Assembly (NCBI GenBank): GCA_964291265.2
Contig: OZ219747.1
Span: forward strand, 1,536,001 to 1,600,000
Length of the DNA stretch: 64,000 nucleotides
DNA from: Alphaproteobacteria bacterium
GTDB lineage: Bacteria > Pseudomonadota > Alphaproteobacteria > SP197
Reading direction: 5' to 3'
Below are positions 1 through 64,000 of the stretch, one piece after another. The notes beneath the pieces are model-generated. The model was not told the DNA's origin and made no database searches. It saw nothing but the letters and a program-made list of their open reading frames with translations. How positions within the stretch are numbered: position 1 is the first letter of the stretch; each line of letters starts with the position of its first letter. A program made the translations under genes and the position numbers.

Positions 1-463
1 GCGTGACGTAGATCCACCCCTCCCGGAGGTCCTTGTGCACCTGCGGCGGCGCGATGGACCAAGGACCGGCCCTGTCACCGCTGAACGGCGCCCCAGGCAG
101 GGTGCCTGTGAGATCATGGGGCCAGGCGTGGCAGGGACAGACGATTCGTTCGGCGTCACCGCACCCTTCGAGAAGTTCGGTGCCGCGATGGCGGCAGAAG
201 TTGACCAGGGCCGTGAGGGAGCTGGCCCGCTGGTGGATCACAGCCACGGGCGTGTCGACGATGCGGTGGGTGATGCAGTCGCCGACCTCGGGGATCTCGT
301 TCAGGCGGCCGACGCAGACCCAGTCTCCGAGGAACAGCCGACGGGTCTTCAGGGGAGCGAAGTCTGGATTGACACAGGCCCCACGGGACAATGTCACGGC
401 ATCTGCAACGGACCGTGCGGCAGTGCTGGCGACAGACGTCGGAAGGTCGTCGATTCCGGGCAT
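1..463 (-). CDS. Rieske [2Fe-2S] ring-hydroxylating oxygenase alpha subunit, N-terminal part (runs off window edge; possibly degenerate)
   Basis: Absent from the ORF track. Manual minus-strand translation from ATG 463 gives MPGIDDLPTS...LFLGDWVCVGRLNEIPEVGD...LVNFCRHRGTELLEG...IVCPCHAWPHDLTG...EGWIYVT, with the Rieske CxH...CxxH motif. Confidence 0.8.
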   Translation of the reverse strand, partial: MPGIDDLPTSVASTAARSVADAVTLSRGACVNPDFAPLKTRRLFLGDWVCVGRLNEIPEVGDCITHRIVDTPVAVIHQRASSLTALVNFCRHRGTELLEGCGDAERIVCPCHAWPHDLTGTLPGAPFSGDRAGPWSIAPPQVHKDLREGWIYVT

Positions 464-485
464 GAAGGCGCGCCTCCGACGGCTG

Positions 486-1154
486 TCACGTCTCCTTCAC
501 AAGCACAACGTGAAGGTGTCGCGGCCCGTGCACACCGGTCTGGATGATCTGCTCGATGTCACCGGTACGACTGACGCCGGTGATCATGTTGACGGTACGG
601 GGCAGGGACCCTGCCGAGGCATGACCGGAGGCTCTCAGCCGGTCCCAGACATCCTCGGCGGCGCTGACTATATCGCTTTCCTTCAGGACGGCAATATGCG
701 TCTCCGGCAGGAAGTTCATCGTCGACGGGCTGTCGGGGCCCGAGATCATGATGAGCGTGCCCGTTTCGGCGACCGCGCAGAAGACCCGGTTAACCCCGCA
801 GTGATCGCTGTCGACGGGCTTGCGCCGTTCGGCGGTGATGGTCATCGCCGCCCAGTTCATGGCTTCGAGATCGTCATGGGGGGCGACGGCCACATGTGCC
901 GGAAGATTGCGCTGGCGCAGGTAGCGGGACACTTCCCACGGCACGCCTTCGAGGCCCGTCACGCGCACCACGCTCGCCTGGACAGCCTCGGCCTTCTTGA
1001 TGAACGTGTTGATGAGATCGACATCTGAAGTCAGGGCGCACTCGGGTTGCAGATTGCGCCGGTGCTCCCTGAGCCGCGCCGCTGCGTCGCGTTCCCGGCC
1101 GGCCGGCCGGGTCTCTCGGATGCGCGACAGGATGAACCGTCGGGCGTCGCTCAT
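486..1154 (-). CDS. lutC: Lactate utilization protein C (LutC/YkgG)
   Basis: MSDARRFILSRIR...AVAETGTL...FLPETHIAVL...ITGVSRTGDIEQIIQTGVHGPRHLHVVLV; start overlaps the lutB stop. Confidence 0.9.
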   Translation of the reverse strand: MSDARRFILSRIRETRPAGRERDAAARLREHRRNLQPECALTSDVDLINTFIKKAEAVQASVVRVTGLEGVPWEVSRYLRQRNLPAHVAVAPHDDLEAMNWAAMTITAERRKPVDSDHCGVNRVFCAVAETGTLIMISGPDSPSTMNFLPETHIAVLKESDIVSAAEDVWDRLRASGHASAGSLPRTVNMITGVSRTGDIEQIIQTGVHGPRHLHVVLVKET

Positions 1155-2575
1155 GGACGTTCCCCTGCCTTCCACCGGCTCTGGAAGGTGGCGCCGGCAG
1201 GGCTCGCGAGATTCCTTGTCCGTGTCCATGCACGCGTGAAGGGCAGATGCGGGAGGTGTCCCCGGCGACGTCCCATGGCGGCGAGGAAGCGCGTCGTCAG
1301 CGACGTGAGGGGGCGATAGAGCCATGGCCGGGAAGCGATCACGGACCACATCTGAAGTCCGGTGCGCATGACCGGCGGCGATGCGCCGCGCCGTGCCTCC
1401 TCGTCGCGCAGGCGGCGCAGGATACCGGGCAAGGGGATCCTCATCGGGCAGACTTCCTCGCAGCGTCCACACAAGGACGAGGCGTTGGGCAGGTGCGAGG
1501 TGTTTGCGAGCCCGGCGAGAGACGGTGTCAGCGCAGCGCCGATCGGACCGGAGTAGGGAGAGCCGTAGGCATGCCCGCCAACCCTGGCATAGACCGGGCA
1601 GGCATTGAGACAGCACCCGCAACGGATACAGCGCAGGAGATCACGATTCGGCCCGCCGATGAGGTCCGAGCGCCCGTTGTCGACCAGGACGACATGAAAG
1701 GCCTCGGGACCGTCATGGTCCGCGTGGCGCCGGGGTCCGGCGGAGAGGGTCGTGTAGGACGTCATGTCCTGGCCGGTCGCCGACCGGGCAAGAAGGCGCA
1801 ACAGGGTGGAGGTGTCCTCAAGAGTGGGGACGATCTTCTCGATCCCGGCCAGCACCACATGGACACCTGAGAGAAGTTGCGTGAGGTCTCCGTTGCCCTC
1901 GTTGGTCACGATCACCGTCTGGCCGGTTTCGGCGATGAGGAAATTGGCGCCGGTGATGCCGACATCGGCCGCCATGAAGCGGCCGCGCAGCATCTGTCTC
2001 GCATCGGCGAGAAGGCCGTCGAGGTCCTCGGATTCTCGGTCGGGCAAGTCCTTGTGATGGTGGTTGAAGAGGGCGCTGATCTGGCGGCGGTTCTTGTGAA
2101 TGGCGGGGGCGATGATGTGGCTGGGAGTCTCGCCGGCCAGCTGCACGATGTACTCGCCCAGATCGGTCTCCACCGCCTCGATGCCGGCCTGTTCGAGCCA
2201 GGCGTTGAGACCGATTTCCTCGCTCACCATGGTCTTTCCCTTGGTGACCGTCGATGCTCCGGCAGCGCGGCAGATCTGCAGCACGATCCGGCGCGCCTCG
2301 GCGTCGTCACGCGCCCAGTGGACATGGCCCCCCGAAGCCTCGACGGCCTCCTCGAAGGCGACGAGATAGGTGTCGAGGTGATCCAGGACGTGGTTCTTGA
2401 TGCCGACCGCCTCGTCGACAAGGGCGTCGAACTCCGGCAACGAGTCCCGGGCCCTTGCCCGTCGTGCCAGGAAATTGTCCCTGAGCCTGGAGAGATTGGC
2501 CTGCAGCTCGGAATCCGCGAGGGCCTCATCGGCGCCTTCGCGAAACCGCTCGCTTGCAAGCCGGTGGAGCGTCAC
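1151..2575 (-). CDS. lutB: Lactate utilization Fe-S protein B (LutB/LldF)
   Basis: ETDLGEYIVQL, PSHIIAPAIH, TNEGNG, CIRCGCCLNACPVY and SSLCGRCEEVCP motifs. Confidence 0.95.
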   Translation of the reverse strand: MTLHRLASERFREGADEALADSELQANLSRLRDNFLARRARARDSLPEFDALVDEAVGIKNHVLDHLDTYLVAFEEAVEASGGHVHWARDDAEARRIVLQICRAAGASTVTKGKTMVSEEIGLNAWLEQAGIEAVETDLGEYIVQLAGETPSHIIAPAIHKNRRQISALFNHHHKDLPDRESEDLDGLLADARQMLRGRFMAADVGITGANFLIAETGQTVIVTNEGNGDLTQLLSGVHVVLAGIEKIVPTLEDTSTLLRLLARSATGQDMTSYTTLSAGPRRHADHDGPEAFHVVLVDNGRSDLIGGPNRDLLRCIRCGCCLNACPVYARVGGHAYGSPYSGPIGAALTPSLAGLANTSHLPNASSLCGRCEEVCPMRIPLPGILRRLRDEEARRGASPPVMRTGLQMWSVIASRPWLYRPLTSLTTRFLAAMGRRRGHLPHLPFTRAWTRTRNLASPAGATFQSRWKAGERP

Positions 2576-3333
2576 GGTTCCGCCTCGCCGATGGCCGGTC
2601 CTGTCGCGTCATCGGCCAGTACCTCGGCGACATGCCGTGCCTTCATGGGCGAACCCTGGCGCCGCAGAATCCCGGCAATGTTGAGCAGGCAGCCGAGATC
2701 GGCCGAGAGAACCGTGTCGGCGCCGGTTTCCTCGAGCCGCGCGGCCTTGTCCTGCGCCATGGCGGTGGAGATGGCTGGATACTTGACGCAGAAGGTGCCA
2801 CCGAATCCGCAACACACCTCCCGGTCCTTCGCCTCCTTGAGGAGCGTGCCCTCGACGGCTCCGAGCAGGACCCTCGGGGCTTGTCTGGCGCCCGCCTCGC
2901 GCAGGCACGAGCATGAATCGTGCCAGGTGATCGTTCCTTCGAAGCGGCTTCCTGTCGTCGTGGCGCCCCGGACCTCGACGAGAAAGCGGGTGAGCTCGAT
3001 GGTTCGCGAGGCAAGGGCGCGGGCGCGCCCCTCGTCACGAGTGCCCTCGAACAGGGTGGGGTAGTGCCGTGCCACCATCCCGGTGCACGAGCCCGAGGGC
3101 GCCACCACGTAGTCATACCCCTCCAGGGAATCGAGCATGGTCCGGGCGACCTTCTTGGCAAGGTGCCGCTCGCCGGAATTGTAGGCCGGCTGTCCGCAGC
3201 ACGACTGCACCGGGACCTCGACATCGCACCCGGCGCCCTCGAGCAGGCGCACCGCGGCAAATCCGACCGATGGACGGAAGAGATCGACGAGACAGGTGAC
3301 GAGAAGCGCCACCCGCGGGCGGGTCGGCGTCAT
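2572..3333 (-). CDS. lutA: Lactate utilization protein A (CCG-domain Fe-S protein)
   Basis: MTPTRPRVALLVTCLVD...QSCCGQPAYNSG...PSGSC...HDSCSCLR...CCGFGGTF...DLGCLLNI; operonic with lutBC. Confidence 0.93.
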   Translation of the reverse strand: MTPTRPRVALLVTCLVDLFRPSVGFAAVRLLEGAGCDVEVPVQSCCGQPAYNSGERHLAKKVARTMLDSLEGYDYVVAPSGSCTGMVARHYPTLFEGTRDEGRARALASRTIELTRFLVEVRGATTTGSRFEGTITWHDSCSCLREAGARQAPRVLLGAVEGTLLKEAKDREVCCGFGGTFCVKYPAISTAMAQDKAARLEETGADTVLSADLGCLLNIAGILRRQGSPMKARHVAEVLADDATGPAIGEAEP

Positions 3334-4427
3334 GGTTCGGCAGAGGCCATGAGCGAGACCGCAATGGTCGTCGGCAGCAGGATCCAGGAGCGCCCGGGTG
3401 CTTTCATGGCGCCGGCCATCCGTGCGGCCCACTCGCCGGCGCCGAAGAAGATGTCGCCGCGCACCGCGCCGGTGATGGCGCTGCCGGTGTCCTGGGCGAT
3501 CATGAGGCGCTGCCACGGGGCGCCGTCGGGCAGCGTTGTCTCCAGCCAGACAGGCACTCCGTAGGCGAAGAAGGCATCATCCACGGCGAGACTGCGCCCC
3601 GGCGTCAGAGGTACGCCCTGGGCTCCCACCGGTCCCTCGCCCTCGAGTTCGCGGAAGAAGACATAGCTGCGGTTGACGGCCATCAGGCCGGCTGCCTCGT
3701 CCGGATGGGAGGCAAGCCAGGCCCGGATCGACGCCATGGACATGTCATCGGCCGCGATCTCGCCGCGCCGGATGAGTTCCTTGCCGATCGAGGTATAGGG
3801 GTATCCGTTGCCGCCGGCATACCCGAGACGGACCTCGCTGCCGTCTTCGAGGCGCACCCGGCCGCTTCCCTGGACATGTAGGAAGAAGGCATCGACGGGG
3901 TCGTCGACCCAGAGAAGCTCGAGACTCAGGCCGTCAAGGGCGCCGGCATCGATGGCGGCGCGGTCAGGGAGTGGTGACAGGCCGTCCGGCATCCGGTAGA
4001 CCGGCCAGCGCCAGGGTCCGGCCCTTGTCCTGGAACCCGCGAGGAGGGGTTCGAAGTACCCGGTGAAGAGACTGCCACCGATCCCGGTGATGCGCCAGGG
4101 CCGGAACCAGGCCTCGAAGAAGGCCCTGGCGTCGTTGCCGGAGGTGTTGCGGGCCAGCCGGCATCGTTCCTGCCACAGCGGCACGGTGGCCATGGCTGGC
4201 ATGCGACCAAGCGAGGTGTCGGGATCCTGCCCTTCGATGGCCTCGCAGGATCTCACAAAGGCGGCCAGGGCCTCTGCGTGGTCGTCCTCGTCCCAGCCCG
4301 GGATCTCGGCAAATCGCGCATCCTCGAGGGCGAAGGCCGGAAGGCGGTTTCCTCCGTGACCACACCCGTTGACGGCGAGCATGAGGCCGATGAGCGCCGG
4401 GACGGCCAGCCGGCGGAAGCCCGACAC
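3330..4427 (-). CDS. mltA: Membrane-bound lytic murein transglycosylase A
   Basis: Lipoprotein-like signal (LMLAVNGC), FTGYFEP, FFLHVQGSG, NRSYVFF and 3D domain AQDTGSAITGAVRGDIFFG. GTG start inferred just below the Tim44 stop. Confidence 0.92.
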   Translation of the reverse strand: MSGFRRLAVPALIGLMLAVNGCGHGGNRLPAFALEDARFAEIPGWDEDDHAEALAAFVRSCEAIEGQDPDTSLGRMPAMATVPLWQERCRLARNTSGNDARAFFEAWFRPWRITGIGGSLFTGYFEPLLAGSRTRAGPWRWPVYRMPDGLSPLPDRAAIDAGALDGLSLELLWVDDPVDAFFLHVQGSGRVRLEDGSEVRLGYAGGNGYPYTSIGKELIRRGEIAADDMSMASIRAWLASHPDEAAGLMAVNRSYVFFRELEGEGPVGAQGVPLTPGRSLAVDDAFFAYGVPVWLETTLPDGAPWQRLMIAQDTGSAITGAVRGDIFFGAGEWAARMAGAMKAPGRSWILLPTTIAVSLMASAEP

Positions 4428-4428
4428 G

Positions 4429-5094
4429 TCAGGCGGGGCTGCGGGTGGCGACCAGCAGCCAGTTGGGATCGCGTGCACGGGTGTCGCGGCAGAAGGTCCA
4501 GATATCCGTCACCTCGATGGCGTTCGTCGGGTCTCCGGCGATGATCCGGTTCTCGCCGTCCTTCACCACGTCGATCTGGTTGGAGCGAAAGCGCACCGTG
4601 ATGCTCGCCTGGTGGCCGCTCATGACGGCTTCGATGGCCTCGCAGTCGACGATGGCCACCAGTTCGATCTGCCTCGTCGTGCCGTGCTGGTCGCGGTTCG
4701 CGATGGCCTGGCTGAAACTGCGATGGACCTCGTCGTCGAGGAACGCCCGGACAGGCTCGAGGTCGCCCGCGTGGAATGCATCGAGGATCATGCCGAAGGC
4801 CTGGCGCGCTCCGGCGTGAAACTCGTCCACCTTGAAGCCGCGATCGACGCGCCCGATCCTGTCGAGGCCCCGGGCCACCGGATCTTCCGGACCGTCCGCC
4901 CTGCCGTCTTCGTTTTCCTCGCGCCTGAAGGGAAGTACGGTTCCCTGATCATCGTTGTCGGCGACCGGACCGGGCCTCGGCGCTGGCGGCGGCTGTTCGT
5001 TTCCGGTCCGCCGCCCGAGGACATTGAACAGTTTGAAGAAGATCACTGCCGCCAGCACGGCGAAGATCAGAATGTCCACGAGTCCGCCCGCCAC
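4429..5094 (-). CDS. Tim44/TimA family adaptor protein
   Basis: DILIFAVLAAVIFFKLFNVLGRRTG N-terminus and DIWTFCRDTRARDPNWLLVAT C-terminus; usual neighbour of mltA and fxsA. Confidence 0.9.
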   Translation of the reverse strand: MAGGLVDILIFAVLAAVIFFKLFNVLGRRTGNEQPPPAPRPGPVADNDDQGTVLPFRREENEDGRADGPEDPVARGLDRIGRVDRGFKVDEFHAGARQAFGMILDAFHAGDLEPVRAFLDDEVHRSFSQAIANRDQHGTTRQIELVAIVDCEAIEAVMSGHQASITVRFRSNQIDVVKDGENRIIAGDPTNAIEVTDIWTFCRDTRARDPNWLLVATRSPA

Positions 5095-5203
5095 ATCGAA
5101 TCGTCGTCCGGCAGCATGCACGACGCCGCCTCTCCCGCAATCTAGTCCCTTGCCGCGCCGGGGTCGAGTCGCCTGTGGCGCAACCGGGCCAACATCCCTA
5201 TAG

Positions 5204-5653
5204 ATGAGCGCCATGCCCGTCCTTCTTCTCGCCCTCTCCATCGGCCTCCCCCTCGTCGAGGTGTGGCTGCTCGTCGAGGTCGGCGGTTTCGTCGGCGCCT
5301 GGTGGACGGTGGCGTCCTGTGTCGCGACGGCCGTTGCCGGAGCGGCCATCGTGCGCCGCCAGGGCCGCTCGACTCTCGAAAGGCTGTACTCCAAGCTGCG
5401 TCAGGGCGGGTTGCCGCTCGGCGACATGTTCGCCGGCGCTTGCATACTCGTCGCCGGCGTGTTGCTCCTGGTCCCGGGTTTCTTCAGCGATGCGGCGGGG
5501 TTCCTGCTCCTCCTGCCCCCGTTCCGCGGCATCCTCTTTCTCGCTTTCGGACGCTACATCGACGCCGCGCAGTCCCGTCACGGCGGCCACACCATCGAAG
5601 CCGAGTGGGAGTCCCTCGATGAGCCCCCGAACGGCCGTCTCGACCGTCCCTGA
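5204..5653 (+). CDS. fxsA: FxsA family membrane protein
   Basis: LPLVEVWLLVEVGGFVG...RRQG...AGVLLLVPGFFSDAAGFLLLLPPFR; divergent from Tim44. Confidence 0.9.
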   Translation: MSAMPVLLLALSIGLPLVEVWLLVEVGGFVGAWWTVASCVATAVAGAAIVRRQGRSTLERLYSKLRQGGLPLGDMFAGACILVAGVLLLVPGFFSDAAGFLLLLPPFRGILFLAFGRYIDAAQSRHGGHTIEAEWESLDEPPNGRLDRP

Positions 5654-6177
5654 ACTCCACGGCCCGGGAACGACGCGGCGTCTCCGGTTGGCCGCGACCC
5701 TTGCGGATGACGAAGCGAGGGATCCCGGACCCGCCCAGCCCATGACGTACAGGGGCCAACCATCAGCTGTTCGTCTCCGTCATTGGCCGCCAACGTGTTG
5801 GGATGAGCCGTCGCTGATGGGGAGCGAACGACGATGTCTGGCGCGGGAGCCGTCTGTGGTGCCGATCTCGAAGGAGGACAGAGAGTCGTTGCGACGGCCA
5901 GCTCATCCATGCCCGCACGGACACGCGGGCCGAACTCTCATGGAACCTCATCATTTCCGAAGCGCCTGGATTTGTGCACGCTCCCGGAATAATCGGCAGG
6001 TTGACGGCCTGAACAACCAAGCCCACGAAATGTAGTGCCTGGCAGGCCTCCTTGCCATCGCCACATGCCAGGCAAGAACTGCACCGGGTCAACCGGAAAC
6101 ATCGGAAACAATCGACTTCCTGGCGGGTGCGAGGTATCTCCCGCGGGGGAAATCAGGTCGGAACGTCTGAAACTCCT

Positions 6178-7110
6178 ATGAAAGGTCCTCTCTGCATCGA
6201 GCCAAGGCAGCATGGCTCCGCACTCCGCCGCGCTTGGGGAGGCCGCTTGCGAACGTATCGGCCGAAACTGACCGGCGGCGAACCGCGCTTCCATGCGATC
6301 CGCAAGGCCTTGGTCCGGGGGGAGCTTGTCCTGAACGGCTTCAACCGCTGGCGGCTCCTGCCGGCGACCAGCCCCGCGACCGGCTGGACCTTCGTGGAGG
6401 CGGGGAGGACGGAGGACGCAGGCAACACCGAAATCGGCATCGTCCGGCGCGAGATCGATACGCTGCGCATCGTCACAATGGACGAATCGACCGCCGAGGA
6501 GGTGGCAATGCGGCTTGAGGAAGAGGACGAGCGTTCACATCTCCTTGTCGCGCGACGGGACTGGGGCCAGCATCCTGCGCCCTGTCCGGCATTCCGGCGT
6601 GTTGTTGCATCTGCGAGAAGGCGCGGAATGGTGGTGCACGTCATCGCGGCCTTCGGAACCGAGGTATGCGTCGACGACGAGCTGTTCCGCGAGGCGCGGC
6701 AACGTTGGCGATTCGATAGAGAAACACTGTACCGGCCGCCACCACGGAGCTCGAGCATTGAACGACGATTCGGCGAGATGCTGGTCGCCGCTGGGTTCGA
6801 TCCGATCCCTCAGCATCCGGTAGCCCGCTACTTCCTGGACTTCTCCGTTGTCGGTCATGCGGACGGACTTCCCGTCAGGCTGGACATTGAGGTCGACGGG
6901 CGGCGCTGGCACGAGGAATTGCCGGGTCGCTACCGGGTCGAAGACGAGCGCCGAGATCGAATTCTGAAGTTGCTCGGATGGAGGCCCGTACGATTCTGGA
7001 CCGACGAGATCGAGCAGGACGAAGCGGGATCCATCGAACGAGTCCGCAGGGAAGCGGCGTCGGCGATGCCGCCCGCATCACGGAACACCATCATGGAGGA
7101 GGAGCCATGA
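6178..7110 (+). CDS. DUF559/Vsr-like endonuclease domain protein; N-terminal half may be a degenerate SF1 helicase C-lobe
   Basis: C-terminal SSIERRF...PQHPVARYFLDF...LDIEVDGRRWH...DERRDRILKLLGWRPVRFW is a DUF559-type signature. Start uncertain (6052 TTG or 6178 ATG). Stop overlaps the next ATG (ATGA). Confidence 0.75.
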   Translation: MKGPLCIEPRQHGSALRRAWGGRLRTYRPKLTGGEPRFHAIRKALVRGELVLNGFNRWRLLPATSPATGWTFVEAGRTEDAGNTEIGIVRREIDTLRIVTMDESTAEEVAMRLEEEDERSHLLVARRDWGQHPAPCPAFRRVVASARRRGMVVHVIAAFGTEVCVDDELFREARQRWRFDRETLYRPPPRSSSIERRFGEMLVAAGFDPIPQHPVARYFLDFSVVGHADGLPVRLDIEVDGRRWHEELPGRYRVEDERRDRILKLLGWRPVRFWTDEIEQDEAGSIERVRREAASAMPPASRNTIMEEEP

Positions 7111-8357
7111 CGACATCGGAGCCGACCCGCCGACAACGTCGCACAACGGGACTCTCGGTTGCGCTGCTCGCACTTGCGACCGTGGCGCTCGCGATCGCGT
7201 TCTCGGCAGTTGGCCAGGAGATTCTGACACTGCCGGACAGCCGGCAGGAGGCGGCAGAGATTGCTGCACGTCTGCCCGTGCTGCGGGCGGATCGGGATGC
7301 GCTGCTTGACGAGGTCGCGGCGCACAAGGCCGAGCTGTCGAGCCTGCGAACGAGGGTCGAAGAAGCTCGCGACATTGCTGGCAGGTTGCCGGACCTGCGC
7401 GCCGAGGAAACCAGAGCACGTGCCGAACGTGATCGCCTGACCAGGGAGGTGTCAGCCCTCGTCGCCGATCGGGATTCGCTGCGTGGAACGGTCGATCAGC
7501 TTGTTGAGCGGAGAAGGGGCTTCGAGGACGAGCACCAGAATCTCGTCGATAGATCCAAGGCGGATCGGGATGCGCTGCTTGACGAGGTCGCGGCGCACAA
7601 GGCCGAGCTGTCGAGCCTGCGAACGAGGGTCGAAGAAGCTCGCGACATTGCTGGCAGGTTGCCGGACCTGCGCGCCGAGGAAACCAGAGCACGTGCCGAA
7701 CGTGATCGCCTGACCAGGGAGGTGTCAGCCCTCGTCGCCGATCGGGATTCGCTGCGTGGAACGGTCGATCAGCTTGTTGAGCGGAGAAGGGGCTTCGAGG
7801 ACGAGCACCAGAATCTCGTCGATAGATCCGAGGCGGAACGGAAACGCTTGGATGAGGTTCGGCAGGCAGTCGGTGAAGGGCGAGCGTCCCTCACGCAGAT
7901 CAGGGACGAGCACGCCGCGCAGACCCAGAAACTCGCCCAGCTCATGACTGACCTCGCGGATACGGACCGGCTGCTCGAATCCAAGCGTGCGGAACTCAAG
8001 AGCCTTACCATCGAGGAGCAGGACTTGCGCACTCGAGTTGCGCGACTGCAGGAGGAAGGGGAGAAGCTTGAGATCGGGAACCAGCAGGCGGCGGATCAGT
8101 CGGCCACCCTTCACGAAGAACTTGCCAAGACACGCACCGCACTGACGACGATACAGGGACAACGCGACCAGGCCAGGGACGAGCTGGCCAGAGCCAGGGC
8201 GATGCGGGATGTCGAGCAAGCCAATCTGGAGACGGTGTCCATCCGGCTCCAGCATCTGACAAGCCTCGAAGCTCGGGCACAGCAGCAACTCCGCGCCATG
8301 ATTGAGGATCTGAGCGCAGTGGAACAGACCCGCACCGAATCGGAGTCGTCACAGTGA
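7107..8357 (+). CDS. N-terminal transmembrane helix plus long coiled-coil protein (CnuA-like)
   Basis: RBS GGAGG upstream; hydrophobic LSVALLALATVALAIAFSAVG followed by ~380 aa of E/R/L/A-rich heptad sequence with an internal 91-aa duplication. Confidence 0.85.
   Translation: MTTSEPTRRQRRTTGLSVALLALATVALAIAFSAVGQEILTLPDSRQEAAEIAARLPVLRADRDALLDEVAAHKAELSSLRTRVEEARDIAGRLPDLRAEETRARAERDRLTREVSALVADRDSLRGTVDQLVERRRGFEDEHQNLVDRSKADRDALLDEVAAHKAELSSLRTRVEEARDIAGRLPDLRAEETRARAERDRLTREVSALVADRDSLRGTVDQLVERRRGFEDEHQNLVDRSEAERKRLDEVRQAVGEGRASLTQIRDEHAAQTQKLAQLMTDLADTDRLLESKRAELKSLTIEEQDLRTRVARLQEEGEKLEIGNQQAADQSATLHEELAKTRTALTTIQGQRDQARDELARARAMRDVEQANLETVSIRLQHLTSLEARAQQQLRAMIEDLSAVEQTRTESESSQ
7286..7831 (+). 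repeat. Tandem duplication, 2 x 273 bp (7286-7558, 7559-7831), one mismatch
   Basis: Both copies start GGCGGATCGGGATGCGCTGCTTGACGAGG and end GATAGATCC(A/G)A; the duplication is in frame. Confidence 0.95.
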
Positions 8358-10345
8358 CAGTCGGCGAACTGGGTATCGGCGTCAATTTCGTCGGTATCGC
8401 GCTCATCGTGACCTTGGTCGCTCTGCTCGCGGCTGCATTCGTCATCGGGCGACTCGATCGGCAGAAACGCCATGGTGCGGAGGAGCGCTTGACTCAGGCA
8501 CTGCGGCTGGAACGAGCCAGGGAGGAAGTGCAGATTGACAACCTGCGCAAGGAGAAGGAAGGCATCCTGAAGGCGGCCCTTCGGGCGGAGGACGCGCAGG
8601 AGCGTTGGGAGACGGTCAAGCGCGATCACGAGCAGCTCGAGGCAATGCGCCGGGAACTGGACGACTTCGAACGGGAGGAATCGAAACGTATCGACGAACT
8701 CGAACGACACCGGGTCGAAGCCGCACGGCGGCTCGGAGATGTCCAGGCGGCCCTCGATCAGTACCCGCCGGAAATCGTCGGGAACGAGAGCATCTGGGAT
8801 GAGGTGATTGCCAGGCGCAAGGAGGACTTCGATCGGCTGCGAGAGCATATCGATGCCGCCGAGAAGGAGTACGAGGAAGCCGACGCTCGGCGCACGCGGG
8901 CGGCAAGCGAAACGGAATATCTCGAAGGAAAGAAGTCACGCCTCGACGGAGAAATCGAAGAGGCCCGAGGTCTGCTCGACCAGATTACGCAAGGCCAGAT
9001 CGACGGATTGAAGCCGCTCAACGAGCGGCTCGTCGAAGAGGCGAAGCGGCTTCAGAACGAGATCGAGGGCCTGCAAGAGAAGTGGAACACGATGCAGAAA
9101 GATCTCAAGAACGCCACAGGCTCACAGGTCGGGCGTGTCATCGAGAAGCTCGCCGCGTTCCGGAGCACACCGGATTGCCTGCTGGGATTCGAGGAGGCGC
9201 GGCCGGAGACCGAAACCGATGAAGACATGTTGCTGAGCACATTCGAGGATGCCTTGAGGGATCGCGGACTACAATACTCGAAGCGAATCATCCGGGCCTT
9301 TCACACGGCCCTGAAGGTGAACGATCTCTCTCCGCTGACGGTGCTGAGTGGACTGAGCGGAACCGGAAAGAGCCAGCTCCCCAGAGCCTATGCCCGGTTC
9401 TTCGGGATTCATTTCCTGCACGTGCCAGTCGAACCCGGTTGGGACTCGCCGCAGGATCTCCTCGGTTTCTACGATTTCGTGGCGGAACGCTACCGGCCCA
9501 CGGACCGAGCCCGCGCCCTTGGCCATTTCGACAGCCGATTCGCGAAGGAGATCGGGATCGCGGAAGGCCGCAATTGGAACGAAAGGATGCTCATCATCCT
9601 GCTCGACGAGATGAATCTCGCACGCACGGAGTACTACTTCTCCGAGTTTCTCTCGAGGCTCGAGATGCGGGGGCCACGGGGTGGCGAGCAGGCCGAGGGC
9701 AGCCTCGGGGACGCGCAGATCGCCATCGATCTGCCCTACGCCGAAAACGAGCCTCCGAAACACCTTTATGTCCCGCACAACATCCTCTGGGTCGGGACCC
9801 TGAACGAGGATGAGACAACTCAGGCACTCTCGGACAAGGTTCTGGACCGGGCAAACTCCATCCGCTTCGCACCCCCCGAGCCCAACACCCTTCGCTCGCA
9901 CAGCAAGGCACCGGAATCCGGAATCGCGCCAGCTTCCGGCTACCTGCCCTACCAGCGATGGCTCACATGGTCCAACCGCGGTACGACGGTCGAAATGGGA
10001 GCCGGAGAACAGGTCGACAAAACCCTCGAAACCCTCGCGCGCTGTATGCAGGAAGCGAAACGGGGGTTCGGCTACCGAATCGTACAGAGCATCAGGGCCT
10101 ATATCGAGCACTATCCCGGCCAGGATTGGCGTCAGCCCATGGTCGATCAGATCAACATGCGCCTTCTCCCGAAGCTCTCCGGCGCGGAGATGAGCGAATG
10201 CCACGACAGCCTGGAAGAGCTGAAGCGGACTTGCGAGGAAGAGCTTGGCGATGATGACTTCGCGGAAGCGTTGCAGCGTGCCGTGACCGAGTCCCAATTC
10301 TCGCAGATCTTCACGTGGCCCGGTTATTCTTACAAGCAGGAATAG
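8354..10345 (+). CDS. McrB-family AAA+ NTPase with N-terminal TM helix and coiled coil (CnuB-like)
   Basis: Walker A GLSGTGKS, Walker B ILLDEMNLAR, McrB signature GTLNEDET (NxD) and SDKVLDRAN; N-terminal hydrophobic helix followed by ~230 aa coiled coil; GTGA overlap with the upstream gene. Confidence 0.9.
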   Translation: MTVGELGIGVNFVGIALIVTLVALLAAAFVIGRLDRQKRHGAEERLTQALRLERAREEVQIDNLRKEKEGILKAALRAEDAQERWETVKRDHEQLEAMRRELDDFEREESKRIDELERHRVEAARRLGDVQAALDQYPPEIVGNESIWDEVIARRKEDFDRLREHIDAAEKEYEEADARRTRAASETEYLEGKKSRLDGEIEEARGLLDQITQGQIDGLKPLNERLVEEAKRLQNEIEGLQEKWNTMQKDLKNATGSQVGRVIEKLAAFRSTPDCLLGFEEARPETETDEDMLLSTFEDALRDRGLQYSKRIIRAFHTALKVNDLSPLTVLSGLSGTGKSQLPRAYARFFGIHFLHVPVEPGWDSPQDLLGFYDFVAERYRPTDRARALGHFDSRFAKEIGIAEGRNWNERMLIILLDEMNLARTEYYFSEFLSRLEMRGPRGGEQAEGSLGDAQIAIDLPYAENEPPKHLYVPHNILWVGTLNEDETTQALSDKVLDRANSIRFAPPEPNTLRSHSKAPESGIAPASGYLPYQRWLTWSNRGTTVEMGAGEQVDKTLETLARCMQEAKRGFGYRIVQSIRAYIEHYPGQDWRQPMVDQINMRLLPKLSGAEMSECHDSLEELKRTCEEELGDDDFAEALQRAVTESQFSQIFTWPGYSYKQE

Positions 10346-10371
10346 AGGGCTCGGGCGAGAGACCGACCGCC

Positions 10372-11838
10372 ATGTGGCTGTATGAGTCCTATCGAGAATT
10401 CAGTCGCGAGGCGGCGGGAGTTGCCGTAGCGAAAACCCGGCCCATCGTTGCCGAAAAAACAACACGGCTGTGTCTAGTCGGTACAGACGGGCCGCCCGTC
10501 ATCGTTGCTGCGACCGGGGAGATACCACAAGGCTACCCGATGCTGGAAGGCCCGCACCGCCAGACGCTGCCCCGGGTGCCCGGTCGGTTGCGTGGTCGAA
10601 TCGTTGCGGGCACCTCCGAGGGACAGGAAATCCCCGACCGGCCTCTCGATGCGTGGCTCGTCCCCTGGGGCGTCGGCGAACAACGGACGATGCGCGTCAC
10701 CGTGAAGCCGGGGACCGTGCTCGACATGAATGTCGAGGGGTGGCGCAAGCATGGAGAGGAACGGAAGAGAGACCGAGTTCTGAGAAGGGCGGCCAAGGTT
10801 CTCGATATGACACCCGACGTATTTGCGGCGCAACCGGCGGTCGGGATCGCTTATGAGCAGCTGGAGGACATCTGGAACGATTCGAGCCTGGAGGAAGGGG
10901 ATCCGCAGGGTGAACTGCTCGCGAGGCACGCGAGACACCTGCGGCGCGTGCTTGAAGATCTCGGCGCTCGTCCGCGCGTCGCGCTTCGTACCGAACACCG
11001 ATTGCTCAAGCTTCAAACGGTTCACAGGACCGACGCGAAGACACTCCGGTGGCTCTCCGCTCAGCCCGGGCGAAACACCGCCGAACGGGCCGGCGTCCGA
11101 CAGAGGATGAAGGCTCCGAAACGCTACGAGACGCTCGCGACTCTCGAGAATCGGGTGCTGCGGGCGTTCGCGGCATTGACGGTACGGGAGACGAAGACCT
11201 GGCTCGAGAACACTGGTTCCAACGAGAACAGGGACGCAATCCTGGCCCACCAGCGCCGCACGCGCCGAATCGAGTCCGTTCTAAGAGATCGTCAGGTACC
11301 CGAAGCGAAACCTCCCGTTCGGCCCAACTTCGCCCTTCGCTTCGACCCGCGTTACCGGGAGATCTGGCGCGCCTGGATGGAGCTGCGGGCGCTGAACACC
11401 GCGACCGAACTTCAGTGGATGTGGCAACAGCGGACGTTCATGGAGCTTCTCGAATTCCGTGCGGCGATGAAGCTTCAGCAAGCAGTCCGGGACGGAAGGG
11501 ACGGCGGTACGCTTTCGCATGCTCCCGTGCTGAAGGCAAGGCATCCGCCGAATCAGGGACGCTACCTTCACGATGCCGGCATCCGTGCGACTTTCGGGAT
11601 CGTCGCCGATGGCACTGTCCGCGTCATCGAGTACGGAACGCTCGACGACAACCGGCCGCTCGGTGCTGTGGCACACACCGAGTCGGAGACCGCAGTCTGG
11701 TGGGACGTGGAGGACCTCCAAACAGGGCGGGAAGGTTCGGTCGGCGAGCTCCCCTGGACGGCCGGGCACGCGTGGGACACCGCCTTGCGCAGCTGGGCCG
11801 CAAGAGCCGCCACCCGAGATGAGCCCGGCCCGAGATGA
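10372..11838 (+). CDS. DUF2357 McrC-like partner protein (CnuC-like); no obvious intact PD-(D/E)xK motif
   Basis: RYETLATLENRVLRAF and PNFALRFDPRYREIWRAW resemble DUF2357; lies directly downstream of the McrB-like gene. Confidence 0.75.
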   Translation: MWLYESYREFSREAAGVAVAKTRPIVAEKTTRLCLVGTDGPPVIVAATGEIPQGYPMLEGPHRQTLPRVPGRLRGRIVAGTSEGQEIPDRPLDAWLVPWGVGEQRTMRVTVKPGTVLDMNVEGWRKHGEERKRDRVLRRAAKVLDMTPDVFAAQPAVGIAYEQLEDIWNDSSLEEGDPQGELLARHARHLRRVLEDLGARPRVALRTEHRLLKLQTVHRTDAKTLRWLSAQPGRNTAERAGVRQRMKAPKRYETLATLENRVLRAFAALTVRETKTWLENTGSNENRDAILAHQRRTRRIESVLRDRQVPEAKPPVRPNFALRFDPRYREIWRAWMELRALNTATELQWMWQQRTFMELLEFRAAMKLQQAVRDGRDGGTLSHAPVLKARHPPNQGRYLHDAGIRATFGIVADGTVRVIEYGTLDDNRPLGAVAHTESETAVWWDVEDLQTGREGSVGELPWTAGHAWDTALRSWAARAATRDEPGPR

Positions 11839-12223
11839 GTCGGTTCGTCACGGTCGACCTTAACGGCTGGCTTGATCATCTGGTCGACGAGGACAGGCAG
11901 GTGCGGACACTCGGTTTCCGGTCCTGCCTGTACAAACATGAGGGCACCTGGCTCTGCGGCGCCCAGGCGCTGGCCGCGGCCAGGGATTCCCGGATGGATC
12001 AACCGCTTGTCGTCGGAGCCGAGGCCCTGGACGGGGCGGCCGGACAGGGGATGAACCCGCCGGAGGGGCACGACGCTCTGCCGGCAGCCTTGTGGCAGCT
12101 TGCGGCAGACGCAGCCAGCAGGTCTCCGTCCGGCGGACCGATTCATCTGGCCCTCGTCATTCCGGACGATCAACATCTGGGGAGCGTGGAACCAGGCAAG
12201 ACAGGCAAAACAGCGGTAACTAC

Positions 12224-13702
12224 TCACCCCTTGTTAGGGTCTGGTTGTCCGTAGTGCTGGTTGAGGATGTCTACGGCCTTTCCGTCGAGGGCGATGTGGA
12301 TGGCGACGTGAGGGTTGTAGCCGAGTGCGTCCATGGTGGTGAGGTAGCTTGAGCCGCGGCACCATGCTTTGGCGTGGGGCATGGTACGGAAACATCCGGA
12401 CACCTTGATCTTGACCTTTGTCATCCTGATCTTCTGCTCTCCGGTATTATTTGTGAAACTGACATTGGGGTCCTTCATGAAGCGCAGGACGGACTTCTCG
12501 TGTTTCACGAGACGTTCATGCAGGTTGTGCGCGTCGGACTTTGCGATGCGTCCCCGTTTTCCTTTCGTCCGTGGCGGGATGTCGGGCAGTTCCCTGGCGC
12601 CCTGGGTGAGGATGGTGCGGTAGCGCTTGCGCACGGCCCGGCGGTCGGCCTCGTTCAAGGTCTTGGATGCGCTCTTGTTGACCCTGCGGGAGACCTCGCG
12701 CAGCAGGCTTTTCATCAGTCGCGCCCAGCGGTAGCCGTTGGACTCGACGACGAAGGTCAGTTCGCGCAGGAGATGGCTGCCGCACAGTTGGTGGCGGCAT
12801 TGATCGTAGCCCATGTAGGCAGCCCAGCAGTCGTGGATCAGGACGCCCTTGTAGCGCGGGATGATGCCGATCTCTTCGATCGCCTCCCGGCCGCGCTTGG
12901 GGTGCGGGAACTTGCACGTCAGGGTGCCGTCGGTGACGACATGGAGCCATTGGGTCTTGCCGGCGACCCGGAAGCCGGTCTCGTCGACATGCAGGGCCGG
13001 TTGTTGCAGGAGATGGGCCACGGCGGCCTCCTCCCATGATGCGAGGGCATCGTGAAAGCGCCGGACATAGCCGAGGCAGGTCGCCTCGGAGAGCTTGATG
13101 CCGGAGATCGCGTGCACGAGCGAGACGGCACGACGCAGGGACAGCATCTGGGCGATCAGCAGGTTGATGACGAGGGCCTGGATGCTGACGCCATACTGCA
13201 GGGGGCCCGGCATGTTGTCTGGGAACCGGCCCTTGGTCCGGGTCCGGCACTTCGGGCATTCCTTGATCTCGGCTTCGACGCGGCGCTCGACGACTTCGAA
13301 CACGATGTCGTAGAGGACGCGGCACTCCCGGTCGACGGGGTCGACATCGTGGAGGTCGGCGCCGCAGGCGTCGCAGGCATCGACGACGATCGTCTCCTCG
13401 ACGGTGGTCGTGCGCAGGTTGTCGCCCGTCTGCTGGTTCGGTTTCGGGCCCTTGCCGTGGCTCCCGGTGCGCCTCGCGCTCTCGTCCTTGTCAGTCTGCG
13501 ATGGCGGCAGACCGGAGTTCCGGCTTGTCTTGCGTGTGATCTTCTCCATGAGCACGGTCAGCAACAGCTTTATCAGCATCAGCATGCCGCGGAAGAGCTC
13601 CTCGCACTCCTGGTTGACCTTGCCCTGCTTGCGGAGATCCTGGAACTGCTTCTGGAAGACGTCGGCCTCCTGGCGCACAGACGTGCCGTTCACGCTCGCC
13701 AT
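12224..13702 (-). CDS. IS66 family transposase (TnpC-like)
   Basis: NSGLPPSQ, zinc-finger CDAC/CPKC, LHVDETG, LIHDCW, HQLCGSHLLREL, FTNNTGEQKIRMTKVKIKVSGCFR. Stop lies inside the IR. Alternative GTG start at 13693. Confidence 0.93.
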   Translation of the reverse strand: MASVNGTSVRQEADVFQKQFQDLRKQGKVNQECEELFRGMLMLIKLLLTVLMEKITRKTSRNSGLPPSQTDKDESARRTGSHGKGPKPNQQTGDNLRTTTVEETIVVDACDACGADLHDVDPVDRECRVLYDIVFEVVERRVEAEIKECPKCRTRTKGRFPDNMPGPLQYGVSIQALVINLLIAQMLSLRRAVSLVHAISGIKLSEATCLGYVRRFHDALASWEEAAVAHLLQQPALHVDETGFRVAGKTQWLHVVTDGTLTCKFPHPKRGREAIEEIGIIPRYKGVLIHDCWAAYMGYDQCRHQLCGSHLLRELTFVVESNGYRWARLMKSLLREVSRRVNKSASKTLNEADRRAVRKRYRTILTQGARELPDIPPRTKGKRGRIAKSDAHNLHERLVKHEKSVLRFMKDPNVSFTNNTGEQKIRMTKVKIKVSGCFRTMPHAKAWCRGSSYLTTMDALGYNPHVAIHIALDGKAVDILNQHYGQPDPNKG

Positions 13703-14364
13703 GACGACGCCTCCACCGCCATGACAGCCGCCAGCACGGCGAGCCGCTCGCCTTCGGGCATCGTCCGGTAGCGCCGCGCCCAGCTCTCTGCGAGGCGCTT
13801 GATGCGCTGGCGGTCGATCGAGTTCCTGCCCGCACACGTATGCCAGTGCGGCCGGCCCGGTGCGAAGTTGAACCACAGCTTCTCGGTGACAACGCAGGCC
13901 TGGTTGTTGACCTGGACCTCGGCCGAGCGCCAGCCGGCGAGGTGCGTGTCGTAGAGCCGCGAGGGATAGCCGGAGATCATCACCTGGCAGGGCAGCGACG
14001 TCAGGATGTCGAGGAGCGCAACATGGTCATCGTCCGTGCAGTCGAAGCGGTAGCGGCGCTGCGACCGGCGCGTCGACTGCACGTAAGGCGGGTCGCAGTA
14101 GACCAGCTCGCGGCCCTGGAAGGCGAAGGTCTCGAGAAAACGCAGGGCGCAGCCTTGGTGAAGCTCCACCGGATAGTCACAGCGGAAGGTGTCGATCGCC
14201 CGTCGGTTGAGGTCGATGCCGATGCTGCGTAGCGCCGGAGGCTTGCGCTTCATGATCGCGCCGCCCCCAAGGAACGCCTCGATGTACACGTCATGCGGCG
14301 GCATGGCCGCGACGATCGCCTGGCTCAGACCCGTCGTCGCCTTCGATCCGTACCATGCCGCCAT
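13690..14364 (-). CDS. Dam-like (D12 class) N6-adenine DNA methyltransferase, IS passenger
   Basis: YGSK, YIEAFLGGGAI (motif I), GIDL, LVYCDPPY (motif IV), VMISGY; intact 224-aa ORF. Confidence 0.9.
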   Translation of the reverse strand: MAAWYGSKATTGLSQAIVAAMPPHDVYIEAFLGGGAIMKRKPPALRSIGIDLNRRAIDTFRCDYPVELHQGCALRFLETFAFQGRELVYCDPPYVQSTRRSQRRYRFDCTDDDHVALLDILTSLPCQVMISGYPSRLYDTHLAGWRSAEVQVNNQACVVTEKLWFNFAPGRPHWHTCAGRNSIDRQRIKRLAESWARRYRTMPEGERLAVLAAVMAVEASSWRA

Positions 14365-17039
14365 CAATATCTCCGACGCAAACCGCCCCGATGGCCAGCA
14401 TGTAGAGTGCCCCTCCTACAATGTCAAGCGCATATCTCCAGAGGATTGGAAAGGCAGCCAACCGCTGTGGATGATTGCATCATCACGGGGACAAAACCTG
14501 GTCATACAAGGCCGGAACGTGGAGCTGAAGCCGAAGATCGATCCGCTTCTTGTCAGTCGGAACACGCACATCCGATCATCGGCAGCGAGCAAGTGAAGGC
14601 GGCAAGAGAAAATGCCGGATCCGAACCCGTCAGGAAAAACGATCCGTCATCAGTAGGGGGTGAGTAGTTACAAACAGCGCTCGAAACCCTCCATGAATCC
14701 ATCGAGAGCTCACGCCCCCATGCGCTTGCCGGGAACCGCGTTGAACTCGTGTGGCGCTCCGTGGCGGCGCTCAAGGCGATCATGAATCAGGGGAGGCTCG
14801 GGGGCGCGCCGGGCGCCGTCCTCGTGATCAGCGTCAACCGGAAGACGTACTGGACGGTCCTGGAGTTCCGCCCATGGTCCCGGGACGGTCAAGTCGGCGA
14901 CTCCCTCCATATCGTCCGAAGTCCCGTGATGGAGGATTGCGAGGAGAGCGAGGCGTGGACAGCCAGCAGGGCGCAGGCCATCCAGAACACGATGGACGCC
15001 CGGGGCATCGGCCACCGCGATCAGATTGGCCAATGGACGCGGTGGGTCGAGATCCTGGCGACGGGAATGGAAGCGAAGTCGCTCGCGAAGTTCGGAATCG
15101 ATGCCGACGCTATCGAGCATCGGAGCTGGCCGAAGCCGAACGGCGGATGGGAGATATGGTCCGGTACGCTGCCGATCACGGTGGCCATCCCGGTATCAGA
15201 CTCACTTCCGAGTGCGCTCGCGAAGAGGATCGAGAGCTTCCGAGACGGCTACGAGGGACCTCCCCTCGCGATCGTTGTCGATAGCCCCGCCGGGCCCGAG
15301 ATGATCGCTGCGTTCGAGACACGAGTTCGACAGCTTGCCGAGAGTGTCCCAGTCTATCGCGTGACGGGAGCTGACACAGCCCGGGCAGCAGGATGTCTCG
15401 CCGAGGCCCTGGGGCGGGATCCGGAGGCGCCCGCGTGGCTCGACGCGGTACCCGGCATCGAGATCGAGGTCCGCAAGGCAACGAAGGACGGTTCGACCGA
15501 GTCCAAAACCGAATGGATGACCGTCGTCCCCGGAACGGAGGCGATTCCGGCGGGCGAGGTCTACCGGACCCGCACCGATCCGAACCGGCACGTCACCCTG
15601 GCACCCGGCATCGAGCATGTGCACCTGCACCTTCGCCGAGGCCGGGATCATGAGTGGGACGAGCGGTACAGCGGTAGGGACACGGGACACACGATCCATC
15701 CCAGTGATCATGTCCGCATCGTGGAACCCCTCGCCCGAGTGCGACCGCTGTCGGGTGAAGCCCGGATAGAGATCGTCGAGCATCGTCCGGATGGCGAGGT
15801 GGAAGCGCTGCCTGGGTCGATGGGCATCAAGTGGAGCGACATGAGCAAGAAGCGCCCCGATGCACTCCGAAGCATCCCCGATCTGTACATTTTCCGGTCG
15901 GATGAAGGCGCATGGAATGAGCTGGAGTGTCTGCTCCGTCGAGTCATCGAAGAGAACAGCACTGACAAGGGAATCAGCCTCGATCTGAAGGATCGATTGT
16001 ACGAGTGCACGCAGAAGCAATGGCGAGAGCGGGTGTTTCCGCTGGGCTCGGACGGTGCGCCGCCCCGCGCCGACAATCCGCAACGCTACCGGAATTCGGA
16101 AAGGCTCCTGGTCGAATCGACCAATGCACTGCTCTCCGATCTTGAAAGGAACGTGGCGAGCAGCCGAAAGATCCAGGCAAAGGAGGCAAACCGGTTGCAC
16201 CTGCCGCTTACCTGGCTCTTCACTGGTTGTCCGGAGCGGACGATCGAAATCCTGCTCGACGCGATCGGAGATCCGGAAGGTCCCGCGGGGCGTGTGCTCC
16301 ACATGGAGAACGAGTTCTCCGCCTGGTCGATCTACTCGGGCGTCGGGCGAGCGGCGCGCAGCGAAGAAACATTGCGGGTTATATTCGACACGTTGATAGG
16401 GGCGTGGGAGAACAGGAAGAATCTGCCTCAGGACAGATTCCTGCTCGCTGCGGTGACGCATCCCATGGCGCGAAGAGTCGCGGTACGAAGAGTCCTCGGC
16501 GAGAGCCGGGAACGGTTCGATCGGGCAGGGCGCTTCCTGCGTCGGCATCTCGAGAACCTGCGGGAAGGCAATCACGATCCTCGGCCGCGATCCAGCCGGC
16601 GGAACGGGACGAATCCGAGCCTTGAGCTGCGATACGTGACGATGGGATACCGAGGGCTGTGCCAGATCAGGCATGTCAGACCGGACTGGTTCGATGCCGA
16701 CGGAGAAGACGCGAGGGACCTTTGCACGATGCTTCGTCAAGCCCGAAGAATTGGACGTCTTTTCGAGCAGGAGCTCGTGGACCGGACCGCACCTTATCTG
16801 ATCGGTAAAGGGGAGGATCCTTCGATGCCCGGGGGATTCTGATGAGACCGGTGGTATCCGAGTACGGACGACGTCGATGCAGCCCCCGGACTCATGACCC
16901 ACTTCAGACATCCTGACCTCGTCCAACAACAGGTGAGATGATTCCGGAGTGTTGCGCCGTCGATGTCTTGGGCGATGAGCAGAACCCGGACACGTCTGCA
17001 TGTCGACGCCGGCACGGCGCGGCCTTCGTCCAAACCCGC

Positions 17040-17067
17040 TTAGTGACGGCGCTCCGGCCGTCACTAA
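17040..17067. terminator. 11-bp perfect stem-loop between convergent genes, possible bidirectional terminator
   Basis: TTAGTGACGGC-GCTCCG-GCCGTCACTAA; no clear U-tract. Confidence 0.4.
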
Positions 17068-17311
17068 CCAGAATCTTGCCGTCCAGCCCCCGAGGTAGGA
17101 GCCGGATGGATGAGCGTCCATGTCCGGATCTGTGCGCAGCAATGCGCATTCCTGCTGCGACCGCGCAGGGGGCACGCAAGATCCCGTCTACCCGGCATAC
17201 GCGCAGCGCGGGGTGCTGGGTAAGCAATGTGTTCACAGTGCTTGCGGAGTCACCGCTCCTGGTGGTGAGGTCTCTCGTGCCCGAGCACGGCGATGGAACC
17301 CCATCGCTTGC

Positions 17312-18202
17312 TCATGGCGCTTGATCTTTGAATACCTCTTTCCGGTGCCATGCGACAAATGCTGGAGCCGGCGTGTCAAGGACAAGCGTGGGCGTGAGCA
17401 GGGGCTTGGTGGCGTATTGCCCGAGTACGTCTTCCATGCCGTGTCCCTCCACCAATCTGGACACCTGGACCGTGCCCTCCTGCGCAGTGAAGGCACCGTC
17501 ATCAAAGAGCCTGTGATGGAGATTGCAAAGTGACAGTCCGTTGCGAACCTCGTCGGGGCCATTGGCCTCATGCCACTTGATGTGGGCTGCTTCGAGGGCT
17601 ATCGGCGAATCAACCATGAAAATCGAAAGTTCGCAGACGGCACATCGATAGCCATAGGCTTCAAGCACTCTGGGACGAAACGACGGATCACGCGCCCTGC
17701 GTCTCGACATCACGTATTCAGCCTCAACTCCGGCCGCTTCGAGGACTTCGTTCTGCAGGGTGTCTGGGAAGTGCTCATCCACCAGCTCAAGGGCAATCCG
17801 GAGAGCGCGTTCCTTGTCCTTTCGCAGTTCATCAAAGATGACTTTCGTAAAACCACCTCTGGCATTGTGTTCTCGGAGAGAGCCTATTTTTGCATCCTTG
17901 CTGGCGGTTTCTTCGATGAGATGCGCTTCCGGCACCTCCCACACGTTGTCATTGCGCAGTCGCCAGAATGGCTGTTCGGTGTGGATCCCGCGAGGTGGTC
18001 CGAATCGAGACCACAGTCTCCGCAACTCACGGTCAGCTTCGCCATACGAAACAAGACGCTCCTTGCCGGCGATGCATCGCCCGATCATCCACACGACAAG
18101 GAGTGGCTTCTGGGGAGCCCGCGTCGGACCCTCCTTCCATTTCCGGAGTGACCGGAACTGCCTCTCAAGATCAGGCTTCGATGTGGTATCGCGGATTGTC
18201 AT
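17312..18202 (-). CDS. SBD-HNH type (phosphorothioate-DNA-binding-like) restriction endonuclease
   Basis: RAPQKPLLVVW...QPFWRLRNDNVWEV (SBD-like), then RDPSFRPRVLEAYGYRCAVC...LEAAHIKW...NGLSLCNLHHRLFD (HNH). Confidence 0.85.
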   Translation of the reverse strand: MTIRDTTSKPDLERQFRSLRKWKEGPTRAPQKPLLVVWMIGRCIAGKERLVSYGEADRELRRLWSRFGPPRGIHTEQPFWRLRNDNVWEVPEAHLIEETASKDAKIGSLREHNARGGFTKVIFDELRKDKERALRIALELVDEHFPDTLQNEVLEAAGVEAEYVMSRRRARDPSFRPRVLEAYGYRCAVCELSIFMVDSPIALEAAHIKWHEANGPDEVRNGLSLCNLHHRLFDDGAFTAQEGTVQVSRLVEGHGMEDVLGQYATKPLLTPTLVLDTPAPAFVAWHRKEVFKDQAP

Positions 18203-18534
18203 CCTGATCGGCCATGACGCACCAGTTGTTGGCGGCAATCCTAACTGTCTGGCGGTCGGTACGCGACTGCCTGTGGTCGTATCAGGACCGGTCAATGCAG
18301 AACACACTGCCTTGCAACGCGCCAGAAGGGTCCTTGTGCCTGAGACAGTCGTCATCCCTTTCCGGACGGTGATCATGATCCGTGTGGTCCGTCGAAACGC
18401 AAGGGGGCAAGCAAGAGGGGGGCGAGCGGTGTTCAGATGCCAGCGTGCGGTGTCGGGCAACGCCGGGATCCACCCGGCTCCGTGCCTGGTGGCCGCCGCG
18501 CACGATGCTCGTGCCGTACCTGGTTTGCCTCCCG

Positions 18535-19569
18535 CTACGCCGCCAGGCTGTAGAGCCTTATCGGCTCGGACCGGCCGCGCAGTTCGATCGATCCGAGGTC
18601 GGTGAAATCGCACCCGGCGACGCCAGCGAGCCGGTCGGCAAGGTCTGCCGAGATGAGAATGTCCGCGTCGAGATCCTTGCAGGCGACTTCGATGCGCGCC
18701 GTCGTGTTCACGGTATCGCCGAGGTACACGATGGCCTGCTTCACCAGCCCCATTTCGCCCGCCGCCACCGTTCCAACATGAAGGGCGGCGCGAATCCTCG
18801 GCTCCACGCCGTAGGCTTTCGCATAGGCGTCACTCTGTGCTTCCAGGGCCCGGCGGATATTGCCGAAACAGTGCACGCAGCGCCCCTGTTTCAGGCCGCG
18901 CTCGGGTTTCCAGGTGACGATGATTTCGTCGCCGACATAGTCGTGGATCTCGCCGTGCGCGGCCAGGATCGGTTCCGTGGCGTCGCGAATGAAATCGTTC
19001 AGCAGCCGGTGGAACGCGACATGGCCGATGCGCTCGGCCATTGCGGTCGAGCCGACCAGATCGACGAACATGAAAATCCGCTCTTCCTCGCGCGGGCGGT
19101 AATAGTAGCCGGTGAGGAACTTGACGAGCACGCCGCGGCCCAGCATCTGGCCGATCCTGACGACGGCGTTGGCTGCGATGCTGGCGGCAAACGAAGCCGC
19201 GACGGCGATCAGGAAATCGGCCTCCCGCCAGCCCCACCCTTCGAACCCGACGCCCATGACGAGAAAGCCCGAACGGATCACCAAGGCAAAGACCGCGAGA
19301 TAGAACGCCGAGCGCAGAAGGACGTTGACGAGGAACGGGGCGCGGTTGAGCCAGGACCGCGCTGCGGCGCGCCGCGAATGCAATTCGAAGCCGGCGATGA
19401 GCAGGCTGATCAGAAAGCCGTTCCAGGCGCCGATCATCGCCGGCCGGGGATCGACCATGACATTCCAGCCGGTCATGGCGGAGCCGAAGGCGGCGCCGCC
19501 GAGCGTCGAACACCCCACGACGAAGGCGAGGGTTCGAAGGCCGTTCCGGTCCGTCGCGGTCAGGCGCAT
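18535..19569 (-). CDS. Membrane-bound class III adenylate/guanylate cyclase
   Basis: Four TM segments, then FMFVDLVGST, YVGDEI and GDTVNTTARIE. Confidence 0.9.
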   Translation of the reverse strand: MRLTATDRNGLRTLAFVVGCSTLGGAAFGSAMTGWNVMVDPRPAMIGAWNGFLISLLIAGFELHSRRAAARSWLNRAPFLVNVLLRSAFYLAVFALVIRSGFLVMGVGFEGWGWREADFLIAVAASFAASIAANAVVRIGQMLGRGVLVKFLTGYYYRPREEERIFMFVDLVGSTAMAERIGHVAFHRLLNDFIRDATEPILAAHGEIHDYVGDEIIVTWKPERGLKQGRCVHCFGNIRRALEAQSDAYAKAYGVEPRIRAALHVGTVAAGEMGLVKQAIVYLGDTVNTTARIEVACKDLDADILISADLADRLAGVAGCDFTDLGSIELRGRSEPIRLYSLAA

Positions 19570-19613
19570 GTCGCACTGCTCCCCGATCTGTCGCGCTGCC
19601 TGTGCACGAGTGC

Positions 19614-21137
19614 CTAGCCGCTGACGAAAGCGCCGTGGAAGCCGAACGGCAGCGGATAGGGCAGCCATGCCTGGGCGACGGGACCGGCCGCGACGGCCCG
19701 CGCGTCGAACAGCGACAGGCCGGTTACCCCCTTCTTCCAGTCCAGCACCGTGCCGATCAGCCAGCCGTCGTCCTCGCGCCGGCCGCCCGGTTTCGGTACG
19801 AAGACATGCTCCTCCGTGATCAGGCCGGGGCCGTAGTCGAAGCTCTCCGCCTCGCCGCGTTCGAGGTCGCGCTTGACCACGGTGCGGAAGCGCCAGCCAT
19901 CCGGATTGTCCGGGACGCCCAGCGTGTAGACAAAGCGGTGCCGCCGGCCGACGACAGCGGGTGCCACCTTGGCGAACTCCGCTTCGTCCCCAGGGTTTTG
20001 GATCCGGCCGTCGCCCTTCGGCGGCAGGACGATCCGGGCATAACGCAGCGGCGCCGAGGGGCGGAACTCGCCCTTCATCGCATAGCGCAGCGTTTCGGTG
20101 ACGATGCCGGGGTCGTCGGCGAGGCAATGGTCGAGCCGGATCGTGCCGTCGGCCTCTTCCCAGCCGTTGCCGTAATGGAAGCCGAAACAGGCCGGAAGGG
20201 CATGCCAGCGGCGCTTGCCGAAATCGGCCTTGTCGACCACCAGTGCGCGGGTTTCCGTCCGCGGATTCCAGACATGGCCGTCCAGAATGCTCGCATTTGC
20301 CGCCCGTGCAGGATCGAAGAGGAACGGCTGGATCAGGATCACCAGCGACTTGTGCGTGACGACGAAATCGTGGATCAGCCCCATCGGTCCGGCGTCGACC
20401 AAGGCGGCTTTCACCAGCCTGCCGTTGCTGTCGATATGGTAGAGCACGAGCGCCGGCCGCGGCAGCAGCGCGCAGCCGATGTTCCACAGGGTGCCGTCGG
20501 GATCCACTTTCGGATGGGCCGAGAAGGGGACGCCGCCGAGGTGCGGACTCCAGCTCTTGAAGCCGCGCGTCGCCAGCGTCGCCTCGTCGAGCCGCGTCGC
20601 GGAGCCGCCCTCCCACAGCGCCAGCAGTTCGCCGCCGTGATGCAGGACGGAGATGTTCGCGGCATTCAGGTTGTCCGGCCCGCGGACCGGCGCGGCGCCT
20701 TCCAGATGGGTGCCGTAGCCGTTGTAGAGCCGCCGGCCGGCCGCGTCCTCCCGGTCGAGCTTCGGTGTGCGGACAACGCGTCCGCGATGAGCGATCCAGC
20801 CGCCGTCGAGGGCGAATTCCTGGATCATGCCGTCGCCGTCGAACCAGTGCCGGTAGCGCATGCCGAACCGGTCGTGGATCGACGGGCCGTTGCGGAAAAA
20901 GCGGCCTTTCAGCCCGGCGGGCCATGTGCCCGTGACGGCGAGTGACGCGCTGTCCAGGCGGTCCGGCGGCGTCTTCCAGCCGAGCAGCATCGGGTTGCGC
21001 CCGAGGGCCGCGGCGAAGACCTCGCCCCAATCGCTGCCGGATGCCGAGAGCGCCGGCCCAGAGGGCGCGAGGCCGACCGCGACGAAAGCTGCCGAAGCGG
21101 CGAGGAAGGCGCGGCGCGGAACTTCTCCGCCGGTCAT
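19614..21137 (-). CDS. Carotenoid oxygenase / lignostilbene dioxygenase family protein with Tat signal
   Basis: PRRAFLAAS Tat motif; RNGP, HWFDGDGM, FSAHPK, IHDF, FHYGN and FGFHG (four Fe-binding His). Confidence 0.9.
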   Translation of the reverse strand: MTGGEVPRRAFLAASAAFVAVGLAPSGPALSASGSDWGEVFAAALGRNPMLLGWKTPPDRLDSASLAVTGTWPAGLKGRFFRNGPSIHDRFGMRYRHWFDGDGMIQEFALDGGWIAHRGRVVRTPKLDREDAAGRRLYNGYGTHLEGAAPVRGPDNLNAANISVLHHGGELLALWEGGSATRLDEATLATRGFKSWSPHLGGVPFSAHPKVDPDGTLWNIGCALLPRPALVLYHIDSNGRLVKAALVDAGPMGLIHDFVVTHKSLVILIQPFLFDPARAANASILDGHVWNPRTETRALVVDKADFGKRRWHALPACFGFHYGNGWEEADGTIRLDHCLADDPGIVTETLRYAMKGEFRPSAPLRYARIVLPPKGDGRIQNPGDEAEFAKVAPAVVGRRHRFVYTLGVPDNPDGWRFRTVVKRDLERGEAESFDYGPGLITEEHVFVPKPGGRREDDGWLIGTVLDWKKGVTGLSLFDARAVAAGPVAQAWLPYPLPFGFHGAFVSG

Positions 21138-21628
21138 CGGTTGCTCTCCCGCTCCGGCGTTCCGGCGGAACCGGCATAGTCGATCGGCAGCCGGATCGTC
21201 GCCGCTTCCTTGAGGACGATCGAGGACGCATCGAAGCTCGCCGGGCCGAACAGTCCGGTCGCGCCATTGCCGAATCCGTAGCCTTCTGTCGGAATACCGA
21301 GCAGGTTGGTATCGAGGTCGCCGTCGTCGTCGGTATCGTGAAATCCGTTGACGGCGTAGCGGCCGGGCTCCAGCCCGGCGAAGGTGACGCTGAAGCCGCC
21401 CCTGCGTGCCGCGAACCAGACGCCGGCAACCGCGCCTCTCTGGTCGGGGAACTTCACGTCGGCGTCGGTGTGGTGCAGGGCGACGTAGATCCGACCCTGG
21501 TCGGAATTGACGCCGCTCACGGCGATCGTCAGTTCGGCCTGCACCGCGCTGCCTTTCTCCGCCGCCGCCATGACCGGCAGCCCGGTGAGAATGGCGCCGG
21601 CGGCGAGAACAGTGAAAATGTGCTTCAT
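21134..21628 (-). CDS. DUF2141 family exported protein
   Basis: Signal peptide, then GRYAVNGFHDTDDDGDLDTNLLGIPTEGYGFGN; stop overlaps the oxygenase start. Confidence 0.85.
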   Translation of the reverse strand: MKHIFTVLAAGAILTGLPVMAAAEKGSAVQAELTIAVSGVNSDQGRIYVALHHTDADVKFPDQRGAVAGVWFAARRGGFSVTFAGLEPGRYAVNGFHDTDDDGDLDTNLLGIPTEGYGFGNGATGLFGPASFDASSIVLKEAATIRLPIDYAGSAGTPERESNR

Positions 21629-22101
21629 GACTGGGTGCTCCTTTTCGAGTGCGCACTGTGCGTGAATGAATGGAGCACGGCGGACGGAGATGGCCAACGG
21701 CGGCTACGCAAACGGGCCGGAAACTTCGCGAACGGTGCGGGAAACGCCGTTCGCGCTTCGCGAATGGCTCACCTGGTGAGCGGAGGTGCTGGTATCTGGC
21801 CACGTTCACCGTTGTGACTCTGGTCCCCGGCCATCTGGCACCTGCGTTGGTGGTCGTTCCACGGACGGATGGCCTGCGTCCCGCCAGCGACGGCGCGGTT
21901 CAGCGGTAAGCCTGCCGACCATCGCCTGCGTCCTTGATCGTCCGGGGAATCATCAAGAAACCGATGCGGCAGTCAGGCGGTGCCCTTTCATCGGGTCCAC
22001 CCGCTGCGGAATGGCCAGACAGCGCTGTGCTCCTGCTGGAACGGCTACCAGCTGATCGAACATCTGCGCCCGGAGATGGCGGGCTGTGTCGTCTTGACGC
22101 T

Positions 22102-22773
22102 TCATTCGAGGACGCTGAGAACCTCAGTGCCTCGCTTGACGACAACGCGCCTTACGTGGTCGCGGATGTCGTCGACCGAATGATCGACGGCCAGTTCAAC
22201 CACGCGCTCCTGACGACCTCGCCGTTTGCGCCAGTGAGCGTAGGGATAATCGCGGATGCGCGCGAAGATCGTCTCGTCCCTGGAATGCGGCATCGGCTTG
22301 GTGCAACCGCTGTTGATGGGACAGAGCCAAATCGCCTCCCGATGTGCTTCAATCAGCGACATGGTATCGACTTCGAGAACATCGTGCTCCCGATCACGAT
22401 AGGCTCTGGCTCCGGTCAGTTTGTGGAGGCGTTCTTCCGAAAGCCAGAAGAAGGCCTTGGCGTTCAGCAATTCATACCAGTCCACCGGAGAAAGGCGGTC
22501 GGGCAGAGCCCTTTCAAGACCCGAATCGCTCATGGGCATTTGGTCGCGTACAACGGCTCGAGGCAGACCGACACCCGTCAGTTCAATGCTTTCCGGTCGG
22601 TGTCGGCTTTCGATCTCGGTCCGTTCTGGTGGCTCGACAGCGTAGAGATCCAGGAGGGCGCTGGTGCTCAGCAGGCCGTAACACTTGATCGATTCCCATG
22701 AACCCCGCTCCGCCATGTGATACAGCGTGGGACAGTCGGTCAACAGCTCGTCAAGTTCCGCTTCGGTCACCAC
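22102..22773 (-). CDS. DarT-like ADP-ribosyltransferase-fold protein (DUF7002-like)
   Basis: LYHMAERGSWESIKCYGLLS resembles the DarT N-terminal LYH...SI...GLLS motif; also RDQMPM, LNAKAFFW and VVELAV. Confidence 0.6.
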   Translation of the reverse strand: MVTEAELDELLTDCPTLYHMAERGSWESIKCYGLLSTSALLDLYAVEPPERTEIESRHRPESIELTGVGLPRAVVRDQMPMSDSGLERALPDRLSPVDWYELLNAKAFFWLSEERLHKLTGARAYRDREHDVLEVDTMSLIEAHREAIWLCPINSGCTKPMPHSRDETIFARIRDYPYAHWRKRRGRQERVVELAVDHSVDDIRDHVRRVVVKRGTEVLSVLE

Positions 22774-23521
22774 GCTCTCCGATCAATGACGTTGCGCCAG
22801 TTGAAATCCGGTCGACATGATGTTCTTTCGACCTCCTCCACGAAGCTGATGGCGTCCTCGAAAGGCTGCCCAAGGCAACAGGTCCTTCACGTGTTGACCT
22901 CGCGATCATCGACATGATTCTGGTGGGTGACAGCTGCAGCGCCGTCACCCACCAGAATCATGGTGTGATCGACTCCTTGCTGTCTCAGCATTGCCCTTCA
23001 ACGGCAGTTCCGGCATTCACGACGGTGCACGCGGCAAGAAGATCCTGCTTGCAGGGAGCGTTGCTGTCCACTGCGTGGTGGCGGAGGGTGAACTGGATTG
23101 ATGCTGATCAAACCCGTTCTTTCCGTTCTTGTTGCGGGTGCTGAGGTCGGAGACGATGACGCCGTCGGTTTCCTGAAAACCTGTGTCGAGGACTGCACCG
23201 CCATTGATCACGCCGCCGCACAGGTAACCGGCGGCAGCCTCAAGGTCGTTGTCACCGTCATGGACGCCACCGATGGACCGTTCGCCTTGCGAGCGCATTG
23301 ACCGTGACCTGTGATGTCACGTCGAAGGCCCTTGGACAGGATTCCACGCTGGAATCGCCCTGCGTGGCCGGGGATGCCGCGGATCAGTGGTATGCAATGT
23401 TGCGGGCGCGTTGGTCGGCGTGGCCGGTTCATGTACCCATGATGTCAGCCAGCTATCCAGACGGCGGCTCGGTCGCCATGATGACGGACTGCGCCTGGCG
23501 CCGCCAGGCAGAAAGGAAAGG

Positions 23522-24337
23522 ATGACAGTCATGACCAGTGAAGTGCTGTGCGGGATTGAAGGCAAGGTTGCCACGTTGACCATCAACCGGGCGTCGAAGA
23601 TGAACTCCATCAATCCGCCGTTCATGAAGGAACTCTCCGATGCCCTTCGGGAACTCGACGACAACCCCGGTGTATCGGTCATCGTCCTGACCGGTGCGGG
23701 ATCGCACTTTGGAGCGGGATATGATCTGAAGTATGCTTGGGGCGAGACCTATGGGCGGGGTCCGATGGGTGCGCGCAAGATGCTGAAGGACTGCGCGGAC
23801 TTCGAGTTCGGGCCCTGGGACTGTTCGAAACCGGTCATCGCCATGGTGCGGGGATACTGCCTTGCCGGGTCGTGCGAACTCGCCATGATGTGCTGCATCA
23901 CCTACGCCAGCGACACAGCGATGTTCGGCGAACCGGAAATCCGCTTCTCGACGGCTCCGCCGGCAGTCATCATGCCCTGGATCATCGGTCTCAAGCGGAC
24001 CCGTGAACTCCTCTACACCGGTGACATGATCACGGCAGAGGAGGCGCGCGATTTCGGCATGGTGAACAAGGTGTTTCCCGATGACCGCCTCGAGGAGGAG
24101 ACCATGCGCTATGCCCGACGGGCGGCAGCCATCTCCCTTGAAGGCCTGCAGACCACCAAGGCCGCCATCAACCAGGGAGCCGAGATCGCCGGCCTGAGAA
24201 GCGCCATCACGTATGGCGTCGAAGTGGGCGGCATCCTCGATTCGGCCGAGACGGAGCAGTACAGGCAGTTCGAGGCGGTGAAGAAGGAAAAGGGGCTGAG
24301 TGCCGCCATCAGGTGGCGGGAAAGCCAGTTCGAGTAG
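23522..24337 (+). CDS. Enoyl-CoA hydratase/isomerase family protein
   Basis: LTINRASKMNSI, FGAGYDL, KPVIAMVRGYCLAGSCELAMMC, FGEPEI. Confidence 0.92.
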   Translation: MTVMTSEVLCGIEGKVATLTINRASKMNSINPPFMKELSDALRELDDNPGVSVIVLTGAGSHFGAGYDLKYAWGETYGRGPMGARKMLKDCADFEFGPWDCSKPVIAMVRGYCLAGSCELAMMCCITYASDTAMFGEPEIRFSTAPPAVIMPWIIGLKRTRELLYTGDMITAEEARDFGMVNKVFPDDRLEEETMRYARRAAAISLEGLQTTKAAINQGAEIAGLRSAITYGVEVGGILDSAETEQYRQFEAVKKEKGLSAAIRWRESQFE

Positions 24338-24418
24338 GCAGCATCCACCATCGACACAGGGTTCGCTGTCGAGCGCTCCTGGGTCCTGACAGTCGCGTCT
24401 TGCGACCGCAAGGGGAGG

Positions 24419-24943
24419 CTATTGCGGGACCGTCCGGGGATCCACGCCCCACAGGGTCTCCATCGCCATCCATCCCCTGGTGCCGGCAACGGTGACCTGA
24501 CACCAGCCTCCCTCGCAGGGTCCGAGCTTGGCGATGACGCCAGGCTCCGCCCGGAAGACAGGAGCACTTGCCGCATCGGGACGGTCGTGGGCGGTTGCCA
24601 GCGTTGATCCGGCGACGATCACGGTCCGTGTGCCCGACAGCATCACCCGGTGAATCCAGCCCTCCTCTCCGTCGACGTCGCGGACAAGGCGCCAGACATG
24701 CTTCTCATCGGTGATCTGGATCGGCATGTCCTTGCGCACATAGACCCACTTGACCGGATAGTCCTTGCCCGGCCCGACACGCATGTAGACCTCGTCAGCC
24801 TTGAGCGAGGCGAACCGTGGCAACGCCGCCGGATCGTCGGCCGCCAGGGGATGCGCCAGGGCGACGCAGAGACCAAGGCACGGCAGCAGGAACAACGCTC
24901 CGCGTTGCCTGTCGGCCCGGCATCTGGTAGGAATCGCGGCCAC
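24419..24943 (-). CDS. Bacterial SH3-domain (tandem SH3_4) exported protein
   Basis: LPRFASLKADEVYMRVGPGKDYPVKWVY...DGEEGWIHRVMLSG...GWCQV; start uncertain. Confidence 0.85.
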   Translation of the reverse strand: MAAIPTRCRADRQRGALFLLPCLGLCVALAHPLAADDPAALPRFASLKADEVYMRVGPGKDYPVKWVYVRKDMPIQITDEKHVWRLVRDVDGEEGWIHRVMLSGTRTVIVAGSTLATAHDRPDAASAPVFRAEPGVIAKLGPCEGGWCQVTVAGTRGWMAMETLWGVDPRTVPQ

Positions 24944-24986
24944 GGGAGCTCGCTTGTTCCCGGTCGTCAAGGCAGTGAAACAGCAC

Positions 24987-25976
24987 ATGGCCCGACCCAG
25001 AAAACCCGTTGTCATTGTCACCAGAAAACTCCCCGACGTCATCGAAACGCGCATGATGGAGTTGTTCGACACCAGGCTCAATGACGATGATCATCCCATG
25101 CCGCGTGAGGAGCTGGTCGAGGCGGTCAGAACGGCCGACATTCTCGTGCCGACGCTCACCGACCGGATCGACAAGGGCATTCTGGCGCAGGCTGGCGATA
25201 GCTTGAGACTGATCGCGAACTTCGGCACCGGCGTCGACCACATTGACCTTGCCGCGGCCCGCGAACGGGGTGTCACCGTCACCAACACGCCCGGCGTCCT
25301 CACGGAAGACACCGCCGACATGACGATGGCCCTCATCCTCGATGTGATTCGCCGGGTAAGTCAGGGGGAACGGCTGATTCGCAACGGCATGTGGTCAGGA
25401 TGGAGTCCCACCCATATGCTTGGCCACCGCCTGTGGGGCAAGCGCCTCGGTATCGTCGGCATGGGACGTATCGGTTCGGCGGTGGCGCGGCGCGCCAGGG
25501 GGTTCGGCCTGTCGATCCACTACCACAACCGGCGGCGGTTGCCGGACTATGCCGAACAGGAGCTCGAGGCGACCTGGTGGGAGAGTCTCGACCAGATGCT
25601 GGCCCGCATGGACATCGTCTCCGTCAACTGTCCCCACACGCCGGCGACATTCCATCTCCTGTCGGCCCGCCGCCTCAAGTTGCTGAAACCCACATCCGTC
25701 ATCGTCAACACCTCGCGCGGCGAGGTCATCGACGAGCAGGCGATGATTCGCATGCTCAAGGCCAACCAGATCGCCGGGGCCGGTCTCGATGTCTTCGAGC
25801 ACGAGCCTGCAGTCAGTCCGATGCTCATGGCCCTCGAGAACGTGGTGCTCCTGCCTCACATGGGCTCGGCGACGATCGAAGGCCGGATCGACATGGGCGA
25901 GAAGGTCCTCATCAACATCAAGACCTTCGCCGACGGCCACAAACCACCCGATCGCGTCATCGACACGCTCCTCTAA
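24987..25976 (+). CDS. D-2-hydroxyacid dehydrogenase (glyoxylate reductase / D-glycerate dehydrogenase)
   Basis: GIVGMGRIG, VNTSRGEVIDE, AGLDVFEHEP, LLPHMGSAT. Confidence 0.93.
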   Translation: MARPRKPVVIVTRKLPDVIETRMMELFDTRLNDDDHPMPREELVEAVRTADILVPTLTDRIDKGILAQAGDSLRLIANFGTGVDHIDLAAARERGVTVTNTPGVLTEDTADMTMALILDVIRRVSQGERLIRNGMWSGWSPTHMLGHRLWGKRLGIVGMGRIGSAVARRARGFGLSIHYHNRRRLPDYAEQELEATWWESLDQMLARMDIVSVNCPHTPATFHLLSARRLKLLKPTSVIVNTSRGEVIDEQAMIRMLKANQIAGAGLDVFEHEPAVSPMLMALENVVLLPHMGSATIEGRIDMGEKVLINIKTFADGHKPPDRVIDTLL

Positions 25977-25985
25977 GCACCCATC

Positions 25986-26936
25986 TCACGGCGCGTCTCG
26001 TGTTTCCTGTTGCTGGAAACGATCGGGAAACTGATTGACGAGATGACGGGCGTAGCTCACCCGCTCGCCCGATGGTGGTGCGACGACTGTATCGAAGTCG
26101 GGTTCGATGAAGATACCCATCGAACACCGATCGACATCCTCCCCGCCCAGAACCTGGTGCGGGGTGGCCTTCAGGCGCCGATTGCTCGGCACCTCCATGA
26201 GATCTCCGCAATGAACCGACAGTCCGTCGGCGACGACAGGCACGTCGCGCCATCTGCCGTCCGGTCCCTGCATCTGAAGCCCGCCGGTACGGTCCTGCCA
26301 GATGATGGAGAGAATGCCGGTATCGACGTGACAGTTCGTGATGACATGGGGACCCTCGTCGGTTCCGGTGACATCGCCGTGAAGGAGACGCAGGGTTGCA
26401 TTGCGCCCCCTTGCCGATGAAACCATGACGTCCTCGTCGAGACCCAGCCCCCGCGACACTGCGGCAAGCAGGGTCACGCCGACATCACGCAGGTCATTGA
26501 GCATGGCGAGAGTCGCCTTGCGCCAGCCCGGCCAGGGTTCGTCCCCTGGCCAGATGTTGGGTTCGCGAAAGGACCCGGCGCCCGGCACGTCCGGCGATGT
26601 CATCGGCGGTTCAGGACCGACATCGAAGGATTCCCGCCTCGACCACGATTCGTTCTCCGTCATTGGATAGTAGCCCCGGTAGATGTTCCGGTTCTGCGGA
26701 CGGAAGCGGCTGACGGCGCACGATTCCTTCGCAGCGTTCGTCATGCGGAAGAAGGCGCAGAGCCGGGAGGCCTGACAGTCGATGCCCGGCCAGGCGCCGC
26801 TGGCGACGAAGCTGCCATGTGTCTCGAGAGCGCGTGCAACGATACGGTCCGTCCGCTCGTTACGCGAGCGGGGTGACGTGCCGAAGAGCGGGCTGACATC
26901 GATGATGGGGGTCAACTCGCGGGTCGGGCGGTTCAT
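25986..26936 (-). CDS. 2OG-Fe(II) oxygenase, isopenicillin N synthase family
   Basis: PIIDVSPL, YRGY, EPNIWP, HVDTGILS (HxD), GGLQ, TPHQV...DRCS. Confidence 0.85.
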   Translation of the reverse strand: MNRPTRELTPIIDVSPLFGTSPRSRNERTDRIVARALETHGSFVASGAWPGIDCQASRLCAFFRMTNAAKESCAVSRFRPQNRNIYRGYYPMTENESWSRRESFDVGPEPPMTSPDVPGAGSFREPNIWPGDEPWPGWRKATLAMLNDLRDVGVTLLAAVSRGLGLDEDVMVSSARGRNATLRLLHGDVTGTDEGPHVITNCHVDTGILSIIWQDRTGGLQMQGPDGRWRDVPVVADGLSVHCGDLMEVPSNRRLKATPHQVLGGEDVDRCSMGIFIEPDFDTVVAPPSGERVSYARHLVNQFPDRFQQQETRDAP

Positions 26937-26955
26937 CGGTGCCTCCCCTTCGCCT

Positions 26956-27345
26956 TCAGAAACTGACGATCTCGCCGTGGTCGATGGCATGGATGAGCGT
27001 CACGAGTCCTGCCACCTCGACTTCGGTGTCGTCACGCAGGGCGTTGGCATCCCATCCCGTTGCGCGCAGACCACTTTCACACACGATGAAGGACACATCG
27101 AGTGCTCGACATGCCTCAAGCAGGGTTTCGATATCGGCGACACCCCTTGCCTTCATGTCGCCATCGCGCGAGGCGCCGTCGAGTCGCCGCCATCCTTCAG
27201 AGCGCAGGAGGAGCGTAACGGCATCCATGGTGACAAAGAAGACAACCCGGCGATCGATGGAAGCGGCGGCCACTGCCGTCATCAGCGCAACGTGGACGCG
27301 GAGGTAGTCGCCCGAAAGGACGATGAGACCAAGGGGGGGCTTCAC
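26956..27345 (-). CDS. DsrE/DsrF-like family protein
   Basis: LIVLSGDYLRVHVALMTAVAAAS...VFFVTMDAV...FIVCESGL. Confidence 0.75.
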   Translation of the reverse strand: MKPPLGLIVLSGDYLRVHVALMTAVAAASIDRRVVFFVTMDAVTLLLRSEGWRRLDGASRDGDMKARGVADIETLLEACRALDVSFIVCESGLRATGWDANALRDDTEVEVAGLVTLIHAIDHGEIVSF

Positions 27346-27346
27346 G

Positions 27347-28381
27347 TCAACGGGCGACCTGTCGGTCGGGGTCAAACCAGGTTTCCGCGCGGCCGTCGAC
27401 GTGCATGCCGTCGTCTCCGTAGTAGCGCCCCTGGTTTGCGACGACGGGCCGGGGCGGGTCAGCTTTCAGCCACAGGCGCAGAAGGAGGCGTTTCCTGTCG
27501 TCCTGCGGCCAGTCCTCGAAGGCGGTGCGCGAATGGAGCACCGTGTAGTTGTTGATGAAGGAGGCCCACCCCGGGCGCAGGTGGAAGCGGAACTGCATCG
27601 CGTCGCGTTCGATCACCTGCGTGAACACGTCAAGGGCCTCGTTCTGCTGCACGTCGAGCGGAGTGCCGGTCTCCTCGGCCGCCATGCGGATGAACTCCCG
27701 CAGGAAGACACACGAGAGCCGGCCGTCCGCGTAGCCGAAGACGGGAACGGGGTAGTCCGTCACCGGCCCCTGGCCGGGAGGCTGTTCACCGAACCAGTGG
27801 TAGTGGTATCCGGCGAAGAGGGGTTCGAGAAGATCGGGCCGCTCGCGTACGATCTCGTTGTAGACGGCGACAGAACTCACTAGCCGGCTCTCGCCACCCG
27901 ACATCGCCTCGCGAAGGCACAGAAGGCTCACGATGTCGTCCGAATCCGTGTGGAGGTCGAGTTCCTTGGCGCTGCGGTATCCGCGTTCCCGCCTGCCGGG
28001 TTCCGACACGTCGGTCACATGACCGAGCCGGTCACCCATCGGACTCTGCGAGACCCCACGCCCGAAACCGGAGCCGAAGGCCCAGTAGGCCATGCCCAGT
28101 TCGTCATGGGTCATCTCGTCGATGGGCCATCCACGCACCAGGAGGAGACCGCGCCCCTCCATCAGTTCATGACGCAACGCCCCGAGGTCCTCCGCGATTT
28201 CCGGCATCGCAGTCTCCGCTTCGGTCAGTTCCTGAAGGGAGCGTCCGGATTTCCGTGCCCGGCGGATGACCGACCAAAGCGCATCCCTGTGCCGATCCTC
28301 GAGATCGAAGGAGACGTCATCGGGGCTGGCGAAATCGCTCCCCCTCCATGCGGACGGATGGTCGATGATGGCGGTGTGCAC
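27347..28381 (-). CDS. TauD/TfdA family dioxygenase
   Basis: LHTDSDD, GGES, NNYTVLHSRTAF, RLLLRLWL. Confidence 0.92.
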   Translation of the reverse strand: MHTAIIDHPSAWRGSDFASPDDVSFDLEDRHRDALWSVIRRARKSGRSLQELTEAETAMPEIAEDLGALRHELMEGRGLLLVRGWPIDEMTHDELGMAYWAFGSGFGRGVSQSPMGDRLGHVTDVSEPGRRERGYRSAKELDLHTDSDDIVSLLCLREAMSGGESRLVSSVAVYNEIVRERPDLLEPLFAGYHYHWFGEQPPGQGPVTDYPVPVFGYADGRLSCVFLREFIRMAAEETGTPLDVQQNEALDVFTQVIERDAMQFRFHLRPGWASFINNYTVLHSRTAFEDWPQDDRKRLLLRLWLKADPPRPVVANQGRYYGDDGMHVDGRAETWFDPDRQVAR

Positions 28382-28648
28382 GTCGTTGAGTCCCCGGCCT
28401 TGTCTGCAGGGCCAGTATGCGTCCGCGGTCAGGCAAATGCCAGACCGGACGCTTCCGGTTCAGGGAAGGGGATTGTCCTTGCATGGCTGCTGACGCCGGT
28501 TCTCCTGCGATATACGTTGTCGAAGCGGAAGCAGGCGCATTCCGCCCCCGGTTCTGCAGATGACCGCCCGAACATCGCGCGGTTTCTTGACGTTTCGCTG
28601 CCTACGTGACGACGTTGCCCGTTTCCTGGCGGTAGGCGGTCCCGGTGC

Positions 28649-28694
28649 ATGGCACGAACCAGCATCGATATCGATGACGAGACCTGCCTGGAGG
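28649..28694 (+). pseudogene. VapB-like antitoxin N-terminus truncated by an IS66 end
   Basis: MARTSIDIDDETCLE matches the M-R-T-x-I-D-I-D-D ribbon-helix-helix antitoxin start and runs directly into GTAACTGCCC at 28695. Confidence 0.55.
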
Positions 28695-29519
28695 GTAACT
28701 GCCCAGGTCTGATTTCGCCGAGTCCTGACGGGAGGTGGATTGATGGCTGCGGTCTGATGGCGCCGAGGAGGGATGTCAGAAGCGCAGTTTCGGGATCAGC
28801 TGTATGGGATCGGGGTGGGCCAGTGTTTCGAGGACATTCCAGCCCTGTTTTCGGGCGATGGAGATGACGGATCGCAGCTTGGCGAAGTCCCATGCGCCCT
28901 GCATGGATCGGAAGCCGCCCGAGATTTTCTGGCGCAGCTTGCTCATGCGGAAGTCTTGCTCGGCCTGGTTGTTGGAGAACGGGACTTGCGGGTTGGTGAG
29001 GAAGCGCAGGCAGCCGTCCTTATGTTTGTGAAGGCGGAGCGCGAGGTTGTGGCCGATGCGGCGTTTTCGTCGTCCGCGCTTTCCGGGCTGGAGCGGCGAC
29101 CTCTGTTCGTGGGAAGCGATGGCCTGCTCGAGGATCCTGTCCCAGGCTTGCGAGATGCGGGCGAGGAGTGAAGCGGGGATGTCGCGGTCGTTCTTGCGGG
29201 CGAAGCGGGCGGCTCTGTTGGCACGGATGAGGAGCCTGTGCATGGCGGTGGCCCAGTCTTCCTTCTCGATCTCGATCAGAGCCTGGAGTTCGCGCGAGCG
29301 ATGGGCGTTGCAGGCACCGTGGCGCACGCCTTCGAGAGTGAAGTAAGTGGCCAAGTCGTCATGGATGACGATGCCGTTGAGTGTCTCGTCGATGTGTTTG
29401 CGCCCGGTGGCGATGCGCAGGATGGTGAGCAAGGGGGTGCACAGCACATGGAGCCAGTGGGTCTGGCCGTTGATGCGGATACCGGTCTCGTCGAGGTGTT
29501 TGACCGGTGCTTGGGTGCG
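28695..29519 (-). mobile_element. IS66 right-end fragment (3' part of transposase), sister copy of the element at 61760
   Basis: End GTAACTGCCCAGGTCTGATT; near-identical to 61760-62585; translates HLDETG...HGACNAHRSREL...FSNNQAEQDFRMSKLRQKISGGFRS. Confidence 0.9.
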
Positions 29520-29740
29520 GTGTGCCAGGTGAACTGGCGGAAGGTAGGGGGTGAAAGTCCCCTGGAACGAAGGAGTAACCAAACCACGTTTCTCCGCGAG
29601 CCGTGCGTCGGTTCCCGCGAGGGGGCAGGCGAAGCGTCGGTAGCGGTGCGGATGGGCGGGGCTAATGAGCACCGAAAAAGCAGTCATCCGGGGTGCCGAG
29701 GCTTTCGTACCGGTCGAAGGCAACATCGCAGGCATCGGCA
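29520..29740 (+). ncRNA. Group II intron 5' remnant (domain I), antisense to the IS66 transposase
   Basis: Starts GTGTG (GUGYG consensus) where identity with the sister IS66 ends; contains GGGTGAAAGTCCC, GAGCCGTGCG, CCCGCGAGGG, GGCGAAGCGT, GGGTGCCGA and GAAGGCAACA, which resemble bacterial group II intron domain I motifs. No RT or domain V seen. Confidence 0.7.
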
Positions 29741-30224
29741 CCCTTGCCATGAACGGCATCAACGTTCGGCGCTGGCTTCATGAGTGGCTTGATGCCTGCG
29801 CGCAGAACGGCGGCAAGCCGCCGGATGACCTCGACCCGTGGCTGCCATGGTCGATGAGCCCGGAGCGCCGACGGGACCTCACGGAACCGGGGTGATCGAG
29901 TGCCGTTACGACGGCCGTGACTTCACCGCGCACGAGATGGCGCTGTTGCGCTCCCTGATCACCCAGCACCCCACCCGTGCGGCCATCGCCCGCGCCTTCT
30001 GCCGCGAGACCGGCTGATACAAGCCCGACGGCGGCCTCAAGAACATGATGGCGAGTGTCACCTTCCTGGCCATGCACCGCGACGGCCTCATCACCCTGCC
30101 GCCACCCAAACACCCGCCGGTCCGGCCCAAGCCCATCGTCTTCGGACCCGACAGCGAACCGCCTCTCAAACGCATCCTCAACCGGTGAATATCACCAACA
30201 ATCACAGCGTGACCGAACGCTTAC
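29740..30224 (+). mobile_element. Right-end remnant of a third IS66 type: TnpC C-terminus, DUF4338 pseudogene and terminal IR
   Basis: TLAMNGINVRRWLHEWLDAC...WLPW* (stop 29895); GTGA-coupled IECRYDGRDFT...AFCRETG*YKPDGGLK...LAMHRDGLITLPPP; ends GACCGAACGCTTAC at 30224 (reverse complement GTAAGCGTTCGGTC). Confidence 0.75.
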
Positions 30225-30230
30225 GGCGCA

Positions 30231-32543
30231 TCAGCCGACGAAGTCGAAATCGGCCTCGGTCAGTTGCGACGCCTGGACCCCCTCCAGGGTGACAGTACCC
30301 GACCACCAAGTGATGACGGCACCGCTGTCGGTCTGCCGGATATCGAGGTCGTCGAAGCCGAGTTCCGAGTCGACCGAATAGAAGGCGATGCGGTCACTCA
30401 CGAGCCTCCCGTTCTCGAAGTCGAGGATCGTGTCGTCGCCACCATACGTGAATCCGAACCGGTCGCTGAAGCCCGCACGGCCCCGGAGCGTGTCATCACC
30501 CATGCTGTCGTCGAGTATCAAGTGGGGTTCGTTTAATTCGACCGGAACGTGGGCAAAGACATCGGCCTTGCTCAGTTGCCACGCCTGAATCCCCTCCAGG
30601 GTGATGGTCCCCAGGGACCAGGTGATGACGGTGTCACTGCCGGACTGCTGGATCTCGAGGTCGTCGAAGCGGTACTCCCCATCGACCGAGCCGAGGACGA
30701 TGTAGTCCGTCCCGTCCTCGAAGTCGAGGATCGTGTCGTCGCCACCATCCTTGAATCCCCACTTGCTGGCGTAGCCCTCCGTTCCGAAAACGAAATAGTC
30801 GTTGCCCTCCCCGCCCCGGAGCGTGTCATTGCCCAGACCACCCGAGAGCCAATCCCAGCCTTTGCCACCTTCCAGCAGGTCGTCGCCGTCACGACCTCTC
30901 AGCGTGTCGTTGCCATCGCCGCCCCAGAGCTCATCGTCACCCGAGTTGCCGCGGAGGAGGTCTCTCCCCGCGCCGCCATAGATCTTGTCATCGCCTTTTC
31001 GACCGTAGAGCTTGTCGTCACCCGAGTTGCCGTAGATCGTGTCGTCGCACGCGGTGCCAAAGAGCGATTCGGCGCCCGCGCCGCCATGAATGGTCTCACC
31101 GCAGTCCTCGACGTCGAGCGGTTCATCGCCCGAAGTGCCCGGGATCGTGTCTTCGTCGTTGTTGGCATTCGGGTCGCCGCCGTCGTTGTCGTTGTCGAGG
31201 GGGTTGCCGCCGTCATTGTCGTCGTCGCTCGTACTGGCGCCGTACACGACCGTTTCACCGCCGCCACCGCCGGCCGGCAGGATGAAGTCGTCCGCGTCCA
31301 AGCCGCCCACCGACACACCCGACAGTCTGATCGTGTCGCCGCTGTCGCCATAACCGATGACGGCATCGCCGTCGTCCTGCTCGATGATCAGCGCCTCAAA
31401 CCCGCCGGATACGCCATCCAGGCGAATCCTGTCGCCACCCCCGAAGTCGGTAATGGTGTCGGCCCCGTCTCCCGCCGCGAACACGAAAGTGTCGCTGCCC
31501 TTGCCGCCAGCCAGCGTGTCGTCGCCGGCCCCGCCGGTCAGCGTGTCGGCGCCCCTGGCGCCACGCAGGGTGTCGTCGCCAGCTCCGCCCATCAGCGTGT
31601 CATTGCCCTTGCCGCCCCCCAGGGTGTCGTCGCCAGCCCCGCCGGTCAGCGTGTCGGCGCCCAGGCCGCCATAGAGGAGGTCGTCGCCGGCCCCACCGGT
31701 CAGCGTGTCGGCGCCCCTGTAGCCACGCAGGGTGTCGTCGCCATCACCGCCGGTCAGCGTGTCGGCGCCCTTGCCGCCCTTCAGTACCTCGCCGCCAGCA
31801 GGCCCGCCGCTCGAGGCGTCGCCGGACGCGCCCTCCGGCGGTGCACCCTGTGCCAGGGCGTCCGGCGAGACAGCCTCCTCGCCGCCAGCCTCCGGCGGTG
31901 CGGTCCCGGCATCCGGAAACCGGAAGTCGTCCGCGCCCAGGGAGGACGCCGTCACGTTCTCCAGCGTGATCGTGTCGCCGTCACCGTAGCGGATGACGGT
32001 ATTGGAGCCCTGCTGCTCGATCACCAGATCCCCAAGGCCGCCGGACACGCCGGCAATCTCGATGATGTCGCCGGCCTCGAAACCGGTCATGGTGTCGGCC
32101 CCGTCCCCCACCGCGAAGGCGAAGACATCGGCCCCCAGGCCACCATAGAGGTAGTCGTTGCCTCGGCCGCCCGTCAGCCGGTCGTCGCCCTGACCGCCGA
32201 ACAGGCTGTCGATGCCGTCACCCCCCTCGAGCGTGTCGTCACCGTTGCCGCCATAGAGCGTGTCGTCCCCAGCGCCGCCGGTGAGAATGTCGGCGCCCGC
32301 GCCGCCGTCCAGCGTGTCGTCGCCCGCACCGCCGTCCAGCGTGTCATCGTCCGAACTGCCGGGGTTCATGTCGAGAAAGCTCGCGTCGGCGTCCGGGTTT
32401 GCGGTTCCGCCCGTCAGCGTGTCGTCCCCGGCCCCGCCGGTGAGGATGTCGTCTCCGAGGCCGCCGGTCAGCGTATCGTCGCCGATACCGCCCGTCAGCG
32501 TGTCATCGCCGGCGCCGCCGGTCCGGGATATATCCTGTGTCAT
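30231..32543 (-). CDS. RTX calcium-binding repeat protein (probable type I secretion substrate)
   Basis: Many GGxGxDxLx nonapeptides in three blocks; four modules of the form D-x-F-x-F...G-x-D-T-I-x-D-F...TLEG. Confidence 0.92.
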   Translation of the reverse strand: MTQDISRTGGAGDDTLTGGIGDDTLTGGLGDDILTGGAGDDTLTGGTANPDADASFLDMNPGSSDDDTLDGGAGDDTLDGGAGADILTGGAGDDTLYGGNGDDTLEGGDGIDSLFGGQGDDRLTGGRGNDYLYGGLGADVFAFAVGDGADTMTGFEAGDIIEIAGVSGGLGDLVIEQQGSNTVIRYGDGDTITLENVTASSLGADDFRFPDAGTAPPEAGGEEAVSPDALAQGAPPEGASGDASSGGPAGGEVLKGGKGADTLTGGDGDDTLRGYRGADTLTGGAGDDLLYGGLGADTLTGGAGDDTLGGGKGNDTLMGGAGDDTLRGARGADTLTGGAGDDTLAGGKGSDTFVFAAGDGADTITDFGGGDRIRLDGVSGGFEALIIEQDDGDAVIGYGDSGDTIRLSGVSVGGLDADDFILPAGGGGGETVVYGASTSDDDNDGGNPLDNDNDGGDPNANNDEDTIPGTSGDEPLDVEDCGETIHGGAGAESLFGTACDDTIYGNSGDDKLYGRKGDDKIYGGAGRDLLRGNSGDDELWGGDGNDTLRGRDGDDLLEGGKGWDWLSGGLGNDTLRGGEGNDYFVFGTEGYASKWGFKDGGDDTILDFEDGTDYIVLGSVDGEYRFDDLEIQQSGSDTVITWSLGTITLEGIQAWQLSKADVFAHVPVELNEPHLILDDSMGDDTLRGRAGFSDRFGFTYGGDDTILDFENGRLVSDRIAFYSVDSELGFDDLDIRQTDSGAVITWWSGTVTLEGVQASQLTEADFDFVG

Positions 32544-33140
32544 CGCGCCTCTCCCCCCTTGTGGTCGATCTGCCATGCGGCAGATGAACATGATTCAGTG
32601 CCGCAATCCTCTCACATGACCGCGGCCGAGGCAATGCTCCGACGGTCACAAGAGCGTGAGAAGTATGAGTATCCGGCCGGGCCATTGTCTGCTGCAACGG
32701 ATTGACCAACAATTCGCCCCATGGAGCGTCATCAACAGTCTCTGGATGCTGACGCGCCGCATGGGAGATTCCCGAACGTGGAATTGGCGGGTTGATGATG
32801 ACAGTGCGGGAATGCCTTGGCGGGCTTCTGCGGCGTACTTGCCGCGCCGGTGCGCTGCGAGATCGGCCGGGACTGCTGATTCTTCGTTTCCACGGATATC
32901 CAGTCCGAGCCTGCCTACCGCAGGACCATTCTGTTGTCGCGATCGGCGGTGGATAACCGGGTCAGAGGCCGTTCTTGAAGTGGGTGGCACCTTCTCGATG
33001 TCGGAACCGGCATATCGACAACGAAATCCTGTCCCGAATGGACCTCCAGATCTACCTACAACGCCCCTTCATCGGACGAAACCGGACAAAAGAAGAGCCC
33101 TGCTGCCTACCGGGATTACCGGTGCGGGCCTAAGCGGAAG

Positions 33141-33261
33141 GTAGGCGTTCGGTCACGCGGGGATTGGGGCGATGACCGCGCTGACCGCGATGCGAGTCCC
33201 GGAGCAAGGCTTGGTTGCCACTGTCATCCTCATCATCGTCAACCATTGACCGAGAGCTTCC
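33141..33261 (+). mobile_element. ~120-bp IS66-derived MITE, copy A
   Basis: GTAGGCGTTCGGTCA...TGACCGAGAGCTTCC imperfect TIRs; alignable along its length to the reverse complement of 48400-48523. Confidence 0.65.
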
Positions 33262-33790
33262 GGCGCGCTGATGCTGACAACAGTTGCGCGGGCGGACTCT
33301 CCCACCGATGGCTCCGGGCCGGCCTTCTGCCACGGCGCGCAGGCAGTGGTCGCGTAACCTGACGGCCTGTTGTCCGCCTGCCCGGACCGGCCGGTTGCCG
33401 CGGCGCAATCCGCCGACCCCCGACCAGGTGCCGCCGGCACCGCCCGGGCGTTATCTTGAGGCAGGACAGCGAGCGCAGGAGAAACATAAGCGCTGCCGAC
33501 CTCCAGCCCAGCTGGAGCGGCCTGAAGGCGCTGGCCACCAAAACAGGCTTCGCTGAGTCGGCCCCGCAGGCCGCGAAGCCTGCCCGAGGAGTGACGCACG
33601 GCGCCGACAGCAGATCGACATCGGCACAATTCCGCCATGCCGTCCACGCGGTTAATCCGGCCCGGGGCCGTGCGGCAACCGATGACGACATTCCGACGCA
33701 CTGCTACAGTCTCTGTGGAAATCGCGGTTGGCTCCACGGGGCGCTCGACGCGGACTCGATGCCGGGGGACGGGGTATTCGGGGGCTTGCG

Positions 33791-36219
33791 CTGCCCTTTA
33801 GTCATAAATCGTGCTGGACAAGATGATTCGGATGGTGCACCCTGCCCTGCATGGAAGCACACATTCCGATCAAACGCGTCCTTGAGGACCAGCTCGATCG
33901 CCTGCAGTCGATCGTCACCGAGAGCGGCGATAGTAGTCAAAACCGCCTGGCGCTGGAAGTGTGCCGGCACTTCGGCCTGCGGGACGCACGGGGACGCGAG
34001 CGGGTATCAAGCTGTGTCGTGGCCCTGAAGCAGCTGGCATCGCAGGGCAGGATCGAGGGCTTGCCGGAGCCCTCCGGTCAGCGGCGTCGGGCACCGCCCC
34101 GCCGACTCGGCGAGGCGGTGGAGAAGCCGCGTGATGTGCCGGCGAGCGTGGCGGCGATCCAGGGTCTGCGGATCCTGCTGGTGCGCACGGATGCCGAACG
34201 GGCGTACTGGAACGAACTGATGGCGCGGGAGCACTTTCTCGGCGCTCCCATTCTGGCCGGTCATCAGCTGCGCTATCTGGTGGATTCCGCTCACGGCTGT
34301 CTCGGCGGTTTCGGCTTTGCCGCAGCGGCGCTGAAGGTGGCGGATCGGGATGCCTGGATCGGCTGGGATGCCGACCGGCGTCGTGCGGAGCGACACCGGG
34401 TGCTGTCGATGAGCCGGTTTCTGATCCGGGTGCCGGTTGCGAACCTTGCGTCGAAGACGCTGTCGATGTGCCTGTCTCGCCTGGGCGCCGATGTTGCGCA
34501 GCGCTACGGGTTCCTGCCATGGCTGGTCGAGACCTATGTCGACCCGACGCGCGACGGTGCGAGCCTGCGGGCGGCGAACTGGCAGCTCGTGGGGTTCACC
34601 CGGGGCCGAGGCCGTCAGGACCGCGCGCGCGAGATGGCCGAGAGCGTCAAGGCCGTGTACATGTACGTTCTGGACCGGGACTGGCGGCACAAGCTGGGGG
34701 TGGCGGAGCCGATGCCGGCCCTGTCCCCGGGGGAGGGTCTGGACGCCTCGGCGTGGGCGCACCACGAGTTCGGGGGAGCGCCGATCGGCGACCGGCGTCT
34801 GAGTGCGCGCCTGGTGGAGATTGCACGAAGACAAGGAGAGAGTCCGATGTCGTCCTACAGCGGTCTGGCGCGCCCGGATCCTGCCGGTGTCCGGGCCTAT
34901 TATCGGTTCCTGGATCAGCCGGAGACGTCGGCGGTGACCCCGGCGAACATCCTGGCGCCGCACCGTCAACGAACGGTGCAGCGGATGTGCGGCCAGCGGG
35001 TGGCGTTGTGCATTCAGGACGGGACGGACCTGAACTTCGCGACCCGTCCGGGCTGCGACGGTCTGGGCATCATCGGCACGAACCAGACGGCCTCGCAGAC
35101 CCTGGGCCTGCACCTGCACGCCAGCTACGTTGTCAGCGGCGAAGGCCTGCCGCTGGGGGTGGCGCGTCTTGCCTTCGACGCTCCTCCCCGCCCCCGGGCA
35201 AAGACCGGTTCGGGCGAGGATGTCGAGATGTCCCGGCGCAAGTCGCAGCGCTGGCTCGACGGTCTCGACGACATCGCGGACCTCGCGGCCCGGACGACCG
35301 GGGTGAAGGTCGTGTGCGTGATGGACCGGGAAGCGGACTTCTTCGAACTGTTCGACCGGTGCCGGCAGCATCGCCGTCTGTCGATGCTGGTGCGGGCTCG
35401 ACATGACCGGGTCCTCAAGCGCGGGGCTGCGAAGCTGTTCACCCGACTACGTACGTCTGCCTGCCGCGGCACCATGCAGATCGACATACCCCGCCTGACG
35501 GCCCGGCCGAAGTCCTCGGGGCGCAAGAAGCAGCCCGGCCGCACTGCCCGGCGGAACGCGGTGCTGGAGTTGCGCTGGTTGTCGACCACGCTGCCGGCGA
35601 CCGCTGGCTGCCCCGATGCCGCGCCCGTGGCCGTGACCGCGCTGCATCTCCTCGAGACGGCCCCGCCGGCCGGGGAAGCTCCGGTGGAATGGTTCCTGTT
35701 GACCGACCTTCCTGTGGACCACGCCGAAGCGGCCCAGGAGATCGTCGGCTGGTACGCGCTGCGCTGGCGGATCGAATGCTGGTTCCGGGTGCTGAAGTCC
35801 GGCTGCCGGGTGGAGCACCTGGCGACGCGCAAGGCCTGCCGCCTGGAACGGCAGATCACCATCCACGCCGTGATCGCCTGGCGTCTTGCCCTGATGACCC
35901 TGCTCGGGCGGGATGTGCCGACGATGAAGCCCGACTGCCTGTTCTCGGACCTGGAACTCCGCTTCCTCGGCGACTATGCCCGGCGATACCGGCTGGACCC
36001 GCCCGACACGCTGGGGGCGGCGGTGAAGCTGGTGGCGATCCTCGGCGGGTATCTGGACCGCAAGCATGATCCGGCGCCGGGCAACCAGACGATGTGGCAT
36101 GGCTATCCGCGACTGGCCACCGCTGCCCTGGCCTATGAATGCCTGCTCGAGGCCCTCGATCTGGATCCGACGTCGGAAGGACACGATCACGTCCTGCACG
36201 ATTTGTGACTAATAGGTAG
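33791..36219 (+). mobile_element. Complete IS4-family (IS50/Tn5-like) element, 2429 bp
   Basis: 29-bp TIRs with 5 mismatches (CTGCCCTTTAGTCATAAATCGTGCTGGAC vs reverse complement CTACCTATTAGTCACAAATCGTGCAGGAC); TSD GGCTTGCG at 33783-33790 and 36220-36227 (boundary ambiguous by 1 bp each side). Confidence 0.9.
33851..36208 (+). CDS. DUF4338 (DruA-like) domain fused to an IS4-family DDE transposase
   Basis: N-terminal EHFLG...QLRYL...RDAWIGW...SRFLI...NLAS...LVETYVDP...RAANW..VGFTRGRGRQD; then WAHHEFGGAPIGDRRLSARL, IQDGTDLNF, MDREADF and YALRWRIECWFRVLKSGC. Confidence 0.9.
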   Translation: MEAHIPIKRVLEDQLDRLQSIVTESGDSSQNRLALEVCRHFGLRDARGRERVSSCVVALKQLASQGRIEGLPEPSGQRRRAPPRRLGEAVEKPRDVPASVAAIQGLRILLVRTDAERAYWNELMAREHFLGAPILAGHQLRYLVDSAHGCLGGFGFAAAALKVADRDAWIGWDADRRRAERHRVLSMSRFLIRVPVANLASKTLSMCLSRLGADVAQRYGFLPWLVETYVDPTRDGASLRAANWQLVGFTRGRGRQDRAREMAESVKAVYMYVLDRDWRHKLGVAEPMPALSPGEGLDASAWAHHEFGGAPIGDRRLSARLVEIARRQGESPMSSYSGLARPDPAGVRAYYRFLDQPETSAVTPANILAPHRQRTVQRMCGQRVALCIQDGTDLNFATRPGCDGLGIIGTNQTASQTLGLHLHASYVVSGEGLPLGVARLAFDAPPRPRAKTGSGEDVEMSRRKSQRWLDGLDDIADLAARTTGVKVVCVMDREADFFELFDRCRQHRRLSMLVRARHDRVLKRGAAKLFTRLRTSACRGTMQIDIPRLTARPKSSGRKKQPGRTARRNAVLELRWLSTTLPATAGCPDAAPVAVTALHLLETAPPAGEAPVEWFLLTDLPVDHAEAAQEIVGWYALRWRIECWFRVLKSGCRVEHLATRKACRLERQITIHAVIAWRLALMTLLGRDVPTMKPDCLFSDLELRFLGDYARRYRLDPPDTLGAAVKLVAILGGYLDRKHDPAPGNQTMWHGYPRLATAALAYECLLEALDLDPTSEGHDHVLHDL

Positions 36220-36315
36220 GGCTTGCGCCGCCGTGACGGCGACCGGCTTGGAACAGAACCCGCTTACAGTATGCTTGCACCATACCGACCGTACTTTTGC
36301 GCACAGGCCGGAACC

Positions 36316-39300
36316 ATGCCACAAGAAACTGATACAAATACAAAAAACATCCGATCCGAAGGTAAGGTTCGTATCGGGATAGATGTGGGCGGGACCTTCA
36401 CGGACGTGGTGCTGGAAGGAGACGGTGTTCGCTATGCCGCCAAGACCCTGACGACGGCAGCGCCCGCCGAGGGATTCATGACCGGTCTCATGGAGGTGAT
36501 GGAGGCTGCCGGCGCCGTTGCCGGTGACGTGGGTCTCGTCCTTCACGGCACGACCCTGGCAACCAACGCCCTGATCGAGCGCAAGGGGGCCGTCACGGCA
36601 CTTTTCGTCACCGAGGGCCACCGGGATTCCCTGGAGATCGCCTACGAGAACCGTTTCGACCAGTATGACATTCTGGCCGACCGCTCCCGCCCCCTGGTGC
36701 CGAGGCGCCTCAGGCTCCCGGTGCCCGAGCGGATCAACGCCAGAGGTGAAGCGCTGGTGCCGCTCGACGAGGAGGCCGTCGCGTTCTGGATCGACCGCCT
36801 TGTCGAACTCGGTGTCGAGAGTGTCGCCGTCGGTCTGCTTCACGCCTATGCCAATGCGCAGCACGAACGGCGCATTGCCGACATGATCGCCGAGCGGTTG
36901 CCCCACCTGGCGGTCTCGATCTCCAGCGACGTCTGTCCCGAGATCAGGGAGTACGAACGCCAGACGACAACCGCGGCGAACGCCTACATCAAGCCTGTCA
37001 TGGCGGCCTACCTCGCCGATGTGGAACACGCCCTCGAGGAAGCGGGATTCACCTGTCCGTGTCTTCTCATGACCTCGGGCGGCAGCCTCGTCACCATCGC
37101 GACGGCGCGGGCGTACCCGGCAAGGCTGATCGAGTCGGGGCCTGCGGGAGGGGCGATACTGGCCGGTCACATTGCCCGGACCATGAGGGACGACAAGGTC
37201 GTCAGCTTCGACATGGGAGGCACCACGGCCAAGATCTGCCTGCTCGATCACGGTGAACCGCTTCTGGGCCGCCATTTCGAGGTCGACCGGGCCCATCGCT
37301 TCATGAAGGGAAGCGGCATACCGCTCAAGATTCCCGTCGTGGAGATGGTCGAGATCGGCGCCGGCGGAGGTTCCATCGCCTCCGTCGACCAACTGGGCAG
37401 GATTCAGGTGGGACCGCAGAGTGCCGGCGCCGAACCCGGACCGGCATGCTATGGCAAGGGCGGCGCCGATCCCGCGGTCACGGATGCCAACCTCGTCCTG
37501 GGGCGCCTCGACGCGGCGGACTTCGCCGGAGGCGCCTTCAATCTCGATCCGCGAGCCGCGGCTCAGGCGGTTCTGGGGGGCGTCGGCGAGCCGCTGTCGC
37601 AGACTGCCGTCGAGGCGGCGCTGGGCATCGTCGAGATCGTCGACGAGAACATGGCTGCGGCGGCCCGCGTGCATGCGATCGAGCGAGGCAAGGAGATCGA
37701 GGACCGCACCATGATCGCCTTCGGCGGCGCGGCGCCCGTTCATGCTCTGCGCGTCGCCGAGAAACTGGGCATTCGCAAGGTCGTCGTTCCGGTCAACGCC
37801 GGCGTCGGATCGGCTGTCGGACTGCTGCTTGCTCCGGTGGCCTACGAGGTGGTGCGCAGCCACTACCAGCGCCTTTCCCGTTTCGATGCCTCCACCCTCA
37901 ATGTGCTCTTCGACGCCATGAGCCGGGAGGCGCACGACGTGGTGTCCCGGGGCGCACCGGGGCAGGCGGTGAGAGAGCATCGCCACGCCTTTGCCCGCTA
38001 CATCGGGCAGGGTCACGAGATCCGAATCGATCTTCCGGACCGGGCGCTCGCCGACGGGGACGCAGGTTGGATCGCCGATGCCTTCGAGGACGCCTATCGA
38101 CAGCAGTTCGGCAGAACGGTTCCGGGTCTCGAGGTCGAGGTGCTGACCTGGTCGCTGACGGCCGTGGCCCGCGTGGACCGTTCTCCCGCCGGCCGGATGG
38201 CGTCGGCGGGGATCACCGGGGCCGGCGTGAGGTCGTTCCGTGGAATCGTCTTCCCTGGGGACGACGAGGCGAGCAGGACCGCTGTTTTGCCGCGTCATGC
38301 GCTGGCGCCGGGAGAGGAGGTGACCGGTCCTGCAGCGATCGTCGAGAGCCAGACCACGACCATCGTGTCGTCCGGCTGGCGGGGTTCCCTCAAGGCAGGC
38401 GGACATCTCGTTTTCGAGCATGGCAGGGATGTCACCGCGCATCTGGTGGCGGGACTGCGGCATCAGGTGCTGTGGGACCGGCTCGTCGCCGCCGTCGAGG
38501 AGCAGGCGCAGGCGATCATCCGCACGGCCTTTTCGACGACCGTGCGCGAAGCAGGCGATCTGTCAGCAGGCATCTTCGATCTCCAGGGGCGCATGCTGGC
38601 CCAGGCGGTCACCGGGACGCCCGGCCACGTCAACGCCATGCCGGCGGCGGTCGGCTTCTTTCTCGAAAAGTACCCCCTCTCCTCCATGAAGGAGGGTGAC
38701 GTCTTCGTCACCAACGATCCCTGGCACGGTACCGGGCACCTCTTCGACTTCACGGTCGTGACCCCGTGTTTTCGCAACGGCGCCGCGGTAGGGCTCTTTG
38801 CTTCGACGGTTCATGTCGTCGACATCGGGGGGCCGGGTTTCGGTCCCGACTCGGGCCAGGTGTACGAGGAGGGCCTGTGCATTCCGATCATGCGCCTCTT
38901 CGATGGCGGCGAGGCCAACGAGAGCGTGTTCGAGATTATCCGGGCCAACGTGAGGGAACCGGTCCAGGTCGTCGGCGACCTCTATTCGCTCGCCACCAGC
39001 AATGATGTGGGCTGCCGGCGCCTGAGGGAGCTGATGGACGAGTTCACGATGAACGGTCTCGAGGAGATCGCCGATCACATCATCACCACGTCGAAGAACG
39101 CCATGCTGGAGATCATCGGCGCGCTTCCTCACGGAACCTGGACCCATGCGATGACGGTCGACGGCTACGACGACCCGGTCGATCTCAGGGCCTCCCTGAC
39201 GGTGTCGCGGGACGGCATCGATATCGATTTTGCCGGAACGTCTCCCATGTCGCCCTACGGTATCAACGTGCCGATCACCTATACCCAGGCCTACGCCACC

Positions 39301-40035
39301 TTCGGCGTACGGTCCGTTGTCGGCCGCGACGTTCCCAACAACACGGGTTCGCTGGAAACGGTCAGGGTCGCCGCGCCGGAGTACTCCATCCTCAATGCGC
39401 CGCGGCCGGCGGCCGTGACCGTGCGCCACGTCATCGGCCAGATGCTGCCTGACGTGGTTCTGGGCTGTCTCGGTCAGGCGTTGCCCGGACAGGTGCCGGC
39501 CGAGGGAAGTTCGAGTCTCTGGAATCCCTCGTTCATAGGCGGTCACGGGGTCACCGGGAGCCACGACTACGGTAACGCGACGCCGTTCTCCGTTACCGTC
39601 TTCCATTCCGGCGGCACCGGCGCCAGGCCCGGAAAGGACGGCCTGTCGGCGACCGCGTTTCCTTCGGGAGTGCGGAACACGCCGGTCGAGATCACCGAAT
39701 CCATCGCGCCTCTCATCTTCACCCGCAAGGAACTGCTCCTGTACTCCGGCGGCGAGGGCAGATACCGCGGTGGAGACGGACAGGTCATCGAAGTGGAGCA
39801 CGCCGAAGGCGCCCCCTTCGCCGTCCTGGCGCTGTTCGACCGTATCGATCATCCCGCCCGCGGCCGTGACGGCGGCGGCAGCGGCGCGCCCGGAGCCATC
39901 CGTCTTGCCGGTGGAGAGAATCTCAAGGGCAAGGGGAAACAGATCGTGCCTGCAGGGGAACGGCTCATCCTAGAACTCCCGGGGGGCGGCGGTCTGGGAG
40001 CGGCAGGGCCCGGGGAGACCGATGCCGCCGGCTGA
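36316..40035 (+). CDS. Fused hydantoinase A/B, 5-oxoprolinase family protein
   Basis: GIDVGGTFTD, HGTTLATNAL, ESGPAGG, DMGGTT, then AFSTTVREAGDLS, TNDPWHGTGHLFD and LELPGGGG. Confidence 0.93.
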   Translation: MPQETDTNTKNIRSEGKVRIGIDVGGTFTDVVLEGDGVRYAAKTLTTAAPAEGFMTGLMEVMEAAGAVAGDVGLVLHGTTLATNALIERKGAVTALFVTEGHRDSLEIAYENRFDQYDILADRSRPLVPRRLRLPVPERINARGEALVPLDEEAVAFWIDRLVELGVESVAVGLLHAYANAQHERRIADMIAERLPHLAVSISSDVCPEIREYERQTTTAANAYIKPVMAAYLADVEHALEEAGFTCPCLLMTSGGSLVTIATARAYPARLIESGPAGGAILAGHIARTMRDDKVVSFDMGGTTAKICLLDHGEPLLGRHFEVDRAHRFMKGSGIPLKIPVVEMVEIGAGGGSIASVDQLGRIQVGPQSAGAEPGPACYGKGGADPAVTDANLVLGRLDAADFAGGAFNLDPRAAAQAVLGGVGEPLSQTAVEAALGIVEIVDENMAAAARVHAIERGKEIEDRTMIAFGGAAPVHALRVAEKLGIRKVVVPVNAGVGSAVGLLLAPVAYEVVRSHYQRLSRFDASTLNVLFDAMSREAHDVVSRGAPGQAVREHRHAFARYIGQGHEIRIDLPDRALADGDAGWIADAFEDAYRQQFGRTVPGLEVEVLTWSLTAVARVDRSPAGRMASAGITGAGVRSFRGIVFPGDDEASRTAVLPRHALAPGEEVTGPAAIVESQTTTIVSSGWRGSLKAGGHLVFEHGRDVTAHLVAGLRHQVLWDRLVAAVEEQAQAIIRTAFSTTVREAGDLSAGIFDLQGRMLAQAVTGTPGHVNAMPAAVGFFLEKYPLSSMKEGDVFVTNDPWHGTGHLFDFTVVTPCFRNGAAVGLFASTVHVVDIGGPGFGPDSGQVYEEGLCIPIMRLFDGGEANESVFEIIRANVREPVQVVGDLYSLATSNDVGCRRLRELMDEFTMNGLEEIADHIITTSKNAMLEIIGALPHGTWTHAMTVDGYDDPVDLRASLTVSRDGIDIDFAGTSPMSPYGINVPITYTQAYATFGVRSVVGRDVPNNTGSLETVRVAAPEYSILNAPRPAAVTVRHVIGQMLPDVVLGCLGQALPGQVPAEGSSSLWNPSFIGGHGVTGSHDYGNATPFSVTVFHSGGTGARPGKDGLSATAFPSGVRNTPVEITESIAPLIFTRKELLLYSGGEGRYRGGDGQVIEVEHAEGAPFAVLALFDRIDHPARGRDGGGSGAPGAIRLAGGENLKGKGKQIVPAGERLILELPGGGGLGAAGPGETDAAG

Positions 40036-41620
40036 TTCCTCCGGAGAGCGCCTGCCAGGGAATATCCGGCGTATCGGCGCCTGCGTGTCCTTCCATGCCG
40101 CCGACGGGGGCGATCGCGAGGCGGTTGTCGCCGGGACCGTCAGGATGACCTACCGGGATCTCGACCGATCGGTGCGGCGCTGGGCGAAGGCGTTTCTCGC
40201 CGCCGGACTGGGACGCGGTGACAGGGTGGCCATGCTGGCGCCTGCCTCGACGGAATGGCTGGCGGTCATGCTCGCGGTCACCGACATCGGTGCCATCTGG
40301 ACAGGATTCCATCCGCGCTATCGTCTTCCGGAGTTCCGTCACGTCACGGCGTTGACCAGGCCGAAGGTGCTTGTTGTCTTCCGCCATATTCACGGCAGGG
40401 ACTATGCCGCGGAACTTCGTGCATTGCGGGAAGAGACATCGACGCTCGTCGACATGGTGATGGTCGACGAGCCCCTCGACGATGCGACCGTGGCCGGGAC
40501 CTTCCTGGAAGCGGGCGCCGCCATCAGCGATGCGGTCCTCGCCCGCCACCGGGACGCCGTGACGATCGACGATACGGCGGTCCTCATCTTCACGTCCGGC
40601 ACGACGGGTCGGCCCAAGGCGGCCATGGTGCGCCACCGTGCGCTTCTCGTCGGCGCCATGGTCGAGAACGAGCACTGGCCCATGATACGCCCGCGCATGC
40701 TTCACATGATGCCCGTCAACCACATCGCGGGGATCGGCATGACGGCCGTCTTTGCCCTGTGGACGGGTGGAACCCTTGTCTTCCAGTCCAGGTTCGAGGC
40801 GGGCGATCTGCTGCGTCTGATCGAGGAGGAACGGATCGATCACGTTCTGGGGTCACCGGTCCAGTTTCACATGATGGCCCATCACGCGGACTTGGAGCAC
40901 CGCGACCTCGGGAGTCTGAAGTACATCACGTGGGGAGGCGCACCGATGGCGGCGTCCCTGGTGGAGAGGCTGAACAGGCTGCCGGGCCACTTGTGCACCA
41001 GTTTCGGCATGACCGAACTCGGGCTCTACGTCACCTTCACCAGGCCCGACGATGACTTCGAGGTCCTGAGCAGCACCATTGGCAAGCCCCACGCCGGTTT
41101 CGACATCCGCATTGCCGATGCCGAAGGATACATTACGCCACCGGGAGGCCGCGGAGAGATCCAGGCAAGGGGGCCATGGCTTCTCGCCGGTTACTGGGGC
41201 GATGAAGAGGCGACGCGTCAGGCCTACACGGCTGACGGCTGGTTTCGCACGGGCGATGTCGTGCGGGTGCGCGAGGACGGCAACCTGGAGATCGTCGGGC
41301 GGACGAAGGAGATGTACCTCTCCGGTGGATTCAACATCTATCCGCGGGAAATCGAGGTGGTTCTCGAGGAGCATCCCGATGTCGGCCTGGTGGCCGTCAT
41401 GGGTGTTCCCCACGAGGTGTTCGGCGAGGTCGGCCACGCCTTTGTCGAACCCCGTCCCGGCGCCCGGCCCGGGACCGGTGACCTCGATCGCTGGTGCCGC
41501 GAACGCCTTGCCAACTACAAGGTGCCCAAGACCTTCGAAGTCGATCGCGAACTGCCGCGCCTGCCCATCGGGAAGATCGACAGGCAGGCCCTCAAACGGC
41601 GCCTGGAGGCAAGGAGATGA
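40022..41620 (+). CDS. Class I adenylate-forming enzyme (acyl-CoA ligase)
   Basis: FTSGTTGRPK, SFGMTE, GWFRTGD, GRTKEM, NYKVPK, GKID. Confidence 0.93.
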   Translation: MPPADSSGERLPGNIRRIGACVSFHAADGGDREAVVAGTVRMTYRDLDRSVRRWAKAFLAAGLGRGDRVAMLAPASTEWLAVMLAVTDIGAIWTGFHPRYRLPEFRHVTALTRPKVLVVFRHIHGRDYAAELRALREETSTLVDMVMVDEPLDDATVAGTFLEAGAAISDAVLARHRDAVTIDDTAVLIFTSGTTGRPKAAMVRHRALLVGAMVENEHWPMIRPRMLHMMPVNHIAGIGMTAVFALWTGGTLVFQSRFEAGDLLRLIEEERIDHVLGSPVQFHMMAHHADLEHRDLGSLKYITWGGAPMAASLVERLNRLPGHLCTSFGMTELGLYVTFTRPDDDFEVLSSTIGKPHAGFDIRIADAEGYITPPGGRGEIQARGPWLLAGYWGDEEATRQAYTADGWFRTGDVVRVREDGNLEIVGRTKEMYLSGGFNIYPREIEVVLEEHPDVGLVAVMGVPHEVFGEVGHAFVEPRPGARPGTGDLDRWCRERLANYKVPKTFEVDRELPRLPIGKIDRQALKRRLEARR

Positions 41621-42534
41621 CAGAAGACCGACGACCCGTCCCTCAGCGTGACATCACCGGACTGCAGGAGAGTGTGAGACGCCATGGCTTCGGCATGTAT
41701 CTCGATGCCGTCGACAGGGAGACGACGGCATCCGTTCGCGAGCGTGTCCTGGAGCAGGCGGCAGCCGAACGACAGGTCGACCTCCACACCACCAAATCTG
41801 CGGTGGAACCCGAAGACGACGTCAACCAGTGGGTCGTCTTCCTGCCCAACAAGGGGCGCGTCTTTCGCCGCCTCATCAACAACAAACCCTGCCTCGACAT
41901 CGTCCGCTTCGTTCTGGGACGGCAGGCCATCCTCTCCGAGTTTTCCGCCCACATCACCTGGCCCGGCAACCGGGAGATGCCGCTCCACATCGACCAGTGG
42001 TTCATGCCCCACCCGGTAGAGCCCGGCGCGGACTATCCGCGTCCTTCCGACATCACGCGAAGCCGTCAGCGCTGTGGCGACCCTGTGCCGGCCACCGGAC
42101 CCGTCAACCCGCCGGTGGTCTGCAACGTCATGTTCGCCATCACCGACTTCACCCTGGAGAACGGCGCCACCCGCCTGGTTCCGGGAAGTCACCATTCGGG
42201 CTGCCATCCGGATCCCGCACAGCCCTGCGCTTCTGTTCACGCGGAGGTCCCGGCCGGAAGTTTCGTTGTCTGGGAGGGTCGCACCTGGCATGCCGCAAGC
42301 CTCAACACCGGAACCGGCCCCCGCATCGGCATCACCACCTACTGGTCGGCGCCCTTCCTGCGCCAGTTGCTCAATTTCCCCTATGGTCTGCGCCCGGAAG
42401 TCGCCGCCGACCTCACCGTGCACGAGCGCGGCCTCATGGGCTTCAGGACCTGGAGCACCTATGGCACAAGCGACGACTTCGAGTCCGAATGGGCGCGGCC
42501 CGGCTGCGAAAACACGGGCCCGCTTTCCCGCTGA
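41617..42534 (+). CDS. Phytanoyl-CoA dioxygenase (PhyH) family protein
   Basis: RBS AAGGAG; LHIDQ, TDFTLENGATRLVPGSH, GRTWHAA. Confidence 0.9.
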   Translation: MTEDRRPVPQRDITGLQESVRRHGFGMYLDAVDRETTASVRERVLEQAAAERQVDLHTTKSAVEPEDDVNQWVVFLPNKGRVFRRLINNKPCLDIVRFVLGRQAILSEFSAHITWPGNREMPLHIDQWFMPHPVEPGADYPRPSDITRSRQRCGDPVPATGPVNPPVVCNVMFAITDFTLENGATRLVPGSHHSGCHPDPAQPCASVHAEVPAGSFVVWEGRTWHAASLNTGTGPRIGITTYWSAPFLRQLLNFPYGLRPEVAADLTVHERGLMGFRTWSTYGTSDDFESEWARPGCENTGPLSR

Positions 42535-43440
42535 ACCCGGCAGGGAACTCCGATGCGGCAGCGTGTCGCCGGGTTCCAGTCCGTCAGTGTTCCGAACGCC
42601 ACGGTGGCGACGATGACCTCGAACCATCTCACCTTGCGGCCCTGGCCATCCGCCGGCCTTGCCGGAACGGACTGCGACATCGACGTCACACGACTCCGGC
42701 AGCACGCTGGAACATCGGTCGGCCCGCTTGCGGCATGTGTCCGTGAACCTGGTCTCCTCAAGGCGCTGGGCTTCGCTACAGGAGTGCGTGGATGACAGAG
42801 GTGCAACGGAACACGGACGCTGACCATGGACCAAGGCCTGCCGAGTCGAGGTCTCGCTGTTGCCGCGGGCCTGGCGGAGCTCGTGACCGATGACGCGCAG
42901 GTGCTCAAAGACGCCTCGAAGCCGTCATCGGCGAGCGCATTTCGGCGCTCGAAGGCGTCGGCGAGGACCTGTAACGGGAGGGCGAGGCGGGCCAAGAAGT
43001 GGGTCCGGACGGCACGGAACGTGGACGCGACCGGGTCATGGACTCTACCATCCGGCGGTTCGAAGCGGCCTGCGGGCGCGACGAGAAGGCCACCCGGGAG
43101 ATGGCGCCGGTCCGCGACCGATCCGCGCGCCCGTCGCCGGACCGGACGCTGACCGCGAGGCGCCCGAGCCCGAACCGCCGACTAAGACGGGGTTAGAGCG
43201 AGATGGACCTCGGCCGGCAGGCACGGGGCCGCGAGTTCGCCACCTCCTTCTGCTGTCTCGAGGAACCGGTCTGTCCGTCCGGGATGTGCGCGGTGCCGGG
43301 GGATCCATTGTCAGGATCCTGGCCGAACAGCACCGGTGTCGATTCCGGGAACGGAACCTCGCTCCTTCGCGCCGCACGGTTTGACCGATACGGCAAGGCA
43401 TGTCAGTATCGGACATGATCTGACGTGGCGTGATTCCACG

Positions 43441-43683
43441 ATGCCGAATGTTCACCTGACCGACCAGATGCGCCACTACGCTCAGGGACAGATCGACGCT
43501 AGCGCCCATGCCAACCTGAGCGAAGTCGTGCGCGCCGGGCTGCGGCTGCTCATGGAGCGCGATGGCGCACGGCAATTCCATGCGCTGAAGGGAGAGCTGG
43601 AGGTTGCCGTGCGGTAAGCGGAAGCCGGAGGGTTCGAGGAATTCGACCCCGTGTCCGACGAGCCGGACGTGGGATCGAGGTAG
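43441..43683 (+). pseudogene. parD: ParD-type ribbon-helix-helix antitoxin with internal stop
   Basis: MPNVHLTDQM...NLSEVVRAGLRLLME...VAVR*AEAGGFEEFDP; TAA at 43615-43617. Confidence 0.75.
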
Positions 43684-43693
43684 CCGCCGCGCC

Positions 43694-44012
43694 GTGACGA
43701 TCCGGCTGTCGCGCCGGGCGCGCCGCGATCTGGACGAGATTCGGCGCTATACCGTCGAAACCTGGGGCAGCGAACAGTGGCTCGGCTGCTGTGAGGGGCT
43801 GGTGCGCACCTTCGAACGGGTCGCGGACGACCCGGGCGGTGGGGCGCGACCGGAGTCTGTTCGCGTCCGGACTGTGCTCCCTGACCTACCGGCGGCACGT
43901 GGTGTTCTTCGCCGGGATTGCCGCGGCCGACGATGCGCCGGTGATCCTTCGCATCGTCCATCAGCGCCGCAACCTGCCCGCGCTTGCGTATTTCGAGGAC
44001 ATCGGCGGCTGA
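43694..44012 (+). pseudogene. parE: ParE/RelE toxin, frameshifted near 43840
   Basis: TIRLSRRARRDLDEIRRYTVETWG in one frame; GRDRSLF...RRHVVFF...ILRIVHQRRNL in another. Confidence 0.8.
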
Positions 44013-45030
44013 GTTCACCGCCCGAACCGTCACGCCGGGTCTTCGCCGAGGGCATCCGCCATCGCCAGGCGTCCGTCCTTGGCGTGTTGCCGAGTTGCTT
44101 CCTGCGCTGATCGCGGAGCAATTTCCTGGCTTCGGAGCCAAGGTCAACAGGCAAACGCCGCGGCAGGTGTCCCCGATCAGCGCGGGGTGACCGGGCTTGA
44201 TCGCGGCCCCGGCGGTCGAAGGCACCACGGCAAGCGGAAGCTCACAGCCTTCGAAGAAGGCACGGCGTTCGGCGAAGGGACGAACCTGCCACCATGGCGA
44301 GGGGGCGCCTGTGGGCGTCCATGAGGATGGTGGACGAAGTCTCTCCCTGGTCCGACACAAGGGCTCCTGTGGTCTGGTGCGCGAAGGCGCCGGGCTGGGT
44401 TCATCAGCGTTGCGACGCGCGAGGACTGTTCTGTCGCAAGGATGCTTGTGCATGTCGTAGGCATGCCGGCGTCTGTTGACGAGTTCCGACCTTTGTGCGC
44501 CGATGTCGAAGACAGGGACCGGGACTTCTGGAGACCGCTCGACATGCTGCTCCATCAAGATTGTCACGTTTTCGTCTCGGCATCTGAGCTTGGACCTCGG
44601 GTCGCCCCTGATGTGTGGTCTGGAGACCGTGAGGATGGCATGGCCGAAGGGGAGAGCGTCTTGTTGCGGGCAGGAAGGACGGCAGCTGGCGGATGGAACC
44701 CGAAGACGGCGGGGTCTTGTCCGAGCCCCATGCCAACAAGGAAGTTCACGGTCCGGCGACCTGCGACCACGCCAGCGGCACGTGCATCGAGGGTGCCACG
44801 AGAAGAGTTCACGGCTCGTGGACGTTCCGCCACCCGGGTCGCTACAGCGCGGGCCCCTGCGAGACGGACCACAAGCGCGGAACATGGACCTGCTTGCGGG
44901 TCCGACGGCGTGTACGCTCGGGTGCCATGCGAGAACGGCGTGGTGCATGGCGAGTTGATGGTCAGCCGCCCTGAAGGGACTTGGGGACGCTGATCTACCG
45001 GCAAGGTACAAGATCCGGCGGAAAGTTGAC

Positions 45031-46437
45031 ATGGCGCGAGTCGAAGGGGCCGGGACCGGCTGGGCTGATCTGTTTCGTGAAGGTCGCGCACCGCTCGTCC
45101 TCGCCCTGACACTGGGTATCTGGCTACACGCCGCCGACAGCTTGCTGGTCGTCACCACGCTGCCCAGCGCGGTCGCCGAAATCGGCGGCGACGCCTACGT
45201 GCCATGGGCCTACACGCTCTACATGCTGGCCACGATCATGCTCAGCGCCTTGACCGGCCTGATTGCCATGACCTTCGGCTTGCGGTGGTCCTTCATTCTT
45301 GCCGGCACCCTCTTCGCAGCCGGGTGCGTGATCTCCGCGCTGGCGCCCGACATGGCGGTGATGCTGGTGGGCCGTTTCATCCAGGGTATGGGCGGCGGCA
45401 GCCAGGTCGCGCTGGTCTACGTCGCTCTCGACCGTCTGTTCCCCAAGGCCATGTTGCCCAAGCTGGTGGCGCTCATCTCGGCAGTCTGGAGCATGTCGGC
45501 ATTCTGCGGCCCGCTCGTGGGCGGACTGTTTGCCAGTCAGGGAATGTGGCGCAGCGCATTCTGGGCCTTCGCGCTGCAGGGCGTTCTCTTCGTCGCGCTG
45601 GTCGCCGCCACCGTGGCTCATGGTCGGCGCGCCCGCAGTCCGGAGGCGACGGGAGGCATTCCGGTCTTCCGGCTCGCGCTGCTCGCCGGCGGCATTCTGT
45701 CCGTGTCGCTGGCGGCCGCTGATCCCGATCCCCTGATCACACCAGCCATGACGATCACCGCCCTTGCCGCCTTCGCGTCGTTCCTGTGGCGCGATGCCCG
45801 ATCCGGTGACAGGCGCATGCTGCCGCTGCGCCCGTTCTCGACGGCCACGTCCTACGGCTCGGGACTTCTGCTTGCGGTCCTGCTTGCCACGGCCACCAGT
45901 TCGTTCTTCACCTACGGTCCCTTCCTCCTGGAGCGCCTGTTCGGACTGTCGCCGCTCGAGTCCGGCTATGTCGTCGCCATCGAATCGGTGGCCTGGGGCG
46001 TGGCCGCGGTCGCCATCGCCAACGTTGGACAGATGACAGAACGCTGGCTCATCCGCACAGCTCCCGCCGTTGCGATCGTCGCGCTTGCAGGTCTCTCCTT
46101 CACCATGCCCATCGGACGGGTCTGGGCTGTCGTTCCGTTCGTTGTCCTGCTTGGCGTGTGCTTCGGTCAGATGTGGGGCCTGGTGATCCGGCGGGTAACC
46201 GAGGCGGCGGTTCCGGCCGACCGCGAGCGGATATCGGCCGCCATCCCCACCGTGCATCAGTTCGGTTACGCCCTCGGCGCGGCGCTCTGCGGCCTGATTG
46301 CCAACACGCTGGGTTTCGCAGAAGACGCGCCCCTCGAGACCTTGCGCACGATCGGCGCGTGGGTCTTCGCCGCTTTCGTTCCGTTCGCCGTGGCCGCGGC
46401 CTGGCCGGCCTGGCGGATGGGCCGGAAACGGTCCTAG
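45031..46437 (+). CDS. MFS transporter (DHA2-like)
   Basis: Many hydrophobic segments; MLVGRFIQGMGGG, GPLVGG, WRSAFW. Confidence 0.9.
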   Translation: MARVEGAGTGWADLFREGRAPLVLALTLGIWLHAADSLLVVTTLPSAVAEIGGDAYVPWAYTLYMLATIMLSALTGLIAMTFGLRWSFILAGTLFAAGCVISALAPDMAVMLVGRFIQGMGGGSQVALVYVALDRLFPKAMLPKLVALISAVWSMSAFCGPLVGGLFASQGMWRSAFWAFALQGVLFVALVAATVAHGRRARSPEATGGIPVFRLALLAGGILSVSLAAADPDPLITPAMTITALAAFASFLWRDARSGDRRMLPLRPFSTATSYGSGLLLAVLLATATSSFFTYGPFLLERLFGLSPLESGYVVAIESVAWGVAAVAIANVGQMTERWLIRTAPAVAIVALAGLSFTMPIGRVWAVVPFVVLLGVCFGQMWGLVIRRVTEAAVPADRERISAAIPTVHQFGYALGAALCGLIANTLGFAEDAPLETLRTIGAWVFAAFVPFAVAAAWPAWRMGRKRS

Positions 46438-46599
46438 CAGTTCAGTCTTTCGGCGCGACGACCGCCGCATAGTCCATGGCGGCCGTTGTTGAAAAGCTCT
46501 CCTTGCCGTCCTTCATCGCAATGCGTCACGACAGCCTCGCCTTGCGCTCGCTCGTCCGTTCGTGGAACCCGTTGGCCGGGATCAGGCAACGGCGTGATC

Positions 46600-46765
46600 T
46601 CCGGGCAGGCGCAGCGCGAACTGCGTGTGCGCGGCCTCCAGGTCTGGCGGCTGCGAACAGCTGGACAGGCAGTTCTCCCTGAACGCGCCCTTCAAGGGGT
46701 GGAACCGGCAGCCGGGCAGGCCATCAGGCTTCGAGTTCCTCCAGCAGCGCCGCGAGCTTAGGCAG
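46600..46765 (-). pseudogene. Possible HigB toxin remnant
   Basis: KLAALLEEL / LPGCRFHPLKG across a frameshift resembles HigB LPGYRLHPLKG; very short. Confidence 0.35.
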
Positions 46766-47126
46766 CGTGCATGTCGCGACCGAGGTGACTGCCCTGACTG
46801 ACAGGTTTCGGAAAGCTCGTGCGTGTTCGCAGTCAAGGCCGGCGTCGGCTCGTTGCGCACCATCGTGGATCAACTGGAAACCGTAGAGTGGTTCGCGGTC
46901 CGTCTCCACCGGTGATCAGCAACCGGTGAGACGACTTGGTTCGTCGAGGGCATCGCCGTCTGTGACAAGGCTGGCCTGGAGGAGGGAGTATGGGGTACCT
47001 TCGACCGGATCGCGGAGGAAATCGTACCCGTCGCGGCGGCATGGCCGCCGGATCATGGGGGCTCGCGCGACACGTACGGGTAGCGACCGGTTTACTGACG
47101 ATGACAAGATCTTCCGGGAGTGGAAG

Positions 47127-48290
47127 GTGACGAACGGCGCCTCGGCCCATGCCATCGCGAACCAGCGCCACCTCTTCGACATTCCGGACGAGGTGGCCTA
47201 CCTCAATTGCGCGTACATGGGCCCGCTCATGCGCTCGGCAGTCGAGGCGGGCGACTGCGGGATTCGGGCGAAGGCGCGGCCGTGGGGCATCTCCCCCGAC
47301 GACTTCTTCGCACCTGGAGAGTGCGCCCGGGAGCAGTTTGCCCGGATTATCGGCGCGGACGCGGAGGGCGTGGCCCTAGTCCCGTCTGCGAGCTACGGGC
47401 TCTCGTGCGCGGCGCGGAACATGGATGTTGCGCCGAACGCCGAACTCGTGGTCCTTGCCGAGCAGTTCCCCTCGATCTTCTACACGTGGAAGGAGCTGGC
47501 AAAGACGCGGGGCGCCTCGTTGGTGACCGTCGTCCGTCCTGAGGACGACGACTGGACGCGGGCCACCCTTGATGCGGTCAACGAGCGAACCGCCTGCGTC
47601 GCGTTGCCCCACTGCCACTGGACGGATGGCGGATATCTCGACCTCGTCCGGATCGGAGCCCGGTGCCGCGAGGTTGGCGCCGCGCTCGTTCTGGACCTCA
47701 CCCAGTCGGCGGGAGCGCTGCAGTTCGATGCGGGCGCGGTGCAGCCCGATTTTGTGGTGTGTGCGGGCTACAAGTGGCTCCTCGGCCCGTACTCTCTCGG
47801 ATTCCTTTGGGTGGCCCCGGAGCGCCGCGACGGCCGGCCGATCGAGTTCAACTGGATCGCTCGGGCGGGGTCCGAGAACTTCGCGCGCCTCATCGACTAC
47901 CGCGAAGACTACCAGCCCGGCGCCCGCCGTTTCGACGTGGGGGAACGTTCGAACTTCATCCTGGTCCCGATGCTGAATGCCGCGCTCGAGCAGATCCTCG
48001 CGTGGGGGGTCGGGGCCATCGAGGCGACCCTTGCCGCGCGGACCGCGGTCATTGCAGCCCGCGCCACGCGTCTTGGCCTTGGCTCGGCGCCCACTGCTCT
48101 TCGCGCCGGACATTTCCTCGGCCTGCGTTTCCCGGGCGGCGAGTTGCCGGCCGGACTCCTTTCCGCTCTCGCTGCGGAGCGAGTTCACGTCAGCGTGCGG
48201 GGAGCGTCGTTGCGGGTAACGCCACATGTCTACAACACCGACGAGGACATCGACCGCCTCTTCGCAGCTCTCGAACGGGTTCTCGACTGA
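47127..48290 (+). CDS. Class V PLP-dependent aminotransferase / cysteine desulfurase-like enzyme
   Basis: YLNCAYMGP, LDLTQSAG, AGYKWLLGP, LRVTPHVYNTDEDIDRL; GTG start inferred. Confidence 0.9.
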   Translation: MTNGASAHAIANQRHLFDIPDEVAYLNCAYMGPLMRSAVEAGDCGIRAKARPWGISPDDFFAPGECAREQFARIIGADAEGVALVPSASYGLSCAARNMDVAPNAELVVLAEQFPSIFYTWKELAKTRGASLVTVVRPEDDDWTRATLDAVNERTACVALPHCHWTDGGYLDLVRIGARCREVGAALVLDLTQSAGALQFDAGAVQPDFVVCAGYKWLLGPYSLGFLWVAPERRDGRPIEFNWIARAGSENFARLIDYREDYQPGARRFDVGERSNFILVPMLNAALEQILAWGVGAIEATLAARTAVIAARATRLGLGSAPTALRAGHFLGLRFPGGELPAGLLSALAAERVHVSVRGASLRVTPHVYNTDEDIDRLFAALERVLD

Positions 48291-48399
48291 TGGACCGGGA
48301 GGTTCCGGAAGCATAGCCAGATGAGCCTTGATTCACCCGCCTGATGCCTCTCAACATGCTACATCCATATAGGGATCTCATTCCCGTCATCTCTCGCCG

Positions 48400-48523
48400 A
48401 CAAGCGTTCGGTCGAAGGGTGACAATGATGGGGACGACATTGGCAAGTGCGCATGGCCCCGGGACTCGCCTGCATTCGCTCAGTGCTGTCATCGCCCCAA
48501 TCACCGCGTGACCGAACGCCTAC
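48400..48523 (-). mobile_element. ~120-bp IS66-derived MITE, copy B
   Basis: ACAAGCGTTCGGTC...GACCGAACGCCTAC inverted ends; homologous to 33141-33261. Confidence 0.65.
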
Positions 48524-48599
48524 ACGGCGCTGCTTCTCGGCAGGGGTGAGGTCAGGATGTCTGAATTCATCCTGACATGGCAGGCCTTGGCGGAATGAG

Positions 48600-48801
48600 C
48601 CTGCCTCCAGCGCCTCGTCGTCGAGAGATCACGGGCCTGCGCACGATCCAGGCCCGAGACCGCAAACCGCTCCAGCGTCTGCCACACCGAGCGTTGCGCC
48701 ATGCCGCAGTGCCGGGCCATGGAACGGCCGCTGCGTCCGTCATCGAGGTGAAACGACAGAACCCTCTTCACCTGCCTCATGGGTCGTCTCTCCTGTGCCA
48801 T
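48600..48801 (-). pseudogene. IS21-family IstA transposase N-terminal fragment
   Basis: MAQERRPMRQVKRVLSFH...SGRSMARHCGMAQRSVWQTLERF resembles the IstA HTH start. Confidence 0.6.
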
Positions 48802-49138
48802 CCCGCGTTTCCTGGATCGATCGCGACAATCCAGACGACGGAACAGCTCCTCGGGTCGAACGAAAACGTTCGCTCCAGGAGGTGGCTATCAGCGTGAGAT
48901 TCCGCAGGCCGACAGGCGTCATTGTTGAAGCCCGGCCCTGACTGTCGGCATCCTGCAAGTCGTCGTCGACTGCGCTGGTTGCAACCGCCTGGGCAAGGAA
49001 TTCGATCGCCGAGCGATGTGGCGCTTCGGCTTGCCGGTCGCATGGCCGGAGCAGGAGGAAACCGTTCCCATGGCCATTGACAGGCACGTGCGCGGGTGAT
49101 GCGCCAAGCCCTCTGCAAGAAGGGGAAGGGCCGTTCCT

Positions 49139-50188
49139 TCATCCCCACTTCGTGATCGACACGACGGACGGGGAGGTTCCCTGCCTGATCGCAACGGTGA
49201 CCGGACGGTCCTCTTCGAGGGATGCCGACAGTGCGTCGAGCACACGTATGGCGGCCAGCGCCTCGTGGTAGTCCTGAACGAAGGGGGCGGAGGTCTGGAC
49301 GGACTCGGCGAAATGCATGAGTTCGTCCCTGAGATCGCCCGTTATCCGCCCGTTGATCTCGGGCCAGAGGTGTGTGTCGGCGGCCTTCGGACCTTCCGCC
49401 GTGATGACCTGAAAACCCTGGTCACGCACGTCCAGCAGGACGGCACTGTCTGTTCCGACCACCTCGAACGCGGCATGGTAGCCGGCGGGCAGGCCATCCG
49501 GCCATGCCCAGCTGTAATCGAGGATCCCGACTGCTCCGTTGGCGAAGTTGACCACCGCGTAGAGCGCGTCCTCGTTGCCGTTGGAAAGTTTCCTCACCGA
49601 CTGGGCGTACACCCGCACGATGGCAGAGCGGGCAACCCACTGCATCATGTCGATGTCGTGGACGCCGAGATAGAAGAGGATGGACGAGGCTGCGCCGATT
49701 CTCTCGGCCAGACTGCGGACCGCGTTGCGCTTTGCCCGAAGATGGATCGGTTCGCCCAGTCGCTCCGGGTGTGCCGCAGTGTGGAGCTGAACATAGCGCG
49801 GGTCGAACCGGAGAACATGGCCGACCATCAGCCTGATCCCTGCTTCCTCGACCACGCGCGCGATCGTCTCCGCAGCTCCGGCTTCGTGCGCCATGGGCTT
49901 TTCCAGAAGAATATGCTTGCCGGCGCGAGCCGCCGCGGTCGCCGGTTCGACGTGAAAGCGATCAGGAGTGACGATGCTGACTGCGTCGATGTCGTTCCGT
50001 TCCAGCAGGGAGAGCGTTTCGCGGTGGTAGGCGACTCCCAGACTGTCCGCCAATCCCTTGCCGGCCCGCGCGTCCGGGTCTGCAACCGCGACGAGTTGTG
50101 TGTTCGGAAGTTCACTCCAGACCCGTGCGTGCAGACTTCCCATGAAGCCGGCGCCAAGGACACCCATACGCAGACGTTCACGGGTCAT
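49139..50188 (-). CDS. Gfo/Idh/MocA family oxidoreductase
   Basis: GVLGAGFMG, HILLEKPMA, GHVLRFDP, GVHDID. Confidence 0.93.
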   Translation of the reverse strand: MTRERLRMGVLGAGFMGSLHARVWSELPNTQLVAVADPDARAGKGLADSLGVAYHRETLSLLERNDIDAVSIVTPDRFHVEPATAAARAGKHILLEKPMAHEAGAAETIARVVEEAGIRLMVGHVLRFDPRYVQLHTAAHPERLGEPIHLRAKRNAVRSLAERIGAASSILFYLGVHDIDMMQWVARSAIVRVYAQSVRKLSNGNEDALYAVVNFANGAVGILDYSWAWPDGLPAGYHAAFEVVGTDSAVLLDVRDQGFQVITAEGPKAADTHLWPEINGRITGDLRDELMHFAESVQTSAPFVQDYHEALAAIRVLDALSASLEEDRPVTVAIRQGTSPSVVSITKWG

Positions 50189-51285
50189 GCTGATGGCACT
50201 CCTTCGTGCTTGGGGTGGGGGAGGACGTTTCCCGCCTGATCGAACAACAGGCAGTGCGCAGGGTCCGGCGCCGCATGGAGTCGGTCGCCGAAACGGCCCG
50301 CAAATCCGGGTTCCACCAGGGCGTGCAACTTGTTGCGACGGTCGTCCTCAAGGATCACCACCGATTCTCGTCCGAGGTGCTCGACGGCGAAGACAGTGAC
50401 CGGCAAGGCATCGTCCCCGGGCTCGTCACGGACATGCAGATGTTGCGGGCGGATGCCGAGTGTTGTCGGCTTGGCAGCGGCGACGGGGCGGTCGGGCTCG
50501 ACGACGAGGTTCCGGGCGACGAACCGGGCGCGCCCCTCCTGTGCGACGATCTCTCCCTCGATCAGGTTCATCGGAGGCGAGCCCACGAAACCGGCCACGA
50601 ACAGCGTGGCCGGGCGGTTGTAGATCTCGTCCGGCGTACCGATCTGTTCCAGTCGGCCGGCGTTCATGACCGCGATCCTGTCGCCCATGGTCATGGCCTC
50701 CACCTGGTCGTGGGTCACGACGATCATCGTTGTTCCAAGCCGCTTCTGGAGATTGACCAGCTCGGCGCGCAGGGTGAGCCGGAGCGCAGCATCGAGCGCG
50801 GCCAGGGGTTCGTCGAGAAGAAAGGCGCGCGGCTGGCGGACGATGGCCTTGGCGGTGGCGACGCGCTGGCGTTCCCCGCCCGAAAGCTGACTCGGCGACT
50901 TGTCAAGCAGGGCCTCGATGCCGAGGGTCGACGAGGCTTCTGCGATCCGCCTGTCGGCTTCCGCCCGCTTGAGTTTCTGCTTGGCGAGGCTCGTGCGAAT
51001 GTTCTGCCGTGCCGTCATATGCGGGTAGAGCAGCGACGACTGAAACACCATGGCAATGTTGCGCTGGTGCGGCGACGCCGTGGTGACATCGTCACCGTCG
51101 AACAGAACACGTCCGGAGGTAGGCGTTTCCAGGCCTGCGATGCAGTTGAGCGTCGTCGTCTTGCCGCAGCCGGATGGCCCTAGGAGCACGAGGAGTTCGC
51201 CATTCTCGACCATGAGATCGAGGTCGCGCACGGCAACGTGGCGATGGAAGGCCTTGTGCAGACGATCGAGCTGGATACGGGACAT
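50185..51285 (-). CDS. Carbohydrate ABC transporter ATP-binding protein (MalK-like)
   Basis: GPSGCGKTT, LSGGERQR, LLDEP, VTHDQ and C-terminal TOBE region. Confidence 0.95.
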   Translation of the reverse strand: MSRIQLDRLHKAFHRHVAVRDLDLMVENGELLVLLGPSGCGKTTTLNCIAGLETPTSGRVLFDGDDVTTASPHQRNIAMVFQSSLLYPHMTARQNIRTSLAKQKLKRAEADRRIAEASSTLGIEALLDKSPSQLSGGERQRVATAKAIVRQPRAFLLDEPLAALDAALRLTLRAELVNLQKRLGTTMIVVTHDQVEAMTMGDRIAVMNAGRLEQIGTPDEIYNRPATLFVAGFVGSPPMNLIEGEIVAQEGRARFVARNLVVEPDRPVAAAKPTTLGIRPQHLHVRDEPGDDALPVTVFAVEHLGRESVVILEDDRRNKLHALVEPGFAGRFGDRLHAAPDPAHCLLFDQAGNVLPHPKHEGVPSA

Positions 51286-51288
51286 GGC

Positions 51289-52155
51289 TCAACGCACCGG
51301 GTCGACGAGATTCATGTCAGCGATGTGCCTCTGGAGGAAGAACGCCACGAGCGCCGGCGGCACCATGGTCAGGACAATCGCTGCAGCGAGGTGAGAAGGT
51401 TCGGGATGCTGGAACAGGAAACCGGAAATGGCGGTCGGCAGGGTGTTGGCAGTGGTGCCGTTCACCAGTATCAGCGCATAGGTGTATTCGTTCCAGGAGA
51501 AGAGGAAGGCGATCACGGCGGCAACGGCGACGCCGCTTCGTCCCAGCGGCACGATGATCTTGACGAAGGTCTCGAAGCGCGAGAAGCCGTCGATGCGGGC
51601 CAGCCGCTCCACCTGGGGTAGATTGCGGAAGTATCCGATCAGCATCCACGTCACGAAGGGAACGGTGATCGTGAGTGTGACGATGATGAGGCCGACGAGC
51701 GTGCCCGAAAGGCCAAGCCGCACGTACATGGCGTAGAACGGGATCAGGGTCGAGACCGGGGGCAGGGCCACCGCCAGCAGGATCGCGAAGAGCAGCTTGT
51801 TCTTGTGGGGAAAATCAAGGCGCGCGAAGACATAAGCCAGCGGCAGCACCACGAATAGCGTCACGACCGTGACGACCGCCGAGACGATCAGGCTGTTGCC
51901 GAGTCCCCGGATGATCTGCTTGGCCTGCCCGGAGCCACGTCGGAGCAACCCGTTGACCATTTCGTAGTCGAACCCGAAGATGTTGAAGAAGGCCGCCGGC
52001 GTGGGCTCCAGAGGATAGAGGGGCTGCGGGAAGCGTGCGATCTCGTCCGGTGTCAGCAGGGAATTCTTCAGGAACCAATAGATGGGCAACAGCGTCCAGA
52101 CCAGGACGACCGCCAACGCCAGCCATGCCCACACCGTGGAGATGCGAATGCTCAA
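51289..52155 (-). CDS. Carbohydrate ABC transporter permease
   Basis: ERLARIDG loop, FLFSWNEY; TTG start inferred from overlap with the upstream stop. Confidence 0.9.
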   Translation of the reverse strand: MSIRISTVWAWLALAVVLVWTLLPIYWFLKNSLLTPDEIARFPQPLYPLEPTPAAFFNIFGFDYEMVNGLLRRGSGQAKQIIRGLGNSLIVSAVVTVVTLFVVLPLAYVFARLDFPHKNKLLFAILLAVALPPVSTLIPFYAMYVRLGLSGTLVGLIIVTLTITVPFVTWMLIGYFRNLPQVERLARIDGFSRFETFVKIIVPLGRSGVAVAAVIAFLFSWNEYTYALILVNGTTANTLPTAISGFLFQHPEPSHLAAAIVLTMVPPALVAFFLQRHIADMNLVDPVR

Positions 52156-53051
52156 GTCGATCGCGCCTCTCGCCGCCCCCAGAGGAAATAGAGCAGCAGT
52201 GTCGTGCCGAGGATCAGTGCAAGCAGCATGAAGGACATGGCGGCGCCGTAACCGAGATCGAGGTCCTTGAAGCTCTCCTTGTAGATCCGGTAGGTGAGTG
52301 TTGCCGACGCCGTGCCCGGCCCACCGCCGGACAGCACGAAGATGAAGTCGAAAAGCTTCATCGAAAGCACGGTCGTGATGCACGTGAAGACAAAGAGCGT
52401 GAAGCGGAGCGGCGGCAGGGTGACGTTCAGGAATGTTCCCGGCCCCGACATGCGGTCAATGGCCGCGAGATCGTACAGCCGGCTCGGAATCGTCTTGATA
52501 TTGGCGAGCAGAAAGAAGGCGACAAGCGGCGCCATGTTCCAGGCATTGCCGATCGCGAGGACCTCGATCACCCACTGACGACTGACGACATTCATCGCCT
52601 CTTCGATACCCAGCGTGTAGGCGATGGCGGTGCCAATTCCGGTTTGCCCCTTGGCGAGATGGGAGAAGATGATCCCGGTACCGTAGAGCGAGATGCACCA
52701 AGGCAGGATGACAACGGTACGCACCAGGCCGGCGCAACGCATCTTGCGGTTGAGCACCAGGGCGATCATCAGGCCGATCACCATCGCCATCACCACCGAT
52801 TCGAGGGTGAAGCGGACGGTGATCCAGAGTGATTGCTTGAATTTTCGATCGCGCATGACGTCGGCATAATTCTCGATGCCGACGAATGTCGCCTTGTAAC
52901 CGCCGAAAAAGCTGATTTCGTGAACACTCATCCACAGCGCGTAGCCGAGCGGATAGGCGACAACGAGAACGAGGAACACCAGAACAGGTAGCGCGAGCAG
53001 AAGGGAGAACTGAAGGTTGGACAACTCGGCGGTGTACTGTTTGAAGCTCAT
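52152..53051 (-). CDS. Carbohydrate ABC transporter permease
   Basis: FVGIENY, LYDLAAID, FDFIFVLSGGGPG. Confidence 0.92.
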   Translation of the reverse strand: MSFKQYTAELSNLQFSLLLALPVLVFLVLVVAYPLGYALWMSVHEISFFGGYKATFVGIENYADVMRDRKFKQSLWITVRFTLESVVMAMVIGLMIALVLNRKMRCAGLVRTVVILPWCISLYGTGIIFSHLAKGQTGIGTAIAYTLGIEEAMNVVSRQWVIEVLAIGNAWNMAPLVAFFLLANIKTIPSRLYDLAAIDRMSGPGTFLNVTLPPLRFTLFVFTCITTVLSMKLFDFIFVLSGGGPGTASATLTYRIYKESFKDLDLGYGAAMSFMLLALILGTTLLLYFLWGRREARST

Positions 53052-53070
53052 CTGGGCAGGGATGGCGCAT

Positions 53071-53100
53071 CGGCGGGCGGTTCCGTCGAACCGCCCGCCG
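53071..53100 (-). promoter_or_regulatory. Intercistronic 13-bp stem-loop after the binding-protein gene (probable mRNA stabiliser or attenuator)
   Basis: CGGCGGGCGGTTC-CGTC-GAACCGCCCGCCG. Confidence 0.6.
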
Positions 53101-53111
53101 GCGTCTCGGTG

Positions 53112-54440
53112 CTACAGTCCGTACTTCTCGTTGAGACCGGCGATCTGCTCGTTGATCGCTTCGATGGTCTCGATGATGTCCGCGTCGTCCTGCAGGAACT
53201 CCTGCAGCGTCTCCTTGAGCCAGCTGTTGAATTCCTCCGCCCAGACGACACTCCAGATGCCCTTCGGGTACGGCGTCGCTGCGTAGACTTCGAGCACGGC
53301 CACGATGTCCTGCGGACGCGCGAGGGCGTTCTTCATCCGTTCGGCCGCAGCATCGCTTTCCATCACCGACCTGTAGCCGGAGAAGAGCATGGATTCCTGC
53401 ATCCAGCGGTTGCCGACGAAGACGTTGCCGGTTTGGTCCTGATAACCATACCAGCTCGCGAAGCGCTTGACGTCATCGGTGTGGGCGTCGTCCCGCTCGC
53501 GGCTGGTCATCAAGTAGACAGCGGAATCGAGCAGGCCCCAGCTCTGGCCCTGATAGGGCAGAAGGCTGGCGTGGCCAGCGATCTGGGAGCGATCCTCGCG
53601 ATTGAAGGTTTCCAAGTCGTAGAGCTGCTGTGGACTGAAGACATACCGACCCGACGCGTAGGCATCAATGTAGGAACTCTCGTTGTATGTCAGCACCTCT
53701 TCCGGCACCAGGCCGTCGTTCCAGATGCGCTTCCAGTCCTCGAGCGTCTTGTAGGCCGCGCCGTCGGTGTCGGTGGTGAGCAGGGGTTCGTGGGTGTCGG
53801 GATGCGCAATCTCGCCTCCCCGGTTCATGACCTCGAAATCGAAGGCCCAGGAAATGCCGTACCACTCGTTGATCCAGTGCGGCAGGAAGGGTTGATCGAC
53901 GCCTTTGCCACGGATTTCGTAGAGCTGGTCGTAGAGGGCGTCCCAGTTTGCAGGAAAGTCCGCATCACCGTAGCCGAGTTCATGGTACTTCTTCAGGTTG
54001 ACATGCATCACGCCGCGGGTGCTCACGAAGTAGGAAAGCCCCAGCAGATTGCCCTTGTAGGTCCAGGCATCGAGGATGTTGGGGTACATGTCCGCCTTGA
54101 TCGCGTCGATGTTGGGTAATGCTTCGGCCGGCATGATCCAGCCGCCGTCGAAGTAGCGGCCGGCCTGGGACGGGTTGGCGTAGAGCACATCAAGCTCTCC
54201 GCCCGCCATCAGGCTCTGTTCCATGATCGCAGGGTAGTCGCCGGTGACGGTTGCGTAGTCGACGTTGCCGCCCTGTTCATTGTTGTAGCGATCGACATTG
54301 TCCTGCACGATGTCGGTCTTGTACTGCCAGCCGCGGAAAAAGACCGGTTCGCCGCTTCGGGCTTCCAGCCCACTGTCCGCGAGCGCGTCACCGGTCATCA
54401 GCACGAGTGCGCCCGCAACCGCCATTGCCCAGAGTTTCAT
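53112..54440 (-). CDS. ABC transporter extracellular solute-binding protein
   Basis: Signal peptide MKLWAMAVAGALVLMTGDALA; FPANWDAL; first gene of the ABC operon. Confidence 0.9.
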   Translation of the reverse strand: MKLWAMAVAGALVLMTGDALADSGLEARSGEPVFFRGWQYKTDIVQDNVDRYNNEQGGNVDYATVTGDYPAIMEQSLMAGGELDVLYANPSQAGRYFDGGWIMPAEALPNIDAIKADMYPNILDAWTYKGNLLGLSYFVSTRGVMHVNLKKYHELGYGDADFPANWDALYDQLYEIRGKGVDQPFLPHWINEWYGISWAFDFEVMNRGGEIAHPDTHEPLLTTDTDGAAYKTLEDWKRIWNDGLVPEEVLTYNESSYIDAYASGRYVFSPQQLYDLETFNREDRSQIAGHASLLPYQGQSWGLLDSAVYLMTSRERDDAHTDDVKRFASWYGYQDQTGNVFVGNRWMQESMLFSGYRSVMESDAAAERMKNALARPQDIVAVLEVYAATPYPKGIWSVVWAEEFNSWLKETLQEFLQDDADIIETIEAINEQIAGLNEKYGL

Positions 54441-54559
54441 CGACTTTCTCCTCTTTCCCGGGGTTCGTATGGTCACCTCATCTGGATTGGCGGTCACCCG
54501 AGCATGCTGCAGGACTGATCGCCTCACTGACCGGCAAGCATACTCCGGCTCCCGCGGAG

Positions 54560-55230
54560 TGTAAAAAGGCCGGTTGCGTCTGCTGTCGGAGCCGCCGCCA
54601 TCGGCCGTGATGAGGACCCTGCGGTGTGTCCCGGAGGCGATCCATGCTCCGCCACAACCGCCGCACGTTCTCCACCTGCGAACGACGCGGTGTCGTGTTC
54701 GGTTCCGACGCTGACCCAGTCCTTGTCGGCCGTCATGTCACAGACGCCACAGAGCATCGCGTTGCCGAGCCCCGGGTCGGCACAATCGTGGATGCTGACC
54801 TCCTCGGGGGCGCCATTCCCTGGCGCCGTCGTGACGGTGGCCGACAAGCTCCTCTTCTGCGTGTCGACCGGGATGACCGGCTGGCCCGGCTTCTGGAAGG
54901 CCCGCACCCTGCGGTCGATGCGCCGGAACTGCGCGTCGCTGGCGGTTCTCCACCGTCTTGCGGCTGGATTGCAAGCTGCAGCCGAGGGAACGGAGCAGCC
55001 GGTTGACCGTGCGTTCGCTGACCATATGGCCTTCGGCGCCGAGGGCGTCGGCAAGGCGGCGCGCGCGCCAAGCGACGTCCAGCGCAGCGGACGTTCCGGA
55101 TCGCCGCGCGTCGTCGGTCCGAGATGAAGTTCCAGCGCCCTCACAAGGTCCGGGTCTTCCTCGCACAGGCGCTTGCGGTCACCGCCGGGACGACGGGTCC
55201 GCGTGGTCGGCTCCGGCGCCGCCGCCGCGC
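54560..55230 (-). pseudogene. ISAzo13-family transposase remnant with multiple frameshifts
   Basis: RRPGGDRK...TRGDPERPLRWTS...DAQFRRI...QPVIPVDTQK...WVSVGTEHDTASFA. Confidence 0.8.
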
Positions 55231-55235
55231 CTGCC

Positions 55236-55908
55236 CGGAAGCGATCGAAGATATCGGCATCATCCCGCTCTTCGAGGGCGTCCTGATCCACGACTGCTGG
55301 GCTGCCTACATGGGCTACGATCAGTGCCGCCACCAACTGTGCGGCAGCCACCTCCTGCGCGAGATGACCTTCGTCGTCGAGTCCGACGGCGACCGCTGGC
55401 GCGATTGATGAAGAGCCTTCTGCGCGAGGCATCCCGCAGGGTCAACAAGAGCGCATCCAAGACCTTGAACGAGGCCGACCGCCGGGCCGTGCGCAAGCGC
55501 TACCGCACCATCCTCACCCAGGGTGCCAGGGAACTGCCCGACATCCCGCCACGGACGATGAGGAACACGTGGACGCATCACAAAGTCCGACGCGCACAAC
55601 CTGCATGAACGTCTCGTGAAACACGAGAAATCCGTCCTGCGCTTCATGAAGGACCCCAATGTCAGTTTCACAAATAATACCGGAGAGCAGAAGATCGGGA
55701 TGACAAAGGTCAAGATCAAGGTGTCTGGATGTTCCCGCACCATGCTCCATGCCAAAGCATGGTGCCGGGGCTCAAACTACCTCACCACCATGGACGCACT
55801 CGGCTACAACCCTCTCGTCGCCATCCACATCGCCCTCGACGGAAAGGCCGTAGACATCCTCAACGAGCACTACGGACAACCAGACCCCAACAAGTGGTGA
55901 GTAGTTAC
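55236..55908 (+). mobile_element. IS66 right-end fragment, degenerate sister of the 12216-14671 element
   Basis: Near-identical to the reverse complement of 12216-~12890; ends GGTGAGTAGTTAC at 55908; frameshifted. Confidence 0.9.
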
Positions 55909-55922
55909 AATGTATGTTGCCA

Positions 55923-55943
55923 TATCCGCATGTAAGGCGGATA
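55923..55943 (+). promoter_or_regulatory. Inverted-repeat operator upstream of abiEi
   Basis: TATCCGC-N7-GCGGATA, 7 bp before the ATG at 55951. AbiEi proteins autoregulate via promoter inverted repeats. Confidence 0.5.
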
Positions 55944-55950
55944 CTTGGTC

Positions 55951-56276
55951 ATGCCTCACGATCGGCGATCCGCCCTGTCAGGTTACGTGAGCGGTCTGCT
56001 CTCCACCGGCCGAACGGTCTTCACCGCCGACCGCGTTGTCAGTGGTCGTGCAGCGGCCTGTCGTACAGCGTCTAGGGTATCTTCTGGACCATCTCGGCCA
56101 TGACGAACTGACGGGGCCCATGCAGGGGTTCCTGAGAGCACGAGGGTCGCTGCCCTGGACCGAGCTCGATCGGCAGGAGGCAGGAGGCGCGGGATCCGGA
56201 CTTCGCGTCCGAACCGCTCCAACGCGATGTCCGGTGGCGGATCATCGCGCGCCGGCTACCCCAGGCCGACGCATGA
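55951..56276 (+). pseudogene. AbiEi type IV antitoxin, internally deleted and frameshifted
   Basis: MPHDRRSALSGYVSGLLSTGRTVFT joined almost directly to C-terminal VVQRLGYLLDHLG...RDVRWRII. Confidence 0.7.
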
Positions 56277-57137
56277 TCCCGGCGCAGAATGTCGTCGCCT
56301 GGGGCAACGTCGTTCCCTGGGCCGATCAGCGACAGGTCGAACAAGACCTCATCATCGGCCGTGCTCTGGTGGAGATCTTCTCCGACGACATGCTGCACGC
56401 CGCAGTGCGGGTTCGCGGCGGAACGGCGCTCAACAAGCTGCACTTCCCGAAGCCGATTAAGCTATTCCGAGGACATCGACCTGGTCCGGACTTCCGGTGG
56501 GCCAATCGGTCCCATCCTCGATCGGCTGCGTGTCGTTCTGGAACCGTGGCTGACGCGCGCGCGGTTCGATCAGAGTCCTGTCGCACCGAAGTTTCGCTTC
56601 CGGGTCGATGCCGAAGACGGCAGTGGCGTGCCGATCCGGCTGAAGGTCGAGATCAACACCCGCGAGATTCAGGCTTTCGACGGCCCGGCGGCGTTGCCGT
56701 TGAAGATCGATAATCCCTGGTTCTCGGGCGAGGCGGCCATTTCGACGTTTACGCGCGAAGAGATGCTGGCGACCAAGTTGCGTGCATTGTCGCAGCGTGA
56801 CCAAGGGCGCGATCTCTACGACCTCGCGCACGCGCTGGAGGTCTTCGAGAACCTCGATTTAGGCGGTATGGTCGAGATGTTCGAGCGGTATCTCGACCTT
56901 TCCGGACAGACGATTTCCCGGGCTCAGGCCGAGCAGCGGATGTTCGCCAAACTGGCCAACCCACACTTCTTGCTCGACCTGCGCCCCCTGCTGCCGGCTG
57001 TTCAGGCGCAGGCTCTGACGGAAGAGACAACAGCGGATTCCTTTCGCCGCGTGTTCACGATGCTCATCGATCGGCTGCCCGGCGATCCCTGGCGGAGGAC
57101 GCAGGCCATGAAAGAACGCTTCGGAATCTCATGGTGA
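56273..57137 (+). pseudogene. AbiEii nucleotidyltransferase toxin, frameshift near 56455
   Basis: QVEQDLIIGRAL...RGGTALNKLHF in one frame, YSEDIDLV...LKVEINTRE...TKLRALSQRDQGRDLYDL in the next. Confidence 0.85.
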
Positions 57138-57177
57138 CACGAGCGTGGTCAACCATGCTCATCCGTTCCGACAGGTC

Positions 57178-60100
57178 ATGACACGTCGACTGTATTCCGG
57201 GCTCTACGAAGACCTGCTGACCTCCGCTCTGGAGGCGGAAGTCAATGCCCGAACGGCGGAGGGCTGGTGGGTTGACATCGCCCCGGCGAACTCAACTGTT
57301 CGTCCCGAGCTCCTGGCCCGTCATGTTTATCACCTCCTTCGACGTGCGCTCGAAGGGATTCCCGAAGAAGACGGTGCGCAGCCGGCCAACCAGGTCGCCC
57401 TGGCGAATCGACTGGTGGAGGTCCTCGTCGAACATGGCGCAATGGCCGACGATCGGGTTGCAGACGCCGCGCGCCTGCTCCTGGAAGCTGTGGAAAGCGG
57501 AGCATTGGGCGGTACGCAATCGACAATTCCGCGCCCGACACTCTCGCTTCGTCGGACCGGCCTGCTCGTCAATGGCCGGCGCGACGTCCAGATCGCGAGC
57601 GAAATCGCGCGGGAGATCCCGAGTGCCGATCGGATCGACCTCCTCTGCGCATTCGTGCGGCATTCGGGGTTGCGGCTGTTCCGCTCCGAGCTTGCAGAAC
57701 GGGTAGGAGAGGGTGCGCGGGTGCGCGTGATCGCAAGCGTCTATACCGGGTCAACCGAACGCCGAGCGCTGGACGCGCTTGTCCATCTCGGTGCGCACGT
57801 GAAGGTCTCCTACGACGTGGCGCGGACCCGGCTTCATGCCAAGGCGTGGCTGTTCCACCGGCACAGCGGTCTGCACACCGCCTACATCGGTTCGTCAAAT
57901 CTCACCCACACGGCACAGGTCGACGGCCTCGAATGGAACGTGCGCGTGAGCGCGGCCGAGAATCCGGAGGTGATCGAGCGCTTCCAGGCGACCTTCGAAC
58001 AGTACTGGCGAGAGCCCGAGTTCGAGGACTATAAGCCCCAGCGTGACAGTGAGCGTCTCGACCACGCGCTCTCGAGACAGCGCGGCGATTCCGGAGTAGA
58101 CGACGGCACAGCGCTGTCTCTGCTGGTCGACGTCACACCGAAGCCTCACCAGGCTGTCGCGCTGGAGGCCCTCGAAATAGAGCGTCTGCGCGGATACCAC
58201 CGCAACCTCGTGGTCGCGGCGACCGGCACCGGCAAGACCTGGATTGCGGCATTCGATTTCAAGCGGCTGCGCGATCAGGGTGCGGCTCGTTCCTTGCTCT
58301 TCGTCGCGCACCGCGACGAGATCCTCCTTCAGAGTCAGCAAGTCTTTCAGCTCGTACTGCGCGAGCCGGGGTTCGGTGAGCGGCTGGTCGGCGGCGAGCG
58401 TCCACGCGCTGGTCACCACATCTTTGCCTCGGTGCAGTCTCTTGTCAACCGCATCGACGAAATCGATCCGGAAGATTTCGACGTGGTCATCGTGGACGAG
58501 TTTCATCATGCTGCCGCCACGAGCTACGAGCGCCTGCTGTCACGTCTGAGACCGAAAGTGCTCCTCGGACTCACGGCCACGCCGGAGCGCGCTGACGGCC
58601 AGTCAGTGCTGCAGTGGTTCGACGGCCGCAAAGCTTCGGAGTCCCGGCTCTGGGATGCCCTTGACCAGGGGCTGCTCTGCCCGTTTCATTATTTCGGGGT
58701 GAACGACGCGACCGATCTCTCGGCGGTCCGTTTCGAGCGCCGACGATATGTGTCTGAGGAGCTCGACAACGTGTTTACGGGCGATCACGTTCGAGCGGTT
58801 CGGATCCTCCAGGCTGTCGAGGAATTCGTGACCGACCCGCACCAGATGCGGGCGCTGGGATTCTGCGCAGGCATCGGTCACGCCCACTTCATGGCGAGGC
58901 AGTTCACCGGTTTCGACTACCCGACAATGGCGCTCGATGCCAGCACCCCCGGGGACGATCGTCGAGCGGCGCTCGCGAGACTGCGGCGCGGAGAACTTCG
59001 AGCCGTTTTCGCCGTCGATCTCTTCAACGAGGGTGTCGACCTTCCCGAAGTCGACACCGTGCTCATGCTGCGGCCGACCGAAAGCGCCACGGTGTTTCTC
59101 CAGCAGCTCGGAAGAGGGCTGCGGTGGGCCGAGGGGAAGCGGGTTCTCACTGTCCTCGACTTCGTGGGCCAGGTTCGGCGTGAGTACCGCTACGACGTGC
59201 GCTATCGAGCCCTGCTGGGGGGCACCCGCCATCAGGTCAAGCACGCCATCGAGGCGGACTTTCCACGGCTCCCACCGGGATGTGCGCTCAAACTGGATCG
59301 CGTCGCCAAGAAGACGGTGCTGCGCAATCTGAAAGAGGCGGTGCAAAATGCTCGTGCAAGCCTCGCCGATGACCTGCGCGCTCTCGGACCTGAAACACGG
59401 CTCCGCGGCTTCATGGTGGACGCCGGTGTCGAACTCGAAGAAATCTACGCACGACCCGGTTCGGGACACTGCTTTACCGAGCTCCGTCGGCGGGTTGGCT
59501 TCGAGCAGAGCGCTGTCGAAGACTCTCTCCTCAAGGCTATCGGCAAACTACTTCACGTAGACGATCGCGAGCGGATCGAGTTCTGGCGAGACCTCCTGCT
59601 GGGGGATCGTTCCAGCGGCATCGCGGAACTCGAGGGCCGCAAGCATCGCCTCGGCCTCATGTTGTTCGCGCTTCTGGGCAGCCGTCGTCAGGCGATCGAC
59701 GAGGTTGATCAGACATTGGAAAGTGTCCGTGGCTCTTCAGAATTGCGTCGCGAGACCGGCGACCTCCTGGAGATTCTCGCGGACCGCATTCGCACGGTCT
59801 CCCAGCCGCTTGATCCTGCCAGCGATGCTCCCCTGGCCAGCCACGCCACCTATACCCTGGGCGAGATTGCCGCGGCACACGGGCACACTGACAAAGGTGG
59901 CGCGCTGGTGTTTCCGCAGGGCGGGGTTCTTTGCTGTGAAACATTTCTGATCCCTGCGACGCCTTTTGTTGAACAGGGCGCGAGCGACCTGTCGGTCAGG
60001 CGCATGCCTGACCGCCGTGTGGTGGTTCTGGCTGACGCCTGTTGACGAACCTTGGACCTTTCCGGCTACCCCGCGTCTATGGCCATCAAGGGTCTGGTTC

Positions 60101-60639
60101 GTTCAGGCGTCAGAACATCATCGAAATGCAAGCGTCCTCGTCACCCACCTCCACCTGCTCGCATGATCGTGCACCAATACGCCGGATCAACGCACTTGTC
60201 CAACGGCCACAACAGGCTCACGTTTCATGGCGCGGGGTGAACAGGCACGCCGACGTTCATGACTGTTTGGAACAATGAGACGCAGACGGATCTGCTGTTC
60301 GTCACACTGGAGAAGTCGGACGGGGATTACTCTCCCACGACTCGCTACGCCGACTACCCGATCTCGCCGACCCTGTTTCACTGGGAGTCGCAGAACACCG
60401 CGTCACCCGATACGCTGACCGGGCGCCGTTACATCGAGCAACCAGACCGAGGCACGAACGTCGTCTTGTTCGTGCGCGAACGCAAGACAGATGGCCGGGG
60501 CGAAACCCTTCCGTACCACTGCCTCGGCCGTGCCCATTACCGCAGTCATGAGTCCGAACGGCCTATGAAAATACTGTGGGAGCTCGAACGCCCTATGCTC
60601 GGATGGCTCTACCAAGCGGGGAAAGTGGTAGCGGGTTGA
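57178..60639 (+). pseudogene. PLD(HKD) nuclease-SF2 helicase-DUF3427 protein interrupted by a 332-bp insertion (1041 aa restored)
   Basis: LHAKAW...GSSNLT, ATGTGKT, DEFHH, TATPER, QQLGRGLR. Removing 59934-60269 restores PQGGVL-W-NNETQTDLLFVTLEKS...FHWESQN. Confidence 0.9.
59934..60265. mobile_element. 332-bp structured non-coding insertion flanked by a TTTG direct repeat
   Basis: TTTG at 59930-59933 and 60266-60269; internal hairpins; no convincing TIR or ORF. Confidence 0.8.
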
Positions 60640-60925
60640 TGTACTTATGAAGGAACCCCACGATCCGCGCGAAGGTCGATTTCCTGCTCTGCCTGGGCGG
60701 TGAAATGGTGGCGGTCAAGGTCAAGTCCCAGCCTCGCTATCACACCGGCATGCTACTGTGGCTGCGCAATCCGTGGAGCTCCCGGGATTGGCGCGAAGTG
60801 TGCTGATCTACGGCGGCAGGCGGTCTTTCCGACCGGGGACGGGATCGATGTGTGGTCTACCGAAACGGCTGCAACAGGCCCTCGCCGAGAACGCTCTGTG
60901 GTCCTAGGCTCAGACCGGTGACCTG
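60640..60925 (+). pseudogene. Remnant C-terminus of a DUF4143-type ATPase/nuclease
   Basis: VDFLLCLGGEMVAVKVKS resembles EVDF...AIEVKS; later GIDVW in another frame. Confidence 0.45.
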
Positions 60926-60936
60926 ACAGGTGGGCT

Positions 60937-61659
60937 GTGAGGAAGGAAGTTCAACAACTTCGCCGCAAGGCGGTCAATTCGCTGGTGCTCTCGATCGAGC
61001 ACTTCAATTGCCCGTGGGACCGCGGGAGAAGCGAAGCCGTACTCATCTTGCTCGATCACGGCTTCGAGATGCTGCTGAAGGCGGCAATCCGACACCGCCA
61101 GGGGAAGATTCGCAAGCCGGGAGAGAAGCAGACAATCGGATTTGGTGCGTGTGTCCGAAAGGCGCTCACCGAAGCCAGCGTGAAGTTCCTGAGCGACGAG
61201 CAGGCGCTGATGCTGCGGTCGATCAACGGGCAACGCGATGCGGCGCAGCACTATCTGATCGACATGTCGGAGCACCAGCTCTACTTCTACGCGCAGGCGG
61301 GAGTAACGCTGTTCCGAGATATCCACGACGACGTGTTTGACGATGAACTCGTTGTGGAACTCCCCGAGAGAGTTCTGCCGGTGTCGACGACCGCACCCCG
61401 CGACCTGACGGCCCTGTTCGACAACGATGTGGAGGAAATCAAGGGGCTGTTGGTGCCGGGCACCCGAAGGAAGTTGGACGCGCTCGCGAAAGCGCGATGC
61501 CTGGCGGTGCTCGAAGGCGCCGTGAACGGCATCTATGAGCAGCCGAGCGACAGAGAACTCGGGAAAATCTGCACCCGCTTGGCTCGCGGCGAACACTGGA
61601 CCGCTGTCTTCCCGGGTGTTGCCTCCATCAACATCACGGCCGAAGCTGACGGACCGTAA
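60937..61659 (+). pseudogene. DUF3644 / HEPN-like protein, probably C-terminally truncated by a MITE end
   Basis: KAVNSLVLSIEHFN...FEMLLKA...RDAAQH (Rx4H). The stop TAA is supplied by the GTAA of the element at 61656. Confidence 0.7.
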
Positions 61660-61759
61660 GCGTTCGGCCGTGCGGTGACGGCTGATTTTGGTGGGTTTTG
61701 GGACTGGCTGACAACCGTCTGAGAAAGTGCTGGCAAGCATCCTCAACCGGTCGAATATC
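61656..61759 (+). mobile_element. IS66-derived MITE (left part) interrupted by the IS66-MTase element
   Basis: Starts GTAAGCGTTCGG; its last 23 bp GCATCCTCAACCGGTCGAATATC match 30172-30193, which lies ~30 bp inside the IS66 end at 30224. Confidence 0.65.
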
Positions 61760-61840
61760 GTAACTGCCCAGGTCTGATTTTGCCGAGTCCTGACGGGAGG
61801 TGGATTGATGGCACCGGTCTGGTGGCGCCGAGGAGGGATG

Positions 61841-63383
61841 TCAGAAGCGCAGTTTCGGGATCAGCTGTATGGGATCGGGGTGGGCCAGTGTTTCGAGGAC
61901 ATTCCAGCCCTGCTTTCGGGCGGTGGAGATGACGGATCGCAGGTTGGCGAAGTCGCTCAGCACCCTGCATGGATCGGAAGCCGCCCGAGATTTTCTGGCG
62001 CACCTTGATCATCCGGAAGTCGCGCTCGGCCTGGTTGTTGGAGAACGGGACTTGCGGGTTGGTGAGGAAGCGCAGGCAGCCGTCCTTGTGTTTGCGGAGG
62101 CGGAGCGCGAGGTTGTGGCCGATGCGGCGTTTTCGTCGTCCGCGCTTTCCGGGCTGGAGTGGCGGCCTCTGTTCGTGGGAAGCGATGGCCTTCTCGAGGA
62201 TCCTGTCCCAGGCTTGCGAGATGCGGGCGAGGAGTGAAGCGGGGATGTCGCGGTCGTTCTTGCGGGCGAAGCGGGCGGCTCTGTTGGCACGGGTGAGGAG
62301 CCTGTGCATGGCGGTGGCCCAGTCTTCCTTCTCGATTTCGATCAGAGCCTGGAGTTCGCGCGAGCGATGGGCGTTGCAGGCACCGTGGCGCACGCCCTCG
62401 AGAGTGAAGTAAGTGGCCAAGCGTCATGGATGACGATGCCGTTGAGTGTCTCGTCGATGTGTTTGCGCCCGGTGGCGAGGCGCAGGATGGTGAGCAAGGG
62501 GGTGCACAGCACATGGAGCCAGTGGGTCTCGCCGTTGATGCGGATGCCGGTCTCGTCTGTGGTGTTTGACCGGGGCTTGGGTGCGGATGATCTCTGCGAC
62601 ATGATCGAGGAAGCTCTCGAAGCGCCGGGCGGTGCGCCTGCCCATGGCGGCGATGGTGGCGGTTGAGATCCTGACGGCGAAGAGGTCGCTCATGACCTCG
62701 GCGACGCGCTTCTCGGGAATGAACTGGGCGTGCAACAGGTAGGTCACCCAGGCGGTGATGCGCGGCCCGTACTGGACCGGGGCGCTCACGCCGTGCGGGA
62801 AGGCGGCTGTTGTCACGGCGCCGCAGGCGGCGCAGAGACAGCGATGGGCGCGATGTTCGGTGACCTCGAGGGGCTGCGGCTCGGGCATGTCGAAGACCTG
62901 CCGACAGACGGGTTCTGCGTGACGGTCATCATCCGACAGCGGCGCGCCGCAGCCCTTACAGGCAGACGGAGCATGATCGACGACGTGGTCCGGGTTCTCG
63001 GCCTGCTTCAGGGTGGTTCCCTCGTGGCCGCGCTGACCGCCACTGGGCCTGTCGGACTTGCCGCGCTGGCTCCGGGTGCGCTTCTGTCGGTTTCCGCTCT
63101 TCTTCTTCGGACCGTCGCTGGCCGGTGGCTTGGAGCTGGTGGAGCTGTCGAGCGCGGCGCTGCGCTCGAGTGCATCAATCCGTTCGCGCAAGCCGGTGTT
63201 CTCCCGCTCCAGCGCCTCGATCTCCCCGACCAGCGCCGCGCTCAGGCGCAACATCCCCTGGCCCCATTCCCGGAGGGCCTTGACGGCAGTCACGGCGAAG
63301 GGGTGTGGACTGAACAGGTCCTGAAGGCCCACGAAGGCCTCGTCCTGGGCGGCGATGTCCTCGCGCCAGCGCGAGACGGTCAC
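61841..63383 (-). pseudogene. IS66 transposase with about three frameshifts
   Basis: DSSTSSKPPASDG, GGQRGHEG, CKGC/CAAC, APVQYGP, DETG, CNAHRSREL and NNQAERDFRMIKVRQKISGGFRS spread over different frames. Confidence 0.88.
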
Positions 63384-64000
63384 GAACCCTCCCCGGCCTC
63401 GACGGCCATGATCGCCGCCAGCACTGCCAGACGTTCCCCCGGCGGCATGGCCTCGTAGCGCCGCCCCCAGTTGGCCGCCTTGCGCTTGATGCGCTGGCGG
63501 GCGGTGAAGTTCCGCCCCGCGTAGCGCGACCAGTGCACCCGGTCGGGAGCAAAGTTGAACCATACCACCTCGGTCCGCACCTGGGCCTAGGTCGTCACCT
63601 GCAGCGCCACCCGGCGCCAGCCCGCCAGAAGATCGTCATAGAGCGCTTCACGGGTGGCCCGAGACCATCACCTGGCAGGGCAGGCCCTTGAGCAGTTCAA
63701 GGAGCGCAACATGGTCCACCTCCTCGTACTCGAAGCGGTAGCGCCGCGACGAACGCCGCGTCGCGTGCAGATAGGGCGGATCGCTGTAGACCAGCTCCGG
63801 ACCCAGAAACGGGAACGAAGCCAGGAAGGAGTGAGCACAGCCGTGCACCAACTCCACCGGATAGTCGCACTCAAAGGCCCCAAGCGCACGCTCATCACGG
63901 TCAATCCCGATCGAGCGCACAGACGCAGGCTTGCGCTTCATCAGCGCGCCGCCCCCCAGATGGCTCTCGATATAGACAGAGTGCGGCGGCATCAGCGCAA
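63380..64000 (-). pseudogene. Dam-like adenine methyltransferase (frameshift near 63650, TAG near 63588; 5' end outside window)
   Basis: MPPHSVYIESHLGGGALMKRKP...LVYSDPPY...VMVSG; C-terminal EVVWFNFAP...RQRIKRKAANWGRRYEAMPPGERLAVLAAIMAVEA. Confidence 0.88.

Follow-up and report, generated by a model that had tools for sequence, protein, structure and literature searches.

The classical IS66 insertion sequence (IS) has the gene order tnpA-tnpB-tnpC, all in one direction, and the insertion sequences IS10 and IS50 are controlled by host Dam methylation. Members of the ISBst12 group, such as ISDge4, are described as single-ORF elements (PMC12898284). Transporter ISs (tIS) are ISs with passenger genes, and TnpR of Tn3 is a transposon-encoded repressor (PMC9330008); EcoDam has been proposed to repress without methylating (PMC4417163). 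The closest functional precedent for the gene described here is Upf31 (upf31.0), a protein of the IncP-1beta plasmids pBP136 and R751 (Elg et al. 2025, PMC11997246). Full-length Upf31 represses its own promoter, with the activity of a reporter falling from 4.76 units to 0.09; this repression requires the C-terminal domain, including aromatic residues Y180 and F185, and the tail is also predicted to bind KorB (PMC11997246). In the available text of the same paper, no methylation signal from Upf31 is found by DpnI/MboI or by SMRT (the latter on a strain carrying an expression vector, with motifs sought at default settings), and no IS link is reported from the plasmid survey (PMC11997246). In full-text searches of the literature, we found no description of this methylase-like gene in an IS.

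We analysed a 64,000-nt window from an Alphaproteobacteria bacterium (GCA_964291265.2 OZ219747.1:1536001-1600000); all positions are those of the window. Element A, at 12216-14671, is an intact IS66 with perfect 15-bp inverted repeats (IRs; GTAACTACTCACCCC), between which lie only two genes, both on the minus strand:

12208-12215, no strand: target duplication, left copy, AAACAGCG (8 bp)
12216-12230, no strand: right terminal inverted repeat (15 bp, perfect)
12224-13702, minus strand: IS66 TnpC transposase of the solo (ISBst12-like) type, 492 aa from ATG 13702 or 489 aa from GTG 13693
13690-14364, minus strand: Upf31-like methylase-fold gene, 224 aa, with a Dam-like catalytic fold (1-168), a two-helix tail (182-220) and no target-recognition domain
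13710-13714, minus strand: putative transposase ribosome-binding site GGAGG, within the V-E-A codons ending the methylase-like gene
14657-14671, no strand: left terminal inverted repeat (15 bp, perfect)
14672-14679, no strand: target duplication, right copy, AAACAGCG (8 bp)

The first-pass annotation had described just such a complete element, with 15-bp IRs, an 8-bp duplication and only a methylase-like gene followed by a transposase, and this description is confirmed. The genome contains ten uninterrupted copies, nine of them with an 8-bp duplication and all ten with the methylase-like gene intact: element A is a real insertion sequence that multiplied recently. At 13690-13693 (GTGA), the methylase-like stop codon overlaps an in-frame transposase GTG, as previously claimed. 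There is also an in-frame ATG at 13702, 9 nt upstream of this GTG and preceded at 7 nt by GGAGG, and we judge it the likelier transposase start. The transposase frame is open far upstream because of the high G+C content, and a programmed methylase-transposase fusion, which that open frame might suggest, was set aside on these grounds.

The element A transposase scores 251.9 bits against NF033517 (cut-off 180) and matches PF03050 with E 4e-42; its acidic triad, read from motif positions, would be D240, D291 and E422. Element A has the IS66 traits of IRs starting GTAA, an 8-bp target duplication and a DDE transposase (TnpC), while tnpA and tnpB of classical IS66 are absent between its IRs. The nearest named transposases (32-33% identity) are those of ISGka4 and ISGst1, which we take to be members of the ISBst12 group. 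With this group element A shares solo TnpC without TnpA/TnpB, 8-bp duplications and GTAACT-type ends resembling those given for ISDge4 (PMC12898284); whereas the group has one ORF, element A has a conserved second ORF (14364-13690) in front of tnpC, with a promoter and dyad of its own. The genome holds a third IS66 family that has multiplied, and no cassette was detected with it.

The product of the second ORF has FLGGG at 31-35 and DPPY at 91-94, and scores 34.5 bits against Pfam PF02086 and 38.8 bits against TIGR00571, the latter below the cut-off of 114.85. Its predicted model (pLDDT 79) has a SAM-binding fold with motif I ahead of DPPY and superposes on EcoDam 2G1P (Z 18.7, rmsd 2.3), residues 1-168 corresponding to EcoDam 7-270 with 150 aligned. 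The catalytic fold, motif order and DPPY are shared with the Dam/D12 alpha-class N6-adenine methylases (EcoDam, T4Dam, DpnM). Unlike these, however, the protein has no target-recognition domain (the span between motifs I-III and IV covers approximately 29 profile positions, versus approximately 121 residues in DpnM), and it has an additional helical C-terminal tail (predicted helices 182-200 and 204-220). The earlier view of the protein as an active Dam-like DNA methylase is not supported, given the missing domain and a nearest tested relative, Upf31, that is an autorepressor without a methylation signal. The tail, which had been noted as common to the two elements of the window, is real, but it is not an IS-specific feature: plasmid and phage relatives outside any IS have it too. 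No cognate endonuclease of a Type II restriction-modification system is present inside the ends of element A, where the only other gene is the transposase.

Among aligned IS rows, DPP is invariant (58/58) and the Y of DPPY is present in 57/58; the aligned rows show almost no variation in the glycine-rich motif, GxK and D51. The motif III aspartate is D in 20/22 non-IS rows and C in 57/58 IS rows, and in motif I H replaces F in 52/58 IS rows. With dN/dS values of 0.04-0.37 (21 of 23 pairs computable), the methylase-like gene is shown to be under purifying selection. Together with the same-strand transposase that follows it in 150 of the 160 closest genome and metagenome loci, this upholds the proposal that the gene is a conserved module and not chance cargo.

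Upstream of the gene is a candidate promoter that contains a dyad:

14399-14404, minus strand: putative -10 box TACATG, a weak match at 17-nt spacing from TTGACA, overlapping the right dyad arm
14401-14420, no strand: putative operator, dyad TGTAG-N10-CTACA (family consensus RTAG-N10-CTAY)
14422-14427, minus strand: -35 box TTGACA

The arrangement TTGACA-N2-RTAG-N10-CTAY, with the geometry of the repeat in the upf31 promoter, occurs upstream of the methylase-like gene in 86 of 100 distinct related promoters (left TAG in 92, right CTA in 90, both in 86). The outer dyad pair is complementary in 74/100 windows versus 43.6 when shuffled, a value reached in none of 10,000 shuffles, with the relatedness of the windows uncorrected. 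As the five inner pairs are complementary in only 11-32/100, leaving the inner bases unpaired, the dyad is not an RNA hairpin. Conservation of the right arm is partly explained by the promoter, since this arm overlaps the -10 box; the left TAG is outside both promoter boxes. The proposed element A promoter was not among the output of a consensus promoter scan. In this genome, left TAG is found at 28 of 65 TTGAC-N17-CTA sites, and all 28 lie behind the left end of an element. In 300 other genomes, the 26-nt pattern gave 16 matches in 15 genomes versus 17 for the reversed control, with the cassette at two matches and no nearby methylase-like gene at the other 14; the pattern alone is thus not diagnostic.

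The element A protein and Upf31 of pBP136 are 42% identical over 220 aa, tail included (E 9e-62). W198 of Upf31 corresponds to W195 of the element A protein, a residue found in 58/58 IS-type rows. At the positions of Upf31 Y180 and F185, IS rows have Y/F in 44/58 and F/Y in 39/58 (H in 14 more at the latter), and the element A protein has C177 and S182 (S182 in 1/58 rows); these residues could mean that element A encodes a weakened repressor, or that the Upf31 analogy is loose. In pBP136 there are 13 perfect CATCG-N10-CGATG repeats, with at most two at other spacers, and in the upf31 promoter one imperfect repeat stands behind TTGACA, at the offset seen for the IS dyad. The two systems therefore have in common the C-terminal domain, its tryptophan, TTGACA followed by a dyad (5-bp arms, 10-nt spacer) and a methylase annotation. 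They differ in that Upf31 is plasmid-borne, whereas the element A protein is encoded inside IS ends at the head of a transposase operon; in dyad number (clusters in the Upf31 plasmids, one per IS element); in half-site (ATCG/CGAT versus RTAG/CTAY); in motif III (D versus C); and in that element A has no KorB-like gene.

Element B (61760-64202) extends past the window end and has 13-bp IRs (GTAACTGCCCAGG) and the duplication CGAATATC:

61752-61759, no strand: target duplication, CGAATATC (8 bp), with its second copy just past the window, after 64202
61760-61772, no strand: right terminal inverted repeat (13 bp)
61773-63383, minus strand: transposase region, with frame changes near 62558, 62422 and 61959 in the window copy
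63380-64000, minus strand: methylase-like gene, frameshifted near 63650; the part with its start, promoter and left end continues outside the window as far as 64202

The first-pass annotation had taken this as a second IS66 with different ends, a divergent transposase and a homologous methylase gene. That is correct for family B, whose copy B1 has a methylase-like protein 63% and a transposase 35% identical to those of element A. The window copy itself, however, is broken in both genes: the methylase-like frame ends at approximately codon 133 and the transposase has three frame breaks, so that the GTGA at 63380-63383, unlike that of element A, is not reached in frame. Among eight family B copies, only three have an intact transposase; all three have a frameshifted methylase-like gene and target duplications, and two of them are identical at different sites. 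Because frameshifted copies are present at several sites and have their own duplications there, the methylase-like gene seems dispensable in cis in family B, a pattern that fits a dispensable brake and not a helper required in cis, although the mosaic look of the B copies makes the order of frameshift and transposition uncertain. Across relatives, the 4-nt overlap of methylase-like stop and transposase start is found in 71/76 scored genome loci, and a gap of 1-30 nt separates the genes in 62/68 scored metagenome loci; the latter rules out obligatory start-stop coupling.

The cassette is not confined to two IS66 lineages. It occurs inside the ends of several IS66 lineages and also inside the IRs of three ISKra4 elements (L154, L162 and L164) and an IS701 element (L146). 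Between element A and relative L022, identity is 86% for the methylase-like proteins and 24% for the transposases. The same cassette is carried by relatives that have GTAAGCG ends, 8-bp duplications, TnpA, TnpB and a classical TnpC; in contrast to classical IS66, their tnpC is separated from tnpAB and placed behind the cassette. In 44 of 55 such classical-TnpC loci tnpA-tnpB reads inward from the opposite end, and in relative L156 the cassette is inserted between tnpB and tnpC. More distant homologues do lie outside ISs, on conjugative plasmids (129/166 records) and phages, which in part counts against the first-pass annotation, but in a quick tree the IS-borne proteins group as a separate clade. 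The IS form is patchy in distribution: in 400 sampled genomes of the phylum there were two matches at E<=1e-25, both non-IS, and 11 of 22 other genomes of the genus had any match at E<=0.001.

An active, operator-specific adenine methylase, its dimer methylating the symmetric CTAY adenines (one being the promoter -11 A), would make the cassette a self-contained methylation switch, comparable to host-Dam control of IS10 and IS50; the transposase would be switched on for a short time when the element is replicated or enters a new host. The near-invariant DPPY, glycine-rich motif, GxK and D51, the predicted superposition on EcoDam, and the shared A at the third half-site base of the two operator types (CTAY and CGAT) are consistent with such activity, and the Upf31 SMRT test (PMC11997246), with default motif finding, could have missed a long or rare site. 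We nevertheless consider it unlikely, given the lack of a Upf31 methylation signal in that work and the D to C and F to H replacements in motifs III and I of the IS proteins; moreover, ATCG-N10-CGAT-type sites are common (708 strand-counts in this genome), so a short target should have appeared in SMRT. The same lack of methylation by Upf31 (PMC11997246) weighs against a passenger adenine methylase of broad or no specificity, shielding the element or incoming DNA from restriction while the dyad merely limits its own expression. The missing target-recognition domain, the plasmid and phage relatives and the richness of the window in defence-like genes would suit this role, but the gene lies directly upstream of the transposase even where tnpA-tnpB faces it or tnpB and tnpC are split. 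Its retention there despite rearrangements points to transposase control rather than general protection, which we regard as quite improbable.

The conserved two-helix tail, the predicted binding of the Upf31 tail to KorB (PMC11997246) and the start-stop overlap in many elements could instead indicate an accessory protein whose tail binds the transposase or a host protein and modulates the transposition complex. The transposases paired with this one protein clade, however, share 24% identity or cannot be aligned, which argues against specific contact, and frameshifted B copies are found at several sites with duplications; we give this explanation very little weight. Several B copies with a broken gene persist, and the third IS66 family multiplied although no cassette was detected with it, as might be expected of neutral cargo captured once and carried along. 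That explanation has next to no likelihood, being already largely refuted by selection on the gene (intact in every uninterrupted A copy) and by the conserved cassette, which keeps its promoter dyad and is found again and again beside unrelated transposases.

The reading that we favour, and consider probable, is that the methylase-like gene and its dyad form a portable autorepressor cassette limiting transposase expression. It agrees with the earlier suggestion of self-regulation of transposition, with binding and repression inferred from the likeness to Upf31 and from the dyad. A single transcript from the TTGACA promoter would span both genes; the protein would dimerise via its helical tail, and the dimer on RTAG-N10-CTAY would cover the spacer and -10 box, blocking RNA polymerase. 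An element arriving in a cell without repressor would produce a pulse of transposase, which would be repressed as copies build up because one repressor would act in trans on every copy. A phage-type gene preceded by the same dyad is the likely source of the cassette, in a single capture, after which it was likely exchanged among transposases through recombination at the gene junction. Like tIS and Tn3 TnpR, the cassette would combine an additional gene in an IS with negative control from within the element, but its regulator has a methylase fold and travels between IS families as a unit; the position and promoter of the extra gene suggest transposase control, in contrast to a tIS passenger unrelated to transposition. 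Several observations count against autorepression: Upf31 is only 42% identical and has a different half-site; retention of DPP (58/58), the glycine motif and D51 is strong for a non-catalytic protein, although Upf31 keeps them too; and the third IS66 family multiplied with the cassette undetected.

A bolder extension of the autorepressor, which we offer as tentative and rather doubtful, is that a Dam relative without a target-recognition domain serves as a portable governor: its tail dimer would read a bipartite site 10 bp apart and clamp or methylate the promoter -11 adenine SAM-dependently, coupling transposition to replication, to entry into a host or to the supply of methyl donor. A phage would have been the source of the cassette, which would then have been plugged ahead of IS66, ISKra4 and IS701 transposases, re-ordering the IS66 genes.

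Insertion sequences need to limit their own jumping, and the control of IS66 is poorly known. The cassette would be a small, concrete control device, a 224-aa protein and a putative 26-bp promoter-operator, common to unrelated IS families. It extends the range of Upf31, the one characterised member, from plasmids to ISs and phages. For the IncP-1beta repeat clusters, which have long lacked an explanation, it predicts how the protein would be arranged on the DNA. At E<=0.001 the protein has homologues in 3,568 clusters, not every one of which belongs to this subfamily (our Atlas search returned only methylase-named clusters), and among these thousands of annotated DNA adenine methylases many may be regulators. 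If catalysis does occur at the operator, element A would carry an epigenetic switch of its own.

Element A and its two genes lie on the minus strand:

12216-14671, minus strand: element A, with perfect 15-bp inverted repeats (IRs) and the 8-bp duplication AAACAGCG
14364-13690, minus strand: methylase-like gene of element A (224 aa)
ATG start at 13702, minus strand: IS66 transposase gene of element A (492 aa)

These ends and this duplication confirm the first-pass annotation, which had described a complete IS66 element. By its ends, duplication and TnpC, A is an IS66 element close to the ISBst12 group, as described in the available text of PMC12898284, but it has a second gene. The GTGA proposed as a start-stop overlap is present at 13690-13693, but the ATG at 13702, with GGAGG 7 nt upstream, appears the likelier transposase start. 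The genome contains 10 uninterrupted copies of A, including one identical trio and one further identical pair; both reading frames are open in all 10, and the 8-bp duplication is exact in nine. Matching 8-bp duplications are also found at 7 more copies that are interrupted or nested. Given this copy number, the duplications, the open frames and the identical copies, A has recently been mobile as a two-gene unit.

Element A splits a long ORF (11835-12215, resuming in frame at 14680-16842) that closes a cluster also encoding a DUF2357 protein and two coiled-coil proteins, of which one matches PDC-M26A (E 4e-37). This cluster (6978-16842) looks like a defence operon inactivated by A; the pieces of the interrupted protein have no PADLOC or NCBIfam match.

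The methylase-like gene and the promoter dyad upstream of it, a putative operator, form a cassette that recurs ahead of transposases. When this association was counted, as had been proposed, a same-strand transposase was found downstream at 77 of the 80 loci from genomes (22 genomes, counted by record title), at 73 of the 80 from metagenomes (where 2 could not be delimited and 3 had <260 nt of downstream sequence) and at none of the 51 viral ones (of which 3 could not be delimited). These rates are not family-wide, the loci having been ranked by similarity to IS-borne queries. The two IS66 lineages first recognized (A and B) stand, but the range is wider, with several IS66 types plus ISKra4 and IS701. 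Solo TnpC types with the cassette are A, B (35%) and L178 (28%). The classical IS66 gene order is tnpA-tnpB-tnpC in one direction; a classical TnpC with tnpA-tnpB facing from the opposite end is found at 44 of 55 loci, and L156 has the order tnpB-cassette-tnpC. The cassette also lies within the IRs of ISKra4 (L154, L162, L164) and IS701 (L146) elements, and L164 retains an IS66 left end inside the ISKra4 IR, apparently a trace of capture. Between A and L022, the methylase-like proteins are 86% identical and the transposases 24%. In a quick tree of 80 sequences, chosen from 217 by identity thinning and rooted at the midpoint, 58 IS-type rows (aligned homologues) form one clade (SH-aLRT 99) in which the transposase types are mixed; its sister is the phage protein L194. 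Translational coupling was borne out in part: stop/start overlap is common in the genome set (71/76 loci), but a short gap is usual in the metagenome set (62/68), and from this difference co-transcription, rather than strict coupling, would be the conserved feature.

At L264, in a genome of another family, the methylase-like protein is 95% identical and the transposase 73% over the available part, which suggests horizontal transfer and a junction swap. The cassette lies beside yet another IS66-like transposase at L256 (33% over 106 aa) and within inverted repeats of other types at L179 (165-2767) and L145 (189-3032). The 451-aa ORF of L179 matched no NCBIfam or PHROG family and the 553-aa ORF of L145 matches IS66 below cut-off; both are possibly undescribed IS groups.

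Host Dam controls IS10 and IS50, and the gene product had been taken for a Dam-like methyltransferase. Its PF02086 match is weak (34.5 bits) and TIGR00571 is far under cut-off. Residues 1-168 of the predicted model (pLDDT 79) superpose on EcoDam (Z 18.7, rmsd 2.3, 150 aligned vs chain range 7-270), and residues 182-220 are two predicted helices not covered by the listed structures. The stretch corresponding to DpnM's target-recognition domain is about 29 residues, versus about 121 in DpnM. Homologues at 44-51% identity occur on plasmids (166 records, 129 conjugative) and in Salmonella and Klebsiella phages, and one is annotated Upf31.0; identity to Upf31 of the IncP-1beta plasmid pBP136 is 42% over 220 aa. 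According to the available text of PMC11997246, Upf31 lowers the activity of its own promoter from 4.76 to 0.09 units, this repression is lost in the tail mutants Y180A, F185A and W198A, and methylation was absent by both restriction digest and SMRT. By membership the protein is not a Dam; in action it would be most like Upf31. At the position where Upf31 needs F185, S182 is present in all A copies and in 1 of the 58 rows; as speculation, a brake weakened in this way could account for A's expansion, but the 95% identical protein of another genome shares this residue.

In three longer homologues (P0163, P0193, P0202), low-complexity sequence is inserted between motifs II and III; at the protein level it resembles dyad repeats in translation, as though these had spread into the gene. 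Four others (P0179, P0214, P0241, P0168) are fused to other domains, two of which look by eye like cytosine-methylase domains.

The dyad upstream of the gene has the form TTGACA-N2-RTAG-N10-CTAY. The promoter windows compared were 100 distinct ones of IS type (3 loci with short upstream sequence excluded, 5 non-IS loci set apart; with several TTGAC present, the script favoured the one having the dyad). Of these, 95 start with TTGACA; the left TAG is present in 92, the right CTA in 90 and the two arms together in 86. At the outer pair, 74 windows have complementary bases versus 43.6 when shuffled, and the inner spacer shows neither conservation nor pairing; all these counts are raised by relatedness among the sequences. 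The right arm shares bases with the -10 box, which leaves the left arm and the covariation as the sole evidence not tied to promoter function. Of the 65 TTGAC-N17-CTA sites in this genome, 28 have the left TAG, all of them behind an element end. A search of 300 other genomes found the pattern 16 times, with the gene downstream in only 2 cases, and the reversed control 17 times, which counts against the dyad evidence. pBP136 carries 13 perfect CATCG-N10-CGATG repeats, and the upf31 promoter has an imperfect repeat behind TTGACA at the same offset as the IS dyad. Chromosomal homologues L186 and L187 have ATCG-N10-CGAT at the dyad position, and some phage homologues have arrays of CATAG-N10-CTATG upstream (three repeats in L196, three in L211 and a single one in L194; 6 of the 12 examined have none). 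The arms co-vary between plasmid and IS classes, as expected of a putative protein-read operator. A, B and two relatives (one copy apiece examined) each have a single TAG-N10-CTA site.

A 6-bp palindrome (CTGCAG, GTCGAC, CTCGAG, GGGCCC) directly follows most dyad repeats in the pBP136 clusters and upstream of L194, L196, L211 and L216, and the spaces between the phage repeats hold palindromes of a similar kind. In L186 and L187, non-IS loci with the dyad behind TTGACA, the gene has a 4-nt overlap with a downstream 257-aa 8-oxoguanine-glycosylase-like gene, so that the cassette design here heads different cargo.

Alongside the observed anatomy, selection, dyad and cassette swapping, we think it fairly probable that the operon is negatively autoregulated. 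By analogy to Upf31, the methylase-like gene and transposase would form one transcription unit, and the Upf31-like protein would dimerise by its tail, bind the dyad and repress the operon. The main rival, methylation of operator adenines by the protein, draws on the invariant DPP and on the A common to CTAY and CGAT, but the methylation tests on Upf31 were negative and motif III has C in place of D; we regard it as unlikely. Broad anti-restriction methylation fits worse and is improbable, and an accessory protein binding the transposase is more doubtful still. The proposal of a conserved functional module holds up, on dN/dS (0.04-0.37 in 21 of 23 pairs, the other 2 saturated), the conserved dyad and the recurrent pairing with transposases; neutral cargo fits worse and is very improbable.

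The second IS66 element reported with a homologous methyltransferase gene was upheld as to its ends and duplication, but both genes are broken in the window's copy:

61760-64202 (beyond the window end): element B, with its own ends and its own duplication

In family B, 5 of the 8 copies have the methylase-like gene disrupted by a common frameshift. An intact 513-aa transposase is present in 3 of the 8, all among these five; each is flanked by a duplication of its own, and two of them, at separate sites, have the same sequence. The other 3 copies have an intact methylase-like gene and a broken transposase, and are without duplication. Since the transposase-intact copies are frameshifted yet lie at their own duplicated sites, the gene seems dispensable in cis, subject to two caveats: the function could be supplied in trans by A's protein, and the B copies have a mosaic appearance. 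This genome also holds at least 8 near-identical full copies of a third IS66 family, in which the cassette was not detected.

B is nested in a miniature element of ~140 bp with GTAAGCG ends of the third family (60937-64241, past the window end), and that element in turn interrupts a PDC-S19 defence gene at residue 240 of about 357. At 57145-60045 there is a type IV restriction-like helicase. Further IS66 fragments are at 28695-29520, 30213 and 55233-55908 (in order, a family B right-end piece, a third-family end and a family A right-end piece).

In the available text of the sources, ISs carrying passenger genes (PMC9330008) and viral mariners carrying a methylase (PMC3627910) are described, methylation-independent repression is proposed for EcoDam (PMC4417163), and PMC9296519, PMC6312765, PMC8024623 and PMC3971601 have no bearing on the cassette. 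The cassette in an IS was not found described in the full-text literature, ISfinder and the main IS66 papers being outside this scope. Cassette-bearing IS66 elements would be a variation on known kinds; the cassette itself is real and conserved, and probably regulatory.

Follow-up and report, generated by a model that had tools for sequence, protein, structure and literature searches.

The 336-bp insertion that interrupts a putative restriction gene in the window, the whole 64,000-nt stretch of alphaproteobacterial DNA analysed here, is very probably a deletion derivative of an IS110-group element, which has neither the recombinase gene nor the guide loops of the bridge RNA and which likely spreads with a recombinase and a bridge RNA supplied by a full-length relative. 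A sequence-only reading of the window had proposed a non-autonomous IS110-family derivative without terminal inverted repeats, and this core proposal is supported by longer variants of the element and by its termini. We refer to the insertion as the mini-element.

Insertion site and interrupted gene

The insertion is bounded by TTTG at 59930-59933 and 60266-60269 with 332 bp in between, adding 336 bp in total and bringing in an in-frame TGA at 60043-60045; these statements of the sequence-only reading, as well as the hairpins that it described, all hold on re-reading. The element is read on the minus strand, with its left end at 60265 and its right end at 59930 (Table 1). One PADLOC mREase_IV profile matches both halves of the interrupted gene, in neighbouring segments (positions 16-812 and 821-939), and we annotate the gene as encoding a putative type IV methyl-directed restriction enzyme.

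Contigs from three of four runs (X1, X2 and X5) carry the empty site: those of X1 and X2 skip from 59930 to 60267, and one X5 contig skips from 59929 to 60266. In run X3 the site is filled, and in X1 the filled and empty forms are both present. Runs X1-X3 come from one study, possibly including the source sample, and X5 comes from another study and has a diverged allele; run X6, with one contig at depth 2, was left out. The insertion is real and precise, and strains differ in whether the mini-element knocks out the putative restriction enzyme.

No open reading frame for a recombinase with DEDD and Transposase_20 domains lies within the 336 bp, and the mini-element is therefore not an autonomous member of the IS110 group. 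That there is no convincing open reading frame or terminal inverted repeat was confirmed, with a short subterminal inverted block (59936-59944 versus 60222-60228) found instead.

Table 1. Features of the mini-element and of the interrupted gene (window coordinates; '.' where no strand is assigned)
Feature	Position	Strand	Basis
Host gene, upstream part, with PLD and SF2 helicase; continues into the insert and stops at 60043	57145..60045	+	Pfam; PADLOC mREase_IV, E 1.7e-206
Host gene, downstream part, end of DUF3427	60266..60639	+	Pfam DUF3427 160-277/280; PADLOC 821-939/945
Whole mini-element, 336 bp including one CAAA copy	59930..60265	-	Copies; contigs skipping 336 bp; ends common to IS110 parents
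Right terminus, predicted left donor arm ATGTTTCACAGCAAA, including right-end half of inverted block	59930..59944	-	Genus pattern scan
Perfect 8-bp hairpin with 4-nt loop, right end, GGTCAGGC/GCCTGACC	59994..60013	.	
Long bulged right-end hairpin	60032..60113	.	Folding z -5.4/-4.0
TGA, probable stop codon of parent gene	60110..60112	-	Where the recombinase relic of longer variants ends (by alignment)
Deletion junction; guide loops and recombinase gene lost	60114..60124	.	Run contig; alignment with longer variants
Remnant of left non-coding IS110 end, ending before the target guide	60125..60265	-	92% identity to longer variant; start motif of parents
Predicted bridge RNA outer stem, 5′ arm; partner arm deleted	60148..60155	-	Consensus fold of relatives and position, suggesting the structural role
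Subterminal inverted block, left-end half, TGAAAC	60222..60228	-	Changes in step with right-end half
Predicted left target arm TCCAAA, host-derived	60266..60271	-	Equals target guide kept in longer variant at C2:85,100

Copies and target sites

A BLAST search of the genome (G000), one of the checks proposed in the sequence-only reading, found seven full copies at 93-100% identity, in addition to a variant of 424 bp and several copies that are partial or diverged. The seven differ pairwise by 3-22 substitutions, with no identical pair. The longer variants carry differing inner segments, as expected of deletion products from one longer element.

Comparison of the insertion sites, which the same reading had also suggested, shows that the target is directional, (W)CCAAA on the minus strand. 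Of the 11 junctions that could be read, 9 have CCAAA before the element on the minus strand, one has CCAAG and one CCAAT, the last of which belongs to a 23-bp remnant. The base preceding this word is T five times, A five times and C once, and the first C of the target is kept at all 11 junctions against a background of 0.215. On the 3′ side of the element, a skew is confined to the first base (C at 8/12, p 0.02). The GTTC and GAAC arms that led the sequence-only reading to describe a palindromic target are present at the window site, but the arms are 4 bp long there and 0 bp at the other seven full sites, and the palindrome is a matter of chance.

A 4-bp direct repeat flanks each copy, which could suggest an ordinary MITE of a DDE family making a 4-bp target duplication. 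We find this scarcely credible, as the element has no terminal inverted repeat, the 4-mer hardly varies between copies and its orientation relative to the element never does, the two repeat copies differ at 2 of the 8 full sites, and no repeat family with the same ends was seen among the 150 of 1,048 boundary groups listed. At two sites the last position of the repeat is a G, at the left junction of one copy and at the right junction of another, a pattern that fits staggered exchange within AAA, where a dinucleotide core would lie. The 4-bp repeat is best read as a sequence common to donor and target around the recombination core, rather than as a duplication.

IS110 parents of the mini-element

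The sole query to reveal the parents was the variant at C2:84925-85340, searched against the genus. It had matches in 6 of the 22 congeneric genomes, at 72-75% identity and with a best E of 7.5e-14, and most of these fell within IS110 elements or remnants of them, in the left non-coding end. In congener G005 the element is 1.72 kb long and present in eight copies; its gene (L061:1686-2927) codes for a 414-aa protein that has both Pfam domains of IS110, DEDD and Transposase_20. Intact copies of this parent subfamily occur in G005 and G013. The sequence-only reading had asked for longer versions with a transposase between the same ends: variants and the recombinase-bearing parent of G005 were found, but no full-length form in G000. 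The best solved relative of the parent protein (~415 aa) is PDB 8wt6 (E 9e-15), and its nearest plasmid relatives are IS110 transposases at 37-39% identity. We assign the parent to the IS110 group and not to the IS1111 type, which the same reading had left as an alternative, because its predicted guides lie upstream of the gene.

The parents start with AAA-C-x-x-[CT]-CATGA and end with GTT[AT]CA[CT]AGCAAA, and the mini-element on the minus strand does alike. A 15-nt right-end pattern occurs in 5 of 23 genus genomes, each with the IS110 subfamily or its remnants, while the reversed control gave 0. A tandem of the parent in the G005 chromosome displays the junction right end-CAAA-left end directly, and the circle junction that had been predicted from the window alone has the right form; no sigma-70-like site was found across this tandem junction.

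Direct similarity between the main form and the relatives is weak (0-3 of 300 shuffles are as good for the right end, 0-79 of 300 for the left end), and the link from mini-element to IS110 therefore runs through the longer variants and the termini. The halves of the mini-element are 81-92% identical to longer variants, one of which is 92% identical over the first 144 bases and another 84% identical to the right end. These variants keep a start-of-gene relic, weak at the protein level, where the first codons of the parents stand. A profile built from the inner left ends (bridge regions) of seven relatives matched three long variants (E 4.5e-18, 2.5e-11 and 4.3e-8) and none of the seven main copies. 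With both ends homologous to an IS110 element, no terminal inverted repeat and precise insertion at a short sequence common to donor and target, the mini-element has the features predicted for a non-autonomous IS110 derivative.

Searches beyond these relatives gave little. The 336-bp sequence and its motifs had one 27-bp match among 40 relatives, in a ribosomal protein operon and judged chance, and a long variant had one low-complexity match among 400 class genomes. Plasmid searches returned nothing or matches at E of at least 0.1, and phages gave E 0.3. Pattern scans found 0 and 0 matches in viral sequences, 0 and 0 in metagenomes, and two in-gene matches in genome contigs, again judged chance; Pfam found no domain in three open frames of one variant. 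A HUH-like HLHLL reading in one frame was dropped as chance after the IS110 homology appeared, and a protein similarity upstream of the variant at C2:2314777 was traced to an IS66-like fragment.

Guides in the parents

According to the available text of PMC11208160, the left guides for target and donor in the IS110 group read like the top strand, as it is the bottom strand with which they pair. The predicted left target guide of the parents is a segment that lies ~160-180 bases from the start of the left end and resembles the DNA left of the insertion. Over three positions in nine elements, 24 of 27 variable positions match between guide and left flank, and 6 of 362,880 permutations were as good, a figure that overstates the significance since the elements are related and the test treats them as independent. 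Two variants from G000 with decayed left ends and three divergent members did not enter this test. Four close relatives (87-93% alike) have four different guide triplets (ACC, AAC, CAC and CTC), each matching its own site, and all seven independent sites in G005 read ACCAAA. Among the more divergent members the target guide matches at 6/6 and 5/6 positions, with the third ambiguous.

A second segment ~60 bases further, the predicted donor guide, is identical to the 8 terminal bases of the right end; this holds for three variants from four elements (ACAGCAAA, ATAGCAAA and ACGGCAAA), and the segment changes together with the right terminus (ACAGC, ATAGC and ACGGC). The last 8 nt of the mini-element are identical to the donor guide of G005 and G013. 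The search for a right target guide was negative: its best 4-mer did not exceed what random sets of sites gave (97 and 117 of 1000 as good). Inspection of one alignment by eye showed no recognisable right donor guide, and when the bridge region was folded as a consensus, no clear two-loop bridge RNA emerged. The natural sites look like targets of ~6 nt on the left side only, and judging by these sites the subfamily seems as a rule to insert through one-sided recognition. The natural guide-target pairs of these parents make the need for both guide arms testable, and the apparent left-only specificity is the part most worth an experiment.

These guides also bear on the main rival to an IS110 origin, a non-autonomous IS91-type (HUH, rolling-circle) element that is moved by a Y2 enzyme, inserts after YTTG and ends in TTTG. 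It was the main rival because IS91 targets 5′-CTTG or GTTC, making no duplication according to the available text of PMC13181058, and because the genome has IS91-like remnants, with a broken Y2 gene and with an integrase plus zinc finger. We now regard it as very unlikely, since the ends of the remnants differ and the IS110 homology of the longer variants and of both termini decides the matter; moreover, no intact Y2 gene is present, and across the relatives the target follows an internal guide.

What the mini-element kept and lost

Both guides and the recombinase gene are missing from the 336-bp form in all seven main copies. What the IS110 derivative keeps is a left end of ~140 bases that stops just short of the target guide, the 11-base junction, the position of the parent stop, and ~180 bases of the right end. 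Its left-end remnant aligns with the longer variant at C2:84926-85345 over positions 8-155 of that variant, whose target guide lies at ~179. In one run contig, 249 different letters replace the 11 of the junction, and the bridge RNA region with its loops is present, though partly decayed, in three longer variants. The sequence-only reading had suggested that only a bridge-RNA-like region was retained; instead, two ends are kept and the guide loops are deleted, and the bridge-region profile misses the main copies.

Two further congeners carry guide-less mini-elements, G002 two of 342 bp and G010 two of 281 and 299 bp. All are nearer to their own or other parents than to the mini-element of the window, and in all of them the cut lies between outer stem and target guide, roughly where the mini-element of the window was cut. 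Guide loss has thus likely happened three times. The G010 mini-elements sit at CCAAAA and CTAAAA, in line with the guides TCAAAA and CTAAAA found in the same genome.

Folding of the ends

Folding of both strands, as the sequence-only reading had advised, places 60005-60118 beyond chance (z -5.4 on the plus strand and -4.0 on the minus strand, with 0 of 200 shuffles as good on either), but 60120-60265 is no better than chance (z +0.3). The entire insert has z of -2.7 on the plus strand and -1.75 on the minus strand. The long hairpin, with arms at 60032-60041 and 60104-60113, contains two motifs that by alignment are common to the right ends of the relatives (60041-60049 and 60066-60074), and in five copies of the own genome 1 of 30 hairpin pairs shows a two-sided change. 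The perfect 8-bp hairpin is absent from the aligned right ends of five relatives. Individually, the right ends of the relatives fold no better than shuffles (z above -1.9); their consensus in tnp sense is nearly unfolded, and a relatives-only antisense consensus has some helices. The right-end hairpins lie downstream of the stop of the lost gene and have no conserved tnp-sense fold among the relatives, a further point against the bridge-RNA-like region proposed in the sequence-only reading.

The 336 bp being in frame and in part strongly folded could also point to a self-splicing intron or other structured RNA that restores the host gene at the RNA level. We can give almost no credence to this, since the element is on the coding strand of the gene interrupted in the window, a copy within a serine recombinase gene on C1 has the opposite orientation, and Rfam had no match over the element and its copies. 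For the subterminal inverted block, both halves are present in 6/6 elements compared, as TGTAAC in five relatives and TGAAAC in the mini-element, so that the halves change in step; this is one type of compensating change.

Proposed movement and present activity

The enzyme gene and the guide loops being lost, the mini-element as an IS110 derivative likely moves by borrowing both. By analogy with IS110 biology in the available text of PMC11208160, circularisation would bring its ends together as right end-CAAA-left end. Of the guides of the helper, that for the donor (ACAGCAAA) would pair with this junction and that for the target (TCCAAA or ACCAAA) with the site in the host, and recombination within the AAA run would leave CAAA on both sides without a duplication step. 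Sequence comparison indicates that the targets of the mini-element fit the TCCAAA guide of its own long variant or the ACCAAA of G005. There is precedent for the separate steps: a 22-bp donor of IS621 works with bridge RNA supplied in trans (PMC11208160, available text), ISPpu9 circularises a gene-less module (PMC12288879, available text), and one-arm recognition and copy-out movement are reported in the accessible parts of 10.64898/2026.08.31.748434 and 10.1101/2025.10.25.684509.

The helper is presumed lost, or confined to other strains. For a cognate recombinase, the best tblastn match in G000 has 27% identity (E 0.012), with 0 matches at 1e-40; no intact bridge region was found in this genome, and the two long variants that still have a donor guide carry mutations in it. 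Among other candidate helpers in G000 there is no Y1, and Y2 is only broken. A resident distant IS110 of 315 aa (four copies) was rejected as helper, its 5′ end being without CCAAA and CAGCAAA.

Whether the mini-element still moves is a separate matter. That it is now an immobile relic, with presence and absence among strains an old polymorphism, is compatible with an IS110-derived origin and concerns current activity only; we rate this at slightly under even. The divergence among the seven copies and the missing helper in the assembly speak for it, as does the lack of a circle joint among the run contigs, a weak indication given that contigs drop rare forms. Against it, the site is filled or empty among contigs of close strains. 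In run X3, moreover, the summed depth over the element is 7,400-41,600 versus 235-320 on single-copy contigs; as summed depth is no copy number, the excess is only a hint of many more copies.

More tentatively, and with the doubt outweighing the confidence, we put forward a joint reading in which the parents are naturally one-sided, with a left guide of ~6 nt and no working right guides, the guide is quickly reprogrammed, and guide-less mini-elements arise repeatedly. As part of the same reading, these would keep a fixed 125-145 bases of left end and the covarying inverted block and could burst to tens of copies in some strains. If it were true, the fixed left end and block would look as if movement needs more than the donor junction.

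Comparison with known systems

The mini-element probably works like MITEPpu9, the ssr9 module of ISPpu9 in Pseudomonas putida KT2440, and, descending from the IS110 group, it is another example of a published kind. As described in the available text of PMC12288879, MITEPpu9 is likewise gene-less, with IS110-group ends, no terminal inverted repeat and several copies, and it is likewise proposed to use a transposase in trans through a circle. Unlike the mini-element, MITEPpu9 carries a transcribed sRNA and has REP targets at an AG core and a helper in the same genome (PMC12288879, same text), whereas the mini-element is a plain internal deletion that uses dispersed (W)CCAAA sites and breaks genes, its helper not having been found. 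It would thereby be a natural case in which recombinase and guide are both supplied in trans. In the literature searched, PMC12288879 is the only source that we found for IS110-derived mini-elements, and the term 'IS110' does not occur in the MITE review PMC10969869; the supplementary tables of PMC11208160 or ISfinder may already list the subfamily.

The IS91 family resembles the mini-element in its short directional CTTG-like target, the absence of a true duplication and the absence of terminal inverted repeats, according to the available text of PMC13181058, but it differs in its HUH/Y2 enzyme and rolling-circle movement, and there is no sequence link.

The parent shares with IS621 and the IS110 group, as presented in the available text of PMC11208160, the DEDD and Transposase_20 domains, guides in the left end upstream of the gene, and left target and donor guides identical to the top strand of target and donor. 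Its protein is longer than that of IS621, and where IS621 has a 7-bp left arm, a CT core and a right arm (PMC11208160, same text), the parent has ~6 nt left of the junction constrained, a right guide not having been found. Half-match recombination by IS621 (10.64898/2026.08.31.748434) and CazIS110 (10.1101/2025.10.25.684509) indicate, in the parts of these preprints available, that one-arm recognition can suffice, as also seems to be so here, and the copy-out movement that they report would explain a rising copy number. In those systems, as far as the same parts describe them, one-arm behaviour is an off-target or excision activity of full-match systems, whereas in the parent subfamily it is seemingly the usual insertion pattern.

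Alleles and defence genes at the insertion site

A further allele was found in contigs of two sequencing runs, X1 and X2, in which 394 bp of the window are skipped and other letters lie in between; here the gene region exists in another version. The gene broken by the mini-element, a putative type IV methyl-directed restriction enzyme, belongs to a small defence island and sits between an AbiEii-type gene and a PDC-S19/DUF3644 gene, the match of the latter covering only positions 1-240 of the 357-position profile. An IS66 fragment lies near the PDC-S19/DUF3644 gene. Further along the window is an open frame that we take to resemble a small DNA methyltransferase, and similar frames elsewhere adjoin mobile elements. 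Such a candidate methyltransferase near a knocked-out methyl-directed nuclease may be of interest.

Features and their locations (genome under study unless stated)
Feature	Location	Remark
Defence island	window 56289-61746	
AbiEii-type gene	window 56289-57137	island member
Broken type IV restriction enzyme	within window 56289-61746	
PDC-S19/DUF3644 gene	window 60937-61659	island member
394-bp skip (X1, X2)	window 59884-60279	
Open frame	window 63648-63998	
Group II intron domains	window 29554-29755	
Integrase + IS91-type zinc-finger remnants	C2:3311106, related sites; C1:17343	
Unit with distant IS110 gene	C2:2591488-2593465	1,978 bp
IS110 parent tandem	C1:1295217-1298654 (L074)	congener G005
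Guide-less minis	L094, L100	congener G002
Guide-less minis	L141, L151	congener G010

The parent element and other guide-less derivatives

In G005 the full-length IS110 parent stands in head-to-tail tandem, and the donor junction (right end-CAAA-left end) is therefore present in the chromosome. Two other species, G002 and G010, carry guide-less minis that belong to this IS110 subfamily and likely arose separately.

Other mobile elements in the genome

The genome under study is very rich in IS. It holds 18 reverse transcriptase (RT) matches overall. Group II intron RTs occur in many almost identical copies, several of them nested within IS66-like elements. Remnants of an integrase and IS91-type zinc-finger element conserve TT ahead of the left end, and one (C1:17343) is reduced to a perfect palindrome of that end. 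A distant IS110 gene (315 aa) lies inside a unit with three more copies in the genome, the edges of which are long terminal inverted repeats of ~55 bp, a feature unusual for IS110.
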